Shown piece by piece: positions 1-64,000 of a stretch of 64,000 nt of DNA. The stretch's first letter is position 1; every line of letters starts with the position of its first letter. This DNA comes from Rebecca billardiae RCC1528 (lineage: Eukaryota > Protista > Haptophyta): contig OZ251230.1 in the NCBI GenBank assembly GCA_965240325.2, positions 496,001-560,000 on the forward strand, given 5' to 3'. Below the pieces are notes generated by a model. It made no database searches. It had not been told where the DNA came from and saw nothing but the letters and a program-made list of their open reading frames with translations. The position numbers were made by a program, and so were the translations under genes.

Positions 1-1525
1 GCCTGCCGCGCCCATCGTCGTCGACCCACGGGTGCGTGCGCAGCGCGCTCATCCCGAGCCGCTCCTCGGGCACGGGCCGGAGCAGGCCGTCGAGTAGCTC
101 TTGCGCGTCGAGCGGGAGCTCATCGAACGTGTGGAGCACGTACACGCGCTTGCCGGCGCACGCGCGCAGCGGGTTGAGCCGGCGCAGGGACACGTACGCG
201 TGCAGGTGTGCAGACTCGACGGTGGGCGGCACGCCCGTGAGCATGTACCGCAGCGTGGCGCCGAGGCCGTACGAGTCGACCACCATCGACGTCTTGACCA
301 CCACGCCGTCGACGACCCCACCCACCGCGCTCGCGTCCGTCTGGAAGCGGCTCTCATCGAACACCTCGGGCGCCCCAAACTCGGCGGTGCCCTGCGGCGC
401 GAGGTCGATGGCGAGCATTGACGGCTGCGCCGCGAGCTTGACGGTCGATGCGCGCCTCATCGGGCTGCGGAACGTGCTGGCGCGGCGCCCGCGGGACGAG
501 TTGGACGGGCTCGCAGAGCTCGCGAACGTCGCCGCGGAGAACGTGTCCTGCGTCTTGAGCGTGGGCGGCAGCGCCGCGCCCGTCTTCTGCGCGTGTGCAG
601 CCGTGCGCTTGCGGTACTCTGCGATGCGCGCCTCGTCGATCGCCTCCGCCAGGCCAAAGTCGAGGAGCTTGATGCGCGGGGAGGGCGGAATCGGATGCTC
701 CGCGTCAGCGTCGGAGCCCAGCACCATGATGTTCGCGGGCTTGATGTCCCGGTGTAGCACTGCAGCGACAGCACGCACGCGGGCCGTGGCGCGCGCGCGC
801 CCATCAGTCAGCCGCCGGGCCGGTGGGGCGCGCGCGGCGATGCTCGGCGCATTACCTCCGCGCCAGTGCATGTACTCGATCGCGTTGACCATCTGCGCGA
901 AGATCTGCTTGCACACGCCCAGCTCGAGCGCGCCGCGCCGCAGCAGCAGCTGCTGCAGGTCGTCCCCCTCACACAGCTCGAGAACCAGCCACCAGCGGCG
1001 CACCCACGGCGCGGTCGGGTCTGCCTCCTGCGGCTCGGGCTTCTGCGCGAAGACCTCGGCGAGCGAGACGATCGCGGGGTGGCTCATCCGGCGCAGGGTC
1101 TCGATCTCGTTCCGCACCGACTCCGACTTTGCCGTGGGCTTGCCGCCCTCCGAGCGGTCAAAGACCAGCTTCACCGCTACGTCTGTCCCGCTCTTGATGT
1201 GCGTCGCGAGCGTGACCGACCCGAAGCCTGCGCACGCCGAGGCGCGGGCGCGCGGGGAGGCACGTGTGCGCGTGCGCAAGCGTCGACAGCTGCTCGCGCG
1301 CGCACGCCCGCCTTCCCTCGCCGGGGGGCGCGCACCTCCGCTCCCAAGCTTGTTGTGGAAGTTGAACGCAGACTTCCAGCTGTCGTCGGACACGTTGTGC
1401 AGCGGCGCGTGCCAGCGCTTGCCCGCAGCGAGCGCCCGCGACCACTCGCCCACCACCGAGACGTCGCTCTCGTCCTCGACCAGCGCCTCCTTCGACGTCG
1501 ACTTCGCCGTCTTCCACGTGAACAT
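1..1525 (-). CDS. Ser/Thr protein kinase (CAMK-like); introns 1228-1335 and 760-855; 3' end runs off the window
   Basis: Spliced minus-strand translation gives LGSGGFGSV, VAVK, NEIETL, LHRDIKPANIM, DFG and GTAEFGAPE; both introns are GT-AG. Confidence 0.9.
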   Translation of the reverse strand, partial: MFTWKTAKSTSKEALVEDESDVSVVGEWSRALAAGKRWHAPLHNVSDDSWKSAFNFHNKLGSGGARPPAREGGRARASSCRRLRTRTRASPRARASACAGFGSVTLATHIKSGTDVAVKLVFDRSEGGKPTAKSESVRNEIETLRRMSHPAIVSLAEVFAQKPEPQEADPTAPWVRRWWLVLELCEGDDLQQLLLRRGALELGVCKQIFAQMVNAIEYMHWRGGNAPSIAARAPPARRLTDGRARATARVRAVAAVLHRDIKPANIMVLGSDADAEHPIPPSPRIKLLDFGLAEAIDEARIAEYRKRTAAHAQKTGAALPPTLKTQDTFSAATFASSASPSNSSRGRRASTFRSPMRRASTVKLAAQPSMLAIDLAPQGTAEFGAPEVFDESRFQTDASAVGGVVDGVVVKTSMVVDSYGLGATLRYMLTGVPPTVESAHLHAYVSLRRLNPLRACAGKRVYVLHTFDELPLDAQELLDGLLRPVPEERLGMSALRTHPWVDDDGRGR

Positions 1526-2319
1526 GGCGCTCGTGCTTGTGCTGTGATTTTTTAGGTGCGCATCTTTGAGGCAGCAACACCGCAACTTGAGAGTCTTTGA
1601 GACACCGCAGCCGTTGCCCAATGAGGAACCGGCACGGAAGCGGAATCTGAGAATCTTACGGCCAAGACAGTGGCAATTGGCAGCCTGATACTACGTACTA
1701 CGTATGAACTAGAAATGGCATACCGAGATGAAATATTCCGATAGGATTCTCCAATAATCGACCGCGCAGGGGCGCGGTCGGCCGGTCGGGTTGCCGTGCA
1801 CTGGTTCCGCTGGCCGCGGCCCTCAGATCACGCCCGCGCGTCCGAGCGGTAGAGGGAGCTCCCGGGCGATATTCTGCCCAACACCGCCAGTGCCGGACGG
1901 CACAGAGATCGCGAGCTACTGTGACTGCTCTTCAGCCGTACGCAAGAAGCGAGGGCCACCCTGAGCGCGCGCTCAAGCCGCATGTGCATTCTCACTACCT
2001 AGGCGCGGTCCCGACCAGTACACCACTAGCCCGCGAGATTCATGACTGCTCCGCCCAGCCAAGCTTTGTGTGGCGTGCACGCACTCTTCACACATTCGCG
2101 GCCGATTGCTGACACCCGACCATAGCGGAAAGTGCTGGCTTCTGTTCTGGTGTGATTCGTCATCATCGCGGATCAGAGCATCGGTGCACACGTCGCGTAC
2201 TCGCGTGTTCCTGTCGTCACGCTCGAGAACCTCAGCGCGTATCGGCGACATGGACGATTCGGTGGGTCCATGTGCGTGCTGGCAGCTGGCTATGTGGAGC
2301 CCACAGGGACGGGGGACAG

Positions 2320-4735
2320 CATGACAACGCCTTCCAGCCGTCCGCCAGGAAGGTTGCCCGGCCGTGACTCCTTCCCAGGGCGGGAAGTTCCAGAGAAGTT
2401 CGCGCCGTCCACGTTTTGCAGCACGGCACGACGAAACTACTGCTATACGATGGCCTCGGCCGACCGCCTCGACCCCAGCAGCGTCAACATCACACCTCAA
2501 CCCCCGATGATCGGCAGCCGGCGGCACTCGGACGAGACGGGCTCGCTGCGTGAGGTGCTCGTGCAGGATCCGGGAGTCACGCCGTCCACCGAGCCGGCCG
2601 GCGGCCGCCGCACCGCGTCTTACGACGACACGAGCGACTTGCATCGCTCCGTTCCGCGAGTGGCGCTGCGCTCGCAGTTCCTGGAATCGCTGCGCGAGCT
2701 CGCCTTCGGCGCGAGCGATTCGATGATGGCGTCGGAGAGCACGCAGTTCTACGTGCCCGAGGGCAAGGCCGGTGCGCGCGTCGTCCTGCGGGACTACCCG
2801 TACCACCAGTCGAGCGGCAAGCTCAACATCTCGTTTGCGCTCCCAAAGGATGCAAAGCGGCTATTCTCGCACGACCTGTTCCACCTGCTCGTCTCGTCGC
2901 CGACGAAGCTACTCCTGTTCGGCGTCGTCGTCGCGTACACGACGGTCGTCCTCGCCTTCGCGCTGCTGTACATGCTGTGCGACTGGTCGGACGCCACGTG
3001 CCACCTGGGCATCAACAACGCGCCGCTCACCTTCCACACCGCGTTCGCGTTCGCGGTGGAGACGCAGGCGACGATCGGGTACGGCATCCCGTCGAAGCAC
3101 AACGCGTTCTTCGCGGGGTGCATCTCCGTGCCCCTCGTCGTGTACTCGCACTCGCTCGTCGTCTTCATCCTCAACGCCGTGCTGATCGGCGGCACGCTCG
3201 CTCGGCTCGCGCGCGCCAACCGCCGCGCGGTCGAGGTCGTCTTCACGGACAAGGCGTGCATCCAGTGCGTGCGCGACGAGTTCTACTTCATGTTCCAGGC
3301 GCGCGCGCGGCGCGCGCGCGCCGTCGTCCGCCCGGCGGCGCGTCCCGTGCGCTCCCGTCGCGCCACGCCTCTCACCTGGTCGCGAGCCTCGCCCCGCGCC
3401 GTGCGCCGCCCGCTGCAATGGGCCGCTGCCTTGCCTGCCTGCTGGCCGGCTGTGGGCGCGCAGGTGGCTGAGCTGTCCTACTTCCGGTTCCACCCGGCGG
3501 TGGAGGCGCACGTGCGCTGCTACGCCGTGCTGCACGAGACCGACGCCGAGGCGAAGATCTCCTTCCCCTTCCAGACGCGCACGATGCGGCTGACCCACCC
3601 GGACGACACGCGCGGGGCCATGCTGTTCCTGCCCGTGCCGTCCGCGGTCACGCACGCCATCGACGCGTGGTCGCCGCTCTACCCGCCGTCGCTCGCGCGG
3701 CGGCGGCGGCGGCGGGAGGAGCGGCTCGACGCGTCGGCGGGCCAGTCGGTGCGCGAGCTCAAGCGCTTCCCGCATCTATCGGGCTACTCGTACCCGGGGC
3801 TCGTGATGCGCGGCGGCGACATTGACGTGCTGGGCTGGCAGCGCGAGCTCTCCCAGCTGCGAGAGGCGCACGCCGAGGCGGAGGCGGCGACGGGCACGCT
3901 GCGGCGCGACCAGTCGGTGGCGCGCGCGCTCGACTCGTCCTCCTCCTCCGACTCGTTCGGCCCGCTCGACCTCGCGCTCGCCCGCGAGCTCTCGGCCGAT
4001 CAGGCCGCCGCGCGCAACTCGCCGGTCCCGGGCGGCTACGGGCGGCGCGCTGCCGGCGACTTTGACAGCAGGCGCTCGTCCTTCGCCATGCCGGCCGAGA
4101 GCCGCCGGTGCTCCCTCGCCGTGCGCACGGACAGCCGGCAGACCTCAATCAGCATGCCGCCCGATGCGGCCGCGCGGGCAGCGCACCTGGCCGCGCACGG
4201 CAGCGCCGGTGTGGAGAGCGGCGGCACGCCAGCGGACGGCGGCGCAAGCGGCGCCATCTCGCGCTCGGCCGAGCGGCCGGCGCCGCAGCCGGCGCCGCAG
4301 CCGGCGAGATCGGGCCACACGGAGCGGCCAGTGCCCACGGAGAGGGTGCAGGAGGAGATCCGCGCGCACATCAAGCGCTCAGATCTCGAGGTCGTCGTGC
4401 TGCTCGAGGCGATGGATCCGCAGACCTCCAACGCGTTCCAGGCGCGGCACTCCTACAAGGTGCGCGCGCGCGTGCGAATGCTCGCTCGCGTCCGCCGGGC
4501 CGCGCCGCCCCCCCCCCCCCCCCGCCGGTGCCCGACTCCGACGCGGCCTTGCGCGTGGTGTGCGCGTGCGCCCCCCTCGGCGCAGCTCGAGGACATGCTC
4601 TTCGACCACCAGTTTGAGAGCTGCATGTCGTTCGAGCCGTCTGGGCGCGCGCGCTTCGACTTCCATGTCTTCCACAAGGTGCGGCCGTGCGCCTTCAACC
4701 GCTCCACCATCGGGCCCATGTCGAGCCACTCGTGA
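2320..4735 (+). CDS. Inward-rectifier K+ channel (Kir/IRK family); introns 3299-3463 (GC-AG) and 4460-4585; start uncertain (2320 or 2449)
   Basis: TM1, pore FAVETQATIGYG, TM2, VFTDKACI, THAIDAWSPLY, EVVVLLEAMDPQTSNAFQARHSY. Confidence 0.9.
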
Positions 4736-4996
4736 CGCGTGTGGCTCGGGGTGAGCCCAGCCTGGAGAGCGGTGACAGCTGCCACGGAGGGGATTCGCGG
4801 CGCAGAGTTCGACTGGTTCTGGTCTGGCACGGAGGCGGCGGCGATGCCTTGCCCTTTGCGCCTTTGCGGCGTGCCTCAGCGGGGCTGTCCGCTGCGTGTC
4901 CGCCTGCGCCTTGCGCTGCCTTGCAGCCGAGGGGATGTCACGATGATCATTATTTATTCGGATCGAATTCTCAGGCAGCGACGAAGCGCGCGGCCG

Positions 4997-5629
4997 ATGG
5001 CAGCGCGGCGAGCGGTCGTGCCCACTCTCGCCTTGCTCGCGCGTACCACCACATCCATGCCGCTCGCGTTCCCCAAGCACATGGCTTCGGGCGGGAACCT
5101 CCCTCCTCCCGGCCCTTCTGAGCGCGAGAAGCCTGGTGACAACCAGCTCTCCGTGTGGGAGCCCCCTTTCACGCGGCCACCCACGGTCCGCGCAGTCCCC
5201 GGCAAGCACGTTGTGTTGCGCGTGGGGGAAGACGGACCCGTCGTGCTGGAGTCAAAACGCGGCGTGCAGGTGTGCGAGACATCGCACCCACCGACGTGGT
5301 ACTTCCCGAAGGAGGACGTCAACATGGATCTCCTGAAGAGCATCTCTGGAAGCACGGGATGCGAGTTCAAGGGGTCGGCCTCGTACTACAACGTCTTGCT
5401 CGCACCCGGCGGCAGCGATAGCATCCCGCAGTGCGCGTGGTGCTACGAGCACGCGAGTGGGGCGAACGCGCCCATCTCGGGGCACGTCGCCTTCTACCTC
5501 AAACCACCCCTCGTCGCAACCGTCGACGGCGCGCGCGCCGCACCGCAGGAAGGCGACTTCTACGGCGGCTGGATCACCCCAGACGTCGTGGGCCCGTTCA
5601 AGGGTCCCCCAGGGACTCGCTTTTGGTGA
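4997..5629 (+). CDS. DUF427 domain protein (bacterial-like), possibly with an N-terminal targeting peptide
   Basis: ETSHPPTWYFP, CEFKGSASYY, WCYE, GDFYGGWIT, VGPFKG motifs. Confidence 0.8.
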   Translation: MAARRAVVPTLALLARTTTSMPLAFPKHMASGGNLPPPGPSEREKPGDNQLSVWEPPFTRPPTVRAVPGKHVVLRVGEDGPVVLESKRGVQVCETSHPPTWYFPKEDVNMDLLKSISGSTGCEFKGSASYYNVLLAPGGSDSIPQCAWCYEHASGANAPISGHVAFYLKPPLVATVDGARAAPQEGDFYGGWITPDVVGPFKGPPGTRFW

Positions 5630-6066
5630 GCGCGCGCGCAGTCCTGTGAATGGGCGGTACCGGCGATCACGTCGCCATGTGTCCGCTGCTCCGGTGCGCC
5701 CGAGTCTCCTGGCAGAGCGCTGCGAACCTCACCCGGGTACAACGGTCAGCAGCACGACCGGCGCATTATCGTCATACAGTACTGATCAGTCGCGGATGCC
5801 GTGCAGTGCTACGACTGCTACGTCTACTACGTCTAGCTAGCCCAGCGCGCCGCAGCCTAGTTACTGCCTGCTAGCTATAAGCAGTAGTGGAGTAAGTAGA
5901 CTACGCCGTCGTATATACGACGTCGTTATTCATCGTCATCGTCATCATCATCACGCTGCTTATATTCGCCCGTCGTCATTATACTGGCGGTAGACGTAGT
6001 CATATCGCGGATATTGATGATGCTGTCGTCCGCCCGCCTGCAACGTCGTCCGAGGTCGCAGTGCGA

Positions 6067-7599
6067 CTACACGGCAAGAGTCGCAGCAATAGCAGGTCGT
6101 AGTCTCAGCTGCTCGATGCGCCTGGGCGTGCCGCTGAGCACAGGTGCAGGCTCGTTGGCCATGCTCTCGCCGTGCCCGAGCGCGCCCGACGGCTTGCCAC
6201 ACGAGTACACGCTGCCGTCTGCGGTCAGGAAGAGCGCCAGGTCGCCTTGCAGCGAGCACTGGAGCACGCGCGCGTGCTCGAACGCATGCACTCGCACCGG
6301 CGCCAGGGCGTGCCCGTTGGGACGGCCGATTCCAAGCTGGCCCACGCCGTTGGACCCAAACGTGTGCACGCAGCCGTCGGCGTCGACCACCGCGCTGTTG
6401 TTGCAGCCTGCGCTCGCGCGCACGGCGCACAAGCCCGCCAGCGCAGCGACGCGCGTGGGCATGCGGCGATCCCTTTGGTCGACGTGCCCAAGGCAGCCGG
6501 CGTACCCGGACCCAAACGAGCACACGCCGCCCGCGGCATCCACCACCAGGCTGTGGCTGCTCCCCGCGCACACGTGCACGACGCGCGTCTTCGCCAGCGC
6601 GCAGATGCGCCTGGGCGTGCTGCAGCTGTGCACGATGCGATGGCCGAGCTGCCCGTTCGTGCCATCGCCGCTCGAGTACACAGCGCCGCAGGTGGAGAGC
6701 CAGAGGATGTGCCCGCCGCCGGCCGCCACGCCGCCCACGCGCACGCCATCGAGCGCTCGGACCGCACACGGCTCCCACCGGTCCTCCTTGTCGCCGTGGC
6801 CGAGCTGGGCGCTGTGGTTGCCGCCCCAGCTGTACGCTCGCCCATCAACCGTGAGCGCGATGCTGTGGTGGTCGCGCGCGGCGACGCACACGACCAGGTC
6901 GACCGGCGGGAGAGGCACGGGGACAAACGAGTACCGGTCAGTCCAATCGCCCACTCCGAGCTGCCCGACCATGTTCGCGCCGCAGCCGTACACCTCGCCG
7001 CCCTCAGCCAGCGCGAGCAGGTGGGCCCACCCAGCCGCGACCGCGCGCACGCGCACAGCTGAGAGCGAGGCGACGCGCGTGGGCACCAGCGCCCGTGGCA
7101 TCGCCACGTGGCCCGATGCCACGTGCGGGAGGAACTCGGTCGGCTCAACCTCGTCCTCTTCATCGTCGACCTCCACCCGGCTCTCGCCGCATGTGTGGAG
7201 CCCACCGTCCGCGCACACAAACGCGCTGAACTGCGTGTGATGGACGATCGAGCCACCGGCGCCCAGGAGTTGGGCGTGAGTATCCGCAAGTGCCAGCACG
7301 CGCTCGCGAGCGAGGAGCTCTTGGACCCACGTTTTCACGCCTTCTGGCAGCGCAGAAGGCAGAGCGCGGGCGTGCCCTCGCCGCGCCACTCGCGAGCGCA
7401 GCGCGCACTCAACAGGCGAAAGGCCGCCACCCATGGGCGCACGGCAGAAGAGGCGCGAAGTGACGCTGATGGCGGCGAGGTCACCAGGGTTCTCCAAGCA
7501 TACCAGAATGCGCTCGATCATCTCGAGCGGCATGTCTTCGAGCGCAAGAGGCCCTGTCGTAGCGGCGGTCTTCCGCCGCATGCTCGTCCTCCTCGACAT
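6067..7599 (-). CDS. RCC1-repeat protein with N-terminal F-box-like motif
   Basis: LEDMPLEMIERIL; repeated VAAGxxH...GxVYxxG.N..GQLG units. Confidence 0.88.
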   Translation of the reverse strand: MSRRTSMRRKTAATTGPLALEDMPLEMIERILVCLENPGDLAAISVTSRLFCRAPMGGGLSPVECALRSRVARRGHARALPSALPEGVKTWVQELLARERVLALADTHAQLLGAGGSIVHHTQFSAFVCADGGLHTCGESRVEVDDEEDEVEPTEFLPHVASGHVAMPRALVPTRVASLSAVRVRAVAAGWAHLLALAEGGEVYGCGANMVGQLGVGDWTDRYSFVPVPLPPVDLVVCVAARDHHSIALTVDGRAYSWGGNHSAQLGHGDKEDRWEPCAVRALDGVRVGGVAAGGGHILWLSTCGAVYSSGDGTNGQLGHRIVHSCSTPRRICALAKTRVVHVCAGSSHSLVVDAAGGVCSFGSGYAGCLGHVDQRDRRMPTRVAALAGLCAVRASAGCNNSAVVDADGCVHTFGSNGVGQLGIGRPNGHALAPVRVHAFEHARVLQCSLQGDLALFLTADGSVYSCGKPSGALGHGESMANEPAPVLSGTPRRIEQLRLRPAIAATLAV

Positions 7600-8536
7600 C
7601 GACTCCTCGGTAGCAGCCAGCTGTTATTTCCCGTTTCGTCGCGGGCTTCCATCAACCGGCGCAGTTTCGCGCGAGATTTGCCCATTTTCATCGATTTTTC
7701 GTCCTCATGACTAATTCTATGATTTAAAGACACAGGCACGAGGGCGCAGCTCTCCTGATTCGTCTGTCGAAGTACTGAATGGAGTTAATGGAGGATGTCG
7801 GAGCGCGTTGGCCGCGGGTGAGGGAGTCGTCGTAACCGATGCTGATCACACGGTCACTGAGGTAGTAGGCGCCCGGGGATGCCGCTGTTTTGCAGTCGTC
7901 GTCGGCCTTGGTCATCATGTAGTTGCCCGTGTCGTCGTCGTCCGAGGCTGTTCAAGTTGATGCCGTAGTGCAGGTAGTGGATGTGGTCGCCCGGGCCGGT
8001 GTGCGCGGCCTAGTGGCCTTGCCGAGTTGAGGGAGTAGTCGCCCTTGCCGTTGACTGATCAAGCAGTCATCATCGCGTCGTCATTTCTATTGTCAGCATC
8101 CTTTGGCGTCATCATTTTGTCCAGCTCCCTGGACTGTGACCCACCTGAAGTCTGGCGGAGGCAGCTACTAACTCGAGCTCACAGTACCAATTAGACTCTA
8201 AGTCCGGTCTGCGTGACTGCGCGAGGCGCGACGCTCGGCAGCCGCAGCTACGACGCCGACGTATCATCCTAACTTCGGAGTTCCCCGGAGTTCCTGGATT
8301 GGCTAGATTGCTACGTATACTACCAAGTACTGATCAGCGCACCTCCTAACTACGCAGGTAATAACTCCGTAGTAATAAGCGAATACGCGCTGGCGCTGGG
8401 TGCCGCTCAGCACGACGACCGCGACTGGTGGCGCGGCCCGAAGCCCCGATCAGTGACGGCCGATCCATGCCACTGGCTGCTGTCTGGCACTTGCAGGGCG
8501 TCTGACCATAATATGCGCGCGATTTTTTATATTGCG

Positions 8537-8539
<3 letters not shown>

Positions 8540-8620
<81 letters not shown>
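8540..8620. repeat. (TA)n microsatellite
   Basis: Directly visible. Confidence 0.99.
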
Positions 8621-8624
<4 letters not shown>

Positions 8625-10345
8625 GGCCCGCGGTGCAGGGCGGAGCGCGCAGCGTGGAGCCCGCTCCGTGGGCCCTAACCACGTTTCAAAAAGATCTTTG
8701 ATCAAGAAAAAAGGGACGGGGGACGATTTTCATGGCTGGAGGAGACCGAGTTTCGAATTTTGAGACCCTCTCTTAACACGCATCACGGCCGAAATGGTCG
8801 CGCCCACGACAAGTTCATAGTAAAGCGTGGAGTGACGCCCGTCCAAAAAACTTCATGCCCTTTAGGATCCCTAACGTAACGAACCGTTACAAGCGATTTT
8901 TCCGGCCAATGAGATTGCAGCAAGGTCCAAGGAGCGATGACGTATCTAGATAGAGATTGCCGCGAACCGATGTGACCATGTACGTCCCTTGAATCAGTTG
9001 AATCAACCATTCAATCGCGCCGTGTCTGTATCAGGAGCCGACAGGCTCGGACAGGGCAAGGGTCAGTACTCAGTAGCCGATGCGCCAACCTCGCGGCGTA
9101 TCTCAATACTATCTGACACGAGTCTGGAGCCGGCTACGAAAACAAATAAGCCAAACTGATGACTCCCTTGGCCAAACCTTGGTTGCCGCGGGAGCCGCTG
9201 CGGCGAGACTCACAGACGACAGTCTCACTCTCCGCGAGAGGGGGCGAGCGCCGCACGAGCGACCGACGGGTGAGGACGGCGATGGGCAGGTGCGCGCGGC
9301 GAGTTGCGCCTGGAGCGCGCGGCTGCGGCGGGTCCCGACTGCCGTCGACATCGCGTTCGTGCCCCCGCTCACTCCGCGCGCCCCCGCCGCCCCGTGTCGA
9401 TGCCTGCGCGCGGCCGCGCGCCGGTCGCCGCCGGGCGCCCCGGCCGCGCCGCGGCAGCCGCCCTGTATTCGGGCTCTCGCAAGCTCGGGGGCAGCGGCGC
9501 CTGATGCCGGACTGATCGATCTCTGAGTCTTCGACTTCACCACGCGCCGCCCTTGCCATGCCTTTCCGGGGAGCGCCGACGATCCGAGTCCATCGTCGAC
9601 GGTCGACTCTGAGCGAGGGCTACGCCTCGGAACTGAACGGTACTCTACGAGGAGGACGAGCTGCGCGGGCGACGGTGGTGCGTGACGTCCCCAGAGCTGG
9701 CTGTGCCTCTGCAACGCGTGCCGAGCCTGATCGAGGTGTGTCAGCCCGTGCACGCGCGGCGTGCGCGAACGATCCGTGTGACTGGTGCCCCGGCTCGCAC
9801 CTCCGACCTCGGCACCGTGCTCCCTCGGGCTGTCAGCTCCGCGTGGCCTGGCGTGCACGTAGAGTTGCGCTCATGCGTCGATCACGCCTCGCGCCCGCCT
9901 GTCGGCCGTCGCGCAGGCGCTGGTCGAACCCTACTCGGACCAGTGCAAATCATCTAACTATCCTGGCGCTGCCGGTGCGCGGTGACCCGCGGGACAGCGG
10001 TCAGTCAGCAGGCGAGCAGCAGCGGCCCGAACGAATCCGCGGCCCCGCACCGTGCTCCCTGGCTGTCAGCTTCGCGTGGCCTGGCGTGCACGTGGAGTCG
10101 CGCTCATGCGTCGATCACGCCTCGTCGCATCCGCCTGTACACAATCGGCGCCGCGCCGGCGGCTGCGAAGTGCGATGGGCCCGCGCCCGGCGCGGCGGCG
10201 GGCGGCGGCGCGCCGCTGGAGTCTAGTTGTACGGGCATGCAACTCCGGGTCTGTCAATAGACGACTGCGATGGCGGAGGGTGCACCGCCACCGCGGGCCC
10301 TGAACTACGTTCGTTCTACGGAAAAGGACCGCGGAACGCGGTCCT
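8621..10345 (+). mobile_element. Putative non-autonomous Helitron2/Helentron-like element between TA tracts
   Basis: GGCCCGCGGTG at 8625-8635 with its inverted copy at 10289-10299, then a terminal hairpin AGGACCGCG-gaa-CGCGGTCCT (10325-10345) abutting (TA)n. Confidence 0.5.
9815..10135 (+). repeat. ~85-bp imperfect direct repeat (9815-9899 and 10050-10135)
   Basis: ccgtgctccct..ggctgtcagct.cgcgtggcctggcgtgcacgt.gagt.gcgctcatgcgtcgatcacgcctcg occurs twice. Confidence 0.9.
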
Positions 10346-10872
10346 ATATATATATATATATAATTTTTAGACGAGTGATGATGACGTGATGATGACAGTA
10401 GACGACGATATATCGCCACTCGAGGCCGACGCGACACGCGACCACGCGTGTCCGGCGTCATCGTCGTCATCGATCATAGTAATTCGCGATCCAAGTCATC
10501 AGACATCAGTCCTGAATCCAGTGATCGCTGCAGCGCGCGTCACTACTCACTAGACTCTAGAGTCTAGACACAATACTCTGCTCACAGTCTGACTAGCCGC
10601 CACACTCTGCTTTGCGGGCAGCCGAGCCATCATCGATTAAATGTACGTAATAAAGGCCAGCTGCCAGCACTACAGTAACTAGCAGCCGACTGAGCCGTGG
10701 TGGCCTGCTGCCAGTGATGTCGGATGAGATTGAGAGATCGCTCCGACGCGTCAACGTACTCAACGTCGAACGTGCGCGGAGGAACGCGTCGGCGGCAGCT
10801 GCCCCCGAGCGCGCCCCCACCGCGGCCATGTGGTGTACAGCACGCGTGAGCTCGCCCCGCAGCCGGGCGGGC

Positions 10873-12434
10873 TCACCAGTCGTACACGCTCAGCGCAATC
10901 CCAAACGCTGCAAACGGCGAGAGGGGCGCCATGAAGTCGAGGCTGTACGTGCCCTCTGCCCTCTTGCCGAAGAGCAGCACCGACTTCTCAGCGTCTCCGA
11001 ACGGCGTGAGCTGAAAGTTTTTCGACGAGGGGCACGTCGCGCGCTCGAAGAAGTTGAGCGTGAGCAGCTTCGTCTCCTGCGCGCGCGCGCGCGTACGTGC
11101 GTCCGGGCGCGTGCGGGGCGGGAGGCGTGCGCCGGGCGGGTGTGAGCGCTGCTGCTCGCCAGGCGCGCGCGCGCGGGGCGCTCGTGTGCGTGCGCTCGTG
11201 CGCGGCCGCGCACGCACCGGGTTCCACTGCGGCAAGCGCATGGTGAGCAGGCTCGCGTCACGCTGCGGCTGCGTGTCGTCGTGCTCGCGCAGCCACCGCT
11301 CCAGCTCGCCCGGCGGCCACGCCACCGCGGCCGAGGGCGAGGGCGGCGCGTTGTGCCCGTTGGCAAACGCAGACTCACCGTACGCGCAGTTGGGCACCGC
11401 CACCTCCATCATGTTCATCACGGGCATGTCGCCCGTCTGGTGCGTGCCGTGCGCGATGCACGTGTACTCCCACGGCGGGTCCGCGCGCACGCCGGCGCGG
11501 CGGCCCTCCAGCACGAACATCCCCGGCTGCGCGCGAGGGGGCGGGGGCCCAGCGCATGCGCAGTGCGCGCTCCAAGGTGAGCGTGGCGGGGGCGCGCCCA
11601 GGCGGGCCCGTGCGCATGCACGCGCGCGCACCTGCACGGGGCGCATCACGCCGATGTGGCTGTTCTCAATGTCGTTCTCGTACATGGAGATGAGGATATC
11701 CTTTTGCTTCGCGCGGTGCAGCGCGACGAGCAGCATCACGTTCGACTCCTCGATCACCTGAGGGCCAGCGGCGCGGCGCGGCGCCGCTCGGCGTGAGCGC
11801 GGCCGAGCGCGTGCGCGGCGCGCGCGCGCGCGCGGATGGCGCCGACGCGCGGCGGCGAGCGCGCGCGCGCGCGGGCGAGGCGAGCCGCCCCCCCCCCGCG
11901 CGGCCCGCGCACCATCTCGTACAGCGTGTTCCCATTTTTCTGCTGCTTCACCTCGACGCGGCAGAGCACGCGGCCCTGCGACGGCGGCGCGGGCCTCATG
12001 AACATCTCCATGTATGGGGAGACGTCGACGGGGATGTCGATGACGACCTCGCCGCCGCCGCCCTCGTCGCGGTCGTGGTGTGTCGGCGGGGCGCGCGGTG
12101 GTCTCCTCACGTCGACGCCGCGGCTGCCCTGCTCGAGCCTCAGCCGCGCCACCTGGTCGCCCAGCAGCGCCGCGGGCGAGACATCGCTGAACATCTCGCT
12201 GTGCGGCACCATCCTACTCGAGTCCTCCACCGGCGTGACGGGCGTCTTCACCGGCTCGTGCGCGAAGCCGGGGTTGTTCGCCCCGTGCGTGCCATTGGCC
12301 CCCGCACCGCTCGCCCCAGCCGGCCCGCCGCCGTCGTGTCGGTTCGGCACCGACGGCGATTGGCCAAAGGGGTTGCGCGGGATGTCCACGCGCAGGGGCG
12401 GCTTGCGAGCCAGCGGCGAGCGGAAGTCGTCCAT
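10873..12434 (-). CDS. Tubby-like protein; introns 11758-11912, 11527-11631, 11077-11217
   Basis: Spliced C-terminus LPQWNPETKLLTLNFFERATCPSSKNFQL...LLFGKR...LDFMAPLSPFAAFGIALS. Confidence 0.9.
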
Positions 12435-12652
12435 TCGCAGCGACAGAAGGCGCCCACTGCCTCACGAGCGTGGAGCCACGCCCGCGCGCCCGCGACCGAT
12501 GGGCGGCACCGCAGCGGACAGCCGTGATAATGGCTGCCCTCGAGACCCAACGCCACTCGGAGCGTGCAAGCGCGCTTGACCACCGTTGATTTTCCGAGTC
12601 CACATTTCCGTGAACGACGACGAACGATATTTCTCTCGTCCGACGAAACGCG

Positions 12653-13612
12653 ATGGCGGCCGCCGCGCCCGGAGTGCCGGGGGATGCCTTTTTCGAGCTG
12701 CGCGCCCGTGAGCTCCACGAGGATGGCTTCACGCTCCTCGGACGCGACGAGCTGGCCTTGTTAGAGAAGGGCTGGGCTGAGCTCGTGAGCGCCGCAGCCA
12801 CGCACGTGCGTGGCCTCGGTCCGGGCCAGTTCGACACGATCACGTCCGCGCGGCTGCAGCACAAGTTCTCGCGCGCCAAAGCCCTGCCCGCAGCGGTGCG
12901 CCCGGTCGTGGACGCCCTGGAGCGCGTGCTCAGACGTATCGACGACGGCCTCGCGCGCGTGCGCTCGCCCTTGAGGCTGGCCTCCGTCGACACCGCGCCC
13001 GCGCTGATGGACTGCTACGCGCTGCGCACGTGCATGGGGTGCGCGCCCGACGCCTTCGAGCCGCAGCCGTGGCACATGGACAGCCTGCGCCGCTTCCCGA
13101 CGGCCGTGGCCATGCTGTCTGACGGCCCACTCACCGAGTTCGCCCGTGGGCCGTACGCCGACCTGCCCACCGCGCACGCCACCGACGAGGCGCGCGCGTG
13201 GCTCTCCTGCTGGGACTCAGCCGCCGTCTCGCAGGCCGAGCGCGACTTTTGGTCCGCGTGGCTCGGCAGGGCGGGCGCGCTCGTCCGGTCGGCGCGAGGC
13301 GAGCTGGACTGGAGCGCGCTGCCCGCCGTCTCCCCCCGCGCGCTCCGCGCCGAGCGCACCGGCCGTCGCGGCGACATGGCGATCTTCTGGGCCAACAAGC
13401 TGCACCGCGGCCCGGCGACGGCGGCGGCCGCCGCGCAGCGCGATGTCCTCTTCTGCTCGTGGGCGGGCGCCCCGGGCGTGCCGCTCCCGCGGGCGAAGGA
13501 GCAGAGCGAGACCGACTACACCATCACCGACAGCGCGCTCAACGCCAAGGTGACGATCGTCTCCGCGCGCACGCTGCGGCTCGCGGCTCGCGCGGCCAGC
13601 GCTAGAGCCTAG
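12653..13612 (+). CDS. Putative Fe(II)/2-oxoglutarate dioxygenase (PhyH-like fold)
   Basis: LHEDGF, QPWHMDS (HxD), RGDMAIFW...LHRG...RDVLF. Confidence 0.65.
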   Translation: MAAAAPGVPGDAFFELRARELHEDGFTLLGRDELALLEKGWAELVSAAATHVRGLGPGQFDTITSARLQHKFSRAKALPAAVRPVVDALERVLRRIDDGLARVRSPLRLASVDTAPALMDCYALRTCMGCAPDAFEPQPWHMDSLRRFPTAVAMLSDGPLTEFARGPYADLPTAHATDEARAWLSCWDSAAVSQAERDFWSAWLGRAGALVRSARGELDWSALPAVSPRALRAERTGRRGDMAIFWANKLHRGPATAAAAAQRDVLFCSWAGAPGVPLPRAKEQSETDYTITDSALNAKVTIVSARTLRLAARAASARA

Positions 13613-13797
13613 ATCTCCAGCAGCAGACGCGAGAGCTCCCAAGTGTCCACGAAGGAGCAAGCTGAGCTTACAATAGTACACTACTATGGGCGGGGTACTT
13701 TCGTCCCAGTAGAAAGTTGAGCGCAGGGCGCAAACCGCCGCTTGCCGGAAATTTCGTCTTCCAGCAGACCCGCGCGCGTTGTGCACGTCCGCCCTGC

Positions 13798-16132
13798 ATG
13801 CGGCTGTCAGCCGCGCTCCTCGCCCTCCTCGTCGCGCGCGCGAGCGCGCATCGGTCGTATCTGGCGGAGCTTCCGAACGCGGACAAGGTCCCAGGTGGCC
13901 CGGGCATCGGCCACACGCGCGCCGCCGGTGGTGGCGCGCGTAACGCGTTCGGTTCCGACTTTGCCGCGAGCGGGCACAAGTGGTCCCGCGCGCTCTGCAC
14001 GATGGACTCGGACGGCGATGGGAGGACGAACGGCCAGGAGCTCGGCGACCCAGAGTGCGTGTGGGAGCCGGGATTGGTCCCCCAATTCGATACCGGCATC
14101 ACACACCCCGGCGTGCACACGGCCGCGGATGACGCCCACGTCGCTGACTCGTGCGACGGATTCGCCCTCGCCAACGGCACGGCGAACGTGACGGTGGAGC
14201 TGCGCTTCCCGGCGTACGAGGTGCCGAGCAAAGGGACAACGTACGCCAAGTACGCCTTCAATGTGCGCGACGAGCTCGACGCGCTCTCCGTCGGCGCCGT
14301 GCGCGGCGTGCGCTTCGGCGTGCGATTTGAGCCGCTGGTCGAGCAGAGCGCCGTCGTGCACCACATGCTGCTGTGCGCGCCGTGCGCGCGCGGGCGGCGG
14401 GGCTCGGCCGCAGCACGCCCCGGGTGGGCGCGTGGATGGCTTCTCACTCAAAGCGCGCGCGCGCGCGCGCGTGGGCGCGCCCCCGCCCCGCGCGCCTCCT
14501 CCCGCGCTGTTTCAGCTACGGCTGTGACGACCTCCCCGCGCAGTTTGTGGACGCGCCGACACAGTCGGCCGACATGCCGTGCACGCGGCTCAGGTACGCG
14601 TGGGCGGTGGGCGGCGGCCCATTCTGCCTGCCCGACCGCGTGGGCATCCCCTTCGACGTCGACTCGGCCGAAGACGCATGGCACGTGCTCGAGATCCATT
14701 ACGACAACCCGCAGCGGCGCGCCGGGCTGCGCGACTCGTCCGGCGTGCGGCTGACGCTGGTGGACGACGGCGACGCGGGCGGTGCGTACGCGCGGGCGGG
14801 GTTCCTGTGGATAGGTGCGGCGCTGTCCAAGCTGCGCATCCCGCCCGGCCAGCGCGCGCACCACGTCGAGGCGCGCTGCGCATTCCCGCAGCTGCGCGCG
14901 GAGACGCGCGTGACCGCGTTCGCCTCCATGCTGCACGCGCACACGCTCGGACGCGCCGTGTGGACGGAGGTGCACCGCGCGCACGGCGGCGGGCACGCGT
15001 ACGCGCACGACGCCGGCTGCTCGATGGCGTACGACTTTGACCTGCAGGAGATGGTGCCGCTGCCCGCCCCCGTCAGCCTGGGCCCGTCGGACACGCTGGT
15101 GGCCAACTGCGTCTACGACTCGAGCGCCCGCTCGGACGTGACGCGTGGCGGCGACGAGACAGCGGACGAGATGTGCCTCACGTTCCTGCTGTACTACCCC
15201 GAGGTGCAGGTGTGCGTCGCATCGGCGGCCCGAGGCGCCCCCAGCCGCGCTCGGCACGCGCCGCGCACCCGGAGGCCTCACCCAGTCCGCATGCCGGGCT
15301 GGCGCCGCCCGCCGCCCGCCGCCCGCCGCCCTCCGCCCTCCCGCAGGGCGAGGAGACCGTGTGCTGGGCGGCGCCCGTCGAGGTGCGCGGCCCGTCCGCC
15401 GCGAGCCACGCGTGCTGCCCGCTGCTCGCCAACGGCGAGGTGGCGTGCGACGCGGAGCCAGGCGCGCGCGCGCCACCGCCGGCGTGGCTGTACGCGCACG
15501 CCGCCGCGATGACCGTGGCGTGGGGCGCGCTCGCGCCGTGTGGGGTTGGCGCGGCGATGCAGCCGCTCCGCCGGCGGCTGGGCGCTAGCCGATGGCTGGG
15601 CGTGCATCGCGGGCTTCAGCTCGGCACGCTTGCCCTCACTCTGCTCGGCGGCGTGCTCGCGATCGCGCGCAGCGGCGGCGGGCGGCCAAGCGGCGCGCAC
15701 GCGCTGCTCGGCATCGCCGTGTGCGCGCTCACCCTCGCGCAGGCGCTGGGCGGGCTGTGCCGCCCGGCAAAGCCCGGGGGAGCGCCCGCGCCCGAGGCGG
15801 CGACAGGCCACGGTGAGTGCGCGCGCGCGGACGCCGGCGGTGAGGGCATCACGCCGACGACAGCTCGCGCCGCGCCATCCGGCGGCAAGGCGCGAGCTCG
15901 AGTCTGGTGGGCGCGCGTGCACCGCGCGTGCGGCGTGGCGCTACTGCTGGCCGCCCTCGCCAACATTGCGCTGGGCGGCGTCGAGGCGTGGCGGTGGTAC
16001 GCGCCTCCGAGCCGGCTGGGGCGGCTGTGGCTCTGGCTTCCGTTCGCGGCGGCGCTGCTGGGCGTCTCAGTGGCGCTGCTGGGCGTGACAGGGTTGTGCG
16101 TGCGGGATGTGCGTGGTCGTCGTGTCTCGTGA
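13798..16132 (+). CDS. Signal peptide + temptin-like domain + copper type II ascorbate-dependent monooxygenase + C-terminal cytochrome b561; introns 14373-14515 and 15210-15346
   Basis: [20 protein letters not shown]...THPG; Cu ligands VHHM, EIHY, LHAH, DEMC; four TM His (YAHAAAM, VHRGLQ, AHALLG, VHRACG). Confidence 0.85.
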
Positions 16133-16400
16133 CTCACGCGCGAGCAGCAGCGCTGACGAGCGTGATGAGCGCATATTATTTATATATATATATATAAGGA
16201 CGTGCGCCGCCCATTCCCCATATATATCTGTATCCGCTGTCGTCGCCGTGATCGGTCGTGACCGGGTAGTGATTCGGTGATGCGTGCAGTACGGCCGCGG
16301 TATCTGATGCGCGGTAGTGCAGTCTCTGTGACAAGTGTCTGCGACAGCATGAGCAAGTATGTGCGCTCGCAGATATTTACTTGTCGTCGTCGTTATTGCC

Positions 16401-17464
<1,064 letters not shown>

Positions 17465-17502
17465 ATATATATATATATATATGTACATATATACGTCGTA
17501 CG

Positions 17503-19900
17503 TCAATACCGGCCAACGTCGGTGCGCTGCTGCGCGCGGTCTGGCTCGTCGGGGGCGGCGGTTGCGCTGTCCGGGGCCAGCACTCGCCCGGCCGCGTCGC
17601 TGTCGTGGCGCTTCATCTGCTCGCCGTCAGACTGCTGCTGCCGCCGCTGCGCGTGGTGCGCGAGCACCGTGCGCCGCGCGTACAGGCAGAGCAGCTCGAG
17701 GTACGGCACGCGCACCTCGAGCGTGCTCGCGAGGCCGCGCAGCAGCCCGAGCGTGCGGATGAAGAACATGAAGTCGTCGGGCATGCTGAGCATGCGGCGC
17801 GTCTGCTGGCCCGCGGCCTTGTCCGCGCGGCGCTCCTCCTTGCGCTGCTTGAAGAACTCGTCCATCTCCTTGCGCTGCGACTCGCGCCGCCCCGTGTCGC
17901 GCAGGTAGTACGCCCAGAACGCGAGGTCGCGCTCCGGCCGCTCGGGCTGGTTAGACGCGAGCCCGAGCTCCGCCATCGCCGCGCCCATCCTCGAGGCGTC
18001 CATCTCGGCGGTCGCGCTCACGAGCTCGCAGTATGCGCGCTTGCGGCCGGCGGGGAGCGAGACGGTCCAGCCGAAGTCGAGGAGGACGGGCGTGACCACG
18101 CCGCGCTCGGCGTCGATGTGCACCAGCAGGTTGCCCTGCGGCGCGCGGGCGGCGCGCGCGCGGCGGCGCGCCGCTCAGCCGCGCGCGCGCGGCGCGCGCG
18201 GGCGCGCGCGCGAGGCGCGTCCTCGCGCGCACACCGGATGCGGGTCTGCGTTGAAGTAGCCGTCGCCGAAGAGCTGGCACGCGTACGCGAGCGTGATGCG
18301 GCGCATCAGCGCCTCGCGGTCCACGCCGTGCAGCCGCAGCTGCTCCACGTCCGTCATCTTGAAGCCGGGCACGAAGCGCATCGCAAACGCGCGCTGCCCG
18401 ACCAGCCCAGGCAGTGGCTCAGGCACAATCACCGCGATGCCCGCGGCGCGCATGTTGGCGCGGACGGCGCGCAGGTGGTCGGCCTCGACGCGGAAGTCGA
18501 GCTCGGCGTCGACCTCGCGCGCCCACGCCTGCAGCACCGTGAGCAGCGGCTCGTACCGCTCGTCCCGCCGCGCCAGCCACCTCGCGATGCGCAGCGCCGC
18601 CACAAAGTCTGCACGCATCAGCTCGGCAATGCCCTCGTGCTGCAGCTTGAGCGCCACGCACGCGCCGCCCTCGCGCACCGTCGCGCGGTGCACCTGCGCG
18701 ACGGAGGCGGAGGCGAGCGGCTCCATCTCGAAGTGGGAGAAGATGGCCTCGAGCGGCGCGCCCAGCTCCGTCGCCACCGTCGCGCGCACGTACGCCGCCC
18801 GGTCGGCGGGCAGCTCGTCCTGCAGGCCCTCGAGCGCGCGCGCCCACGCGGCGGGCACAATGTCGGCGCGCGAGCCGATGTATTGGCCGAACTTGACCCA
18901 GAGCGAGCGGAGGGCGCCGAGCTGCGCGCAGACGAAGGGGGCGAGCACGCGGTCGGCGAGCTCGTACGCCAGCGCCTCCGTCTGCGCCGACGCCTTCGCC
19001 GAGCGCAGCGCGCGGCGCAGCCCCTCATACGCGCCGATGGTGGCGAGCGCGGTGCCGTTGATGCGACTCAGCCGCACGAGGGACGGCCACAGCCAGAGGG
19101 CGCAGCTCAGCGCGCAGAGGAGGAGCGCGGAGAGGGCGGGGTGCGCGCACGCCGCAGCGCACAGGCGCGCGACGCCGCCGACGCACACGCCGCACACGCC
19201 GCCGACCACGCCGCCGCCGCTCTCCGCGATCGGCCCGGCGGCCGCCGCGCCGTCGGCGCGCGCGCGCGCCGCCGCGAGCGCGCCGGCCGCGCGCAGCGCG
19301 AGCTCGGCCGCACCCGAGGTGGGGAGGCCGCGGCGCAGCGCGGCGGTGGCGGCGGCGACGGCCGAGGCGGTCGCGCGCGCGTGCTCCGCGGCGCGCGCCG
19401 CCTCTTCCTCCGCCGGCGCCGCGCTCGGCCCCGCCGACACCTCGGGCGCGGCGGCGAGCGTGGCCAGCAGCCACGCAAGCGCGTGCGGCGCGGCGGGCGC
19501 GAGCGCGCGCGCGCACAGCGCCACGCGGCTCGCCGCGTGCGCGCGCACGAGCAGCACGAGCGCCGCGGCGCACGCGAGGCGCGCGCGCTCGCCGGCGGCG
19601 TCGGCGAGCGCGTGGCCGGCCGCCACCCACGTGCACGCCGCCGCCGCGCTCGCGCCGCTCGCGCGCAGCACGCGGCTCAGTAGGTCGGCGTGCGGCCGCG
19701 CCGGCTGCGGCGCGGCGCGCGCGCCGAGCTGGCGGCCGCGGGACGGCGCCGCCGCGGCCGCGTCCGCCTCGAGCGCGCGCAGCCGCGCGTGCAGCTGCGC
19801 GCGCGCCTCGTACCCGTCGCGCTGCCAGCCGATCGGCGCGCGCAGGGCCGCCGCCAGCTCCTCCTCGATCACCTCGAGCTCCGCGCTCAGCTCGCTGGGC

Positions 19901-19943
<43 letters not shown>

Positions 19944-21042
19944 TCGGCTCGGGGCCGGGGGCGGCGGAGGCGGCGTGGGGCCACGCGAGCGGCGCGCAGG
20001 CCGCGGGCGGGATCGTCGACGGCGTCGCGCCGCCGCCCGCCCCCGCGTTGCCACGCTGCGCCGTGGGCGCCGACGTCGGCGCCGCCGCCCTCGGCGAAGG
20101 CAGTGCCCCCTGCGGCGGCGGCGGCGAGCGCGCGGCCGCGCCGCCGAGCTCGTCAGCGCGGCCGCCCGCGGACGGCGGCTGCAGCAGCGCGAGGAGGGGC
20201 GGCGGGCCGCGGCCGCCGAGCACGCTCGTGCCCGGGTACGCGAGCAGCACCGCGTGCAGGAAGTGCGCGATCCGCCGCTCGCGCGCCGCGAGGAACGACG
20301 GGCGCAGCGAGCGGCGCATGTCAGCCCACCTGCCAAGTGCAGGCGGCCTCAGGTGCGGCGCGTGCCCGCCGAGCGCGCCCGCGGCGGCGTCGTCGACGGC
20401 GACGGCCGCGGCGGCGGAGGCGTCGTGCAGGCCCTGCCGCCGCTCGCGCGCCGCGTGCGCGCGCAGCGCGTCCGACAGGTGCCGCACGTCCGACCAGCGC
20501 ACGCGCACGCGCCACGTGTGCCTGCGCTCGCGCACGAGCAGCTCGTACGCGGCGTAGCGCTCGAGGCCGACGGCGAGGACGACGTGGCTGAGCACGGCGA
20601 CGGCGAGGTCGGAGGGCGCGTCGGGGGGCGCCGTGCCCGCCAGCTGCGCGCGCTGCTCCGCGGCGAACGCGCTCGCGGCCGCGCTCAGCGCGCCGCGCAA
20701 CGGGGCAAACACCTTGCGGTCGCCCGTCAGCGTGATCTGGCCGGAGAGCGCGGCGAGCGCGGGCTTGAGCCGGCCGGTGGAGATGCGCTCGAGGGTGGCG
20801 AGCGAGCTCGCGCACGTGCAGTCCACCGCGGGGCGCTCGCCCTCCGCCGGCTCGAGCTCCGCGCGGCCGGCGCCGCCGCGCACGAGCAGCAGCCAGCTGC
20901 CCGCGCCCTCGACCGCCAGGCGCACCGAGAGGTCGGGCGCGTCGGCCGTGTGCTCGGGCCGGCGCATCTGCGCGCCCACGAGCTCCATGAAGCGCCGGAC
21001 GCGCTTCTGCGCGTCCGACGAGCCGTCCGCCGAGGCCTGCAT
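17503..21042 (-). CDS. SCP2 + PX + TM + ABC1 (UbiB/ADCK) atypical kinase; intron 18136-18234
   Basis: SCP2-like (DCTCASS...GRLKPALAALSGQITLTGD); PX-like (YELLVRE...VRVRWSDV...FLAARERRIAHFL); ABC1 motifs VKFGQ, LQDELP, ASASVAQVH, VALK, ELDFRVEA, NADPHPGN, LLDFG. Confidence 0.85.
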
Positions 21043-21159
21043 CGCGCGCGCGCGGGGGAACGCCGGGCGCGCACGGCGAGCAAGCGGCGATGGAGGTGCG
21101 ACGCTGAAGGCCGTGCTGGGGGCGACTGGGCGAGATCCCACGTTCACGTGCTCGGCACC

Positions 21160-22633
21160 ATGTCGTCATCGGCCCCCATCGTCGTCGGTTGCCGCGTCGT
21201 CGTGACCGGACTGAAGAATCGGGCCGAGCTGAACGGGCTCGTCGGCACCGTGCTGGACTGGAGCACGGCGCAGGCGCGCTGGGGCGTGCGCGTACCCACC
21301 GGCGAGCGCGTCCGCGTGCGCGCCGACAACCTACGGCGCGCGGCGGACGATGCGGAGGAGCCGTCCGCCCTCCTGCGCATGCTCGGCGGCGACATGCTCG
21401 GCCTGGTGGTGGCGGCGGTCGCCGGTGGGGACGACGCGGCCGAGGCGCGCGCAGACCTCTTCGCCCTCCGCCTCGCGGCCCCCGCGTTCCTCCCGCCCAC
21501 CAGCCACGCCCAGGCCGCGCGCGCCGAGCTGCGGCGCGCCCCCTTCCTCCGCTCGGCTGCGCTCGCCGCGTGGGCGCTGGACGAGCTCCCGGGCTTCCTC
21601 AAGGGCGACTACAATCTCTTCGTGCACGCGGCGCGGCATGGGCACGTCCCCGTCCTCGAGCTGCTGCGCGAGCGCGGCGTGCGCCTCGACGCGCCCCAAC
21701 ACAGGGAGGGTGACGCGAGCGCCGCTGCGGCGGGCGGCGGCCATCTGAGCGCCCTGCAGTGGCTGTGCGACGCCGGCTGCGAGGTGACGTGGACGGCGAG
21801 CGCGAGCGCGGGGGCGCGCGGGCAGAAGGAGGCGATCCAGTGGCTCCACGACCGCGGGCTCGACACGTCCGCCGCGCTGTGCAACCTGTGCAGCGGCGGC
21901 CACCTCTCCCTCGTGCGCTGGGCGCGCGGTGAGCTCGGCATCGAGTTGGGACCATCTCTGCCTCGAGCACGCGGCCATGCGCGGCCGGCTGGAGTGCGTG
22001 CGGTACTGCCTGGACAACGGCTGCCCGCGGAGCCGCGGGGGCTCGGGCGACGCCATCGTCTTCCTCACCGCGCTCGGCCTCGGAGAGCTCCCGCTGCTGC
22101 AGCTGCTGCACGAGCGAGGCGTAGGGCTGCCGCTGCGCGCCGAGTATGCAAGCCGAGGCGCGGAGTATGGCGGCCTGCCGGTGCTGCAGTGGCTGCGCGC
22201 GCAGGGGTGCCCGTGGGACTACGAGACCAACTGCGCCGCCGCCACGTCGGGCCGGCTGGACGCGCTGCGCTGGGCGGTGGCCAACGGGTGCGACTTTGAC
22301 CCCGCCGCGCGCCGCGCGTGCTACCTTCGGCTGGACGACCGGCTGCGCTCTCTCGAGGCTGAGGGGCGGCTGCCACTGGCGGGGGGCGCAGGAGGCACAG
22401 AGGGCAGGGACGAGGCGCGCGCGAAGAGGGAGGAGCTCGGCCGGGTGCGCCGCTGCGCCGCGTGGGTGGTGTGCGGGGAGGAGGGCCTGGCGGGGATCGA
22501 CGCCGGCAGAGCGCACATGCCGTCGCTCGAGCAGATGCGCGCGTTCATGAACCGCGGACGCGTGCGCGCGCGAGTGACCATCGGCCCGGACGGCGTCGAG
22601 CGGACGCAAGTGCTCCCGCCAGACGCACCGTGA
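21160..22633 (+). CDS. Ankyrin-repeat protein with N-terminal SH3/KOW-like segment; +1 frameshift at ~21946
   Basis: GCRVVVTGLKNRAELNGLVG; AAxxGHLxxLQWL..GCPWD repeats; removing one T in GAG-T-TGG-GAC joins the two frames. Confidence 0.8.
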
Positions 22634-23279
22634 TGCACTCGACTTGCACGATGTCACAGTATGCTGCGCGTGTGCGTGTGTATGTGTAGTGTATGTGAAA
22701 GCGACTAGCAGCCGCGCAGCTCAGATTGAGTAGTACTGTAGTGTATACCGCCGAATAATAAATTAATAAATTGAATAATACATCGCGCGCCGGATTGACT
22801 TTGTCAGTTCAATAAATAATAAACTCTGCCCTGGCGGGCGGGGGGGTCGGCGGGCCGTGCCAGTGCTGTCGCAATATTTCCCCAGCGGGTTCGCGCCTTT
22901 TATTTAGCGGTTTGACGGGCAGGATGACGAATAACATTATTAACAATGCCGACCGACACAGATGATGGTGAGCTACCTGACTCACTGACGAATAATAACG
23001 CGACAGATGACTCTGGTGATCTCACCGACAGTGTGATTGCGCGTGTTATTTATTCGTGCACCCACTCGGCGCTACTCGTCAAGACTCAAGTCCCGGGTGC
23101 CGTCGACTGCGCGCACGCACTGCCAACCGCTGATTGGCGTGCGACGGCGGCTTGCTTGTGACGCCTGACGGTGACGGTTCAATGTCCTCGGAGCTAAACA
23201 GTGGTGGCGGAGTGTGATGTCATGTTTCATAATTTGTTTAGGTCGTCTGGAAGTGCGGTGCGCGCGCGCGCATTGCGAG

Positions 23280-23760
23280 AGCGTGTGCCACTCGCGATCG
23301 AGGGTGGGCACGCGCTGCTCGAGCAGGCACAGGAAGCGCAGCGCATGTGCCACTGGCTTCACGACGTCGGCCTCGTCCCGCAGCGCTCGTGACATGGTGG
23401 AGGATGGGGCGACAATGTTGCACGCTCGGCGTTTCAGCTCGTCGCGGATGCGCCTCTGGGATCGGTCATAGCGCTGTGCGACGAGGGCCGCCGACTGGCG
23501 CCAAGACGCGGTTCCTTCCACGGCTGCAAACCCGGGAGGTGCGTGCGGTGCGCGTCGTACGCCGCTTTGCGCTGCCCCTCCGTCGCATTGGTCACCGTCG
23601 GCGCCATGCAGGCCGGACGTGGGCCCTCGAGCGCCGAGCGATCTTTGGCCGCGAGCTCGCGAGCGCGAAGGATGATCGCCCGCTCTGGAACACCACCGAT
23701 CGTAGCAAACGGATTTGCATGCGCCCGACCTTGCCAAGGACCGGGGCACGCGACAGTCCG
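23280..23760 (-). pseudogene. Possible hAT transposase remnant
   Basis: Frameshifted fragments VCYDRWCS..IILRAREL..DRSALE and VVKPVAHALRFL..EQRVPTL resemble the hAT CxTRWxS and LKPxxxALxxLExDxPT segments. Confidence 0.35.
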
Positions 23761-25009
23761 GTGTGTGGATTCCGGTTATGGTTTTCAGAAGGCCGCGCCA
23801 AATCTTGCGTCGCGTGCGATGGCGCTTCCCGCCCGCGAGACGCCTCGTGATGAGGGCCGTTCCGCACCGAGCCCGACGCGCGACGGTGAATCGAGCGAGG
23901 CGGCCATCGTGCGCAGCGCTTGATGCTATGGCCGGTGCGAGCGTTCGACGTGCACGTCGGGCGAGGATCGCCCCAGGTCGCACGATCGTGTCGACGCGCC
24001 GAGCGTACCGCTCCAAACGCGTCGATTTAGCGCCCGTTCGACCTGCACGCGAGACGACGAGGGCAGCAATCGCGAATCGGGCGAAAACACCGTTCGGGAA
24101 TCCCCGCGCAATGTCCGCGCCGGCGTTGGATTCGGCGCGCGCGGCCCACGCGCTCCGCGCCAGGCGCCATATGGTTTTCGGCCGAGCGTCCCCAGTGGGA
24201 GCTGCGAGGGCGCCCGGTAGTGAGCGAAGCGACCCGGCAGTGAGCGAGGCGATTTTCTTTTCTTTGCGAGGCGATTTTCTTTTTTCCCTTTTCTTTTTCT
24301 TATCTTTTTCCCGGGCACTACAAGGGGCGGACCTACGGCCCGCCATATAAATCAATAATTGCGTGCAAACGGTGCATGCAACTTGTGCTGTCAGTACGAC
24401 GTACGTCGCGTATATACTTAATTATCCAAGTATGACGCGAGTCAATCTGAGTCATGACGAGATCCGGATCATCCGCCGCTTCAGATGCTTATGACGAGTC
24501 TAGCGCGCTATTGTATATTTAATATATATCCTGATGACGACTGATGATGCGCCATCTCAATAATAATATCTGACGACGATCGATTATACTGAGTATACGT
24601 GTACGTAGTTTATATATATATATACTGCGCGCGCTGCTATGTTTTAACGTGCACACTTGGTGCCAGTGGCGGCAGTGCCCGAGTGGTGCCATCGCGCCCG
24701 CCCGGCATCGCGGCATCGCAGCGAGTACAGTAATTACTAATAATGGTCATCAGTAATCAGTTATCATTAATTATACATACGACATTCACATACCGAAGAG
24801 TTCGGCCGCTGCCGGCGCTGGGGCGCCGGGGGCCTGCAGACCAGCTAGAGCCGGAGCCATTAATTAATAATCGCGCGCGGCTCGTCAGTCGCTGCCGCCT
24901 GGCTGCACCGCCGCGTGCACCGCGCGCCATTTATTATTGATGATTTGGATCCGAGACTGACGAGGCGTCGTCGCAGTACGGACGAGGCGGGGCCCGCGTC
25001 AATCCGTCA

Positions 25010-25670
25010 TCAGGCCAGCGCTCGGCTGCCGTCGGCGAGCCCGTCGCCGCTCGCGCCGCGCGCGAGCACCGGCGGCGCGCGCGGCACGGCGGGCTGCGCG
25101 CGCGGCTGCGGCCTGCGCTGGTAGAAGAGCATGAAGCTCTCGCGCGCGTGCCGCGTCGCCTCGGCCTCGCTGAGCGCCGTCACGCGCGCGTCGTTGTAGA
25201 AGCACCATTCGTCCGCGGAGGCGGAGGCGGAGGCGTGGTGGGCGGCGCTGCCGCTGGTGCCGGCGGTGGCCTCGGCGCGCGGCGCGGTGCCGCGCGCCGC
25301 GCCGCCGCTCGGCGCGCCGCTCGCGCCGCTCGCGCCGCCCGCTCGCGCCGCGCCGCTCAGCGTGCCGCCGCCGCCGCCGCCGCGCGCTGCGCCGCCGCCC
25401 GCGTGCGCGCGCTCGCGGCACACAGCGGTGTAGTGCCCCACGTCTGGCGAGCGGCCGGCGTGGATGATGGCTGCGGCGAGGTCGTAGACTGCGTCCTGCT
25501 GCGCGGCCGTGCCCTCGGACGCGCCCGGCCCCGCGGCGGAGGGCAGCACGATGCTCGCCACGCCGGCGCGCGCGCGCGCGGCGACGAGCGCGGGCAGCTT
25601 GGGCGGCGGCGCGCGCGCGAGCGCCGCCGCGCCCGGCGGCGGCGGCGCGCCCGCGCCGCCGCGCGGCTCG

Positions 25671-25701
<31 letters not shown>

Positions 25702-26704
25702 TGGCGGGCGCGGCGGAGAGCGTGAGCTCGGCAAGGGGCACGTCCACCGGCCGCGTGAGCTTCCGCCGCCCCCGCTCGCGCGTCCACGACGCGCGGCTGA
25801 GCGTGAGCACGAGCAGCGGCGGCAGCCGCGTGATCCGACACCGCCGGCGCGCGCGCACAAGCGCGGCGCAGGCGCCGCACCAGTACGAGTTGGCGCCCGA
25901 CAACTCCTCGTCCTCGCACAGGGAGGCGAGGAGGCCGCCGAGCGGGCACGGCTCGGCGGGCGCGGCGGGATGGCCGCCCGCGCCGCCCTCCACCGCGGGC
26001 ACGGTCACCAGCGCGCCGAGCTGCTCGACGCTCGACGTGGAGACGTGCGCACACCGGCCGCACGTGACTTCCTGCTCGAGCCGCAGCCCAAAGTGGTCGC
26101 GCACGAACGAGGCGCACGCGGTGCGGCCGAGCTCGGCGTCGAGCCGCGCGAGGAGGAAGGTGAGGAACTCGTTGGCGTCGTGCTGCTGCAGCCGGCGGAA
26201 CTGCGAGCCCACGTGCGCCCAGATCGCCGAGACCAGCGCGAGCGGCGCGCACGAGCGCACGCAGCCGGACGAGAGCGCGCGCAGCAACGAGTGCAGTCGC
26301 ACGCACAGTTCCAGCGACGCGGTGCGCGCGAGCCGGGACTCTGCGGCGCGCAGCGCGGCCTCCGTGTCCTGCCGCGAGAGCTCGCTCACCGAGTGCGACG
26401 GCGAGCCCAGCGTGAGCGGCGCCTGCGACGAGAGGAACGTCAGGAAGAACTCGGCGAACGGCTCGCAGTGCGCCAGCGCCTGCACCACCGCGTTGATGTA
26501 GCAGGTGTTACCCAGGTTGCGCAGGCCTGTGCGCACGGGCGGCGCGGGCGCGCGCGAGCGCGACTCGCGCGCGCCGTCGGCGGCGGAGGCGGAGCCCGCC
26601 GCGCCGCACGCGTCCACGCCCGCGCCCGCGCCCGCGCCCAGCGTCGCGGGCGGCTCGTCGCCGAGGCGGCGGCGCTGCGGCAGCGGCGACGAGCGCTCAC
26701 TCAG

Positions 26705-26742
<38 letters not shown>

Positions 26743-27247
26743 GGCTGTCGAGCTCGTCGTCGCGCTCCGAGGGCTCCTTCGCGGGCAGCACGGACTCGAC
26801 CTCCTCGATGATCTCGCGGATCTTCGCGAGGCAGCCCTCGCCCTCCTCGTCCGAGATCACGTAGTCGTCGCACACGTAGCAGTGCGCCGCGCGCGTCGCG
26901 ACGTCAAACACGACCGAGTGGCGCGCGCCCGCGACGTAGTGGTGGTGCGCGGCGTGGCCCGACGCGAGGCGCGAGCAGCCGACGAAGCCGCACTCGAGGC
27001 ACAGCCACGCGCCGTCCGTCGAGCCGCACACCACGCACGCCCACCTGCACGGGTCGCGCAGCACCTGCTGCGCGGCCGCGGTGGGCGCACGCGCGTGCGT
27101 GCAGCACGTGCCCGGCTGCTGGCGCGAGGCGGAGGGCTCGTCGTCGGGCGTCGCGTCCAGCGGCATGGCTTCCACCGGCTCGGGCGCCGTCGGCGAGGAC
27201 GGCCCGCCCCCCGCGTCGCGAGCGCGCCTCCTCGTGGCCACGGGCAT
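25010..27247 (-). CDS. Ubiquitin-specific protease (peptidase C19) with zf-UBP
   Basis: zf-UBP (CVVC..WLCLECGFVGCSR..GHAAHH..CYVCDDY); GLRNLGNTCYINAVVQAL; QQHDANEFL; HAG...GHYTA; YNDARV; LFYQR. Confidence 0.92.
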
Positions 27248-27371
27248 TTGCGCAAGGCCGCCCCTCCCGACCGCCTCGGGCGCGATGAAGCCGAGGTGCT
27301 CGAGAACCGATCGATGAGGTTGCTCACCACTCCAAGGGCGTTCCCGGGATCCTGCCACACGCTCCCGAAAA

Positions 27372-27398
27372 GCAAAGCCCCCCCTGGGGGGGCTTTGC
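27372..27398. repeat. Perfect 13-bp-arm palindrome GCAAAGCCCCCCC-t-GGGGGGGCTTTGC
   Basis: Directly visible. Confidence 0.95.
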
Positions 27399-27827
27399 CT
27401 TTTTCCGTATTCAATGTACCCGGTTCAAATGGACGAAGCCCGTTCCAATAGGAAGATGGTTCAATTTGGCGTATGACCGATGCGAGGAACGCCCCTGGAC
27501 GACTCCGGGCGCGGGAGTGCTTGCGCAGCGCTCCCGCACGCGGTGTTGAAAGCTGCATGAGCCCCATCGTGCCGGGCTTTGCGTGCGCCGGCCCCACTGC
27601 CAAGGGAGGTCCCTCCCTTGCCGGCCCCGCCCAAGGGCCTTGCCGGAGAAAAAGCGGACCCAAGGGAGATCGCCCTTGGCGGACCCCGACCAAGGGCCAT
27701 TTCCCGACGCCGACGCGACGCCGACAAGACGTCCTCAACTCATTTCTTGCGCCAAGCCCTGCGTACCGGCCGGCTCACATGAACGGCGGGCGTTGCTCGC
27801 AACCTTCCCGCAGCCAACGACGGTACG

Positions 27828-29063
27828 ATGGTCTCAGCAGCCTGCCTAGCGTGCGAGAGCCCAGTCACCGAGCGGGCGGACGTGGGCTGCGCCCACGACC
27901 TGTGCTCGGACTGCGTGCACAGCTGGAACGAGCGGCTGGCGGCGGCGGACAAGCTGGAGGACGTCGAGCACGGGCGCAACGGGGCGGCGACGCTCCTCTG
28001 CCCGATCTGCTGCGCTGGGGGCGGAACGTCGCCCGAGCTCTGCCCCATCTGCCTTGACATCATCGTCGCCCCCCGTGCGAGCAACTGTGGGCACCGCTTC
28101 TGCAGCGTGTGCGCGGACGCGTGGACGGAGCAAACGGGCGCCACGCGGCCGCGCGCGCTCACCGCGCGCTGCCCGATCTGCCGCCAGCTGACTGAGCTGA
28201 CCAACTCGGACCGCTTCTTCTACCCAAGCCGCATGTCCCTCGCCCGCGTGCGCGTGTGCGGCGTCGAGACCGTCGCCTGCCACGACCTCGGCGCCGCGCA
28301 TCACGACATCCGGCACGTGGTCGACCGCGCCTTCCTGCAGGCGCTGCCGCACGGCGACCGGCTGCTCGCCCGGCTGGTCGAGCCCAAGCCGCCGTGCGCG
28401 CGCGTGGGCGGCATCGACGACTGCCCCGTCCTGGGCATGCTGCACGTGCCGCTCGCCCTCGAGCTCTTCGCCCTCGTGGAGCAGCCGCCGCGCGCACATT
28501 CGGTGCGGCTGTCGTGCGTGCTCGTCGCCCAGGTCCTGCCCGTCCCGCTGTTCGTCTCCGCCAAGGGCTCGGCCATCTCGTCGCTTGCATGCGTGGAAGA
28601 CGCGCTGAACATGTGCCAGGGCTGCATCCGGTTCGGGCCGAGCAACGTGCCCGAGGCCTACAGGGCGCACCCTTACTGGTCGCCAGACCGCCCCCCCATG
28701 GTGGGCAGCGCGGCGACCTCTGGCATGGCGGAGGTGCGGACCGCAACCGAGCTGATGGAGCGGGAGATGGGCCGCGCCACGGGCGCCGCGCCGCCGACGG
28801 GGCGGCGCAGGCCGGCCGAGGTGGTGGGCGCAGGCGCCGGCGCGGGCGGCGCGGGCGCGGGCGGGGCGGGGCGCAACACGCCGCCGCCGAAGCGGACGGT
28901 GGTGGCGAATGATGATATGATCGGGATCCGACGGCTTGCCATGGGCGGATCTGCCGGATCTCGAGTCATCGGGCCGATTATCGCCATTTGGCTCATCATC
29001 GCCGACATATTGGTCGCTGACTCGCTGCACAAGTTATGGCACCAGAAAAGTTTAATCATCTAG
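27828..29063 (+). CDS. Protein with two C3HC4 RING fingers; 3' end uncertain
   Basis: CLAC..CAHDLCSDC..CPIC and CPIC..CGHRFCSVC..CPICR. Confidence 0.8.
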   Translation: MVSAACLACESPVTERADVGCAHDLCSDCVHSWNERLAAADKLEDVEHGRNGAATLLCPICCAGGGTSPELCPICLDIIVAPRASNCGHRFCSVCADAWTEQTGATRPRALTARCPICRQLTELTNSDRFFYPSRMSLARVRVCGVETVACHDLGAAHHDIRHVVDRAFLQALPHGDRLLARLVEPKPPCARVGGIDDCPVLGMLHVPLALELFALVEQPPRAHSVRLSCVLVAQVLPVPLFVSAKGSAISSLACVEDALNMCQGCIRFGPSNVPEAYRAHPYWSPDRPPMVGSAATSGMAEVRTATELMEREMGRATGAAPPTGRRRPAEVVGAGAGAGGAGAGGAGRNTPPPKRTVVANDDMIGIRRLAMGGSAGSRVIGPIIAIWLIIADILVADSLHKLWHQKSLII

Positions 29064-29101
29064 ACAGGCCACAAACTGTGACTGTCTGTGACATACCGTA
29101 C

Positions 29102-29216
29102 GGGTGCTTGATGAGATCGACTTGTATGATAGACTAGATGGTCTACCGCACCTGATTGCTCATCAGGTTCGGTAGACCATCTACTCTATCATACAAGTCG
29201 ATCTCATCAAGCACCC
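29102..29216. repeat. 115-bp near-perfect foldback (55-bp arms, 2 mismatches, 5-nt loop); MITE-like or hairpin RNA
   Basis: 29102-29156 is the reverse complement of 29162-29216; flanked by AC on both sides. Confidence 0.95.
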
Positions 29217-29399
29217 ACTGGCCTGCCTAGATAGACCTTGCGGACATCTGGTTGGCGCAGAATGTGCCGGAAGTGGCTCGGCACGAGCCCAGAATTCCAT
29301 AAGTCAAATGATGGACCGAAAGTTTTCCCTTGTACCGATTCGTAGCTTTCAATCGCTACGCACTCGTTGGGGGACCATCTGGGCCGAAGCCGCGACGGC

Positions 29400-31865
29400 A
29401 TGGGGCCCACCTCCGACTCGAGGGCGTCCGCCGCTTCGCACGGCGATACAGTGCCGCTCGCAGCGAGCGACATCACCTCCCGTCTGACCCGCTCCCGTCA
29501 GATCGGGCGCTTTCGAAGGCTCGCCGTCTCTGGCCCCCCGGCGGTTCTTGCCGTGTCGGCGCTTACGGCGGCGTTTGTGCTGCTCTCGCTGTTCCCGCCC
29601 GACACGCCTCCCTTCTTCGTTGGCGCGTTTCTCATCTTCTTCGCGGCTACTTGCTGGTTGCTCGTGCTCTTGCCCACCGACCGTGTGCTGCTCATCTTCA
29701 CGTGTGTTGCAATGGGTGCCGGGTATGCCTGCATGTCCGTAGTAGATGTTGGCATCGCCGCCAATCTCTATCTCGCGGCGTCGAGCGCACGGACGTGCAA
29801 TGCGGCTTACACGATGGACGTCATGGTTCCGTTCTACGCGGGCCTGGCCACTGGATGCGGGCACTTTGCCCTGCGCAGCGGTGCTGTCCTCACCTCTGAG
29901 CTGTGGGCGAGCCGACTCCGGCCTTTGCGCCGCCGATTCGTGCTGCGCCAGTTGTGGCTCGCCCTGAGCGAGTCGGACCTGATTATGGCCGTGTTCATGT
30001 TCTGGTACATCGTGGTCCACATCGTCGCGTTACCTGGCTATCTGGATTCTTTCGACTTCTGGTCCACGCTCGTGCTCATGCTCGAGTCGCTCGCCTCTGC
30101 ATACGTGTGCCGGGCCGTTCGCGTGAGGCAGGGCGTGCACGCGTGGCTTGGCGCGCGCGGCGAAGGCGTGAACGAGGCGGCTGGCCTGGCGTCTCTCATC
30201 TCAGACACGGGCAGTCCCGACGCTTTCATTGCGCACGCCGTGCCTCGCCTGCGCGCGATCCGCGCCGACCTGCTCACGCCCGCCATCTTCAACGCGCCAA
30301 AAATGGCGCCAGGCTCTCCGCCACCCTCTGCGCCGACGAGCCAGCACTCGAGACCTGAGAGCATTCTCGTCCGGACGGCCTCGAGCGCGGACCGGCTCAA
30401 CTTCATGGGCGCTGACGGGGATGACCCTGGGCGCTGGTACCGGCTCTCCGAGCCCGTGGCGCTCTACTCCATCGACGCGTTTGTCAGCCACTCGGTGCGT
30501 GCGAGGCGCCCATTTACGCGCGTCCTGCCTGATGCGAACCCACGCCGTTGGTGGGGCGGCCCCCGACCAACGCCCAGACCGCGTCCTGATGCGTTGGGGT
30601 CTGGGCCCCTAACGCCCAGGCCGCAAGGCACCAGCGCACGTGGCACTGCGAAGCCAACCAGACGGGAGCTGACTGACCACGTCCCGCGCCGCCACTCGCG
30701 CCGTCGCTCGCCCGTGGCCGCGCGGCAGTGGCACGACTCCGGGAGCGCAAAGTGGCACGAGCTGCAGCGCTGGTGCGCCGAGTTCCGCAGCGCGCACCAC
30801 GGGCGCGATCCCCTCCTGTGGATTGACCGCGCGTGCATCGACCAGAGCAACATCGCGACGGACCTCGCGATGCTGCCAGTCGTGATCGCCGCGTCGAGCG
30901 AGCTGCTGGTGCTGTGCGGCCCCTCGCTGCCGACGAGGCTGTGGTGCGTGTTTGAGATCTTCATCAACGCGGTGATGGGTGGGCACAGCCCGCAGCTGCG
31001 CGTCCTCCCCGCGTACGAGCTTCAAGTGCGCGAGGCGATCCGCCGGTTCGACGTTGCGCGCTGCACCGCCTCGACGCGCGGCGACTACGACCGGCTGATG
31101 GCGGTGATCGAGGCCAGCTTTGGAGACACGCGCAGCTTCAACGAGCTCGTGCTGCAGCTCCTGCAGCCGACGGGCCACGGTGAGCTGGGGAAGGCGCTCC
31201 CCACGAGCACGGCTTGGAGTCCGGCCAGCTTCAGCCCGCGCCCGCAACCCAACCGCGGCGGTCGGCTCGGCCGGCAACGGCGCCTGTGGCGCAGCTGGAT
31301 GGCGTGGTGGCTCGTGTACGGCGCGGCCTGGCTCGCGCTCCTCGCAGTGCTGCACGTGGGCGGGCAGCCCGCGAGGCAGGCGTGCGCGCAGTGCTTTGCG
31401 TTCGGCGAGAAGCCGCCCCCGGGCGCGTGGGTCCGGGCAGGCTCGCGCGAGCTCGCGCTCCATGCGCGATACGCGAGTTTTGCGGACGCGCACCGCGCGT
31501 GCAAGGCGGAGGGCGCGACGCTCGCCGTCGTGCGTGAGCCTGAGACCTTGGACGTTGCCCACTGCCTGCTGGGGCACACCACGCCCCTCGCGTGGGTTGG
31601 CCTGTCGCTGGGCGGCGCGCCCATGACCAACGCGTGGGCCTGGGCGGATGGCGTGGCGTTGGCAGCCCCGCCGAGCAACGAGTCTGTCAGCGTGCCGAAT
31701 GGGCAAGGTGACGATGGCGGCGCGGTCGGCGGCGGTGGATGGGTGCCCACGCAGCCACGGGCGTTTGACGGGTACGAGTGCGCCATGCTCATGTCGGGCG
31801 GGTGGGCCACGTGGTGGCCGTGCAAGCGAGCCCTGCCGTTTCTCTGCTCGCGGCCCACTCCTTAG
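29400..31865 (+). CDS. Multi-TM protein with cytoplasmic TIR-like domain, a further TM helix and a C-terminal C-type lectin domain; intron 30495-30728
   Basis: Splicing restores DAFVSHSWHD; LWIDRACIDQ; RLWCVFEIF; CTLD features AHRACKAEGATLA, WVGL, WAWADG, QP, ECA, WPC..LPFLC. Confidence 0.8.
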   Translation: MGPTSDSRASAASHGDTVPLAASDITSRLTRSRQIGRFRRLAVSGPPAVLAVSALTAAFVLLSLFPPDTPPFFVGAFLIFFAATCWLLVLLPTDRVLLIFTCVAMGAGYACMSVVDVGIAANLYLAASSARTCNAAYTMDVMVPFYAGLATGCGHFALRSGAVLTSELWASRLRPLRRRFVLRQLWLALSESDLIMAVFMFWYIVVHIVALPGYLDSFDFWSTLVLMLESLASAYVCRAVRVRQGVHAWLGARGEGVNEAAGLASLISDTGSPDAFIAHAVPRLRAIRADLLTPAIFNAPKMAPGSPPPSAPTSQHSRPESILVRTASSADRLNFMGADGDDPGRWYRLSEPVALYSIDAFVSHSVRARRPFTRVLPDANPRRWWGGPRPTPRPRPDALGSGPLTPRPQGTSARGTAKPTRRELTDHVPRRHSRRRSPVAARQWHDSGSAKWHELQRWCAEFRSAHHGRDPLLWIDRACIDQSNIATDLAMLPVVIAASSELLVLCGPSLPTRLWCVFEIFINAVMGGHSPQLRVLPAYELQVREAIRRFDVARCTASTRGDYDRLMAVIEASFGDTRSFNELVLQLLQPTGHGELGKALPTSTAWSPASFSPRPQPNRGGRLGRQRRLWRSWMAWWLVYGAAWLALLAVLHVGGQPARQACAQCFAFGEKPPPGAWVRAGSRELALHARYASFADAHRACKAEGATLAVVREPETLDVAHCLLGHTTPLAWVGLSLGGAPMTNAWAWADGVALAAPPSNESVSVPNGQGDDGGAVGGGGWVPTQPRAFDGYECAMLMSGGWATWWPCKRALPFLCSRPTP

Positions 31866-32875
31866 AGTGAGTCCGAGCGCGCGATGACTGAAATCTAACA
31901 TGGACATATGGTCGACAGCTCATCATGCACCGGCGCCGCCCACGGCCAGCGGGGTTCTCGCCTGCCTGAGCTGTGTGCGTCTCTTATTCCTAGTAAACTG
32001 TAGCAGCGGCGCGGTGCCACGCGCTGACACGCGGCGCAGGCGCGTCGGTTACACTCGCCAGTCGCCGGGCCGAGTCTGCTAAGTGCGCTACCAGGTATGG
32101 AGTGAGCCTGATGGAGTCGTTCGTTGGAACTTGACGCCGGTTTGGCGCCCGCGCGGCGAGGGCGACAACGGGCGTACACGGGGCCCGCGGCGGCGGGAAG
32201 CGCGCGGGCGCGGCCGAGAACGGCACGGTCCGGACGCCTCTCGTCAGCCGCGGACGCGCACCGCGCCTCCTCCTCGCACGCTGCTAACTTGATCCAGGTT
32301 AAACGGTGGTTTTTGCTGCCGACCAGCTCAAGTTCCACGGCTGGTCAAGGTTCGGCTTGCGACCTCGCCGCTGGTGCTTGCAAGAAGGTACACGAGTTGG
32401 TCGAACTCCCACGCACCCGCTCTGCGCTCGTCGACGCCCTCTGAAGGTGACTCGGGGTGCATGCGGGGCAGTGGGATGCAGTGGTTCGGCGTTGCCTCTG
32501 AGTCGTCCAGCGCGCAGGCCATGTAGCGCGGGTGTGGTGCGCGCATGGCCCGGTAATTCGGTCGCGGCATGTCTGTCTGGGCTGCCCAAGGCCTGCCGCA
32601 CCGCGAAGCGAGCGCTCAGGAGCGTGTGCCGACCGTGCCAGCCCCGCCGAGATGGGGCACTTCGCTGGGAAATGCGGTGTCAAGTTCCAAGCCCCGCCAA
32701 GACGTTCCAACGAACGCTCCATACTTACCGTTGTATCTGCTCCTTTTTTTCACACTGATGAGCTTTGCTCGCTGGTCGCGAGCTCGGTCCGGGTCGCTCG
32801 GCCCGGCCGACGTTTCCGGATGGATGCCTTGCCCAAGGACTTTGGTCCCCTGCGATCGGGACGGCGGCCGCAGCC

Positions 32876-33643
32876 ATGTCCTCCTTCAACCACCAGGTCG
32901 CCTCGAGCGTGCGCCAGAAGAAGAAACAGGTGGGCTCATCGGTGCCGCTCACGGACGAGGAGATCGCGGATGGCGAGTTCCTCGAGGCTGTCGATCGTGG
33001 CGAGCACGAGACGGCGATTGGGATGCTCAAGAAGGGGCAGCAGATCAACGTTGCTGACGAGCGCGGCGAGACGCCAGTGCACAAGGCGACGCGCCGCGGC
33101 GACAAGGAGTTCGTCATGACGCTGCTCAAGCTGGGCGCGGTCGTGGACTACGCGGATGTTGATGGTGTGACGCCCATCATGATCGCCGTGCACTACGGCC
33201 GCGACGATCTCGTCGCCATCTTCATGCAGAAGGGAGTCAACCTGCTGGCAAAGACAAACGAGGGGATGACGCTGCTCCATGCCGCGGTCTACTCGGGGCA
33301 CGAAGCCACGGTGGCCACGCTGCTCCGCGTCGAGGAGGCCGGCGAGCTACTCGAGCAGAAGGACACGAACGGGCGCACGCCCCTGCAGGTCGCGAGCTTC
33401 CGCTCCTCCAAGACCGTGTGCGAGATGCTCGTGGAGGCAGGGGCCAACTACGCGACCAAAGACAAGCGCGGGAACACGTGCGCGACCCTCGCCGAGCGTA
33501 GTGGCCGGCGAAACTCCAAGGACTTCTTCGATCGCCTTGCTATCGACCGCATGGCCGCCGAGCGCGAGGCTGCAGCAGCAGCAAAGCCTGACGAGCAGGC
33601 CGAGGGCGCCGAGGGCGATGCAGCGCCTGAGGCCGATGGCTGA
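32876..33643 (+). CDS. Ankyrin-repeat protein
   Basis: GETPVHKA, GVTPIMIA, GMTLLHAA, GRTPLQVA. Confidence 0.92.
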   Translation: MSSFNHQVASSVRQKKKQVGSSVPLTDEEIADGEFLEAVDRGEHETAIGMLKKGQQINVADERGETPVHKATRRGDKEFVMTLLKLGAVVDYADVDGVTPIMIAVHYGRDDLVAIFMQKGVNLLAKTNEGMTLLHAAVYSGHEATVATLLRVEEAGELLEQKDTNGRTPLQVASFRSSKTVCEMLVEAGANYATKDKRGNTCATLAERSGRRNSKDFFDRLAIDRMAAEREAAAAAKPDEQAEGAEGDAAPEADG

Positions 33644-33939
33644 GGGCCTGCGGAGTGCGGGGCTTTGACGGGAACGGTGCGTCAGTCAGTGGCGGCTCCT
33701 GGCCCTGCCTGCCTGTCACATGCATGCCTGGGGCAGTCTCAGAGCTGCCTCAGCCCTGTGGCAGGTGTTGCCTCAGTCTACTTAGAGTCAGTCGTGATGA
33801 CACCACGGTAGCAGGCCGATCAGTCCGACGCGGACGCCGCGATCGGTCTTAATCAGATCCGCTTATAATATTATTATATAGTATAGTTATTGTAGCTAGT
33901 GGCAACCTCTGCTGATAACTATATATAAGACATATATAT

Positions 33940-34518
<579 letters not shown>

Positions 34519-34941
34519 GGTCTGAGGTCTCGCCGGGCTGCTGTGAGTGACCTGTGACAGCTCGGTAAGTCGCGATTATTCCGTCGCGGTTCGAGCTCCG
34601 CGGCCGCGCCGACTGCGCCGAGCGCGCGCGGGCGCGGCCGCCAGCTCGGCCCGGCCACCCGCAAGTGACAGTCTCGTACTCGTAATCGATCTGGCTTAGA
34701 GAGTACTCAGTAGCCTGCTGCCGCAGCCGCCCGCTGGCAGGCCTGCAGTCGCATCGTCATTAGGTGCCGCCGTGCCGCACACATGCCAGTCACGTCACCG
34801 CGAGCATATATATATGAGCAGTGGCACCAATTTGACCTGATGCAATGATGCCCAATGCCGGCTACCAGTATGTATGCCGCCGCCTTCAGGCTGACAAGTA
34901 GCGGCCTTACTTACAGTACGCGAGTAAGAAGGCGGCGGACG

Positions 34942-36909
34942 TCATTGATGGCGGAACGCGTGAGCTGCCGACGCCGGGGCCGCCCGCATCAGGTTCGGCC
35001 GGCTCGGCTGGCGGCGCGCCTTGTCCAGCGTCGACAGCGGGCGTCGGCACAGGCCATCGTACGGCGCGAGCGCCTCGGCGAGCCGGCGGGAGCGGCGAGC
35101 GCGCGAGCCGCCCCCTTCGGCCTCGTCAGCGCCGCCGCCCGGCACCGGACCGAGCGCGCGCAGGCTGCGGCCGACGAGCTGGTGCGACCTGCAGAAGCGG
35201 ACGCCGATGTCCACGCCCTTCGTCCGCGAGGACAGCTTGCCCACGAAGCCCGGGTCGAACGGCAGCGCGATCCGCTCGACGATCGCGTCGAGCGGCAGCT
35301 CGATGGTGGGCGGCCGGTGCGGCAGCGCCTGCGCGAGCTCGAGCGCCGTGTTGCACACGAGGGTGCTCGCCGCGTACGTGAGCGTGCGCGGCGGCGCGCC
35401 GGCGCGCTCGAGCCTGGCGTGCAGGAAGCGCACGTCGCCGAGCACCATCGGCCGCACGTGCGGCAGCGTGAGCGTGCTGTTCGGCGGGCGCATGTGCAGC
35501 GCGCCCTCGGAGACGCTCACGTTGCGCGAGTGGAAGAAGGGCAGCTGCACGAGCTCGACCGCGCCCGCCGAGCGCGAGAGCTCGGACCAGCCGAGCAGCT
35601 CGAAGAGGGGCAGGAGCAAGGGCTCGAGCTGGCGCACCGTGGTGCCCGGCGGCAGCACGTGCGGCACGCCGAGGTGCTCGGGCATCATGTGCATCATGCC
35701 GAAGCCGCACCACACCGGCACGGCAAAGGCAAAGGTCTGCGCGACGCCCACCTGCTCGCGGAAGCACGCCTGCGGCGACGCGCGCCGCGCCATCAGCCAC
35801 ATGTTGTACCGCATGACGAAGCCGTCGAGGTCGACGGCGGGCGGGTACGCCTCGGGCCGGAAGAGCGGGCGGCGTTCGCGCGTGCGCGCGTCGTACGAGC
35901 TGATCGAGCGGATGCCGAGGTCGTAGAACGTGACGAGGTCGTTGTGGCGCACGGCCGCCCAGCCGCGCTCCGACATCAGGTTGGGCAGCAGCCTGTCGCT
36001 CTCGAGCACGGTCTGGCCGATCGCGGCGAGGAGCGGGCGCAGGCCACGCAGCATCGTCGCGTTGTACGCGACGATGTGCTCCTCCGTCCACGCCGACGCG
36101 TCCACCAGCCACGGCTCGCCAGGCCGCAGGTAGCTCGGGCGGAAGCCGCGGTCGGCGCGCCGCCTCGCCCAGTCGCCCACGTCGAGCCCGTGCAGGAACG
36201 CGCCTTCGAGCGAGGTGGCGGAGGGGAGGGTCTCGACGATGAGCTGGGACATGAAGAAGAGCGGGGCGTGCGCGTGGTCGGTGAAGTTCTCGAGCACCCG
36301 GCGCAGGCAGCGCGTGCCCCAGCGCTTCATCTGCGGCGCGCTAAAAAGCTCCGCGCGCGAGCCAGCCGCCGTACGGCGCGCGGCCGAGTCGCGGAGGAAG
36401 TCGGCCACCATGCGCTCGGCCATCGCGGGGAACGGCAGGTGGTTCGGATGCCACGGCGGGAGCGGCTGGATGTCGCAGTTCGCCGTGAGGAGCACCTCCG
36501 GCATCGGCCGGCCGCTCGCCTCGAGGATGTCGAGCGCGCGCAGCCGCGCTGTGTACTCGCACGGGAGCTCGGAGAAGACGACCGCGTGCGCGCCGCGCGA
36601 GGTCGAGGCGACGACGCCATCGACAAGCTCGCGCAGGCGCCAGCGGCGCGTGAACTCGTCGTTGAACACGTAGAACGTCTCCCAGCGCGGGTCCAAGAAC
36701 CGCTCAAACGTGTGGCAGCCGACGATGAACTCGCGCTCGCCGACGACCACTGCAAAAGGCAGCCGCTCGCCCACGGGCTCCGCCGGCACGTTCGAGCGCA
36801 CCTCGAGCAGCGTGCCCGCACAGGCGCCGTCCTCGAGTGCCGCGTCGCCCGGTCGGGACGGCAACGCAAGCGCGACCGCGACGAGCGCGGCGCCCAGGAG
36901 CCGTCGCAT
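34942..36909 (-). CDS. Hypothetical secreted protein, 655 aa
   Basis: Long ORF with coding-like composition and signal peptide MRRLLGAALVAVALALPS; no family recognised. Confidence 0.7.
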   Translation of the reverse strand: MRRLLGAALVAVALALPSRPGDAALEDGACAGTLLEVRSNVPAEPVGERLPFAVVVGEREFIVGCHTFERFLDPRWETFYVFNDEFTRRWRLRELVDGVVASTSRGAHAVVFSELPCEYTARLRALDILEASGRPMPEVLLTANCDIQPLPPWHPNHLPFPAMAERMVADFLRDSAARRTAAGSRAELFSAPQMKRWGTRCLRRVLENFTDHAHAPLFFMSQLIVETLPSATSLEGAFLHGLDVGDWARRRADRGFRPSYLRPGEPWLVDASAWTEEHIVAYNATMLRGLRPLLAAIGQTVLESDRLLPNLMSERGWAAVRHNDLVTFYDLGIRSISSYDARTRERRPLFRPEAYPPAVDLDGFVMRYNMWLMARRASPQACFREQVGVAQTFAFAVPVWCGFGMMHMMPEHLGVPHVLPPGTTVRQLEPLLLPLFELLGWSELSRSAGAVELVQLPFFHSRNVSVSEGALHMRPPNSTLTLPHVRPMVLGDVRFLHARLERAGAPPRTLTYAASTLVCNTALELAQALPHRPPTIELPLDAIVERIALPFDPGFVGKLSSRTKGVDIGVRFCRSHQLVGRSLRALGPVPGGGADEAEGGGSRARRSRRLAEALAPYDGLCRRPLSTLDKARRQPSRPNLMRAAPASAAHAFRHQ

Positions 36910-37123
36910 CTGGCTGTGCCGCAGTGCCGCGCGACTCGGGAGCGCTCTTCTGACGGCGATGGCGGCGCCAAGTCGCCAACCGCCGAGGGAGACTGGGGCG
37001 CTTGTTCACCGTGCTGGGTGAGAGGACTATGCCGATGATACAGTACACGTTCGCAATATTGTACATTGAACAGTACAGTACGTATTACAGTAGGAAGAGG
37101 ATGAAACTTTCAACTTGCGACGC

Positions 37124-39067
37124 TCACGGCGAGAAGAGGCGAAGGGTCTTCGTGACGCGGCCGGCGCACGCAGCACACCGCAGAGAGCGCTCCGCAGGCG
37201 CACGCCGCTGCCAGCACGCGTCGCAATAGCTCGCATGCAGGCACGGCAGCACGACGTGCTCAGGCGGCGCGCAGCCGCATGCCGTGCACACGCGCGCGAG
37301 CCGCTCGACGCACGCGCGGACGTCCCGGCCTGCAGCGGCGAACCCCTGTGCGCGCGCGATGCGCTCCTCGCGCCGGCGTGCTGCCTCGAACGCGTGCGCC
37401 TCACGCCAGCGCGTCGCCACGCCGGCAAGGTGGCGTGTGCGCGCGCCCAGCTGCCCCACGCTCACCGGCCGGTGTGCGCCCAGCGGGTGGCGCATCAGCT
37501 GCTCGATCACCGGTTCGGCGATCGCCCGGAACCAGCCGCGCAGCACCAGCACGTTCCGCTTGAGCTCGGGCGCAGACAGACGCTCGGGCTGAGCCCCGCC
37601 GGCACCGCCGCGCGCGGGCACCGCGCCGCAGATGTAGGCACGCACGGCGTCGCCACACACGTGCACGGCACCAAGCCGGACTTCTTTGACGCCGCCGCCG
37701 AGCGAACGCGCGTCGCCGTAGACGGGCGGGAGCCGGCCGGTGCGTGCGCCACGCGCCGTGGCTGGCGTCTTGACGGAGTCGATGAGTGCGAGCACGTCCT
37801 TCACCAGCCGAGCGCGCGAGTTCTCCGACCCCGCGTGCAGCGTGCGCCACGCCTCCTGCACGCGCGCCACCGCGGCCCTCGCCGCCGCGTCGCGCGCCGG
37901 GCCGCCACGCGGCACCGGCACGGGCGCACTGTCGAGCAGTGCGGAGCCCAGCTCCGCACTCGGAGGCTCCCAAAGCCCTGCGCCGCACTTGCGAGCCTCG
38001 CGCAGCCTGCGCTTGTCGCGCAGGCCGCGCTTCAGCGCCGGGCCTGCCCGGACGGGCGCGTCGGTGCGCAGGCGCCTCGGCACAAAATCGTCGAGCCGGG
38101 AAAACAGCTCAGAGCCGCGCCGCGCGCGCGGGGCACGTGGGACGATCGCGGGCGGAACGGGCCAGGGCGGTGGGTTCAGCGGCCGACGATGCTGGGCCGG
38201 CTCCGGCCGCCACGGCGAGAGCAGGCTCGGGTGCCTCGGTCGCTCCGGCTCCCGCTCCGACGGCGCGCACATGGGCGGGAAGAAGGCGAAGCTGTCGTCC
38301 AACACCACGCCGCCGCCGGCCGCGGAGGCGGCGCACACGGCCAGGCGGTGTCCGAGCAGGTTGTGCGCGCCGAGCACGATCTTGCGGCACCAGATGCAGC
38401 CGTTGTCGGGGATCCGAGCCGCACAGCTTGCGCACGCCGCCACGTGGCCGCACGGCTCCATCACTACCGTCGCCAGCCGCTCGGCGCAGAGCGCGCACGG
38501 GCCAAAGCGGCCGCTGGCGCGCACGCGGCCACCGAGCGCCGCGAGCGCAGCGCGCACGCCCGGCGGCGCGCTGGACTCGCGGCTCCACGAGATGGAGCTC
38601 GAAGAGTTGATCGCGTCGAGCTCACCGGCCCAGAGCTCGCGCGCGATCGCCGCGTCGCTCGCGCACTGCGCGGGCTCGCGCAACTCGCCATCGCCCACCG
38701 GCGCGCACGTGTCCTGCGCCCCCTCGGCCTCCGCGTCGATCACGAGCCACTCGGCATCGTCCGTCGCAATCGTCGAGCGCAGATCGGTGTCACTGATCAC
38801 GCTCCACGACCCCGGCTCACTTTGTGCCTCAGCATCTCTCGCCGTGTCACTTCGTGCCTCAGCGTCTCTCGCCGTGGCGGGCGGACACGCGCACGGCAGC
38901 CACGCCTCCTCGGCAATCTCCTCGCGCACGTCCTCGCGCACGAGGTCGAAGAGGTCCGCGTCGAGCGTGGCGTCGGCGAGGGCCGTAGCGCGAGTCTTGC
39001 GGCGGCGCTTCGCGGCGAACCCCGGCGTCTCGCAGCCCATGTCGTACACGTGGCGCCGACGGAACAT
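37124..39067 (-). CDS. Protein with two RING (C3HC4_3-type) fingers
   Basis: CALC..PCGHVAACASC..CIWCR and CTAC..PCLHASYCDAC..CAAC. Confidence 0.8.
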   Translation of the reverse strand: MFRRRHVYDMGCETPGFAAKRRRKTRATALADATLDADLFDLVREDVREEIAEEAWLPCACPPATARDAEARSDTARDAEAQSEPGSWSVISDTDLRSTIATDDAEWLVIDAEAEGAQDTCAPVGDGELREPAQCASDAAIARELWAGELDAINSSSSISWSRESSAPPGVRAALAALGGRVRASGRFGPCALCAERLATVVMEPCGHVAACASCAARIPDNGCIWCRKIVLGAHNLLGHRLAVCAASAAGGGVVLDDSFAFFPPMCAPSEREPERPRHPSLLSPWRPEPAQHRRPLNPPPWPVPPAIVPRAPRARRGSELFSRLDDFVPRRLRTDAPVRAGPALKRGLRDKRRLREARKCGAGLWEPPSAELGSALLDSAPVPVPRGGPARDAAARAAVARVQEAWRTLHAGSENSRARLVKDVLALIDSVKTPATARGARTGRLPPVYGDARSLGGGVKEVRLGAVHVCGDAVRAYICGAVPARGGAGGAQPERLSAPELKRNVLVLRGWFRAIAEPVIEQLMRHPLGAHRPVSVGQLGARTRHLAGVATRWREAHAFEAARRREERIARAQGFAAAGRDVRACVERLARVCTACGCAPPEHVVLPCLHASYCDACWQRRAPAERSLRCAACAGRVTKTLRLFSP

Positions 39068-39362
39068 GGTGAGCGTCCAGCAACGCGACGTGCGCGCACC
39101 GGCCGGTCTTGGCGCCAGGGACGAGTCCCACGCAGCCGGAATTGGGCCGACGGATGCTCCTCCCGACTCCGCTGCCGAGGCTGACCGTTGGGCATCGCGT
39201 CCGGGCCGGGCCGGGGGGGGACGAGGCTTGGCGCAGCGCGCGCGCAGCGCGAGCCGTGCGCGAGCGCGCGGCGGCGACCTCGCGGCTGCCGGTGCGGTGC
39301 TTTTTTGAGTCGGCGGCTTGGAGGGCTGGCTGCCTGGCTCAGCAGCTTGCTGGCGCGCCGGG

Positions 39363-41168
39363 ATGCCGCGCGAACGCGACTACCTCGCGACCTACGTGCG
39401 GACCGTGTGGCTGGCGCACCACGTGGCGCAGTGGAGCGCGCCGCTCCACGCGCACGCCGAGGCCGAGGCGTGGTTTCTGCCGCTCGTCCTCCTCACCGCG
39501 TGCGCGCCGTCGACGCGGCTCGTGCTGCTGACCGTGTCGGCGCATGTCGTGCTCCGGCTGGCGCGGGCGCCATTCGTGTGGGAGTCTGACATATGGGCGT
39601 GCTTCCTGGACATGTCCTTCATCTTCTCCGCCCTGCGCGCCCTCGCGCGCGCGCGTGCGCGCTCCTCCAAGCGCTTCCCGCGGCTGAGTGTCGCGGAGCG
39701 CAACACGCTGATGCTCGACTGCGCGGGGATGGTGCAGCTGCAGCTGGCGATCTTCTACGCGGCCTCCGCCTTCTGGAAGCTGAACACGGCGTTTCTCGAT
39801 GTGCGCACGAGCTGCGCGCCCATCTTCACCGCGCAGCTGCTCTCGCGCGCGCGCGCGCTCGCGCCCGCCGCTCTCGACGGCGTGCTCGCAGCCGCCGAGC
39901 CCGGGATGCGCGCGCTCGTGGCGTCGTCGCCGCACTCGACGGTGCTGGTGGAGCTGGCGATCCCGGCGCTACTCCTCGTGGGCTTCCGCCGCCCCGCCGC
40001 CCGGCGCGCCGCCATCCAGCTCGCCCTCGCCTTCCACCTGCTCGTCGCGCTCACGCCTCCGCCCAACAGCGCCACCGACTTCTCCGTGCTCGCGGCGAAG
40101 TACTTGTTCTTCGCGTGCGCCGAGTCGGCGACGGTGGTGCGCGCCGAGGCGGGCGAGGCGCTCGAGTGGGCGCACCGCACGCGCGGCGCGCCGCTCCGCG
40201 CCGCCGCCGCGCTCGCCTTCGTCGCGGCGGCGCTCGCGGCGGGCATTCGGCGCGCGGAGGCGCTCGGCGGCGTCGGCGCGGACTCGACTGACGGCATGAG
40301 CGCGCGCAGCCTGCGCGAGCTCGTGGGCGGCGTGCTCGGCGGCTCGGTGGACTGGTGCGTGCCGATCTTCGCGGCGCAGCTGCTGCTGCTCTGGCCCGCC
40401 GCCGCGCGCGTGAGCGACCACGCCCACCCGTGCCCGCAGCTCGTGCCGCGCGCGACCAAGGGCGTGCAGCTGCTGCTCGCGTGCGCGTACGCGTTCGGCC
40501 TGCCCGCCCTCGGGCTGCAGGACGGGATGGCCACCAACATGTTCTCCAACCTCAAGGTGCACGGCGGCTCGAACCACCTGCTCGTGCCCACCGGGCTGCT
40601 CCTCGACGAGCGCGACGGCGGCGGGCCGCTCGGCGGCGGCATCGTGCGCGTGCTCGGCACGACCTCGCCGCTCCTCGCGACGCTCTTCCCGGCCGAGCAC
40701 TCCAGCACGATCGACGAGGGCGCGCGCGCGCTGCTGCACGCGGTCGGCCACTCGGGGCGCGAGTGGTTCCCAAAGCTCGGGCTGGTGCTCGGCGAGGCGG
40801 GGTACCCGCCCACGCCCGCCCCGCCCGCCGACGAGCAGACCCCGTACACCGTGCCCGCCGTCGAGCTGCGCCGCATGATCGCGCTCGCGCGCGCGCACGA
40901 GGCTCGGTTCTCGATCGAGTACACGCGGCTGCCCGGCACGCGCGGCGACGAGCGGTGGCGCGCGACGGCGGGCGGCGCGGTGGTGCGGTACTACGAGGAC
41001 GTGGAGAAGGGGTTCGTCTCGTGCCTCGTCACGGGCCGCGGGCTGTGCGAGCCCGACGAGGTCGCGCTGCAGCCCGCGCCCCCCGCGTGGGCGCGCAAGC
41101 TGCTGCTCTTCTCGCCGCACCCGATCATCGACGACGGCGCGTGGGGCGAGGTGCACTGCTTCGGCTGA
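39363..41168 (+). CDS. Multi-TM HTTM-like membrane protein
   Basis: YAASAFWKLNTAFLD..SCA, VELAIPALL, AFHL, MFSNLKVHGGSNHLLVP; many hydrophobic helices. Confidence 0.65.
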   Translation: MPRERDYLATYVRTVWLAHHVAQWSAPLHAHAEAEAWFLPLVLLTACAPSTRLVLLTVSAHVVLRLARAPFVWESDIWACFLDMSFIFSALRALARARARSSKRFPRLSVAERNTLMLDCAGMVQLQLAIFYAASAFWKLNTAFLDVRTSCAPIFTAQLLSRARALAPAALDGVLAAAEPGMRALVASSPHSTVLVELAIPALLLVGFRRPAARRAAIQLALAFHLLVALTPPPNSATDFSVLAAKYLFFACAESATVVRAEAGEALEWAHRTRGAPLRAAAALAFVAAALAAGIRRAEALGGVGADSTDGMSARSLRELVGGVLGGSVDWCVPIFAAQLLLLWPAAARVSDHAHPCPQLVPRATKGVQLLLACAYAFGLPALGLQDGMATNMFSNLKVHGGSNHLLVPTGLLLDERDGGGPLGGGIVRVLGTTSPLLATLFPAEHSSTIDEGARALLHAVGHSGREWFPKLGLVLGEAGYPPTPAPPADEQTPYTVPAVELRRMIALARAHEARFSIEYTRLPGTRGDERWRATAGGAVVRYYEDVEKGFVSCLVTGRGLCEPDEVALQPAPPAWARKLLLFSPHPIIDDGAWGEVHCFG

Positions 41169-41994
41169 GGCTACAGCGGCGCGGGAACTAGCAGGTAGGA
41201 TAGGGGGGTGCTGCGAGCGCGGCCGGCTGAGCGCGCCGTATCGCGGGCGCGCTTCGCGGCGGGCGTGCGCCCCCACCGCCGCGTGGACGGGCGGCACGGC
41301 GGTCGGTGCTGCCCGAGCTGGCCGGCGCTCGGGCGCGGTTCGAGTGAGCGCGCGCGCAACTGCGCCGTCCGCGCTGGCACCGCGGAGCACCTTGGGGGCG
41401 CATTGGTCAGCCGACGGCCCAGCCGATCAAGGGGATCGAGCAAGAGGATCGAGCAAGAGCATCGGCGGGCCTCTTGTGCTCAAGGGCTGAAGCGCGGGCC
41501 GCGACTTCGTCCGCCATATCTTTCCGCTCGCGCGCTCTGCGATGCAGCCGATGAGGCATGAGCCGCTCGTCTCGCCGGCCAGGCGCGTTACCGCGTAGCG
41601 GCCCGGCGGGCGCCGGGGCGCGCACTTTTTCCCTCGGCGAAATCATGTGTACCGTCCGGCCAGTCAAATTGATGAGCGATGAATACAGCCTCTAATTCGA
41701 CTGCGCAATTCACGCCGACACCGGACACGCCACGGGTATGGACCCGAGTTTCTGCTACCCATATTACCTTCATAGGGGAAATGTTTTCTATAGGGATTTT
41801 TGGCCCTGTCGGCCGTAGCGATGGTAACACCCCGGTCACCCGCCCGCGCAGGCACGCGAGGGACTGCGGCTCGACAGCGCGCGCGTCAGGCGCGCGCGCG
41901 CGGCGGCGGCCGCGCGGCGGCGCGCCGCATCGCCGCCGTGACGCCGTCGGCGTCCTGAGTCAGCGGCGTGGTCGGTCCGCGGCGGCACTCCTGG

Positions 41995-43190
41995 GCCGGC
42001 GGGCCCGGGCCTCGCGGCCCGGGAGGAGGCCCCCTGTAACAGCTGTAACACCGTAACACGTAACAAGTCCGGCTCGTCCCGGAGTCCGGGGCTGCCGGCG
42101 GGCCGGCCGCGCCGGGCCCGGGAGGAGGCCCCCTGTAACAGCTGTAACACCGTAACACGTAACAAGTCCGGCGCGTCCGGGTCCGGGGCTGCCGGCGGGC
42201 CCGGGCCTCGCGGCCCGGGAGGAGGCCCCCTGTAACAGCTGTAACACCTGTAACACGTAACAAGTCCGGCTCGTCCCGGAGTCCGGGGCTGCCGGCGGGC
42301 CGGCCGCGCCGGGCCCGGGAGGAGGCCCCCTGTAACAGCTGTAACACCGTAACACGTAACAAGTCCGGCGCGTCCGGGTCCGGGGCTGCCGGCGGGCCCG
42401 GGCCTCGCGGCCCGGGAGGAGGCCCCCTGTAACAGCTGTAACACCTGTAACACGTAACAAGTCCGGCTCGTCCCGGAGTCCGGGGCTGCCGGCGGGCCGG
42501 CCGCGCCGGGCCCGGGAGGAGGCCCCCCGTGTAACAGCTGTAACACCTGTAACACGTAACAAGTCCGGCGCGTCCGGGTCCGGGGCTGCCGGCGGGCCCG
42601 GGCCTCGCGGCCCGGGAGGAGGCCCCCTGTAACAGCTGTAACACCTGTAACACGTAACAAGTCCGGCTCGTCCCGGAGTCCGGGGCTGCCGGCGGGCCGG
42701 CCGCGCCGGGCCCGGGAGGAGGCCCCCTGTAACAGCTGTAACACCTGTAACACGTAACAAGTCCGGCGCGTCCGGGTCCGGGGCTGCCGGCGGGCCCGGG
42801 CCTCGCGGCCCGGGAGGAGGCCCCCTGTAACAGCTGTAACACCGTAACACGTAACAAGTCCGGCTCGTCCGAGTCCGGGGCTGCCGGCGGGCCCGGGCCG
42901 CGCTGGCCGGGCCTGCCGCGGGAGGAGGCCCCCTGTAACAGACAGCTGTAACACCGTAACACGACGTAACAAGTCCGGCGCGGCGAGTCCGGGAGCCGGC
43001 CGGGCCGGGGCCGGGGCGGGCGGGCCGCCGGGCCCGGGAGGAGGCCCCCTGTAACAGCTGTAACACCGTAACACGTAACAAGTCCGGCGCGGCGAGTCCG
43101 GGAGCCGACCGGTCCAGGTCCGGGGCGGGCGGGCCGCCGGGCCCGGGAGGAGGCCCCCTGTTACAGCTGTAACACCGTAACACGTAACAC
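41995..43190 (+). repeat. Tandem array of 12 ~100-bp units (alternating A/B dimer), each with four GTAACA-type motifs
   Basis: Core GGAGGAGGCCCCCTGTAACAGCTGTAACACC(T)GTAACACGTAACAA at ~42022, 42121, 42218, 42318, 42415, 42515, 42614, 42715, 42813, 42921, 43037, 43146. Confidence 0.97.
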
Positions 43191-43458
43191 AATGGCGCCG
43201 CTCGGCCATGGCCCGTCGTCGGCCCGGTGAAAAAATGGCGGCGGGGCGCGCGGCGCGCAGCGTCGCGCTCGGTGCGCTCGGCGGGGCTCGAGGAACGCCC
43301 GCGGACGGGCGAGCGCGCACGGGCGCGAGCACGAGTCGCGTCGCCCGCGCCCCTCCCCGAGCGACCTGCCGCCGCGTCTCGCGACGATGGCGGTGTGGAC
43401 GCTCGTCCGTGGCCGCGTGAAAAAATGGCGGCGGGGCGCGCGGCGCGCAGCGTCGCGC
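43033..43458 (+). repeat. Left arm of ~430-bp inverted repeat
   Basis: Near-identical reverse complement of 44941-45369. Confidence 0.95.
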
Positions 43459-43720
43459 TCGGTGCGCTCGGCGGGGCTCGAGGAGCGCACGCGGACGGGC
43501 GAGCGCGCACGGGCGCGAGCACCGCGGCGGTTCGCGTGGCGTCGCGCTGCACCGACCCCGGCGCGAGCGCCGAGTCCTTGTTTGCACGCCGCCTCGTTTG
43601 CCGAGCCCGTCGGCCGACGGCGCGAGGTGGGCGCGGCGGCGGCGGCGGCGGCGGCGGGGCGGCGGCGGCGGCGACGGCGGCGGCGTGCGGGCGCATGCGC
43701 GCTGCACGGCCGCCGCGTCG

Positions 43721-44974
43721 TCAACGCGCCGGGCCCATCGCGGCACGGCCGCTGGCGAACGCGGCGTGGAAGCGCGAGGCAAACTCGGCGCTGCGTGGCG
43801 GCGCGCCCGCGCGGCCGCCGCCCGCGCAGAAGAGCATGCTGCGCAGGCAGACGGCGCGCGCGCGCCCGGCGCCGCGCGCTGCCACGCACGCCTCGTCGGC
43901 GCAGCACAGGTCGAGGCCGTCGGACTTGGCGAAGTAGAAGACGGTGCGTCGCGCGTGCTCGGCGCCCTTGCACTCGCACCACCTGCTGGCGGTCGAGCAC
44001 GTCGCGACCGGGCCGTGCGCCGTGCTCCCAGCAAACACCTGCACGATGCGCGGCCAGCGCTCGGCCGAGCCAGAGACTCGTGCGTGCGCGTGCAGCTGCT
44101 CGTTGAGCCAGCCGACCAGCGCCGCGCGCCGCGCGCCGGCCGCCGCATCGCGACCGGCGGCGCTCGTCGCCGGCACAGCCGGTCGGCCGGGCGCGGGCGG
44201 CGGCGCGCTCCACTCGACCAGCTCGGTGCGCAGCCGCGCGCGAGAGAGCCAGCGCGCGCCATCCGCCGCGAGCCGCCGCAGCGCGTGCTGCGCAGGCAGC
44301 GCGTCGAGCCACGCGCAGCGCACGGCGCCGTGCTCGTCGGCGGCGACGACGGCCGCCGGCAGGTAGGGCGGGCCGCCGTCCGACTTGGCCGTGAACGGCA
44401 GGCGCAGGCCCGCCCCGTAGATGCTGCAGTCGATCTCGAGCTTGTGCCAGCACGGCGGCCGCGGCTGCGAGCGCGCCCAGTCGTGCAGGACGCGCGCGAT
44501 GCGCGCCGCCTCAGCGGCCGAGACGATGGCCGAGTCGTTCCATGTCGCGTGAATCCCGGCTCGGCGCACGCCCGGCGCCGAGCCGGCGGCGGTCGCGGGG
44601 CTGGGCGCGCGCGCCGAGACGTACACGACGCGCCCAGCCACGGGAACGGGCACGGGCAGATGCTCCTCCGCGACGCGGTAGAGGCCGACGAGCAGTGCGG
44701 CCACGTCCGAGGGGGAGGGCGCGGTGCTGAAGGCGCAGTCCACATCGACGACGAAGCGCGCGCGCGCGCCGAGCGCCTCGACCACCATGGGCGCGCGCGC
44801 GCCGTGCACCAAGTGCTGCGCGGCCACGAGTGCATCGAGCTCGCGCAGGCGGCTGCTCGGCACGTGCAGCCGGCCGCCGAACGTACGCTGCGAGCCACTT
44901 GCCAGGAACACAACCTCGTGCGTGCACGCCTCGCCTGGGCGCGCGACGCTGCGCGACGCGCGCCCCGCCGCCAT
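43721..44974 (-). CDS. Viral-type archaeo-eukaryotic primase/PrimPol with C-terminal Zn finger (NCLDV A468R-like), 417 aa, intronless
   Basis: TH..GGRLHVP...VVE...RFVVDVD (motif I), GIHATW (motif II), IDCSIYGAGLRLPFTAK (motif III), SRWCECKGAEH..VFY...CCADEAC (C-H-C-C finger). Confidence 0.8.
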   Translation of the reverse strand: MAAGRASRSVARPGEACTHEVVFLASGSQRTFGGRLHVPSSRLRELDALVAAQHLVHGARAPMVVEALGARARFVVDVDCAFSTAPSPSDVAALLVGLYRVAEEHLPVPVPVAGRVVYVSARAPSPATAAGSAPGVRRAGIHATWNDSAIVSAAEAARIARVLHDWARSQPRPPCWHKLEIDCSIYGAGLRLPFTAKSDGGPPYLPAAVVAADEHGAVRCAWLDALPAQHALRRLAADGARWLSRARLRTELVEWSAPPPAPGRPAVPATSAAGRDAAAGARRAALVGWLNEQLHAHARVSGSAERWPRIVQVFAGSTAHGPVATCSTASRWCECKGAEHARRTVFYFAKSDGLDLCCADEACVAARGAGRARAVCLRSMLFCAGGGRAGAPPRSAEFASRFHAAFASGRAAMGPAR

Positions 44975-45369
44975 TTTTTCACGCGGCCACGGACGAGCGG
45001 CCACTGCGCCATCGTCGCGAGACGCGGCGGCAGGTCGCTCGGGGAGGGGCGCGGGCGACGCGACTCGTGCTCGCGCCCGTGCGCGCTCGCCCGTCCGCAG
45101 TCGTTCCTCGAGCCCCGCCGAGCGCACCGAGCGCGACGCTGCGCGCCGCGCGCCCCGCCGCCATTTTTTCACCGGGCCGACGGGCCGCGGCCGAGCGGCG
45201 CCATTGTGTTACGTGTTACGGTGTTACAGCTGTAACAGGGGGCCTCCTCCCGGGCCCGGCCCGGGCGGCCCGCCCGCCCCGGACCTGGACCGGTCGGCTC
45301 CCGGACTCGCCGCGCCGGACTTGTTACGTGTTACGGTGTTACAGCTGTTACAGGGGGCCTCCTCCCGGG
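44941..45369 (-). repeat. Right arm of the inverted repeat; contains two array units and the primase start codon
   Basis: Reverse complement of 43033-43458. Confidence 0.95.
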
Positions 45370-46602
45370 GCCCAGCGAAACCCGCCCGGCCCCGGCCCCG
45401 GACCCGGACTGGCCGGCAACGGGCCGCGAGAATCCGAGACCGACGGTCTCAAGTGAAAGTGATGGCTGACAGTGTGCTCAGCCAGGGTTTAGTCAGGCGG
45501 CGTGGCTCGGTCAGACACCCGCAGTCCGGGTGAGTCCGGCGTGAGAGTGTTACATGTTACTGCTACGCTCGGCCTGTAACACTTTTCACGGGCGCGACGG
45601 GGGTGAGTAATAGTTAGAGGAATTGTTACCCGGGAGAAACTGGGGTCCTTGGTCCACGCCACGGCCCCGAGTCGTCGACGTCGTCGCTGCAGCTCAGCAG
45701 CTGGCCGAGCCTCCTGCATCGCCGTCGTGATCCTCCGGCTCCGGATCGGGGCATCGCCATCGGCGGGCCGCATCCTATTCCTCATCCTGATCCGGCGACG
45801 ATCCTCCGCGCCACTTACAGTCACGTCTCATGCTGATCGGTCTTGATTCTTGCCCGGCACGGCCGGGACTGAAGTAAACTGGCCGCTAGCCACAGCTAGG
45901 CACAGATGACTCAGAAGGCACCCCGAGTGACTCTAGTTAGTGAGGTCATCCGAGCCCGAAGCAAAGGCAAGAGGCTAAGAGGGCCGCCGTGACTGTCCGC
46001 CGGGCCGCTTACACTTTACAGTACTCGAGTCTGTCGAGAGTAGTACGCGGGCACCCGCCCGACCCGCCCGTCACTAACTACTAAGGCGGCGCGGCCTCTC
46101 CGGCCCACCAGAGGCCGGTCCAGAGCGTAAAGTTGCCATCCGGCCGAGGCCGCCGTGCTGGTCAGGATCAGATTCAGTGGGGCACTCTGCATGAACGGCC
46201 TTGAGGCGGTTGAGCCAAGTTGAGCTGCCGCTTGCGCGAGTGTGAGCAGTGTCGCAGTGTCATCAACAGTAAGTTCTTGAGTACCCGGAACTGTCCGGAC
46301 CGGGAGGTCCGGCAGCGGTAAAATGTGCTCTGTCCTCTCCGGACTGTGACATGTCCTCGATCGCTTTGCAAACTGTCCGCCAGCCCTCCCGGCCTCCCCG
46401 AGATCGACCTTGGTGCGGAGCACGCCCGCGTCCGCGTCCGCGCCGCGCCTCGCTGCGCTGCGCCGCGTGCGGCAGTGGGCGCGCCGAGCCGCTTGGCACG
46501 GAGCGGACGCTGATGTGCGCGCGCCGCGCGCCCGGTGCGCTCGCTCCCCCCGCCGCTCCGCCCACGCGCAGCTCGCCGGCACGCTGCCCGTCCCCGATCC
46601 CC

Positions 46603-47601
46603 ATGGCCCTCGTCAACTTGCCCACGTCGATCGCGCCACCGAACGTCCACACCGAAGATGGCATGCTTCGCCTCGTCAAAAGGACGCGCACCACGCTCGC
46701 CGATAGCAAGCCCTCGACCCTGCCCGAGGCCGTGCTCGACATGGTGTTCAACGTCCTCAAGGCGACCGCGGCTGACGACTGGCCGACGGTCCAGGAGTTC
46801 GCGCACGGTACAGGCGACGAGCCGAAGGACGTGCTCATCAAGATGGTGGAGAAGAAGCTCGTTCAGGGCGAGCACTTTGTCGGCGGCGAGATCAAGGTGC
46901 GCAAGGACGGGCGCCCCGTGTCCCTGAAGAAGAACCGCGACAACCTCTCGCTCAAGCTGACCGCCAAGGGGCTGAACGTCCTCGCTCCGCTCATGCCGGG
47001 CTCAGACGGGCGCGACTACTCCGACTTCATGTTCAAGGTCGTGAGCACCTTCATGCAGTACCGCTCGGAGATGATCCAGGCCGCCGCCGACTACGAGTCC
47101 GACCGCAAGGTCGAGCGCGCGAAGCGGACTGCGGAGTGGGGCAAGCGCAAGGACATCATCCAGGGAGCCATGCTCGGCACGGCGCCCGACGAGGACGTCG
47201 AGAGGGCTTCTCGCGGCATCTGCCTCGTGCAGGACAAGAAGATCTACAGCGCGATCGTTCCAAAGTCGACCTCGGCCACGGCGGCCATCAGGCGCGTCGC
47301 GGGCTACGGCCACCACGCGAGAGTCGCAAACGTGTCGCAGTACCTCACGCCCCTCGGCCAGCTCGCGGCTGGGCTGAGCATCGGCTTGCAGGCAGCCGTC
47401 GTGCAGGTGCACGCGGATGAGATCGCCGCCGAGCCAACGCTCGAGGCTCGCAAGCGCAAGATCTCTGACGTCGTCACGGGCCGCATCCAGAAGATCGCTG
47501 ACGACGAGATGTTCAAGGTGTCGGACGATCCCGCAGTGCAGGAGCGCCACTTCTTCTCGCCGCCAGCCGATCGTCCAGCGGCGCGCCGCCGGATCCGATG
47601 A
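46603..47601 (+). CDS. 332-aa intronless protein with AntA/AntB-antirepressor or MSV199-like DNA-binding region plus coiled coil
   Basis: KLVQGEHF...KDGRP...LKLTAKGLNVLA...GRDYSDFMFKV resembles the f.eg.Df..GRP..lT....g...r.Yf pattern; Lys/Asp-rich, unlike host genes. Confidence 0.55.
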   Translation: MALVNLPTSIAPPNVHTEDGMLRLVKRTRTTLADSKPSTLPEAVLDMVFNVLKATAADDWPTVQEFAHGTGDEPKDVLIKMVEKKLVQGEHFVGGEIKVRKDGRPVSLKKNRDNLSLKLTAKGLNVLAPLMPGSDGRDYSDFMFKVVSTFMQYRSEMIQAAADYESDRKVERAKRTAEWGKRKDIIQGAMLGTAPDEDVERASRGICLVQDKKIYSAIVPKSTSATAAIRRVAGYGHHARVANVSQYLTPLGQLAAGLSIGLQAAVVQVHADEIAAEPTLEARKRKISDVVTGRIQKIADDEMFKVSDDPAVQERHFFSPPADRPAARRRIR

Positions 47602-48319
47602 GGGCCGAAGACCATGATACCGAGGCACTCGCTCTTGCCGCTCGGCACGCTGGATCGGCTGGTGTGCCGCCGCCACGGCGCGGGGCGCCGGCGTGGAGGG
47701 GGGGGGACAAACAACTTATATTGGACATCGGACGGGCGCCGCACGATGGCGTCGCGGCGCCATCGTAGGCACCAGCCTCTGCCAGCTGCCTGACACTCGG
47801 TCACCAAAAACCGCCTGTCCGCCGCCTCGATCACCCGCCGGTCCGCGGCTGCCGCCGGACATCACGGCCCGTAGTCAGGCGTCTATGGATCATCCATCGT
47901 AGGCTTCAGTCCGGCGCGGGGCCTCGCTGATCGCCTGATCGGCCGCCGCGCGCGCAGAGCCGGGACTGCGGGTGCCCGCGGAGCCGGAGGGCAGCTGGCA
48001 GCGCCGAGCGCCGCGGTCTCGGGCGGAAGCCCGGAGGGCTCATCAGACACTTATTCAGTAGTACGTAGGATCAGGCGACTATCGATCTACCGCCGTCTAC
48101 TGTGCCGTCGATCCACCGGCCGTCGTTGCCGCGCGCCCGTTGTCGCGTTGATGATTTGAGTAGGACGATGAATGATGATGGCGGACGTTCTACTACTGAG
48201 GAGTCAGAAGCCGAAGGACGAGTTCTGACGATCACGAAGGTGCCGCCAGCCTAAGCGCCACTTAGCCTACTGCGCTAGGCTTCACTGGCACTCGGCAGCT
48301 CCTGGGCGGCTAGCGGCCG

Positions 48320-50104
48320 CTAGGCGGTCGCGAGCGACGCGACCAGCCGTGCACCGGCGCGCGTGGTCACCCATGGTGAATGCGCTGTCATGTCGGCACT
48401 GACGGTGGCACGCGCGCGTCGCGCCACGCACACCCCCACGGCCACCTGCACGAGCGCAGGCTGCTGCGACTCCGCCGAGAGGCCCGCGCCGGCCACGTCG
48501 TCGGTGGCCGGGCGAGCGCTGCCCGACGCTGCGGCGACAGGCGGTGGTTCGAGCAGCAGCTCGGCGAGGCGCTCGTTGAGGCAGTACACGCGCTTCGAGC
48601 CGCGCGCGCACAGCACGAGACCCGGGCCAGCGGCATCGGCGGCAGCACCAGCCGGCGGCGGCGCGAGCAGCGGGCGCAACGCCGGCGCCGCCGCGAGCAG
48701 CTCAGCCCCCGCCTCAGCGCTGAGCCTGCGCAGCGGCGCCGGGCCGCGCGCGGCGCGGCGAGCGGGCACGGCCGCCGGGCCCGGCGGCGGCGGCGAGTGG
48801 CCGGCGGCTGGCTCAGGCCACGCGCGCGCCTTGCGCAGGAGCGCTGCGAAGAAGCCGCCGCTGTCGTTGTCCGGCGGGAAGATGCGCACGCACCGGCGCA
48901 GCGCGGCTGCATCGGCCGTCCCGGCGGCGGGCGGCCACATGGTGCTTCGGAAGCGCGCGGCGCCGCCGGCGCGGGCCGCGTCGGCGTGCGCGGCGTGCGC
49001 ACCCGCGAGGTCCTCCGCGGGCACCGCCCACGTGCTCAGCCCCGCCCGCGTCACCACCCCGCCCGCGAGGCGCGGCGCCGCCTCCTCGAGCTCGAGCGCG
49101 CCGCCGGCCGCGCGCAGCGCCGCGCTCACAACCGCCTCGTCCTCAAGAGGGTCGAGCGAGCACGTGGAGTAGGCGATGTGCGCGCCGACGGCGGCGACGG
49201 CGGCGGCGCGGAGGAGGATCTGCAGCTGCCGCGCGTGCAGCGTGCGCCCGAGGTGCGCCTCGTACCGCGCCCACTTGTCCGGATACTTCCGGAACGTGCC
49301 GTCGCCCGAGCACGGCACGTCGCAGATCACGGCGTCAAACTCGCTGCCACGCGCCGGCGTCGGGAAGGTCTGCGCCGCGTGGCGCGTGACGGCGAGCGAC
49401 ACGCACGGCGGCCCGAGGGCGGCGCAGCGTGCCGCCAGCACGTGCGTGCGCGTGCCGTCCATCTCGTTCGCCACCAGGTACCCGCCGCCGCCCGCAGCGT
49501 GCAGCGCCTCGAGCGCCTGCGTCGACTTCGAGCCGGGCGCTGCGCACAGCTCGAGCACGCGCGCGCCCGGCCGGTGCGGAAGGTCGAGGAGGGCGACGGG
49601 GACCATCGAGACGAGCTCCTGCCGCACGATCAGCCCGGATGCCGAGTGCTCCACCAGCCAGCGCGACAGCTGCGCCAGCGGGGACTCGGGCGCGTAGCGC
49701 ACCGCCTGCCGCAGCGCGCGCGCGTCGACGCCGTCCAGCTGCCATGCGCGCGGCACGGCGAAGCGGCGCACGGCGGCGACGGCCTCGAGCAGAGGTGCGG
49801 CGTCGCGGAGCGCAGATGACACCTCCGCCGCGCGCGACGGTAGCCCCGACGTCCGGAACGCGACGGGAAGCGGCGTGTGCAGTGCGCGCATGAGCGCGCG
49901 CCAATCGGCCGGGCCGCCGCCGCCATCCACGCGCTGGAGGTCTCGGTAGTAGCGCTCGAAGCGCAGCTCGCCGGCACGAGCCTCCTCGCGCGCGAGTGCG
50001 CTTGTGGCCGCGCGCGTCTCTGCCTCCACGTCGCCCTCGCCGTCGACGGCTTGGGCCCGTCCAGCTCGACGCTTTGAGCGGCGGCGCTTAGAACGTGGCG
50101 CCAT
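48320..50104 (-). CDS. RNA cytosine-C5 methyltransferase (NOL1/NOP2/Sun; NSUN2/Trm4-like)
   Basis: RQELVSMVP, VLELCAAPGSKSTQ, DVPCSGDGT, YSTCSLDPLEDEAVV, SGGFF. Confidence 0.93.
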   Translation of the reverse strand: MAPRSKRRRSKRRAGRAQAVDGEGDVEAETRAATSALAREEARAGELRFERYYRDLQRVDGGGGPADWRALMRALHTPLPVAFRTSGLPSRAAEVSSALRDAAPLLEAVAAVRRFAVPRAWQLDGVDARALRQAVRYAPESPLAQLSRWLVEHSASGLIVRQELVSMVPVALLDLPHRPGARVLELCAAPGSKSTQALEALHAAGGGGYLVANEMDGTRTHVLAARCAALGPPCVSLAVTRHAAQTFPTPARGSEFDAVICDVPCSGDGTFRKYPDKWARYEAHLGRTLHARQLQILLRAAAVAAVGAHIAYSTCSLDPLEDEAVVSAALRAAGGALELEEAAPRLAGGVVTRAGLSTWAVPAEDLAGAHAAHADAARAGGAARFRSTMWPPAAGTADAAALRRCVRIFPPDNDSGGFFAALLRKARAWPEPAAGHSPPPPGPAAVPARRAARGPAPLRRLSAEAGAELLAAAPALRPLLAPPPAGAAADAAGPGLVLCARGSKRVYCLNERLAELLLEPPPVAAASGSARPATDDVAGAGLSAESQQPALVQVAVGVCVARRARATVSADMTAHSPWVTTRAGARLVASLATA

Positions 50105-50307
50105 CGTGAGTTCCCCGCTTGGCAGTGGGGTCCACACTCCACTCCACACGAGCGACCACACCTTCTTCAAGGGCCCTTGCTTCTCGGCAATAATCACGCC
50201 TTAATCATGCTCAATCTAATCAATCTTGGTTCTCACCGATTGGCGGGGTTGGGTTGAACCGTGTCGCGGGGAATACTCACATCTCACGTGCTAGGTACCT
50301 CGGCCAC

Positions 50308-52554
50308 ATGGCCGGGCGCGGCCGGCACGGCGTCCTGCACACGCCGCTCGGGCAGCGCGAGGTGAGAGGCGCGCGAGGGGACGGAGAGGCATGGGACCGC
50401 GCGTTGCTCGCGCGCCTCGCGCGCTCGGGCACGCTCCGCGCGCACCGCGGGTGCGTCAACACGCTCTGGTGGTCGGACGACGGCGAGCTGCTGCTCTCGG
50501 CCGGCGACGACCTGGACATCCACCTCTGGCAGCTGAGCGCGTCTCGCACCCGGCCGGTGGGGACAATGCACTCGTATCACGAGGCCAACATCTTCTCCGC
50601 CAAGTTTAGCGATCCGCTCTGCCACCACGCCGCGTCGTGCGCGGGCGACGGCTGCGTGCACCTGTACGACGTGAGGCGCGAGTGCCGGATAGCGTACTGG
50701 CGCGCGCACGGCGACGAGGCGAACAAGCTCGCCCCGCTGCCCAGCTCGTCGCGCGGCTCGCCCATCGTGCTCAGCTGCGGCAGCGACGGCGCCGTCTGCG
50801 TCAACGACTTCCGCGCGTCCGCGCCGCACCGGCTGCTGCGCTGCCGCATCGCCGGCAAGCCCACGCCGATCCGACTCGACTCGATCGCGCTCAACAGCAC
50901 GAGCGCGACCGTGCAGGTCACCGTGTGCGGCGCGATGCCGTACGTGCACACGTACGACGTCCGCCGGCCGGACACGCCGCTCCTCGTCTTCGCGCCCTCC
51001 AGCCGGCCGGTGCCGCGCGAGCTGCTCACGACGATGGGTGCGACCGGCTGCTCGATCTCGGCTGACGGCACGCGGCTGCTCGTCACGTACTCGCCGCCCA
51101 AGTCGCGCGCCGGGGCGCGGCTGTACGGGGAGGACTCGGCCGTGCGCATGTTCGACGCGCGCGGGAGCGAGCACGCGCACGAAGACCGCGCGCGCCGCCG
51201 CCCGATCTTGAGCGCGAGCGGCGGCGGCGGCGGCGGCGGCGCGAGCGGCGCGAGCGGCATCGACGGGCCGGCTGCCGGGCGCGCGCCCAAGCGCTCGCGG
51301 CACGCGCCGCCGCACGAGCGGCGCGGTGAGCACGGGCAGCGCCGGCGTCAGGGGCGGCGCGGCCGCCATTCAAGCGCGCTCGACTACGCCGAGGACGTCG
51401 AGGCGCTCGAGTACGGGGCCTCCCTCGGCTTCGGCTCGTTTGCGGCGATGGAGGCCGCCGCCGCACGCGAGGCGGCAGAGGAAGAGGCGGCCGCGGCCCA
51501 CCGGCTCCGCGCCGCCCAGCATGAGCCCAGCTGGCTCGCGGCCGCGCGGCTGGGGCGGCAGGGCGGGCCGCGCGCCGACACGGTCAGCCCGGTCGCGGAC
51601 CGCGGCGCCGACGCCGCCGCCACCGGGGAGGGCGAGCGCTCCGGCGCACCCCGCGAGCAGCGCGACGGCTCAGGCGCGGAGGCTGCGGGCGCGCACCCAG
51701 GCGCGGCCAGAGGCGGGGCGTGGCGCCCTGACGGAGACGAGGACAGCAGTGGCAGCAGCGCCCTGGGCGAGAGCGACTGGGACGGCTCCGACTCCGACGA
51801 CAGCAGCAACACGGACGACGGCGACTCCGACGACGCCGAAGACTCCGACTCCGACTCCGACGGCGGCCTCGGCGCCTCACGGCACGTCGACCAGGATGGC
51901 CCCGCGCCGTCGGACGGCAGCTCGGCGGACAGCGACGACGCGGACGAGAGCCTCTTCCGCCTGTTCCACCGGCCGAGGCTGCGCGCCGTGTGGGCGCTGT
52001 CCTGGCCGCACACGCAGCTGGGGCCGGGGCCGCGGCCAGGCGAGGAGCACATGTCGGCGCCGATGGCGGGCGCGGCGGGCGTCGCGCGCCCGCGCGGCCG
52101 GCAGCTGGGCATGCTGCTGCCCAGCGAGGCGCTGAGCGGCCACGCCGGCCTGGCGCCCGCGCACGGCGCGCTGCTGCAGGTCTTCCGCGCGCACATCAGC
52201 ATGCTCACGGTGAAGGAGGTGAGCTTTGGGGGCACGCGCGAGCAGTGGGTCATCTCCGGCTCCGACGACGGCGGCATGTACGTGTGGGCGTGCGACACGG
52301 GCGCGCTCCTCTTTGTCGAGCCGCGCGGCGACCGGCGCGTGACCAACTGCGCGCAGCCGCGCCCGCGCCACCCGCTGCTGATTGCCACGAGCGGCATCGA
52401 CCGCTCGGTGAAGCTCTTCGAGCCGATCGGCCGCGAGCGGCGGCCCATCAGCCGGACGGAGCACCGCGCGCAGCTGGCGATGAACCGCGCCCTCACGCGC
52501 GACGCGCTGGAGCGCACGACGCTCTTCACGATGACGGACAGTGACGACGACTGA
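50308..52554 (+). CDS. WD40 protein, DCAF8/DCAF6-like, with acidic low-complexity insert
   Basis: AHRGCVNTLWWSDDGELLLSAGDD, HEANIFSAKF, VKEVSF..WVISGSDDG, VTNCAQP..IATSGID. Confidence 0.9.
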   Translation: MAGRGRHGVLHTPLGQREVRGARGDGEAWDRALLARLARSGTLRAHRGCVNTLWWSDDGELLLSAGDDLDIHLWQLSASRTRPVGTMHSYHEANIFSAKFSDPLCHHAASCAGDGCVHLYDVRRECRIAYWRAHGDEANKLAPLPSSSRGSPIVLSCGSDGAVCVNDFRASAPHRLLRCRIAGKPTPIRLDSIALNSTSATVQVTVCGAMPYVHTYDVRRPDTPLLVFAPSSRPVPRELLTTMGATGCSISADGTRLLVTYSPPKSRAGARLYGEDSAVRMFDARGSEHAHEDRARRRPILSASGGGGGGGASGASGIDGPAAGRAPKRSRHAPPHERRGEHGQRRRQGRRGRHSSALDYAEDVEALEYGASLGFGSFAAMEAAAAREAAEEEAAAAHRLRAAQHEPSWLAAARLGRQGGPRADTVSPVADRGADAAATGEGERSGAPREQRDGSGAEAAGAHPGAARGGAWRPDGDEDSSGSSALGESDWDGSDSDDSSNTDDGDSDDAEDSDSDSDGGLGASRHVDQDGPAPSDGSSADSDDADESLFRLFHRPRLRAVWALSWPHTQLGPGPRPGEEHMSAPMAGAAGVARPRGRQLGMLLPSEALSGHAGLAPAHGALLQVFRAHISMLTVKEVSFGGTREQWVISGSDDGGMYVWACDTGALLFVEPRGDRRVTNCAQPRPRHPLLIATSGIDRSVKLFEPIGRERRPISRTEHRAQLAMNRALTRDALERTTLFTMTDSDDD

Positions 52555-55116
52555 CTAGTAACACTGTCGGTCGTCGGACCGATAGCACCGGACCGATAGC
52601 ACCAACGGGGCGTGCTGTCGGTCCGTGCGCGTGGCGCTGACTCGCTGCGGCCCGCTGCCCGACGCTGCGGACTCTTGCGGCGGCGTTGTCGCTTAGACTC
52701 GAGAGTCTCCGAGTCAGCTCGGTGAGTCAGTGACTGACTGAGTGACTGTGATTTGTGAAGTGACAAGTGCCGGTGTCGGGTGTGGCGGCTGCGTGTACTC
52801 CACGGACCGCCGGGACTGACGGCGGATCGAGCCAGCGCGACTCACTGACGAATGCTCGATGCAGAGCTGGTGGCTGCTGCTGAGTGATATGTCATATGAT
52901 GACAATGGCATCACACCGCGTGCTCAGCGCCGCATGGCTCCGGGTGGCACCTTCGCCGCCCCAGCGGCAGGGCCAGGCCCCTCGAGCTCGGGCGAGTCCT
53001 CTGTCCTGCCGCGTTCGCGGGGGCACATCACGTCATCACATCCGCCGAGACAGTGTGCGCTACGGCACGGTAGCCGTGACGCGGGGCTGCCCTCAGGTAC
53101 CGCGGCCGCCACTGGCCCGTTGCCACGGTCCTGCCTGCACATGCTGGCGCGAGGCCGGTTGGCGGCCAGGCTGCGGCCAGCGCTCCCGCTGGCAGCGGGT
53201 CGGGCGTCGGCCATGGCGGCCGCGGGCCACTTTACGGCGCGGGCGCGGCCGTCGGGCTCGGGTCTCGCAGGAGGCCGCCGAGCCTGGGTACTGCCTCAGC
53301 AGCTGCCCAGCCCCAGGCCCCCGTTCGAATCGAGTGCCGATGGGCAGGCTTACGATTCTCGGCGCGTTGCGGCCGCGCGCTGAGATTGAGCACTTGCGGA
53401 GCTCGTACTCCGTAGGCCGTACAGGACGGCGCGGTACCGCCCGGGCAGTGCCGGGCTCGGTACTTTCTATCCCCGACCCGCGGCACTCGCCCTGGCGGAA
53501 CGTCGGCCATAGAGCGCAGTCCTGCCGCGCGGCCGCGCGGCCCCGGGCCGGCGACCCCGGCGTGGCCGCGCCGGGGCCACCGCCGGGGCCGCCGGGAGCT
53601 GACCGAGCAGCAGCTGAGCTGACACGGGCCGCGTGGCTGCCGAGTGCTGGCGCCGCCGTCGGCAGGCCCGAGGCCGCGTCGGGAATCCGACGTGCCACTC
53701 CGACGACGAGCAGACCCGGAGCGATACGCCGGGACCGTCACAGTGGCGTCACACGACTCACATTCTCATACTTAACACGAGAGTCGAGACACGAATGAGT
53801 AGCACTCAAAACGGCGCGCCCGCGGTCTATCGGCTATCGCCATCGGCATCGCGCGGACGGAGCGACCCGGGCGCCCGGCCTAGCGGCTAGCCGCTGCTAC
53901 GGCCTAGCCGCCCGGCCGCCGGCTAAGACTGCTCTACTCTCTAGCCGTATTCTCACTCTGTCACTGTGTCTGCCTGTGAGAAGTGCCTGCGTATACATGT
54001 CATGAGTCGTCCCGTTCGAATCCGTAAAAATACTGTGTCGGCTGCAAATAGCACTCTCAATAGTGAGTCACTATCCGCCACGGGCGGCCAGGTGAAGGCC
54101 TGGCACTGGCAGCACTGCCGCACCGCGTCTGTCGCCGCGGTTGACGCTGTGTCCTGTGACGCCAGTTGCGCGGCAGCCCGAGTGCCAGGACGTCCAACGC
54201 CAGGCCGGCACTCCAACTCGGTCTGACGCCTGACTGTGACGGTCATCCCGGCCTGCCTGGCACTGGCAAGTGACCCGCCCGTGCCACTAGTGGCGCGGAG
54301 TGGCGCCACGGCCGGCGGGCCGGGGCCGGGCGCGCGGGCGGCTGGCGCGGACTCGCCCACGCGCGCGGACCGGGGTCACTACATCACTGGCACCGGCCCG
54401 CGGCGGCCCGCGCTGCCGGCGCCGACTCGCCATTCGGACTATTCGGTCCGAGGCCGACGGCCGACCGTGTCTCGGCCCGAGCGTCTCGAGTGACCGGACT
54501 CCGGCGGGACGCGGGCGGGCGAGGCAGCCCGCGGCGGCCGGCTGGCTTGGGCTCCGCGGCTCCGCCGCACGCGGACCGCGGCGTCACGGCGTGACTTCTC
54601 ACGCGGCGTCCGGCCGAGCGCGCGGCCAGAGCCACACTGACTCACTGTGACTGAGCGGTGAGCCGCCTGGTCCGACTAGTAGTAGTACTCCGAGGCCACT
54701 AAGAGCCGCCACTCTGACTCACTCTCGCCCCGCGGTCCGAGTCCCGGTCGGGGCGGCTCACCGTGGCTCCGAACTCCGCGTGCCCGCTCTGTGCCTGTGG
54801 CAGACCGTGGCCGTGCAGCGCTTGTCATCAGTTATCTACTAATAATGTTCTAATAAGACGATGACGATGCTACATCGCCTTCTGATCATGACTGACACGG
54901 CACCGTGCATGTCGTCGATCACTCAGAATCTGCACAACAATAACCTCGGTCGGTTCCAACGATCGGCCATCGGATCCGCGTCGATTGGCTGTGACGTCGT
55001 GGGCGGACAGCCGCGTGCGTGCGGCCGCGCGCGCGAGCCAGCTAGGGCAGGCAAGAAGCTCCGGGCGCACTCACCGACCTCCGGGGCGCTCACGCGCGAC
55101 CGGCAAGGTCTCTCGC

Positions 55117-55494
55117 TTAGCGCGCCCCGACGGAGAACTCGTCGCGAGCCTTCCTCATGAGGTCGTCCGCCTCAATTCTCAGCTTCTCAGCCTCCATGTG
55201 GTGCGGATCGGTCTCGTCCGCGCGCGGGGCCTTCCTGGCCTCGTGCCACGCGATGGAGCTCATGAGTTTGTCGTACTTCTTCTGCTCCTTCTTGTTGAGC
55301 TTGAACTCCTCCTGCACACGCGACGGCGCGCGACGTCCGCGGGTCGCGGGCAGGGCCACCGCACGCATGCCGCGCAAGGTGAGGTGCTCTGCAACAGCGG
55401 GCGCAGCGCGGCGGGGGTGGACTCCAAAGGCAGGCGTGGCGCGACCGCGCGCTCGCACGAGCGCAGCACGCACCATCTTATCCTTCTTCGCCAT
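55117..55494 (-). CDS. Small (~71 aa) charged helical hypothetical protein; intron 55312-55473
   Basis: MAKKDKM|EEFKLNKKEQKKYDKL...WHEARK; canonical GT-AG intron. Confidence 0.7.
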   Translation of the reverse strand: MAKKDKMVRAALVRARGRATPAFGVHPRRAAPAVAEHLTLRGMRAVALPATRGRRAPSRVQEEFKLNKKEQKKYDKLMSSIAWHEARKAPRADETDPHHMEAEKLRIEADDLMRKARDEFSVGAR

Positions 55495-56110
55495 GGCTAA
55501 GTGTGCGGGACGGGTTGAAGTGACGCGGGGTGGTCGGGCGTCTCGGCGGAGCGGGACGATTTTGCGGCAATCATCAGTTAGTTCCGCGATATGGACGGAC
55601 GGGTTCGGTTTGGGTCGTTGCTGTGCCTTTCCACTCGGCTGACGATTTTCTGAGAACTTGCCGCCCGTTGGTGTACGCTGCGCGCAGTGTGATTGGTCGA
55701 AGGTCGAAAAGACACACTGACTTGGTTCTGGGCCAATCCCGGACTTCGCGGCCGGGAGTGGCCTTTTGGACGGAACTCACCAGCACCAAAGGAATGGCCA
55801 GCACGGTCTGACAACCAATCACGGCGCGAAGCACCGGCGAGGAGTTTTAAATTCAGTGTCCCGCGTTTGCCCGTTTGCCGTATTCATGTTCCGGGTGGAC
55901 AAAGCGGAGGTCCGGTCCGGTTGGACGCAAAAACCAAGGGCGGTTCGACGCCGGACGAACCGAAGTTATGATGCTGCTTTGAGCTTGTACTTCGGCAAGT
56001 CGACGGCTCGACGCGACATCACTCCACCGGCCAGCCGCGAGCCGAGCAAGCCGCATCGGGGCAGCGCGACAGCCGCGCGCCCGGTGCGGGACGCGCGCGG
56101 CCCTGGCGCC

Positions 56111-57991
56111 ATGTTCTCGAGCGGGCTGAATGCCGAGCTCACGCCTCCGCGCTCGCATCGCGACACCGGCGAGGAGGTCTCGCCGCGGTCCGCGCACCGG
56201 CGCGCCGGCTCGGACGGCCCGCTCGGCCCGCCGCCCGCTGGCTTGCTCGCCGGCGGGCGGCGGCTCTCGGGCGGGCGGACCGGCGGCAGCAAGCCCGGCG
56301 CTAACATGCTCCACTCGGACGCCGAGCCCGTCGCTGCCGGCAGCACCGCCGACGTGCACGGCGCGCCGTCGTGGTGCAGCCGCGCGCAGCTCGGCTCCGT
56401 GTTCCGCAGCGTGTGCAACGGCGGCGGCGGCCGCGCGAGCGGCGGCGGCGGGGGCGGCGTCGCGAGCTCGGTGATGGCGCCGCTCCTCGGTGGCTCGAGC
56501 GCCCCGCCCGCCGCGCGCCATGGCGCTCCCGTCAGCATACCCGGCGCGACGACCGGCGTGCAGGCCGGCTGCGGCCACGAGGGCGGCGGCGGTGGCGGTG
56601 GCGGCGCAGGCAGTTTCGCGCTGTTCGGTGGCGCGGCCGGACGCGCCGGGCACGTGGCGAGCGGCGCGGGGGTGGGGGGCGCGAGCGGCCTGATCGCGCC
56701 GCCGCGCATGCGCAGCGCGCTCAGCCGCTCCAGCGCCATGCGCTCGAGCGGCGAGCGGCTGGGCGGCCGGCTCTCGCCTCTGCTCGAGCGGCCGCTCACG
56801 CCGCCGCCCGACCGGCCGTGGATGATCCCGCTGCGCGCGATCGGGCACGCGGCGGCGGAGGCGTACGGCGTGGTGAGCGACTGCACGCTCAACCTGTGCC
56901 GCTGCTCGTGCTACTGCTTCGGCGCGTGCGCCCTCCTCGCCGCGCTCCTCCTCTTCGCGCTCTTCATCTTTGACCGCCAGCCGTCGCCGTGTCGCTCGCG
57001 CGGCCGCGCCGAGGCGTCCGTGCGCGCCGAGCGCGGCGTGGGCGCGGCGTACAACCAGAGCGAGGGCTCGATCAACGCGCGGCTCGCCGCGGCGAGCTAC
57101 TGCGGTCGCTCCGTCGTCGAGGGCTGGCGCTGCGGCGCGTGCGCCCCCGAGAGCGGCCTGACCAACGTGAGCTACTTCCACTCGGAGCTCACGCAGGCGG
57201 CCGGGTACGTCGGGCTGCGGCGGGACGCCAGGGGGCCGCAGGCGGTGGTGGTGTTCCGCGGCACGGCGGCGTACCGGAATTGGCTGGCCGACGCGGTGTG
57301 GGGCCACCGGCTGCAGCACGAGTGGGGCGAGGGCGCGGTGCACTTCGGCTTCCTCAAGGTCTACCAGTCGGTGCAGGCGCGCGTGCGCCAGCTGCTGCTG
57401 CAGATGCGCGCAGACGCGCTCGCGCGCGGCCCTGCGGTGCTGCAGCTCAGGGTGCGGCTCGTGGGGCACTCGCTGGGCGGCGCGCTCGCGACGATCGCCG
57501 CGGCGGACATGATCAAGGCCACGCGCTTCCGCGTCGACGAGCTCTGGACCTTCGGCTCGCCGCGCGTCGGCGACGAGCGCTTCGTGCGCTGGCTGTGGGA
57601 GGAGACGCTGGCGGCCGCTGACGTGCGCGCGTGGCGCGTGACGCACTCGCACGACCCGGTCGTGCACCTGCCGCTGCGCTCGATGGGGTTCGTGCACGTG
57701 CCGACGGAGGTGTGGTACCCGGACAAGCGCGTGCCCGCGCGGTGCAAACAGCCGTACGAGGTGTGCGACGACGGCCCGGCGCGCGAGGACCCCGCGTGCG
57801 CCGCGCGCGTCTGGTTTGGCACCTGCCTGCACCGCTCCAACGACCACCTGCTGTACGCGACCGAGTCGTTCGACCACACGCTCACGTGCGCCGAGCCGAC
57901 GCTGGAGAAGCCGTCGCCCCCGCCGTTCGCGTCGCGCGCGTACGCGCCGCCGCCGCCGGTGCCGCCGATGACGGGTCGTCGCCGCGGCTGA
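56111..57991 (+). CDS. Class 3 lipase with TM anchor
   Basis: VVFRGT, VHFGF, GHSLGGALA, TFGSPRVGD, HSHDPVVHLP, DHLLY. Confidence 0.93.
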   Translation: MFSSGLNAELTPPRSHRDTGEEVSPRSAHRRAGSDGPLGPPPAGLLAGGRRLSGGRTGGSKPGANMLHSDAEPVAAGSTADVHGAPSWCSRAQLGSVFRSVCNGGGGRASGGGGGGVASSVMAPLLGGSSAPPAARHGAPVSIPGATTGVQAGCGHEGGGGGGGGAGSFALFGGAAGRAGHVASGAGVGGASGLIAPPRMRSALSRSSAMRSSGERLGGRLSPLLERPLTPPPDRPWMIPLRAIGHAAAEAYGVVSDCTLNLCRCSCYCFGACALLAALLLFALFIFDRQPSPCRSRGRAEASVRAERGVGAAYNQSEGSINARLAAASYCGRSVVEGWRCGACAPESGLTNVSYFHSELTQAAGYVGLRRDARGPQAVVVFRGTAAYRNWLADAVWGHRLQHEWGEGAVHFGFLKVYQSVQARVRQLLLQMRADALARGPAVLQLRVRLVGHSLGGALATIAAADMIKATRFRVDELWTFGSPRVGDERFVRWLWEETLAAADVRAWRVTHSHDPVVHLPLRSMGFVHVPTEVWYPDKRVPARCKQPYEVCDDGPAREDPACAARVWFGTCLHRSNDHLLYATESFDHTLTCAEPTLEKPSPPPFASRAYAPPPPVPPMTGRRRG

Positions 57992-58610
57992 GCTGTGAAG
58001 GGCAGCGCCGCCGCGGCCGCACCGGGGCGCCGCCGGCGCCCGCCACGTGGCACGTCTCACGGCCCCGCCCATCTATGATCTAACGGGCTGCTACGAGCCT
58101 GGGGCAGCAGGGTCGCGGGTGGTGCACTGTCAGACCTGGTCGGATGGCGCGGACGCGTCAAATACGTGTCTGTCGCACTCGGCCCGAGTGACGTCAGCTC
58201 CGCGCGCATGATCCGGGCCGCGCATCAGGGCCCGCGGCCCACGCGGCTCGCCGGGCCGCGTCCGTGGCGCCCGGCCCGCCCCGCCGCGCGGGCCGCACTT
58301 GTGACAGCTAGTGCGCCTGACGACATCACTGCGAATAAATTTTATATTTATAATAATAATAATATACTTATTACACGTCGTCAAAGGAATCGCGTCTCTT
58401 ATTCTGCTTAGTTAAATCTCGCCTGCCTATAAGCTGTGTGCGTCTCATCATCAAGATTATTCGGAGTAAACTGTAACTATACGATCGGACCGCATCAGAC
58501 TGCCAGACTCCCACCGGGCCGCCCGCGCCATATCGGCGGCATATACATGTACCGCTTGCGGCGCTTGCCCAGTTGGCTTCAGGTGGATGATGCTCGCCGC
58601 CTGGTCACGG

Positions 58611-59436
58611 TCACAGCTGCGGCATCACCTGCGTCGAGGTACTGCCAGATGGTGACCGGTACCCACCACCTTTGAAGACAGCCAGGTACTTCTGCTGGTC
58701 ACGCGGCACCTCGGGCGGAAGCGCTGCGGGCGCCAAAGCGGAGCGGGCCGAGGGGCGCGGGTGGGAGGGTGAGCTGACAATGATAGCATGGCGCCGGACC
58801 GCTTCGGCGATCGCGCGGAAGGAGCGCCGAATCATGCTCGCTGGCCCGCGCGCCGCGCACGTCGCGCGCACCATTCTCCCCGGTGATGCCGGCCAGCTCG
58901 CGATACTGATCGAGCGCAGTGAGCGCGGACTGGCAGGTCTTCCGCGCCTGCTCGGGCGAGTGGCGCTTGATGCACGTGCCCAGCTTGCCCACCTCGGCGG
59001 TGTACGAATCCGCGAGCGCGTAGAGCTCCTTTTGGCGAGGCGACTTCTTCTTGCTCTTCGACGAGCGCGAGCCCTCCACCGCGTTCGCGTAGAGCTTCAG
59101 CGCAGTCGTGGCGTCGTCCGCGTTTGCAAACACCTTTGAGAGCGCATCCCAGTCGTCTGCCTGCAGGGCGACGGGGAAGACGTTGACCAGCGACTCCTCC
59201 GCGCGATTGATCCGCGGGAGGTATCGGTACTTTGCCGTCGGGAAGTAGTACGAGTTCGCCGGGTTGGTCGACGCATCGGAGGCCTCGGGCGCAAGCATGC
59301 CCGCCGTGCATGCGGCCAGGAGCTCGACTGCGCCGCGGCGCCCGATTGCAGGGGAGGAGCGGGCCGCTGGCTGCAGCGAGCGTGGCGTGTGTACCGCCAG
59401 GAGGAGCACAGGAACAACGCTTGCGATGACACTCAT
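58611..59436 (-). CDS. Putative thylakoid-lumen (PsbQ-like helical) protein; intron 58724-58871
   Basis: Signal peptide plus twin-Arg GRRGAVELL..AxA; NSYYFPTAKYRYLPRI followed by a helical bundle. Confidence 0.6.
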
Positions 59437-59812
59437 GTTGTACACGGCCCGGCCCTGATTCGACGACTGCGCCGCGACGTGCGGTTGGCGTCGGTCACGA
59501 TGCGCTCACCGCACCCTGCCGGGATCCCGGCGGAATCTCAAGCGCGCTTGACGGAGTTCACGACGACGAGACGCCGTTGCCCCTTTTTCGTTGATGATGA
59601 TGTTGAATGTTGATTCATCGAACCAAGCGGAAGGGCGGTGTCTACCGTGACTCATGTTAGATAGCGACAGTTTCAAAGTAAAGTAGTCCGTTACGAACAG
59701 TCGACGAACAAACAGGCCCGCGCCCTCCTATCATACTGCAACGCGAAGCGACATCGTGGCTCGCGCGTGCGCGCTGTGGCCGGCTTCTCGTGCGTCGCGC
59801 TCCGCACCCAGA

Positions 59813-60601
59813 ATGCGCGATGGATTGCTCGCGCTGGTGGCCGCTGCCGCGTTCATCTGGTCAGCCTTCGGTGACTCGTGGGCGGTGATGCGTGTCGATC
59901 CACCGTGGCCCACACCCAAGCCCGAGACATCATTCGCCAAACTCGGCCTAGAGGTGCGCGCGCGTCGCGTCGCCCCTCCAACACGCGCCCGTTCGCCCCC
60001 GACCAGCCGCGGACGCGCCCGCGCCCGGCTCGATCACCACGGACAGGGCGCGCACATCAAAACGATGGACATCAAGTTCGACTCGGCGCTGTGCACCAAG
60101 GACTGCACGAAGCTGCGTGATGCCGCCAAGCTCGCGAAAGTGTCCCTCTTCGTGAGCGCGGCGCTGATGGTGATCGCCTTTGTCTGCGCGGGGGTGCAGG
60201 GCGTGAGCTCAGCGCTGCCGGCTGCGCACCAGATGCACGGCTCGATGAAAGCGCCCGAACCCAGGAGACTGCGCGCCTTGATCACCGTCTCCACCGTCGG
60301 GATCGTCGTCGTCGTGCTCGGCGTCGGCTACTTTGCTGTCGTCTGCGCGGTCGGTGCGCACAAGCTCGAGTCGTCGGGGTTCAACCCGGCCATGCCGTTC
60401 GTTCCGCCCGGCGCGTTCGGCGGTCTGCCGAAGAAGCAGCACCACGCGCGGCCGGGCTTCCACGCGCTGGTTTTCCTCGTCGGGCTGGCCGCCGCGATCG
60501 TGGGCACGGTGCGCGCCGTGGCGTTGCAGCGCGAGGCCAGGCAGACGGGAGAGGAGGCCATCGCCTTCATCCCCGCACGCGGCGCGCAGGTGGCAGTCTG
60601 A
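59813..60601 (+). CDS. Four-TM membrane protein; intron 59954-60046
   Basis: Four hydrophobic segments, W and CxxxC in the first loop (claudin-like layout). Confidence 0.6.
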   Translation: MRDGLLALVAAAAFIWSAFGDSWAVMRVDPPWPTPKPETSFAKLGLEVRARRVAPPTRARSPPTSRGRARARLDHHGQGAHIKTMDIKFDSALCTKDCTKLRDAAKLAKVSLFVSAALMVIAFVCAGVQGVSSALPAAHQMHGSMKAPEPRRLRALITVSTVGIVVVVLGVGYFAVVCAVGAHKLESSGFNPAMPFVPPGAFGGLPKKQHHARPGFHALVFLVGLAAAIVGTVRAVALQREARQTGEEAIAFIPARGAQVAV

Positions 60602-61049
60602 CGAGCTCGGGAGCGCACCGTGTGCTGCGTAGGGTGCACATCTCCTTGGCCGTCGTTCCTGGCCCGCCGGCCGCCGCATGGTCCGAATATGACCACTACT
60701 ACCACGCGACGACCGGCGGCGAGTGGCGGCGTGCTGTGTCTGTAGTTACTGTGAGATCGTAACTACCGGGTAGCACCTGGTCTGGCAACTGCGGCTGCAG
60801 CCTGCGGCTCGGGCGCAGCCGACGCCGCGCGCCGCTGCTGGCAATCTATATAATCGCGAGCCCCGCTCGCATTGGTTGTTCTGTAAGAACAAGCATGCGA
60901 GCGGAGCGAGTTTTCCGGTAGGACACGCGAAGTCCGGTGATTCTTACAAAGTTGATGGCCTTCCAATAGGTATCCCGAGGAATACAGTTTAGTCAGATCC
61001 CAATTGGGGCCAACGGTTTTTCGTGCAATCTGTCAGCAGTCGACTCCCC

Positions 61050-61578
<529 letters not shown>

Positions 61579-62083
61579 CAACAGCAAGAGATGTGATGAT
61601 GATGATTCAAAGGTCGGATGACCCCTCCTCGGCTCCTCTACCAATCTCCTCTCTGATTCGGTCTCGTCTCACAAGCGGCATCAAATGAATTCCGGTCAAG
61701 GGCTGCCTTGGTACGGTACAGTTTACTAAGAATAAGAGACAGTATCGCTTACATGTACTGGGCACCAACTGAACCGATGATGAACAGCTGCTGATGATGA
61801 ACACACGGAAGCCGATGAATCATGAAAGGCGAAAGCGACTAATAAGCGAGCCTCCCCAAGGGTGGTTGCTCAGGGTCGCCGACTCCAGCGGAGTCCGGTC
61901 CCCGTATGCTTCCGGTTCCTCCCGGTTGCTTGGAAACCGGTCAACATGAGCAAGGACCAGTGATGAAGGTGCTTTACACTGCTTTCAGCTTCCTCTCGGT
62001 TGCTTCCGGTTCCTCACGGTTCGGCAAGAGAGCAAGGACCCGTGACTAGGTGCTTCAGCTTCGTCCTCCGTTGCTCGCTCCCT

Positions 62084-62590
62084 TCAAGAGATCGGTGCAC
62101 AGTGATCGGTGAGGAGTGAGGACTGTGCTGATGTCATGATGCTGAGGAAGCCGGACAAACACCAAGCAAGCAGTGCCGGACCGCCCCGGCCGGCGGTGCG
62201 GAAGCACTGCGCGCAGGCGGGTCTACGATGCTTCGCCCTCGCCAAGGCGCGCGCTTCTTGCGGCCGCAGATCTCCCAGTGGATGCGGCGCGTGGTCGGTG
62301 CCAAGGCGCATGCGGAATAGTGTGTGCCCCTCGTACCTGAACCTCACCCCGGCTGCTCGCCGGACCCAGCGCCATGACCGTTGCGCGCACCGCGTGCGCG
62401 TGCGGCTCGCAGTCGCGGACGCTTCGTCCGCAAACCGCGGGCGGTCAGAAGGATGCAGCAGCTTCGGGAGGTGCCGCATCGGAGTGCCTGCTGCTTCGAG
62501 CTGCTGCTTCTTGCTTCTCCCACCACCTGCGAGCACTCCCACCACCTGCGCGCTTGCTTCTGCTTGCGGCTCCCACCACCTGCGCGCTTG
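62084..62590 (-). pseudogene. Possible non-LTR retrotransposon C-terminal remnant
   Basis: LFRMRLG...CAQC resembles the segment preceding the C-terminal CCHC finger of LINE ORF2. Confidence 0.3.
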
Positions 62591-62599
62591 TTTCTTGCG

Positions 62600-63055
62600 T
62601 GCAGCAGTACGGCATACCATGCACGCAGCAGTACCATACCATGCGCACAGCAGTGCCATACCATGCGCGCAGCAGTACCGCCAGTACCATACCATCATGC
62701 GTGCAGCAGTACCATACCATGCACGCGGCAGTACCATACCATGCGCGCAGCAGCAGTACATACTCCTGATCATGCGTGCCGCAGCAGAGTACCATACTAC
62801 CATGCGCACAGCAGTACCATACCATGCGCGCAGCAGTACCATACCATCATGCACGCAGCAGTACCATACCATGCGCGCAGCAGTAGGCCATAGCATAGAC
62901 CATGCCGTACCATCATACCATGCACGCATCAGTACTCCACACTAGCTACAGTGCGCGCAGCAGTACCATACCATGCGCGCAGCAGTACCATACCATGCGA
63001 GCAGCACGGTACCGCCAGTACTCTGTCACTACTGGTACCATCATGCGTGCAGCAG
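62600..63055. repeat. ~22-25-bp minisatellite GCAGCAGTACCATACCATGCGC
   Basis: Directly visible, degenerate tandem copies. Confidence 0.95.
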
Positions 63056-63499
63056 TATTGATGAAGTCGTGGTGGCCTGGTATGTGGCGCGCGGCGCTGA
63101 CGGTCACAGAGCTGTAGGCCAGCGGGGCGAGCCCTGCATTCCGGTAGGACCGGGGTGAATGCAGCATTGCCGGGTGCAACCCGGCAATGCCCGCCTGAAT
63201 GGTAAGTCTATACGCGTACTACAGTGAGTACAGTACTACTTCAGCTAGTCCGACGGCGCGCCGCACCGCGCTGCATAGTTAGTGCATGACGAATGATGAC
63301 GATTATTCGACGATATCGGCGGCGGTGGCCCCATCCGAGATTGGCCCATCAAGCATCTGCTATGTCTCTCTCTCGGACGATAGCGCTCATCTCTGCTAGT
63401 GGCACTACTCACTAGTCTCTCCCCGTCTCTCGGCCCGGCGTCTCTCGTCAGCCGTCGTCTCGAAGAGTCGTAGTCAGAGAGTCGTGTGCAGCGCCCCCG

Positions 63500-63790
63500 C
63501 GGGCGCGTGCCCCCGGGTGCCTAGGCACGTGCGCCATGTGCGCGCGGGCGACTATGAGAGGCAGCATATGCCCAGCTCGCGCCGCATGGTGCTGAGCAGC
63601 GCTCGCCCGGCGGCGGGTCGCGAGGGCACGCTGAAGCGCGCCCGCCCGACATGTCCCGCGCCCCATCTTGGCGATATATTCTTGAGCATGAGGTCCACCT
63701 CCGCGTTCCCCTTTCCGAACGCCCCAACGACGATCGGGATGATCTCGGGGAAGGTGCCGCGCCTCGTACAGGCCAACCGACTGCCCAAAT
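63500..63790 (-). pseudogene. Retrotransposon restriction-like endonuclease (RLE) domain remnant
   Basis: IIPIVVGAFGKG..VDLMLKNI...MRRELGI with in-frame stop; resembles the PLVxxxFG segment of RLE-type elements. Confidence 0.45.
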
Positions 63791-64000
63791 ACCATTTGAC
63801 ACGACAGCTTATTTATATTCAGCCTTGCTGCTGCCTGCGCGCCGACGGCGAGAGTCGCGTGTCAATACCAGCGCCGCCGCCGCCACCGACAGCACCGCGA
63901 GCGCGATGACCGCCGCTGCCATGGTCATCGCCGTTGGGAGTGCCTGTATTGACTGCTCGGCTGTCGATGCGGCGGGGCCGCTCACCCAGGACGATGACGG

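What the first reader, a model, noticed from the sequence alone, without database searches (positions are those of the whole stretch)
29400..31865. TM-TIR-like-TM-C-type lectin protein: possible algal pattern-recognition receptor
Seen: about six TM helices, then a domain whose DAFVSHSWHD motif is restored only by removing intron 30495-30728, with LWID..CIDQ and RLWCVFE. One more TM helix and a complete C-type-lectin-like domain follow. Established: F.SH...WC..E is the TIR signature, and that Glu is catalytic in NADase TIRs. Inference: the extra helix puts the lectin on the opposite side of the membrane, suggesting glycan-triggered TIR signalling in an architecture unlike animal TLRs.
Basis: partly seen in the sequence, partly recalled or inferred. 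Interest (0 to 1): 0.7.

Follow-up and report, generated by a model that had tools for sequence, protein, structure and literature searches.

The report
Algal membrane TIR/HET-like lectin-domain protein
This is an intact two-exon gene of a very GC-rich, probably haptophyte alga for a membrane protein with six helices, an internal immune-type TIR/HET-like domain, a seventh helix and an external C-type lectin-like domain; it looks like one member of a large, unstudied algal receptor family, but no ligand, enzyme activity or transcript has been shown.

Summary
Window 29400-31865 (+) encodes six N-terminal membrane helices, a domain carrying DAFVSHS|WHD, LWIDRACIDQ and RLWCVFE, a seventh helix and a Pfam-significant C-type lectin-like domain (CTLD). 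The intron 30495-30728 is real: GT..AG ends, flat codon-position GC, a position shared with paralogues whose exons lie in different frames, and seven paralogues with the junction contiguous.

The middle domain has a TIR-type fold. A model of an intronless paralogue (pLDDT 90) ranks only TIR domains first in two structure searches. Its invariant W...E aligns with the TIR WC..EL block. It passes neither Pfam TIR nor Pfam HET and lies between them.

It is one protein. The frame is continuous, four paralogues are single ORFs with the same layout, and so is a 722-aa metagenomic relative. The genome holds at least 151 domain matches; 16 have a CTLD downstream.

Positive-inside counts (24 against 3) put the TIR-like domain inside and the CTLD outside.

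"Glycan-triggered" is not supported: the CTLD reads QPR/WAT where canonical CTLDs of this genome read EPN/WND.

Multi-TM TIR genes of haptophytes were published in 2025, and UniProt names a relative a TIR protein. This scan already followed up two paralogues of the same architecture on other DNA of this genome (s1-371892, s1-363212). I rate it a new variant of a known kind.

The parts
29400..30494 (+). Exon 1 (365 codons): N-terminus, six-helix membrane block, juxtamembrane segment, and the first strand of the TIR/HET-like domain
   Evidence: First ATG of the open frame 29367-31865. GC3 0.80 against GC2 0.54. Aligns from residue 25 with residue 25 of the metagenomic relative P0041.
29532..30113 (+). 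Six-helix membrane block (TM1 aa 45-64, TM2 72-90, TM3 96-120, TM4 138-160, TM5 190-210, TM6 219-238)
   Evidence: Hydropathy peaks. Six long helices at pLDDT of about 85-94 in the model. 23 matches in the own genome, each directly upstream of a TIR/HET-like copy. No Pfam or Atlas relative.
30162..30299 (+). Conserved juxtamembrane helical segment (family consensus AAAxIAxLxG...RFRxV)
   Evidence: A260 and A264 are nearly invariant in 72 full-length relatives. Helices 255-268 and 273-283 at pLDDT of about 89-96.
30474..30494 (+). DAFVSHS: strand beta-A of the TIR/HET-like domain, at the end of exon 1
   Evidence: F361 and S365 are invariant. Strand 358-363 packs into the domain in the model. 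Aligns with the FDAFISYS of a TLR TIR.
30495..30728 (+). Intron (234 nt, GT..AG, in frame, no stop)
   Evidence: Flat GC by codon position. Conserved position in paralogues whose exons are in different frames. Absent from seven paralogues. Its read-through is disordered in the model, pLDDT 35-40.
30729..31190 (+). Main part of the TIR/HET-like domain (WHD ... through the last helices)
   Evidence: At least 151 matches in the own genome. 3,835 clusters in public data. pLDDT 91-96. Fold of the paralogue model matches TIR domains first.
30819..30845 (+). WIDRACIDQ: strand beta-B and start of the BB-loop region; HET-type motif
   Evidence: W474 and D476 invariant, C479 nearly so. Only this stretch hits Pfam HET, at E 0.02-0.18.
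30936..30956 (+). RLWCVFE: start of helix alpha-C, holding the W...E pair (W515, E519)
   Evidence: R513, W515 and E519 invariant in 72 relatives. Aligns with the CWCQYEL of a TLR TIR.
31296..31355 (+). Seventh membrane helix (WMAWWLVYGAAWLALLAVLH)
   Evidence: Hydropathy 1.74. Helix 622-654 in the model. Seven Arg in the 25 residues before it and two Lys/Arg in the 25 after it.
31380..31862 (+). C-type lectin-like domain (Pfam match 31476-31850), non-canonical binding site (QPR, WAT)
   Evidence: Pfam Lectin_C 32.1 bits against a cut-off of 22.6. DC-SIGN CRD is the best PDB sequence hit. Core Cys, WVGL and GGW conserved; EPN and WND absent.
31863..31865 (+). Stop codon TAG

Best explanation
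The gene encodes one multi-pass membrane protein of a large algal family.

Shown:
- The modules and their order.
- The intron.
- The TIR-type fold of the middle domain.
- Invariance of the W...E pair.
- Recurrence of the architecture.

Inferred, topology:
- The N-terminus is cytosolic.
- Six helices return the chain to the cytosol.
- The TIR/HET-like domain sits in the cytosol.
- The seventh helix takes the chain out.
- The disulfide-bonded C-type lectin-like domain faces the outside, or the lumen of an internal compartment.

Inferred, mechanism, by analogy with TIR and HET proteins:
- The external domain binds an unknown ligand, probably not by the classical Ca2+-sugar site.
- Ligand-driven clustering brings the cytosolic TIR/HET-like domains together.
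- Assembled domains either cleave NAD+ through the invariant Glu, giving a signal or NAD+ loss, or recruit partners.
- The outcome is a defence or cell-death response.

The domain is best called a TIR-superfamily domain intermediate between Pfam TIR_2 and fungal HET.
For: Single protein:
- Continuous frame.
- Four single-ORF paralogues of 791-864 aa with the same order of modules.
- P0041, a single 722-aa ORF homologous over all modules, and P0144.
- 16 of 44 CTLD matches lie just downstream of a domain copy.
- 12 loci have all three modules.

Fold:
- Model pLDDT 90.4.
- The first 14 Foldseek rows are all TIR, probability 0.99-1.00.
- The first 13 VIA-align rows are all TIR; the best is RPP1 TIR at Z 9.3, 126 residues, 3.4 A.

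Sequence:
- 39 of 57 members hit HET, 33 hit TIR_2 and 7 hit TIR weakly; no other family recurs in more than 2.
- The only PDB sequence hits are TIRs, in two collinear blocks.
- The Glu is invariant.

Topology:
- K+R count of 24 inside against 3 outside.

Family context:
- Atlas neighbours are haptophyte clusters, one auto-named TIR.
- UniProt names the relative A0A7S2NLC2 a TIR protein.
- Haptophyte multi-TM TIR genes respond to virus infection (PMC12489294).
- In fungal HET-lectin-fold proteins the lectin fold sets recognition specificity (PMC10890737).
Against: - No transcript evidence for this gene: no RNA run was listed.
- Nothing here shows enzyme activity, ligand or phenotype.
- The window's domain fails the Pfam thresholds for TIR (no hit) and HET (12.6-15.7 bits against 22.5).
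- Structure scores are moderate (TM about 0.5, Z 9.3), and the tool notes that Z 7-8 is common for unclear cases.
- The fold was modelled on a paralogue 41% identical, and on the unspliced read-through, not on the spliced protein.
- The conserved Glu is also kept by non-catalytic animal TLR TIRs (my knowledge).
- How HET domains act is unknown (PMC10890737).
- The CTLD lacks the sugar and Ca2+ residues.
- Its long loop is poorly modelled.
Confidence: 0.72

Rival explanations
1. Same protein and topology, but the TIR/HET-like domain is a non-catalytic assembly or adaptor module, as in animal TLR and IL-1R TIR domains. It signals by recruiting other proteins, not by cleaving NAD+.
For: The closest sequence-level PDB hits are non-enzymatic receptor TIRs: SIGIRR and TLR15/TLR2. 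IL-1RAcPb, IL-18Rbeta and MyD88 TIRs score as well as the NADase TIRs. TLR TIRs also keep the WC..EL Glu (alignment; my knowledge).
Against: W and E of W...E are invariant in 72 relatives, together with several polar residues: D13, D22 and D51 in paralogue numbering. That pattern is more typical of an active site. Plant and bacterial NADase TIRs (RUN1, RPP1, SARM1, AbTir, ThsB) are equally high in the fold lists. No candidate adaptor partners were identified.
Confidence: 0.2
2. The six-helix block is the effector, not only an anchor. It would be a channel or membrane-perturbing module controlled by the adjacent TIR/HET-like domain, so that sensor, enzyme and effector sit in one chain.
For: The TM block and the domain are a fixed pair: 23 of 23 TM-block matches sit directly upstream of a domain copy, and most public relatives have about 270 N-terminal residues before the domain. 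A conserved juxtamembrane segment links them. The block is modelled confidently as a compact six-helix bundle.
Against: The block has no detectable relative among known channels or transporters. It was not searched by structure on its own. It diverges faster (52% to the closest paralogue) than the domain (71%). The same domain also occurs with soluble partners such as HNOB and TPR.
Confidence: 0.12
3. Two separate genes or transcripts, as in the reader's own refutation case: a TM-TIR-like gene ending near 31190, and a separate TM-CTLD gene starting downstream.
For: No RNA data could be obtained. The linker 31191-31295 is low-complexity and modelled with low confidence. Most family members lack a CTLD.
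Against: No stop codon lies between the parts, and GC3 stays at 0.88-0.90 through linker and helix 7. There is no ATG-led ORF for the CTLD part alone in frame after a stop. The same fusion occurs in four single-ORF paralogues and in P0041 and P0144 from other sources. 16 CTLDs follow a domain copy on the same strand.
Confidence: 0.04
4. A silent or decaying copy of an expanded family, with no function of its own.
For: The family is very large (at least 151 matches), a few copies carry stops, and no expression data are available.
Against: The frame is intact over 821 codons with canonical splice sites. All ten family-invariant residues are kept. Coding GC3 is strong. The closest paralogue is only 52-71% identical, so this is not a recent dead duplicate.
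Confidence: 0.06

Closest known systems
Haptophyte membrane TIR-domain genes of Gephyrocapsa (Emiliania) huxleyi (New Phytol 2025, PMC12489294)
   Same: Haptophyte algae. N-terminal 'multiple transmembrane helices' or an extracellular region, followed by a TIR domain with a conserved Glu. Found by remote-homology and structure methods. Proposed receptor-like role, and expression that changes during virus infection.
   Different: That paper reports no additional domains on these genes. Here a seventh helix and a C-type lectin-like domain follow the TIR-like domain. I could not check whether their genes belong to this exact sequence family, because the supplements are not held.
Fungal HET domain proteins (Pfam PF06985), especially HET + lectin-fold proteins such as Podospora het-B Bh (PMC10890737)
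   Same: Three ordered blocks: beta-A motif, W.D..C..Q, and W..E. Remote TIR homology. Very large, variable, lineage-expanded gene families. A C-terminal lectin-type fold as the variable recognition part.
   Different: Below the Pfam HET threshold, and no Pfam HET hit in this genome. The fungal proteins are soluble and cytosolic, with a fruiting-body-lectin fold that recognises a protein. This one is a seven-helix membrane protein with a CTLD on the far side of the membrane. Structural similarity to a HET cluster is only TM 0.60.
TIR domains with NADase activity (SARM1, plant RUN1/RPP1/RPS4, bacterial AbTir/ThsB)
   Same: Flavodoxin-like alpha/beta fold. These are the top structural matches. 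The Glu on alpha-C, within a W...E pair, is invariant.
   Different: 13-18% identity, with no Pfam TIR hit for this protein. The beta-B/BB-loop region carries the HET-type W.D..C..Q motif. Activity is untested.
Animal Toll-like and IL-1 receptors
   Same: External recognition domain, membrane span and cytosolic TIR-type domain. The beta-A (DAFISYSEHD against DAFVSHSWHD) and WC..EL blocks align.
   Different: The order is reversed and interrupted: six helices, then TIR-like, then one helix, then the ectodomain at the C-terminus. The ectodomain is a CTLD rather than LRR or Ig.
Animal C-type lectin receptors (DC-SIGN/CD209 and relatives)
   Same: CTLD fold, with DC-SIGN CRD the best PDB sequence hit at E 1.7e-4. 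The extracellular C-terminal CTLD follows a membrane helix, a type II-like orientation for that segment.
   Different: No EPN/QPD or WND motif. The cytosolic part is a TIR/HET-like domain plus a six-helix block instead of ITAM/ITIM-type tails.

Membership tests
TIR domain superfamily | Flavodoxin-like alpha/beta fold with a central parallel sheet (beta-A to beta-E) and surrounding helices | tested here: met
   Model of the intronless paralogue L034 has pLDDT 90.4. The first 14 Foldseek rows and first 13 VIA-align rows are all TIR, best Z 9.3 over 126 residues. The window's own domain is modelled at pLDDT 91-96, with beta-A supplied by exon 1.
TIR domain superfamily | Match to a Pfam TIR model (PF01582, PF13676) above the curated cut-off | tested here: not met
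   No TIR hit for the window's protein. Among 57 relatives, 33 hit TIR_2 and 7 hit TIR weakly, best E 2.9e-5. The one relative whose score was printed, P0159, reaches 21.1 bits against a cut-off of 28.
TIR domain superfamily | Conserved Glu on helix alpha-C (WC..EL / W...E), catalytic in NADase TIRs | tested here: met
   E519 and W515 are invariant in 72 relatives. HMM alignments place them on the CWCQYEL of the TLR15/TLR2 TIR. In the model the pair lies at the start of the helix after strand beta-C. No residue-level structural superposition was possible.
TIR domain superfamily | NAD+ cleavage or TIR-TIR assembly | not testable with these tools
   Needs biochemistry.
HET domain (Pfam PF06985) | Match to the Pfam HET model above the curated cut-off | tested here: not met
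   12.6-15.7 bits against 22.5, covering the WIDRACIDQ block only. 39 of 57 relatives give weak hits, best E 1.3e-3. No HET hit in the whole genome.
HET domain (Pfam PF06985) | Three ordered conserved blocks, including W.D..C..Q | tested here: met
   DAF.SHSW.D, W.D..C(IDQ) and RLWC..E occur in that order. The IDQ part is variable among paralogues. The block layout of HET itself is taken from my knowledge of the Pfam family.
HET domain (Pfam PF06985) | Induces cell death when expressed or activated | not testable with these tools
   Needs experiments.
C-type lectin-like domain (Pfam PF00059) | Match above the curated cut-off, WIGL motif and four core cysteines | tested here: met
   27-32.1 bits against 22.6. 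WVGL, C41, C134, C148, C156 and GGW are conserved in alignment A4. DC-SIGN CRD is the best PDB hit.
C-type lectin-like domain (Pfam PF00059) | Ca2+-dependent sugar site (EPN or QPD, plus WND) | tested here: not met
   The window has QPR and WAT, and its paralogues EPA and WSA/WST. Canonical CTLDs of the same genome (L043, L044) have EPN and WND.
Toll-like receptor architecture | N-terminal LRR ectodomain, one membrane helix, C-terminal TIR | tested here: not met
   The order here is six helices, TIR-like domain, one helix, C-terminal CTLD, with no LRR.

The most novel reading that the evidence does not exclude
This gene family, with roughly 130 loci in one alga and thousands of clusters in marine data, is the haptophyte counterpart of TLR/NLR repertoires. 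Under this reading they are membrane receptors whose external modules (here a sugar-site-less CTLD) sense viruses or other cells, and whose cytosolic TIR/HET-like domain is an NAD+-cleaving switch. Because the domain lies between TIR and HET in sequence, showing its activity would also settle the long-open question of how HET domains kill cells.
Probability: 0.3. Interest if true: 0.8.

Novelty: new variant of a known kind. Interest (0 to 1): 0.55.

Why it matters
- TIR domains drive immunity in bacteria, plants and animals, and fungal HET domains drive cell death by an unknown mechanism. Little is known about immune receptors of the marine microalgae whose blooms are ended by viruses.
- This gene shows a compact receptor layout: external CTLD, internal TIR/HET-like domain and a fixed six-helix partner.
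- The layout recurs at least 12-16 times in one genome and appears in environmental data.
- It gives concrete candidates for algal surface sensors.
- It also gives a tractable, sequence-intermediate domain for testing whether HET-type domains are NADases.
- The value lies in the family as a whole. This copy is one ordinary member of it.

Tried and rejected
- RNA evidence: the look-up of sequencing runs listed no run.
- Word-based homologue searches were almost blind here, finding 1 and 2 hits. The exhaustive profile search was what revealed the family.
- Pfam on exon 1 and the ESM Atlas feature search on the TM block gave nothing usable.
- The PADLOC defence models gave no hit.
- A1 members alone gave no Pfam hits. 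The larger set A2 did.
- The supplements of PMC12489294 are not held, so I could not check whether its genes are the same family.
- One mistyped locus range contained stops and was dropped.
- 'Canonical HET' and 'canonical TIR' were both considered and rejected, because both Pfam thresholds fail.
- 'Classical sugar-binding lectin' was rejected because the motifs are missing.
- 'Retained coding intron' was rejected on codon-position GC and the paralogue comparison.
- The 55-nt palindrome upstream is not a repeat family.
The spliced protein was not searched or folded. I used each exon by reference, the unspliced open frame by reference, and natural intronless paralogues as stand-ins.
Full report
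WHAT IS THERE

Window 29367-31865 (+) is one open frame, with the first ATG at 29400 and TAG at 31863. The window is about 68-70% GC. It belongs to a 72-Mb assembly of 41 contigs that carries 59 light-harvesting-complex matches, so the organism is a photosynthetic eukaryote. The named relatives of the gene are haptophyte: Pavlovales sp. CCMP2436 and haptophyte-dominated Atlas clusters. I therefore read the organism as a haptophyte-like alga. That is an inference, because the genome itself is unnamed.

THE INTRON

The interval 30495-30728 is 234 nt, in frame and free of stops. The open frame by itself therefore says nothing: 30% of shuffles of the interval stay open. Four things show it is an intron.

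- It has GTGCGT...CAG ends.
- Its codon-position GC is flat (0.73/0.76/0.71). The exons have GC3 of 0.80-0.92 well above GC2.
- Paralogues have an intron of 130-350 nt at the same point, with IDAFVSH(S) before it and W[HS]D after it, often in different frames. The closest paralogue on contig C18 has a 136-nt intron, with exon 1 in frame -1 and exon 2 in frame -2. One copy uses a GC donor.
- Seven paralogues carry the junction contiguously, for example GVDAFVSHSWHDDAEDKW in L005/L034.

In the model of the unspliced frame the intron-coded 78 residues are disordered, at pLDDT 35-40. The DAFVSHS strand from exon 1 packs into the domain encoded by exon 2.

Searches used each exon by reference, the unspliced frame by reference, or natural intronless paralogues. 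The joined step was left out.

THE MIDDLE DOMAIN

Pfam gives only a sub-threshold HET hit on LWIDRACIDQ (12.6-15.7 bits against a cut-off of 22.5) and no TIR hit.

A profile of seven intronless paralogue domains (A1) found 3,835 clusters at E <= 1e-3 among 1.84 billion representatives, 766 of them at E <= 1e-30. The domain usually follows about 270 N-terminal residues.

In a 57-sequence alignment (A2), D13, F15, D22, W34, F38, P46, W49, D51, P68, C74, G82, R88, W90 and E94 are invariant. In 72 full-length relatives the window's F361, S365, D446, W474, D476, P493, G507, R513, W515 and E519 are all invariant columns.

AlphaFold2 on A2, with the paralogue L034 as target (41% identical to the window's domain), gave pLDDT 90.4 and pTM 0.86, with a beta-alpha-beta pattern.

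- Foldseek against the PDB lists only TIR domains in its first 14 rows: TLR10, RUN1, SPARTA, SARM1, RPP1, RPS4 and AbTir, at E 2e-3 to 7e-3, probability 0.99-1.00 and TM about 0.5.
- The independent VIA-align search of 48,161 chains lists only TIRs in its first 13 rows. The best is RPP1 TIR at Z 9.3, 126 residues and 3.4 A. The related nucleoside deoxyribosyltransferase, SLOG and DprA folds follow.
- These scores are moderate. The unanimity across two methods is what carries weight.

At sequence level, 39 of the 57 domains hit HET weakly, 33 hit TIR_2 (best E 2.9e-5) and 7 hit TIR. No other family recurs in more than two. The only PDB sequence hits of the profile are TIRs: SIGIRR at E 0.07 and TLR15/TLR2 at E 0.38. 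They align in two collinear blocks: vDaFishswhD with FDAFISYSEHD, and GptylsRLWcvvElf with SPSFVNSCWCQYELYF. The family's invariant Glu therefore falls on the TIR alpha-C Glu.

Atlas structure neighbours are, in order:

- haptophyte clusters at TM 0.84-0.91, one auto-named 'TIR domain-containing protein';
- a haptophyte HNOB fusion;
- oomycete and ascomycete TPR fusions;
- a TIR_2 cluster at 0.62;
- a Pfam-HET cluster at 0.60;
- ThsB at 0.53.

UniProt already names one relative a TIR domain-containing protein.

Conclusion: this is a TIR-superfamily domain lying between TIR_2 and HET. It is a member of neither Pfam family by their thresholds.

ONE PROTEIN, RECURRENT ARCHITECTURE

There is no stop between the parts, and GC3 stays at 0.88-0.90 through the linker and helix 7.

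- The genome has at least 151 matches to the domain, roughly 130 separate places by my reading of the table.
- It has 44 CTLD matches. Sixteen of these lie 0.3-2.5 kb downstream of a domain copy on the same strand.
- The six-helix block has 23 matches, every one directly upstream of a domain copy. Twelve loci have all three modules.
- Four paralogues (L013, L014, L015, L018) are single uninterrupted ORFs of 791-864 aa with five or six N-terminal hydrophobic peaks, the domain, one later helix and a CTLD.
- A 722-aa single ORF, P0041, lies on a eukaryote-like metagenome contig. It is homologous over the TM block (27% identity, E 4e-15) and over exon 2 (33%, E 8e-31), and it ends in a Lectin_C domain.
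- P0144, P0003 and P0025 also combine the domain with a C-terminal CTLD. P0157 has the CTLD at the N-terminus.
- MMETSP transcripts exist for family members, though not for a CTLD-bearing one in my sample.
- No RNA run was listed for this gene.

TOPOLOGY

The model gives six long helices (22-64, 70-89, 95-128, 135-172, 178-210, 218-238) and a seventh at 622-654.

With N-in and six spans, the segments predicted inside hold 24 Lys+Arg and those predicted outside hold 3. The CTLD has the four core cysteines plus an N-terminal pair, and one NES sequon. That fits an oxidising, external or lumenal side.

THE LECTIN-LIKE DOMAIN

Pfam Lectin_C passes its cut-off, and DC-SIGN is the best solved relative.

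I aligned the domain with the genome's strongest CTLDs, which read GEPND...WND. At those positions the window reads QPR and WAT, its single-ORF paralogues read EPA and WSA/WST, and P0041 reads APR and WSV. The classical Ca2+/sugar site is therefore missing. The long loop is also modelled poorly.

'Lectin-like, ligand unknown' is the fair description. 'Glycan-triggered' is not supported.

COMPARISON WITH WHAT IS KNOWN

- A 2025 paper on Gephyrocapsa huxleyi reports TIR genes with multiple N-terminal membrane helices or an ectodomain, and a conserved Glu. Their expression changes during virus infection, and the paper explicitly reports no further domains (PMC12489294).
- Fungal HET domains are remote TIR homologues of unknown mechanism (PMC10197012, PMC4986451). 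Of Sordariales HET proteins, 5-10% carry a C-terminal lectin fold, which sets recognition specificity in het-B (PMC10890737).
- Arabidopsis PP2-A5 is a soluble TIR-lectin (PMC12355970).
- I found no description of the six-helix, TIR/HET-like, helix, CTLD layout. The library searched is limited.
- Within this scan, two paralogues with the same layout on other contigs were already followed up, with the same reading (s1-371892, s1-363212). I reached my reading before seeing those notes.

MECHANISM AND CONFIDENCE

Shown:

- the gene structure;
- the modules and their order;
- the TIR-type fold, by prediction;
- the invariant W...E pair;
- the family expansion, with tandem and head-to-head copies;
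- faster divergence of the TM block (52% identity) and CTLD (59%) than of the TIR-like domain (71%) against the closest paralogue.

Inferred:

- cytosolic domain and external CTLD;
- ligand-driven clustering;
- Glu-dependent NAD+ chemistry or TIR-type assembly;
- a defence or cell-death output.

The main rival is a non-catalytic scaffold, because receptor TIRs keep the same Glu. A more speculative reading makes the fixed six-helix partner the effector.

VERDICT

- It is a new variant of a known kind, of moderate interest, mainly as an entry point to a large algal receptor family and to the HET/TIR question.

Noticed in passing
window 29102-29216: A 55-nt inverted repeat (arms 29102-29156 and 29162-29216, 96% complementary, 5-nt loop) lies about 180 nt upstream of the start codon. 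It is single-copy in the genome, so it is not a MITE family. Function unknown.
   Followed up: partly
P0157 (ENA metagenome protein, 729 aa): This relative has the Lectin_C domain at the N-terminus (aa 36-144) rather than the C-terminus: the same modules in a different order.
   Followed up: no
ESM Atlas clusters: The same TIR/HET-like domain is fused to a heme-NO-binding (HNOB) domain in a haptophyte cluster, and to TPR/ankyrin repeats in oomycete and ascomycete clusters. It behaves as a mobile output module with many sensor partners.
   Followed up: no
G000:C19:547982-562325: Six tandem units of about 2,569 nt each carry two CTLD matches. This is a separate tandem CTLD gene array, not linked to the TIR/HET-like domain.
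   Followed up: no
G000:C12:124893-133596; C14:198755-204208; C11:494017-498078: Family copies sit in tandem or head-to-head clusters. One paralogue (L009) uses a GC donor at the conserved intron.
   Followed up: partly
window 32765-33643 (+) and 27828-29063 (+): The flanking open frames look like an ankyrin-repeat protein downstream and a Cys-rich RING-like protein upstream, judged from the translations only. Neither was tested, and nothing links them to the gene.
   Followed up: no

Follow-up and report, generated by a model that had tools for sequence, protein, structure and literature searches.

A predicted primase gene carried by an insertion with iteron-like inverted repeats in a haptophyte genome

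It was found that a 3.9-kb piece of DNA, present in the alga-like genome analyzed here but missing from another copy of the same locus, carries one intact gene for a giant-virus-type archaeo-eukaryotic primase (AEP), as predicted from homology, motifs and fold searches. The gene sits between long inverted repeats packed with a hexamer found almost nowhere else in the window. Thus, this segment is a candidate for a mobile element of a kind not yet described. Here, the window means the whole stretch of 64,000 nucleotides that was analyzed (Rebecca billardiae RCC1528, contig OZ251230.1 of GCA_965240325.2, positions 496,001 to 560,000). The features of the locus are listed in Table 1. An earlier note, made from the sequence alone, had described the ORF, the inverted arms, the array, and a second ORF. 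All of these structures were confirmed, with two corrections given below. Its interpretation, a compact primase-plus-origin cassette that is either a new transposon-like replicon or a fragment of an endogenised small DNA virus, is supported only in part.

Table 1. Features of the inserted segment and its surroundings (window coordinates)
Feature	Position	Strand	Description
Left direct repeat	41726..41735		Left copy of the 10-bp direct repeat (candidate target-site duplication). The exact 10-mer occurs only twice in the window, at 41726 and 45655, and once in the empty allele
Inserted segment	41736..45654		The element, 3919 bp, absent from the empty allele
Left unique end	41736..41994		Includes a 14-nt inverted match at 41740-41753 and a lower-GC stretch; the 13/14 match to the right end lies 4 nt in from the boundary
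Tandem array	41995..43189	+	12 repeat modules, each with a GC-rich frame, four GTAACA hexamers, and an AAGTCCGG...GTCCGGG tail; tandem repeat period 100/197, score 1819; units 42053-42249 and 42250-42446 are 100% identical
Left arm	43000..43458	+	Left arm of the long inverted repeat (two modules plus 190-bp units), pointing into the 3′ end of the primase gene
190-bp units, left side	43211..43522	+	Two direct copies of the 190-bp unit carrying the start-codon motif; the ORFs opened here are short (61 and 171 codons)
Downstream region	43523..43720	-	Region downstream of the primase stop, with a GCG microsatellite at 43633-43718
Primase gene	43721..44974	-	Intact stand-alone predicted AEP primase-polymerase gene, 417 aa, with a C-terminal Cys/His cluster; GC3 0.89
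Right arm	44941..45407	-	Right arm of the long inverted repeat, holding the first 34 nt of the gene, two 190-bp units and two repeat modules, all in gene orientation
Right unique end	45408..45654		GC about 0.62; includes the inverted 14-nt match at 45636-45649
Right direct repeat	45655..45664		Right copy of the 10-bp direct repeat
Neighbouring ORF2	46513..47601	+	P0007, 362 aa, not part of the element; present in the empty allele

The empty allele was found in a public short-read contig of the same species (from ERR14847148, hereafter L006). Positions 1-1024 of L006 are 100% identical to window 40712-41735, and L006 then continues at window 45655 and onward at 99.9%. L006 differs by four substitutions and a 9-bp indel over 5.6 kb, so it is a different haplotype or strain and not an assembly collapse. 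That the species is the same was confirmed by an exactly identical 411-aa host protein in ERR14847148 and ERR14847151. Thus, the cassette behaves as a discrete and probably recently inserted unit, although only one insertion event is documented. A 7-mer shared between the left end of the element and the host flank, together with the adjacent 9-bp indel, leaves microhomology-mediated insertion or deletion possible. The 10-bp direct repeat lies within the 8-10 bp range given for the duplications of Mutator-like elements (MULEs; PMC5225508). A weak inverted match of 13/14 nt lies 4 and 6 nt in from the ends; an equal or better score was reached by 12 of 5000 shuffles but by 207 of 5000 random position pairs (4%) in this GC-rich window.

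The inverted arms were first delimited at 43030-43458 and 44941-45372, with cores that are 97-98% complementary. A gapped alignment extended them to the limits in Table 1, with 446 matches in 470 columns. The array has a unit of about 100 bp and a higher order of 197 bp, and there are 12 units on the left side and two on the right side. A 19-nt core of the unit occurs 18 times, against 0.00 expected from shuffles. GTAACA/TGTTAC occurs 61 times inside the element and twice in the other 60 kb. It was revealed that each arm consists of two array units plus two copies of a 190-bp unit that contains the start-codon motif, and the right arm overlaps the beginning of the ORF. Thus, the arms duplicate the 5′ region of the gene, with its start codon and putative promoter region. 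The arms do not enclose the element; they are internal to the insertion, and about 260-280 bp of unique sequence lies outside the arrays.

The other correction concerns the second ORF, which the earlier note placed at 46603 and regarded as non-host-like. The ORF exists, but its codon-position GC is host-like (GC3 0.85) and it lies outside the inserted segment. It gave no Pfam hits and only one weak PHROG match (E 0.03). One homologue, P0008, is 38% identical, and homology with another contig, L007, is confined to 46627-47559. Elsewhere, the flanks carry ordinary eukaryotic genes (NOL1/NSUN-type methyltransferase, WD40, UCH, ABC1, RING, and RCC1), and no cluster of giant-virus hallmark genes was found. 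As the earlier note stated, no transposase, capsid, helicase or PolB is present; no transposase domain was found in the element or in the ORFs of the window that were scanned.

Is the 417-aa protein really an AEP? No direct match supports this: a Pfam search with the window ORF gave only a sub-threshold DUF7739 hit, and PDB sequence and profile searches returned nothing. However, the protein has only six relatives among 1.84 billion representative proteins, and two relatives, P0005 (E 2.6e-9 to the ORF) and P0006, score 27.8 and 43.2 bits against the 23-bit cut-off of Pfam AEP_C962R (PF23162). A profile-profile comparison (hhalign) gave a probability of 95.6% (E 1.2e-8). The motif order listed in the earlier note is present, with VVE at residues 64-66, FVVDVD at 74-79, GIHATW at 140-145, D182...Y186G..GLRLP...K197, and Cys/His residues at 333/335, 340, 358/359 and 364. 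AEP catalytic motifs are I (acidic DxD), II (xH) and III (D); D77, D79, H142 and D182 are invariant in alignment A5, as are Y186, G189, R191 and K197. C333, H340 and C358 of the Cys/His pattern are also invariant, while the Pfam Herpes_UL52 hits in relatives are below the cut-off (E 0.0031 and 0.096). Foldseek searches of PDB and BFVD with an AF2 model returned top hits that are almost all HSV UL52 primase, ASFV PrimPol and giant-virus AEPs, at probability 0.96-1.0, although the model is only moderate (pLDDT 59, TM about 0.3-0.5). No cellular PrimPol appears among the 50 listed PDB fold matches. These results support the placement of the protein in the giant-virus/herpesvirus PrimPol-UL52 branch, as the earlier note proposed. 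Its more specific label, A468R-like, received no named hit; the viral hits are unnamed entries plus named medusavirus, Feldmannia virus, clandestinovirus and pithovirus AEPs.

The family is tiny and its behavior resembles that of selfish DNA. Of six related loci, only L001 is full-length in one frame. L002/L016 lack the N-terminal half, L004 has one frame switch, L008 has two, and L009 has one. L004 is from the same species as the window, and one of the six protein hits is a paralogue with a disrupted reading frame in that species. L004, L002/L016 and L008 carry, next to the AEP gene, a repeat unit with the same frame but a different short iterated motif. Modules upstream of the gene point the same way as the gene and downstream modules are inverted, as in the window. 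This comparison across loci rests on short motifs and a five-sequence alignment, without a formal statistic. Distant relatives sit in giant-virus-like gene contexts, and the nearest recognizable relatives of the protein sit in giant-virus-like contigs with capping enzyme, TFIIS, NUDIX and DUF5832. No match was found in IMG/VR by protein or by repeat motif.

The best explanation, held with moderate confidence, is that the inserted segment is a mobile, or recently mobile, DNA cassette of a small element family whose only gene is a giant-virus-type primase-polymerase, which travels with its own cis-acting repeats. In this view, the 190-bp unit would supply the promoter and start of the gene, and the primase or a partner protein would recognize the clustered hexamers in the inverted modules and start DNA synthesis there, so that the cassette is copied. 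Since the cassette encodes no integrase, integration with a 10-bp duplication would be supplied in trans by a transposase or by host break repair. The AEP homology with intact motifs, the repeat anatomy, the presence/absence polymorphism with a flanking direct repeat, the disrupted paralogue in the same species, and the recurrence of the module beside AEP genes elsewhere were all shown by the analysis. In contrast, primase/polymerase activity, binding of the repeats, priming at them, any replication of the cassette, and its mode of integration are inferred. The origin ("iteron") function is likewise inference only, and clustered subterminal repeats are equally typical of transposase binding sites (PMC3573991).

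Other explanations are less likely but remain possible. The segment may be a non-autonomous Foldback/Mutator-like cut-and-paste transposon in which the primase is merely captured cargo (Pack-MULE style) without any part in propagation, and the hexamer arrays are subterminal binding sites for a transposase encoded elsewhere in the genome. The length of the duplication, the long TIRs of MULEs (PMC5225508), and the lack of a transposase gene agree with this idea, as do the long, internally repetitive inverted repeats with unequal tandem-repeat numbers described for Galileo/Foldback, which hold transposase binding sites (PMC3573991). However, AEP genes only 32-49% identical to this one, in the same species and in others, keep the same kind of module beside them, which points to long co-descent of gene and repeats and not to a recent capture. 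Moreover, the long arms are not at the termini, the terminal match is weak, and no MULE transposase was seen in 64 kb. This rival is considered rather unlikely. Somewhat less likely still is a one-off endogenised fragment of a DNA virus or virus satellite (giant virus, or a small helper-dependent replicon), captured at a chromosome break and not itself mobile. The giant-virus-like contexts of the nearest recognizable relatives, the single viral-type gene without an integrase, and the junction microhomology with the neighboring 9-bp indel fit such a repair-mediated capture. On the other hand, the codon-position GC of the gene is host-like although the insertion is polymorphic and therefore young, which fits a long-resident lineage better than a fresh viral fragment. 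The disrupted paralogue and the lack of IMG/VR matches also speak against it.

It is improbable that this is an ordinary host gene, an old horizontal acquisition from a giant virus now domesticated in a repeat-rich intergenic region, with the empty allele being a microhomology-mediated deletion. The codon usage is host-like, the ORF is intact with conserved motifs, and a 10-bp direct repeat can also mediate deletion. In contrast, the locus is polymorphic within one species, most relatives are truncated or have a disrupted frame, the hexamer composition is confined to the segment, and an inverted duplicate of the start and putative promoter region faces the 3′ end of the gene. There is also no similarity to cellular PrimPol among PDB sequence or fold hits. 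This, with the same polymorphism, the frame-disrupted paralogue in the same species and the truncated or frame-disrupted state of most other relatives, also argues against a vertically inherited single-copy PrimPol in fixed synteny. Finally, it is very unlikely that the inverted repeat and the array are assembly artefacts such as chimeric fold-back long reads. The arms are highly similar and the filled allele was not found among the called genes of the public short-read assemblies. However, the arms differ in 24 of 470 columns by substitutions and gaps and are strongly asymmetric (12 versus two units), unlike a fold-back artefact, and L008, an independent assembly, also shows an inverted module downstream of an AEP gene.

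A bolder and only tentative possibility is a new class of eukaryotic mobile element whose single protein, an AEP primase-polymerase, would recognize lineage-specific short repeats in the element's own inverted modules and prime copying of the cassette. In this case, the repeat motif and the primase would co-evolve as an initiator-origin pair, and the element would derive from or parasitise giant viruses and persist in GC-rich protist genomes. Known eukaryotic DNA elements move with a transposase, integrase, recombinase or Rep/helicase, and known self-synthesising ones use a protein-primed polymerase. A small element that keeps only a viral-type primase-polymerase plus its own repeat modules, and that is caught as a presence/absence polymorphism, would add a new replication-module combination to the eukaryotic mobilome and provide a link between giant-virus replication genes and host-resident selfish DNA. 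Even on the cautious reading of a transposon carrying a viral primase, it documents an intact giant-virus-type AEP moving within a protist genome, from a family almost absent from current databases.

The stand-alone and fused AEP primases of Nucleocytoviricota and herpesviruses (AEP_C962R with a UL52-type zinc finger) share with the window protein the motif order of acidic DxD, G.H, and D..Y..GLR...K followed by a Cys/His cluster, and metagenomic relatives of 330-400 aa are stand-alone genes in giant-virus-like contigs. The window gene differs in that it is encoded in a cellular chromosome between host genes, is very GC-rich, has no helicase domain, and is only 20-31% identical to the virus-context relatives. 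Foldback/Galileo-type and Mutator-like transposons have similar long inverted repeats built from tandem subrepeats with unequal copy numbers on the two sides, an 8-10 bp flanking duplication, and non-autonomous copies without a transposase (PMC3573991, PMC5225508). In the present element, the long repeats lie 260-280 bp from the ends, the terminal inverted match is short and offset, and the only gene is a primase, not a DDE or THAP transposase. Transpovirons, polinton-like viruses (PLVs) and virophage-like integrated elements are small DNA elements linked to giant viruses, which have inverted repeats and can integrate in protist genomes, and many PLVs use an AEP-type primase fused to a helicase (PMC5499653, PMC4642659). 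The present element, with one gene in 3.9 kb, falls outside the 7-40 kb size expected for this group and has no capsid, packaging ATPase, protease, pPolB, SF1/SF3 helicase or integrase. As a working analogy only, without evidence of binding or of episomal copies, it may be compared with plasmid and viral initiator-plus-iteron origins. There, as here, the gene for a DNA-synthesis initiator sits next to clustered short repeats whose sequence differs between related lineages while the frame around them is kept, but the protein here is a predicted AEP rather than a Rep/HUH or RepA-type initiator.

The window is about 69% GC and carries ordinary eukaryotic genes with a very high third-position GC. 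These encode an inward-rectifier channel, RCC1, RING proteins, a UCH protease, an ABC1 kinase, WD40, a class-3 lipase, a Tubby domain, and an NOL1/NSUN-type methyltransferase, and a weak PsbQ-like hit was also found. This is the picture of a protist or alga-like nuclear genome, and it is not human. A bacterial origin was rejected, since the domains are eukaryotic throughout. No tRNA or Rfam family occurs in the window. Three islands of low GC (0.45-0.58) have a flat codon-position GC and no Pfam hits; they may be non-coding DNA or other repeats or elements.

It was found that everything the earlier note described in this region is present, and its observation is confirmed. The primase ORF is open for 417 codons from its ATG. 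The cores of the two inverted arms are 97-98% complementary, and a gapped alignment of slightly longer stretches gives 446 of 470 matching columns. To the left, the arm continues as a tandem array with a period of about 100 bp and a 197-bp higher order. There are 12 units on the left and 2 on the right. A 19-nt core of the unit occurs 18 times, against 0 expected from shuffles, while GTAACA and its complement occur 61 times inside the segment and twice in the other 60 kb. Two adjacent 197-bp higher-order units are 100% identical, which implies very recent array expansion or homogenisation. In the innermost repeat unit of each arm, one base change turns the direct hexamer pair into a perfect 16-nt palindrome (TGTTACAGCTGTAACA). 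In contrast, ten of the other eleven left-side units, and the outer unit on the right, have the direct form. Very long alternative-frame and antisense ORFs (up to 1058 aa) overlap the element, but their codon-position GC pattern is that of non-coding frames in GC-rich DNA, so they were treated as spurious.

One detail changes how the arms should be read. Each arm consists of two array units plus two copies of a 190-bp unit containing the start-codon motif, which occurs four times, twice per arm. Therefore, the right arm holds the upstream region and the first 34 nt of the primase gene. The left arm is an inverted duplicate of that region pointing into the 3′ end of the gene, where it opens only short ORFs. 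The coordinates are collected in the table.

Coordinates of the features discussed in the text
Feature	Sequence	Coordinates	Strand
Primase ORF	window	43721-44974	-
Left and right inverted arms	window	43030-43458 and 44941-45372	
Arms as aligned with gaps	window	43000-43458 and 44941-45407	
Tandem array	window	41995-43189	
Identical adjacent 197-bp units	window	42053-42446	
Palindromic site in the innermost unit of each arm	window	43158-43176 and 45220-45238	
Segment missing from the empty allele (3919 bp)	window	41736-45654	
10-bp sequence at the two junctions	window	41726-41735 and 45655-45664	
13/14-nt inverted match	window	41740-41753 and 45636-45649	
9-mer, one copy in the window and two in L006	window; L006	45665-45669; 1025-1038	
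ORF2 (P0007)	window	46513-47601	
ORF2 homologue (P0008)	L007	2821-3822	
Long ORF treated as spurious	window	41836-45012	-
Long ORF treated as spurious	window	43598-45235	+
Low-GC islands	window	16067-17375, 34012-34756, 60956-61637	
AEP gene neighbourhoods in marine metagenome contigs	L010; L012; L013	393-2248; 751-2567; 13-3096	
AT-rich DNA flanking GC-rich AEP genes	L016; L009	50-290; 770-1282	
Apparent adapter remnant	L002	1-24	

Direct searches with the protein gave nothing usable in Pfam, PHROG, or PDB, the last by sequence or by profile. A word-indexed protein search found one homologue, and its repetition with a profile added nothing because the candidates were swamped by low-complexity words. 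No gene with exactly the product of the ORF is on record in the contig collection. Scans of IMG/VR with the protein, a profile, and two DNA motifs found no relatives. In contrast, an exhaustive HMMER scan of 1.84 billion representative proteins found six relatives only, and two of them, P0005 and P0006, pass the Pfam gathering score for AEP_C962R. A profile-profile comparison of the GC-rich group with the group from virus-like contigs gives a probability of 95.6% and an E value of 1.2e-8. Residues D77, D79, G140, H142, D182, Y186, G189, R191, K197, C333, H340, and C358 are invariant across full-length members, which is the AEP motif order followed by a Cys/His cluster. An AlphaFold model built on 7 sequences is moderate (pLDDT 59). 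Nonetheless, its Foldseek matches are almost exclusively HSV UL52 primase, the ASFV PrimPol N-terminal domain, and AEP proteins of medusavirus, Feldmannia virus, clandestinovirus, pithoviruses, and mimivirus relatives. Distant metagenomic relatives are stand-alone ORFs of 330-400 aa, lying in contigs with capping enzyme, TFIIS, NUDIX, and DUF5832, which is a giant-virus-like context. In marine metagenome contigs, the stand-alone AEP gene lies directly downstream of a NUDIX gene (L010 and L012) and close to a DUF5832 gene (L010 and L013), which looks like conserved micro-synteny in giant-virus-like genomes. Therefore, the assignment of the ORF to the giant-virus/herpes branch of AEPs is supported. 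The earlier note had likened it to a chlorovirus protein, A468R, and no hit with that name was returned.

The main new result is an empty allele. The neighbouring ORF2 is on record on L006, a 6.6-kb short-read contig from run ERR14847148. It was found that L006 positions 1-1024 equal window 40712-41735 exactly and that L006 then continues at window 45655 onward at 99.9% identity. The segment missing from L006 holds the array, both arms, and the primase. A 10-bp sequence occurs at both junctions in the window, nowhere else in the window, and once in L006. L006 differs from the window by four substitutions and a 9-bp tandem-copy difference just to the right of the site. Therefore, it is another haplotype or strain and not a collapsed assembly. 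At this difference, the empty allele has two tandem copies of a 9-mer (ACGGSCCCG) where the filled allele has one, and this could be a footprint, a target feature, or an unrelated slippage polymorphism. A look-up of the methyltransferase of the window found no match, probably because of an allelic substitution. However, an exactly identical 411-aa host RING protein in ERR14847148 and ERR14847151 confirms that these runs are from the same species as the window.

Near the ends of the segment, there is a 13/14-nt inverted match lying 4 and 6 nt in from the boundaries. It is only weakly significant; its score is reached by 12 of 5000 shuffles but also by 207 of 5000 random position pairs in this GC-rich window. 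A 7-mer is shared between the left end of the element and the host flank. Together with the 9-bp indel, this keeps microhomology-mediated insertion or deletion possible. I read the segment as an insertion with fairly high confidence, since its hexamer composition, its self-contained gene, and its relatives at other loci all mark it as foreign to its surroundings.

The idea that ORF2 belongs to the element was rejected. ORF2 lies outside the segment, is present in the empty allele, and has a host-like codon-position GC. It gave no Pfam hit and one weak PHROG match (E 0.03), and its AF2 model (pLDDT 46) is too poor to use. Its only homologue, P0008, is 38% identical and sits next to a reverse-transcriptase fragment on another GC-rich eukaryotic contig from a metagenome, L007. 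The similarity between that contig and the window is confined to the coding part. Thus, ORF2 is a neighbour in a two-member family without an assigned function. The idea that the long arms are the termini of the element was also rejected. No transposase, integrase, helicase, polymerase B, or capsid gene is present in the element or among the ORFs of the window that were scanned.

Is the element a member of a family? I assessed the related loci from tblastn counts. L001 (protein P0001), from a metagenome, is full-length in one frame. L002/L016 (P0002/P0011), from two runs and 96.5% identical to each other, have one frame, but the N-terminal catalytic half is absent. L004 (P0005), from the same species as the window, has one frame switch. 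L008 (P0003), from ERR14847149 with an adjacent run number, has two frame switches, and L009 (P0004), from the Logan run SRR28961174, has one. Thus, most members are truncated or frame-disrupted, which is what selfish or neutral DNA looks like and not what a maintained host gene looks like. The L002 contig begins with what looks like a sequencing-adapter remnant, so its first bases are probably not biological.

In L004, L002/L016, and L008, the AEP gene lies beside a unit with the same frame as the module of the window. The frame is a GC-rich GGCC(C/T)CC-type head, then three or four short iterated motifs, and then an (A)AGTCCGG...GTCCGGG-type tail. The iterated motif differs at each locus, being GTAACA in the window and other 7-9-mers elsewhere. 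Modules upstream of the gene have the orientation of the gene (the window right arm, L004, and L002/L016), while the one module seen downstream of a gene (L008) is inverted, as in the left arm of the window. This comparison rests on short motifs without a formal statistic. If it holds, it means that gene and repeats have descended together while the recognised motif changed. Short-word BLAST of the unique ends of the element against the related loci gave only GC-rich noise. GC-rich AEP genes in other samples (L016 and L009) are flanked by strongly AT-rich DNA, and the unique ends of the window element also have a lower GC than their surroundings, so AT-richer termini may be a family feature.

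The interpretation in the earlier note, a primase-plus-origin cassette, is partly supported: the cassette is a real, discrete, and probably recently inserted unit carrying a rare viral-type primase with its own repeat modules. My best reading, held at about even confidence, is a mobile cassette in which the primase and the inverted repeat modules form a functional pair. In this view, the 190-bp unit would drive the gene, the clustered hexamers would be the sites where the primase, or a partner protein, acts to start copying, and integration, which left a 10-bp duplication, would be provided in trans. The analysis itself showed the homology, the intact motifs, the repeat anatomy, the polymorphism, the flanking repeat, the frame-disrupted paralogue in the same species, and the recurrence of the module, whereas binding, priming, any replication of the cassette, and the source of the integration activity are inferences, as is how it moves.

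The main rival, which seems doubtful, is an ordinary non-autonomous Foldback/Mutator-like transposon whose subterminal repeats bind a transposase, with the primase as cargo. The 10-bp duplication fits the 8-10 bp and long TIRs given for MULEs (PMC5225508), and unequal, internally repetitive inverted repeats with transposase binding sites are described for Galileo (PMC3573991). However, diverged AEP paralogues keep the module, which speaks against this reading. A one-off endogenised viral or satellite fragment captured at a break is somewhat less likely still, since the host-like GC3 of a young insertion and the same-species paralogue argue against it. A domesticated host gene with a microhomology deletion in the other allele is unlikely. 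An assembly artefact is only a remote possibility because the arms are imperfect and asymmetric and L008 independently shows an inverted module.

As a protein, the ORF is a member of the giant-virus/herpes AEP branch by transitive homology and by its predicted fold. As an element, no description of a eukaryotic TIR element whose only gene is an AEP was found by full-text searches, within the library searched only. The element does not fit the definitions of polintons, polinton-like viruses, virophages, and transpovirons, as it has no capsid module, pPolB, helicase, or integrase and is only 3.9 kb. Nor does it fit the definition of an endogenous giant-virus region, since it holds one gene and its flanks are host genes. 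With Foldback/Mutator-like transposons, in contrast, it lacks the transposase but shares the flanking duplication and the long repeats.
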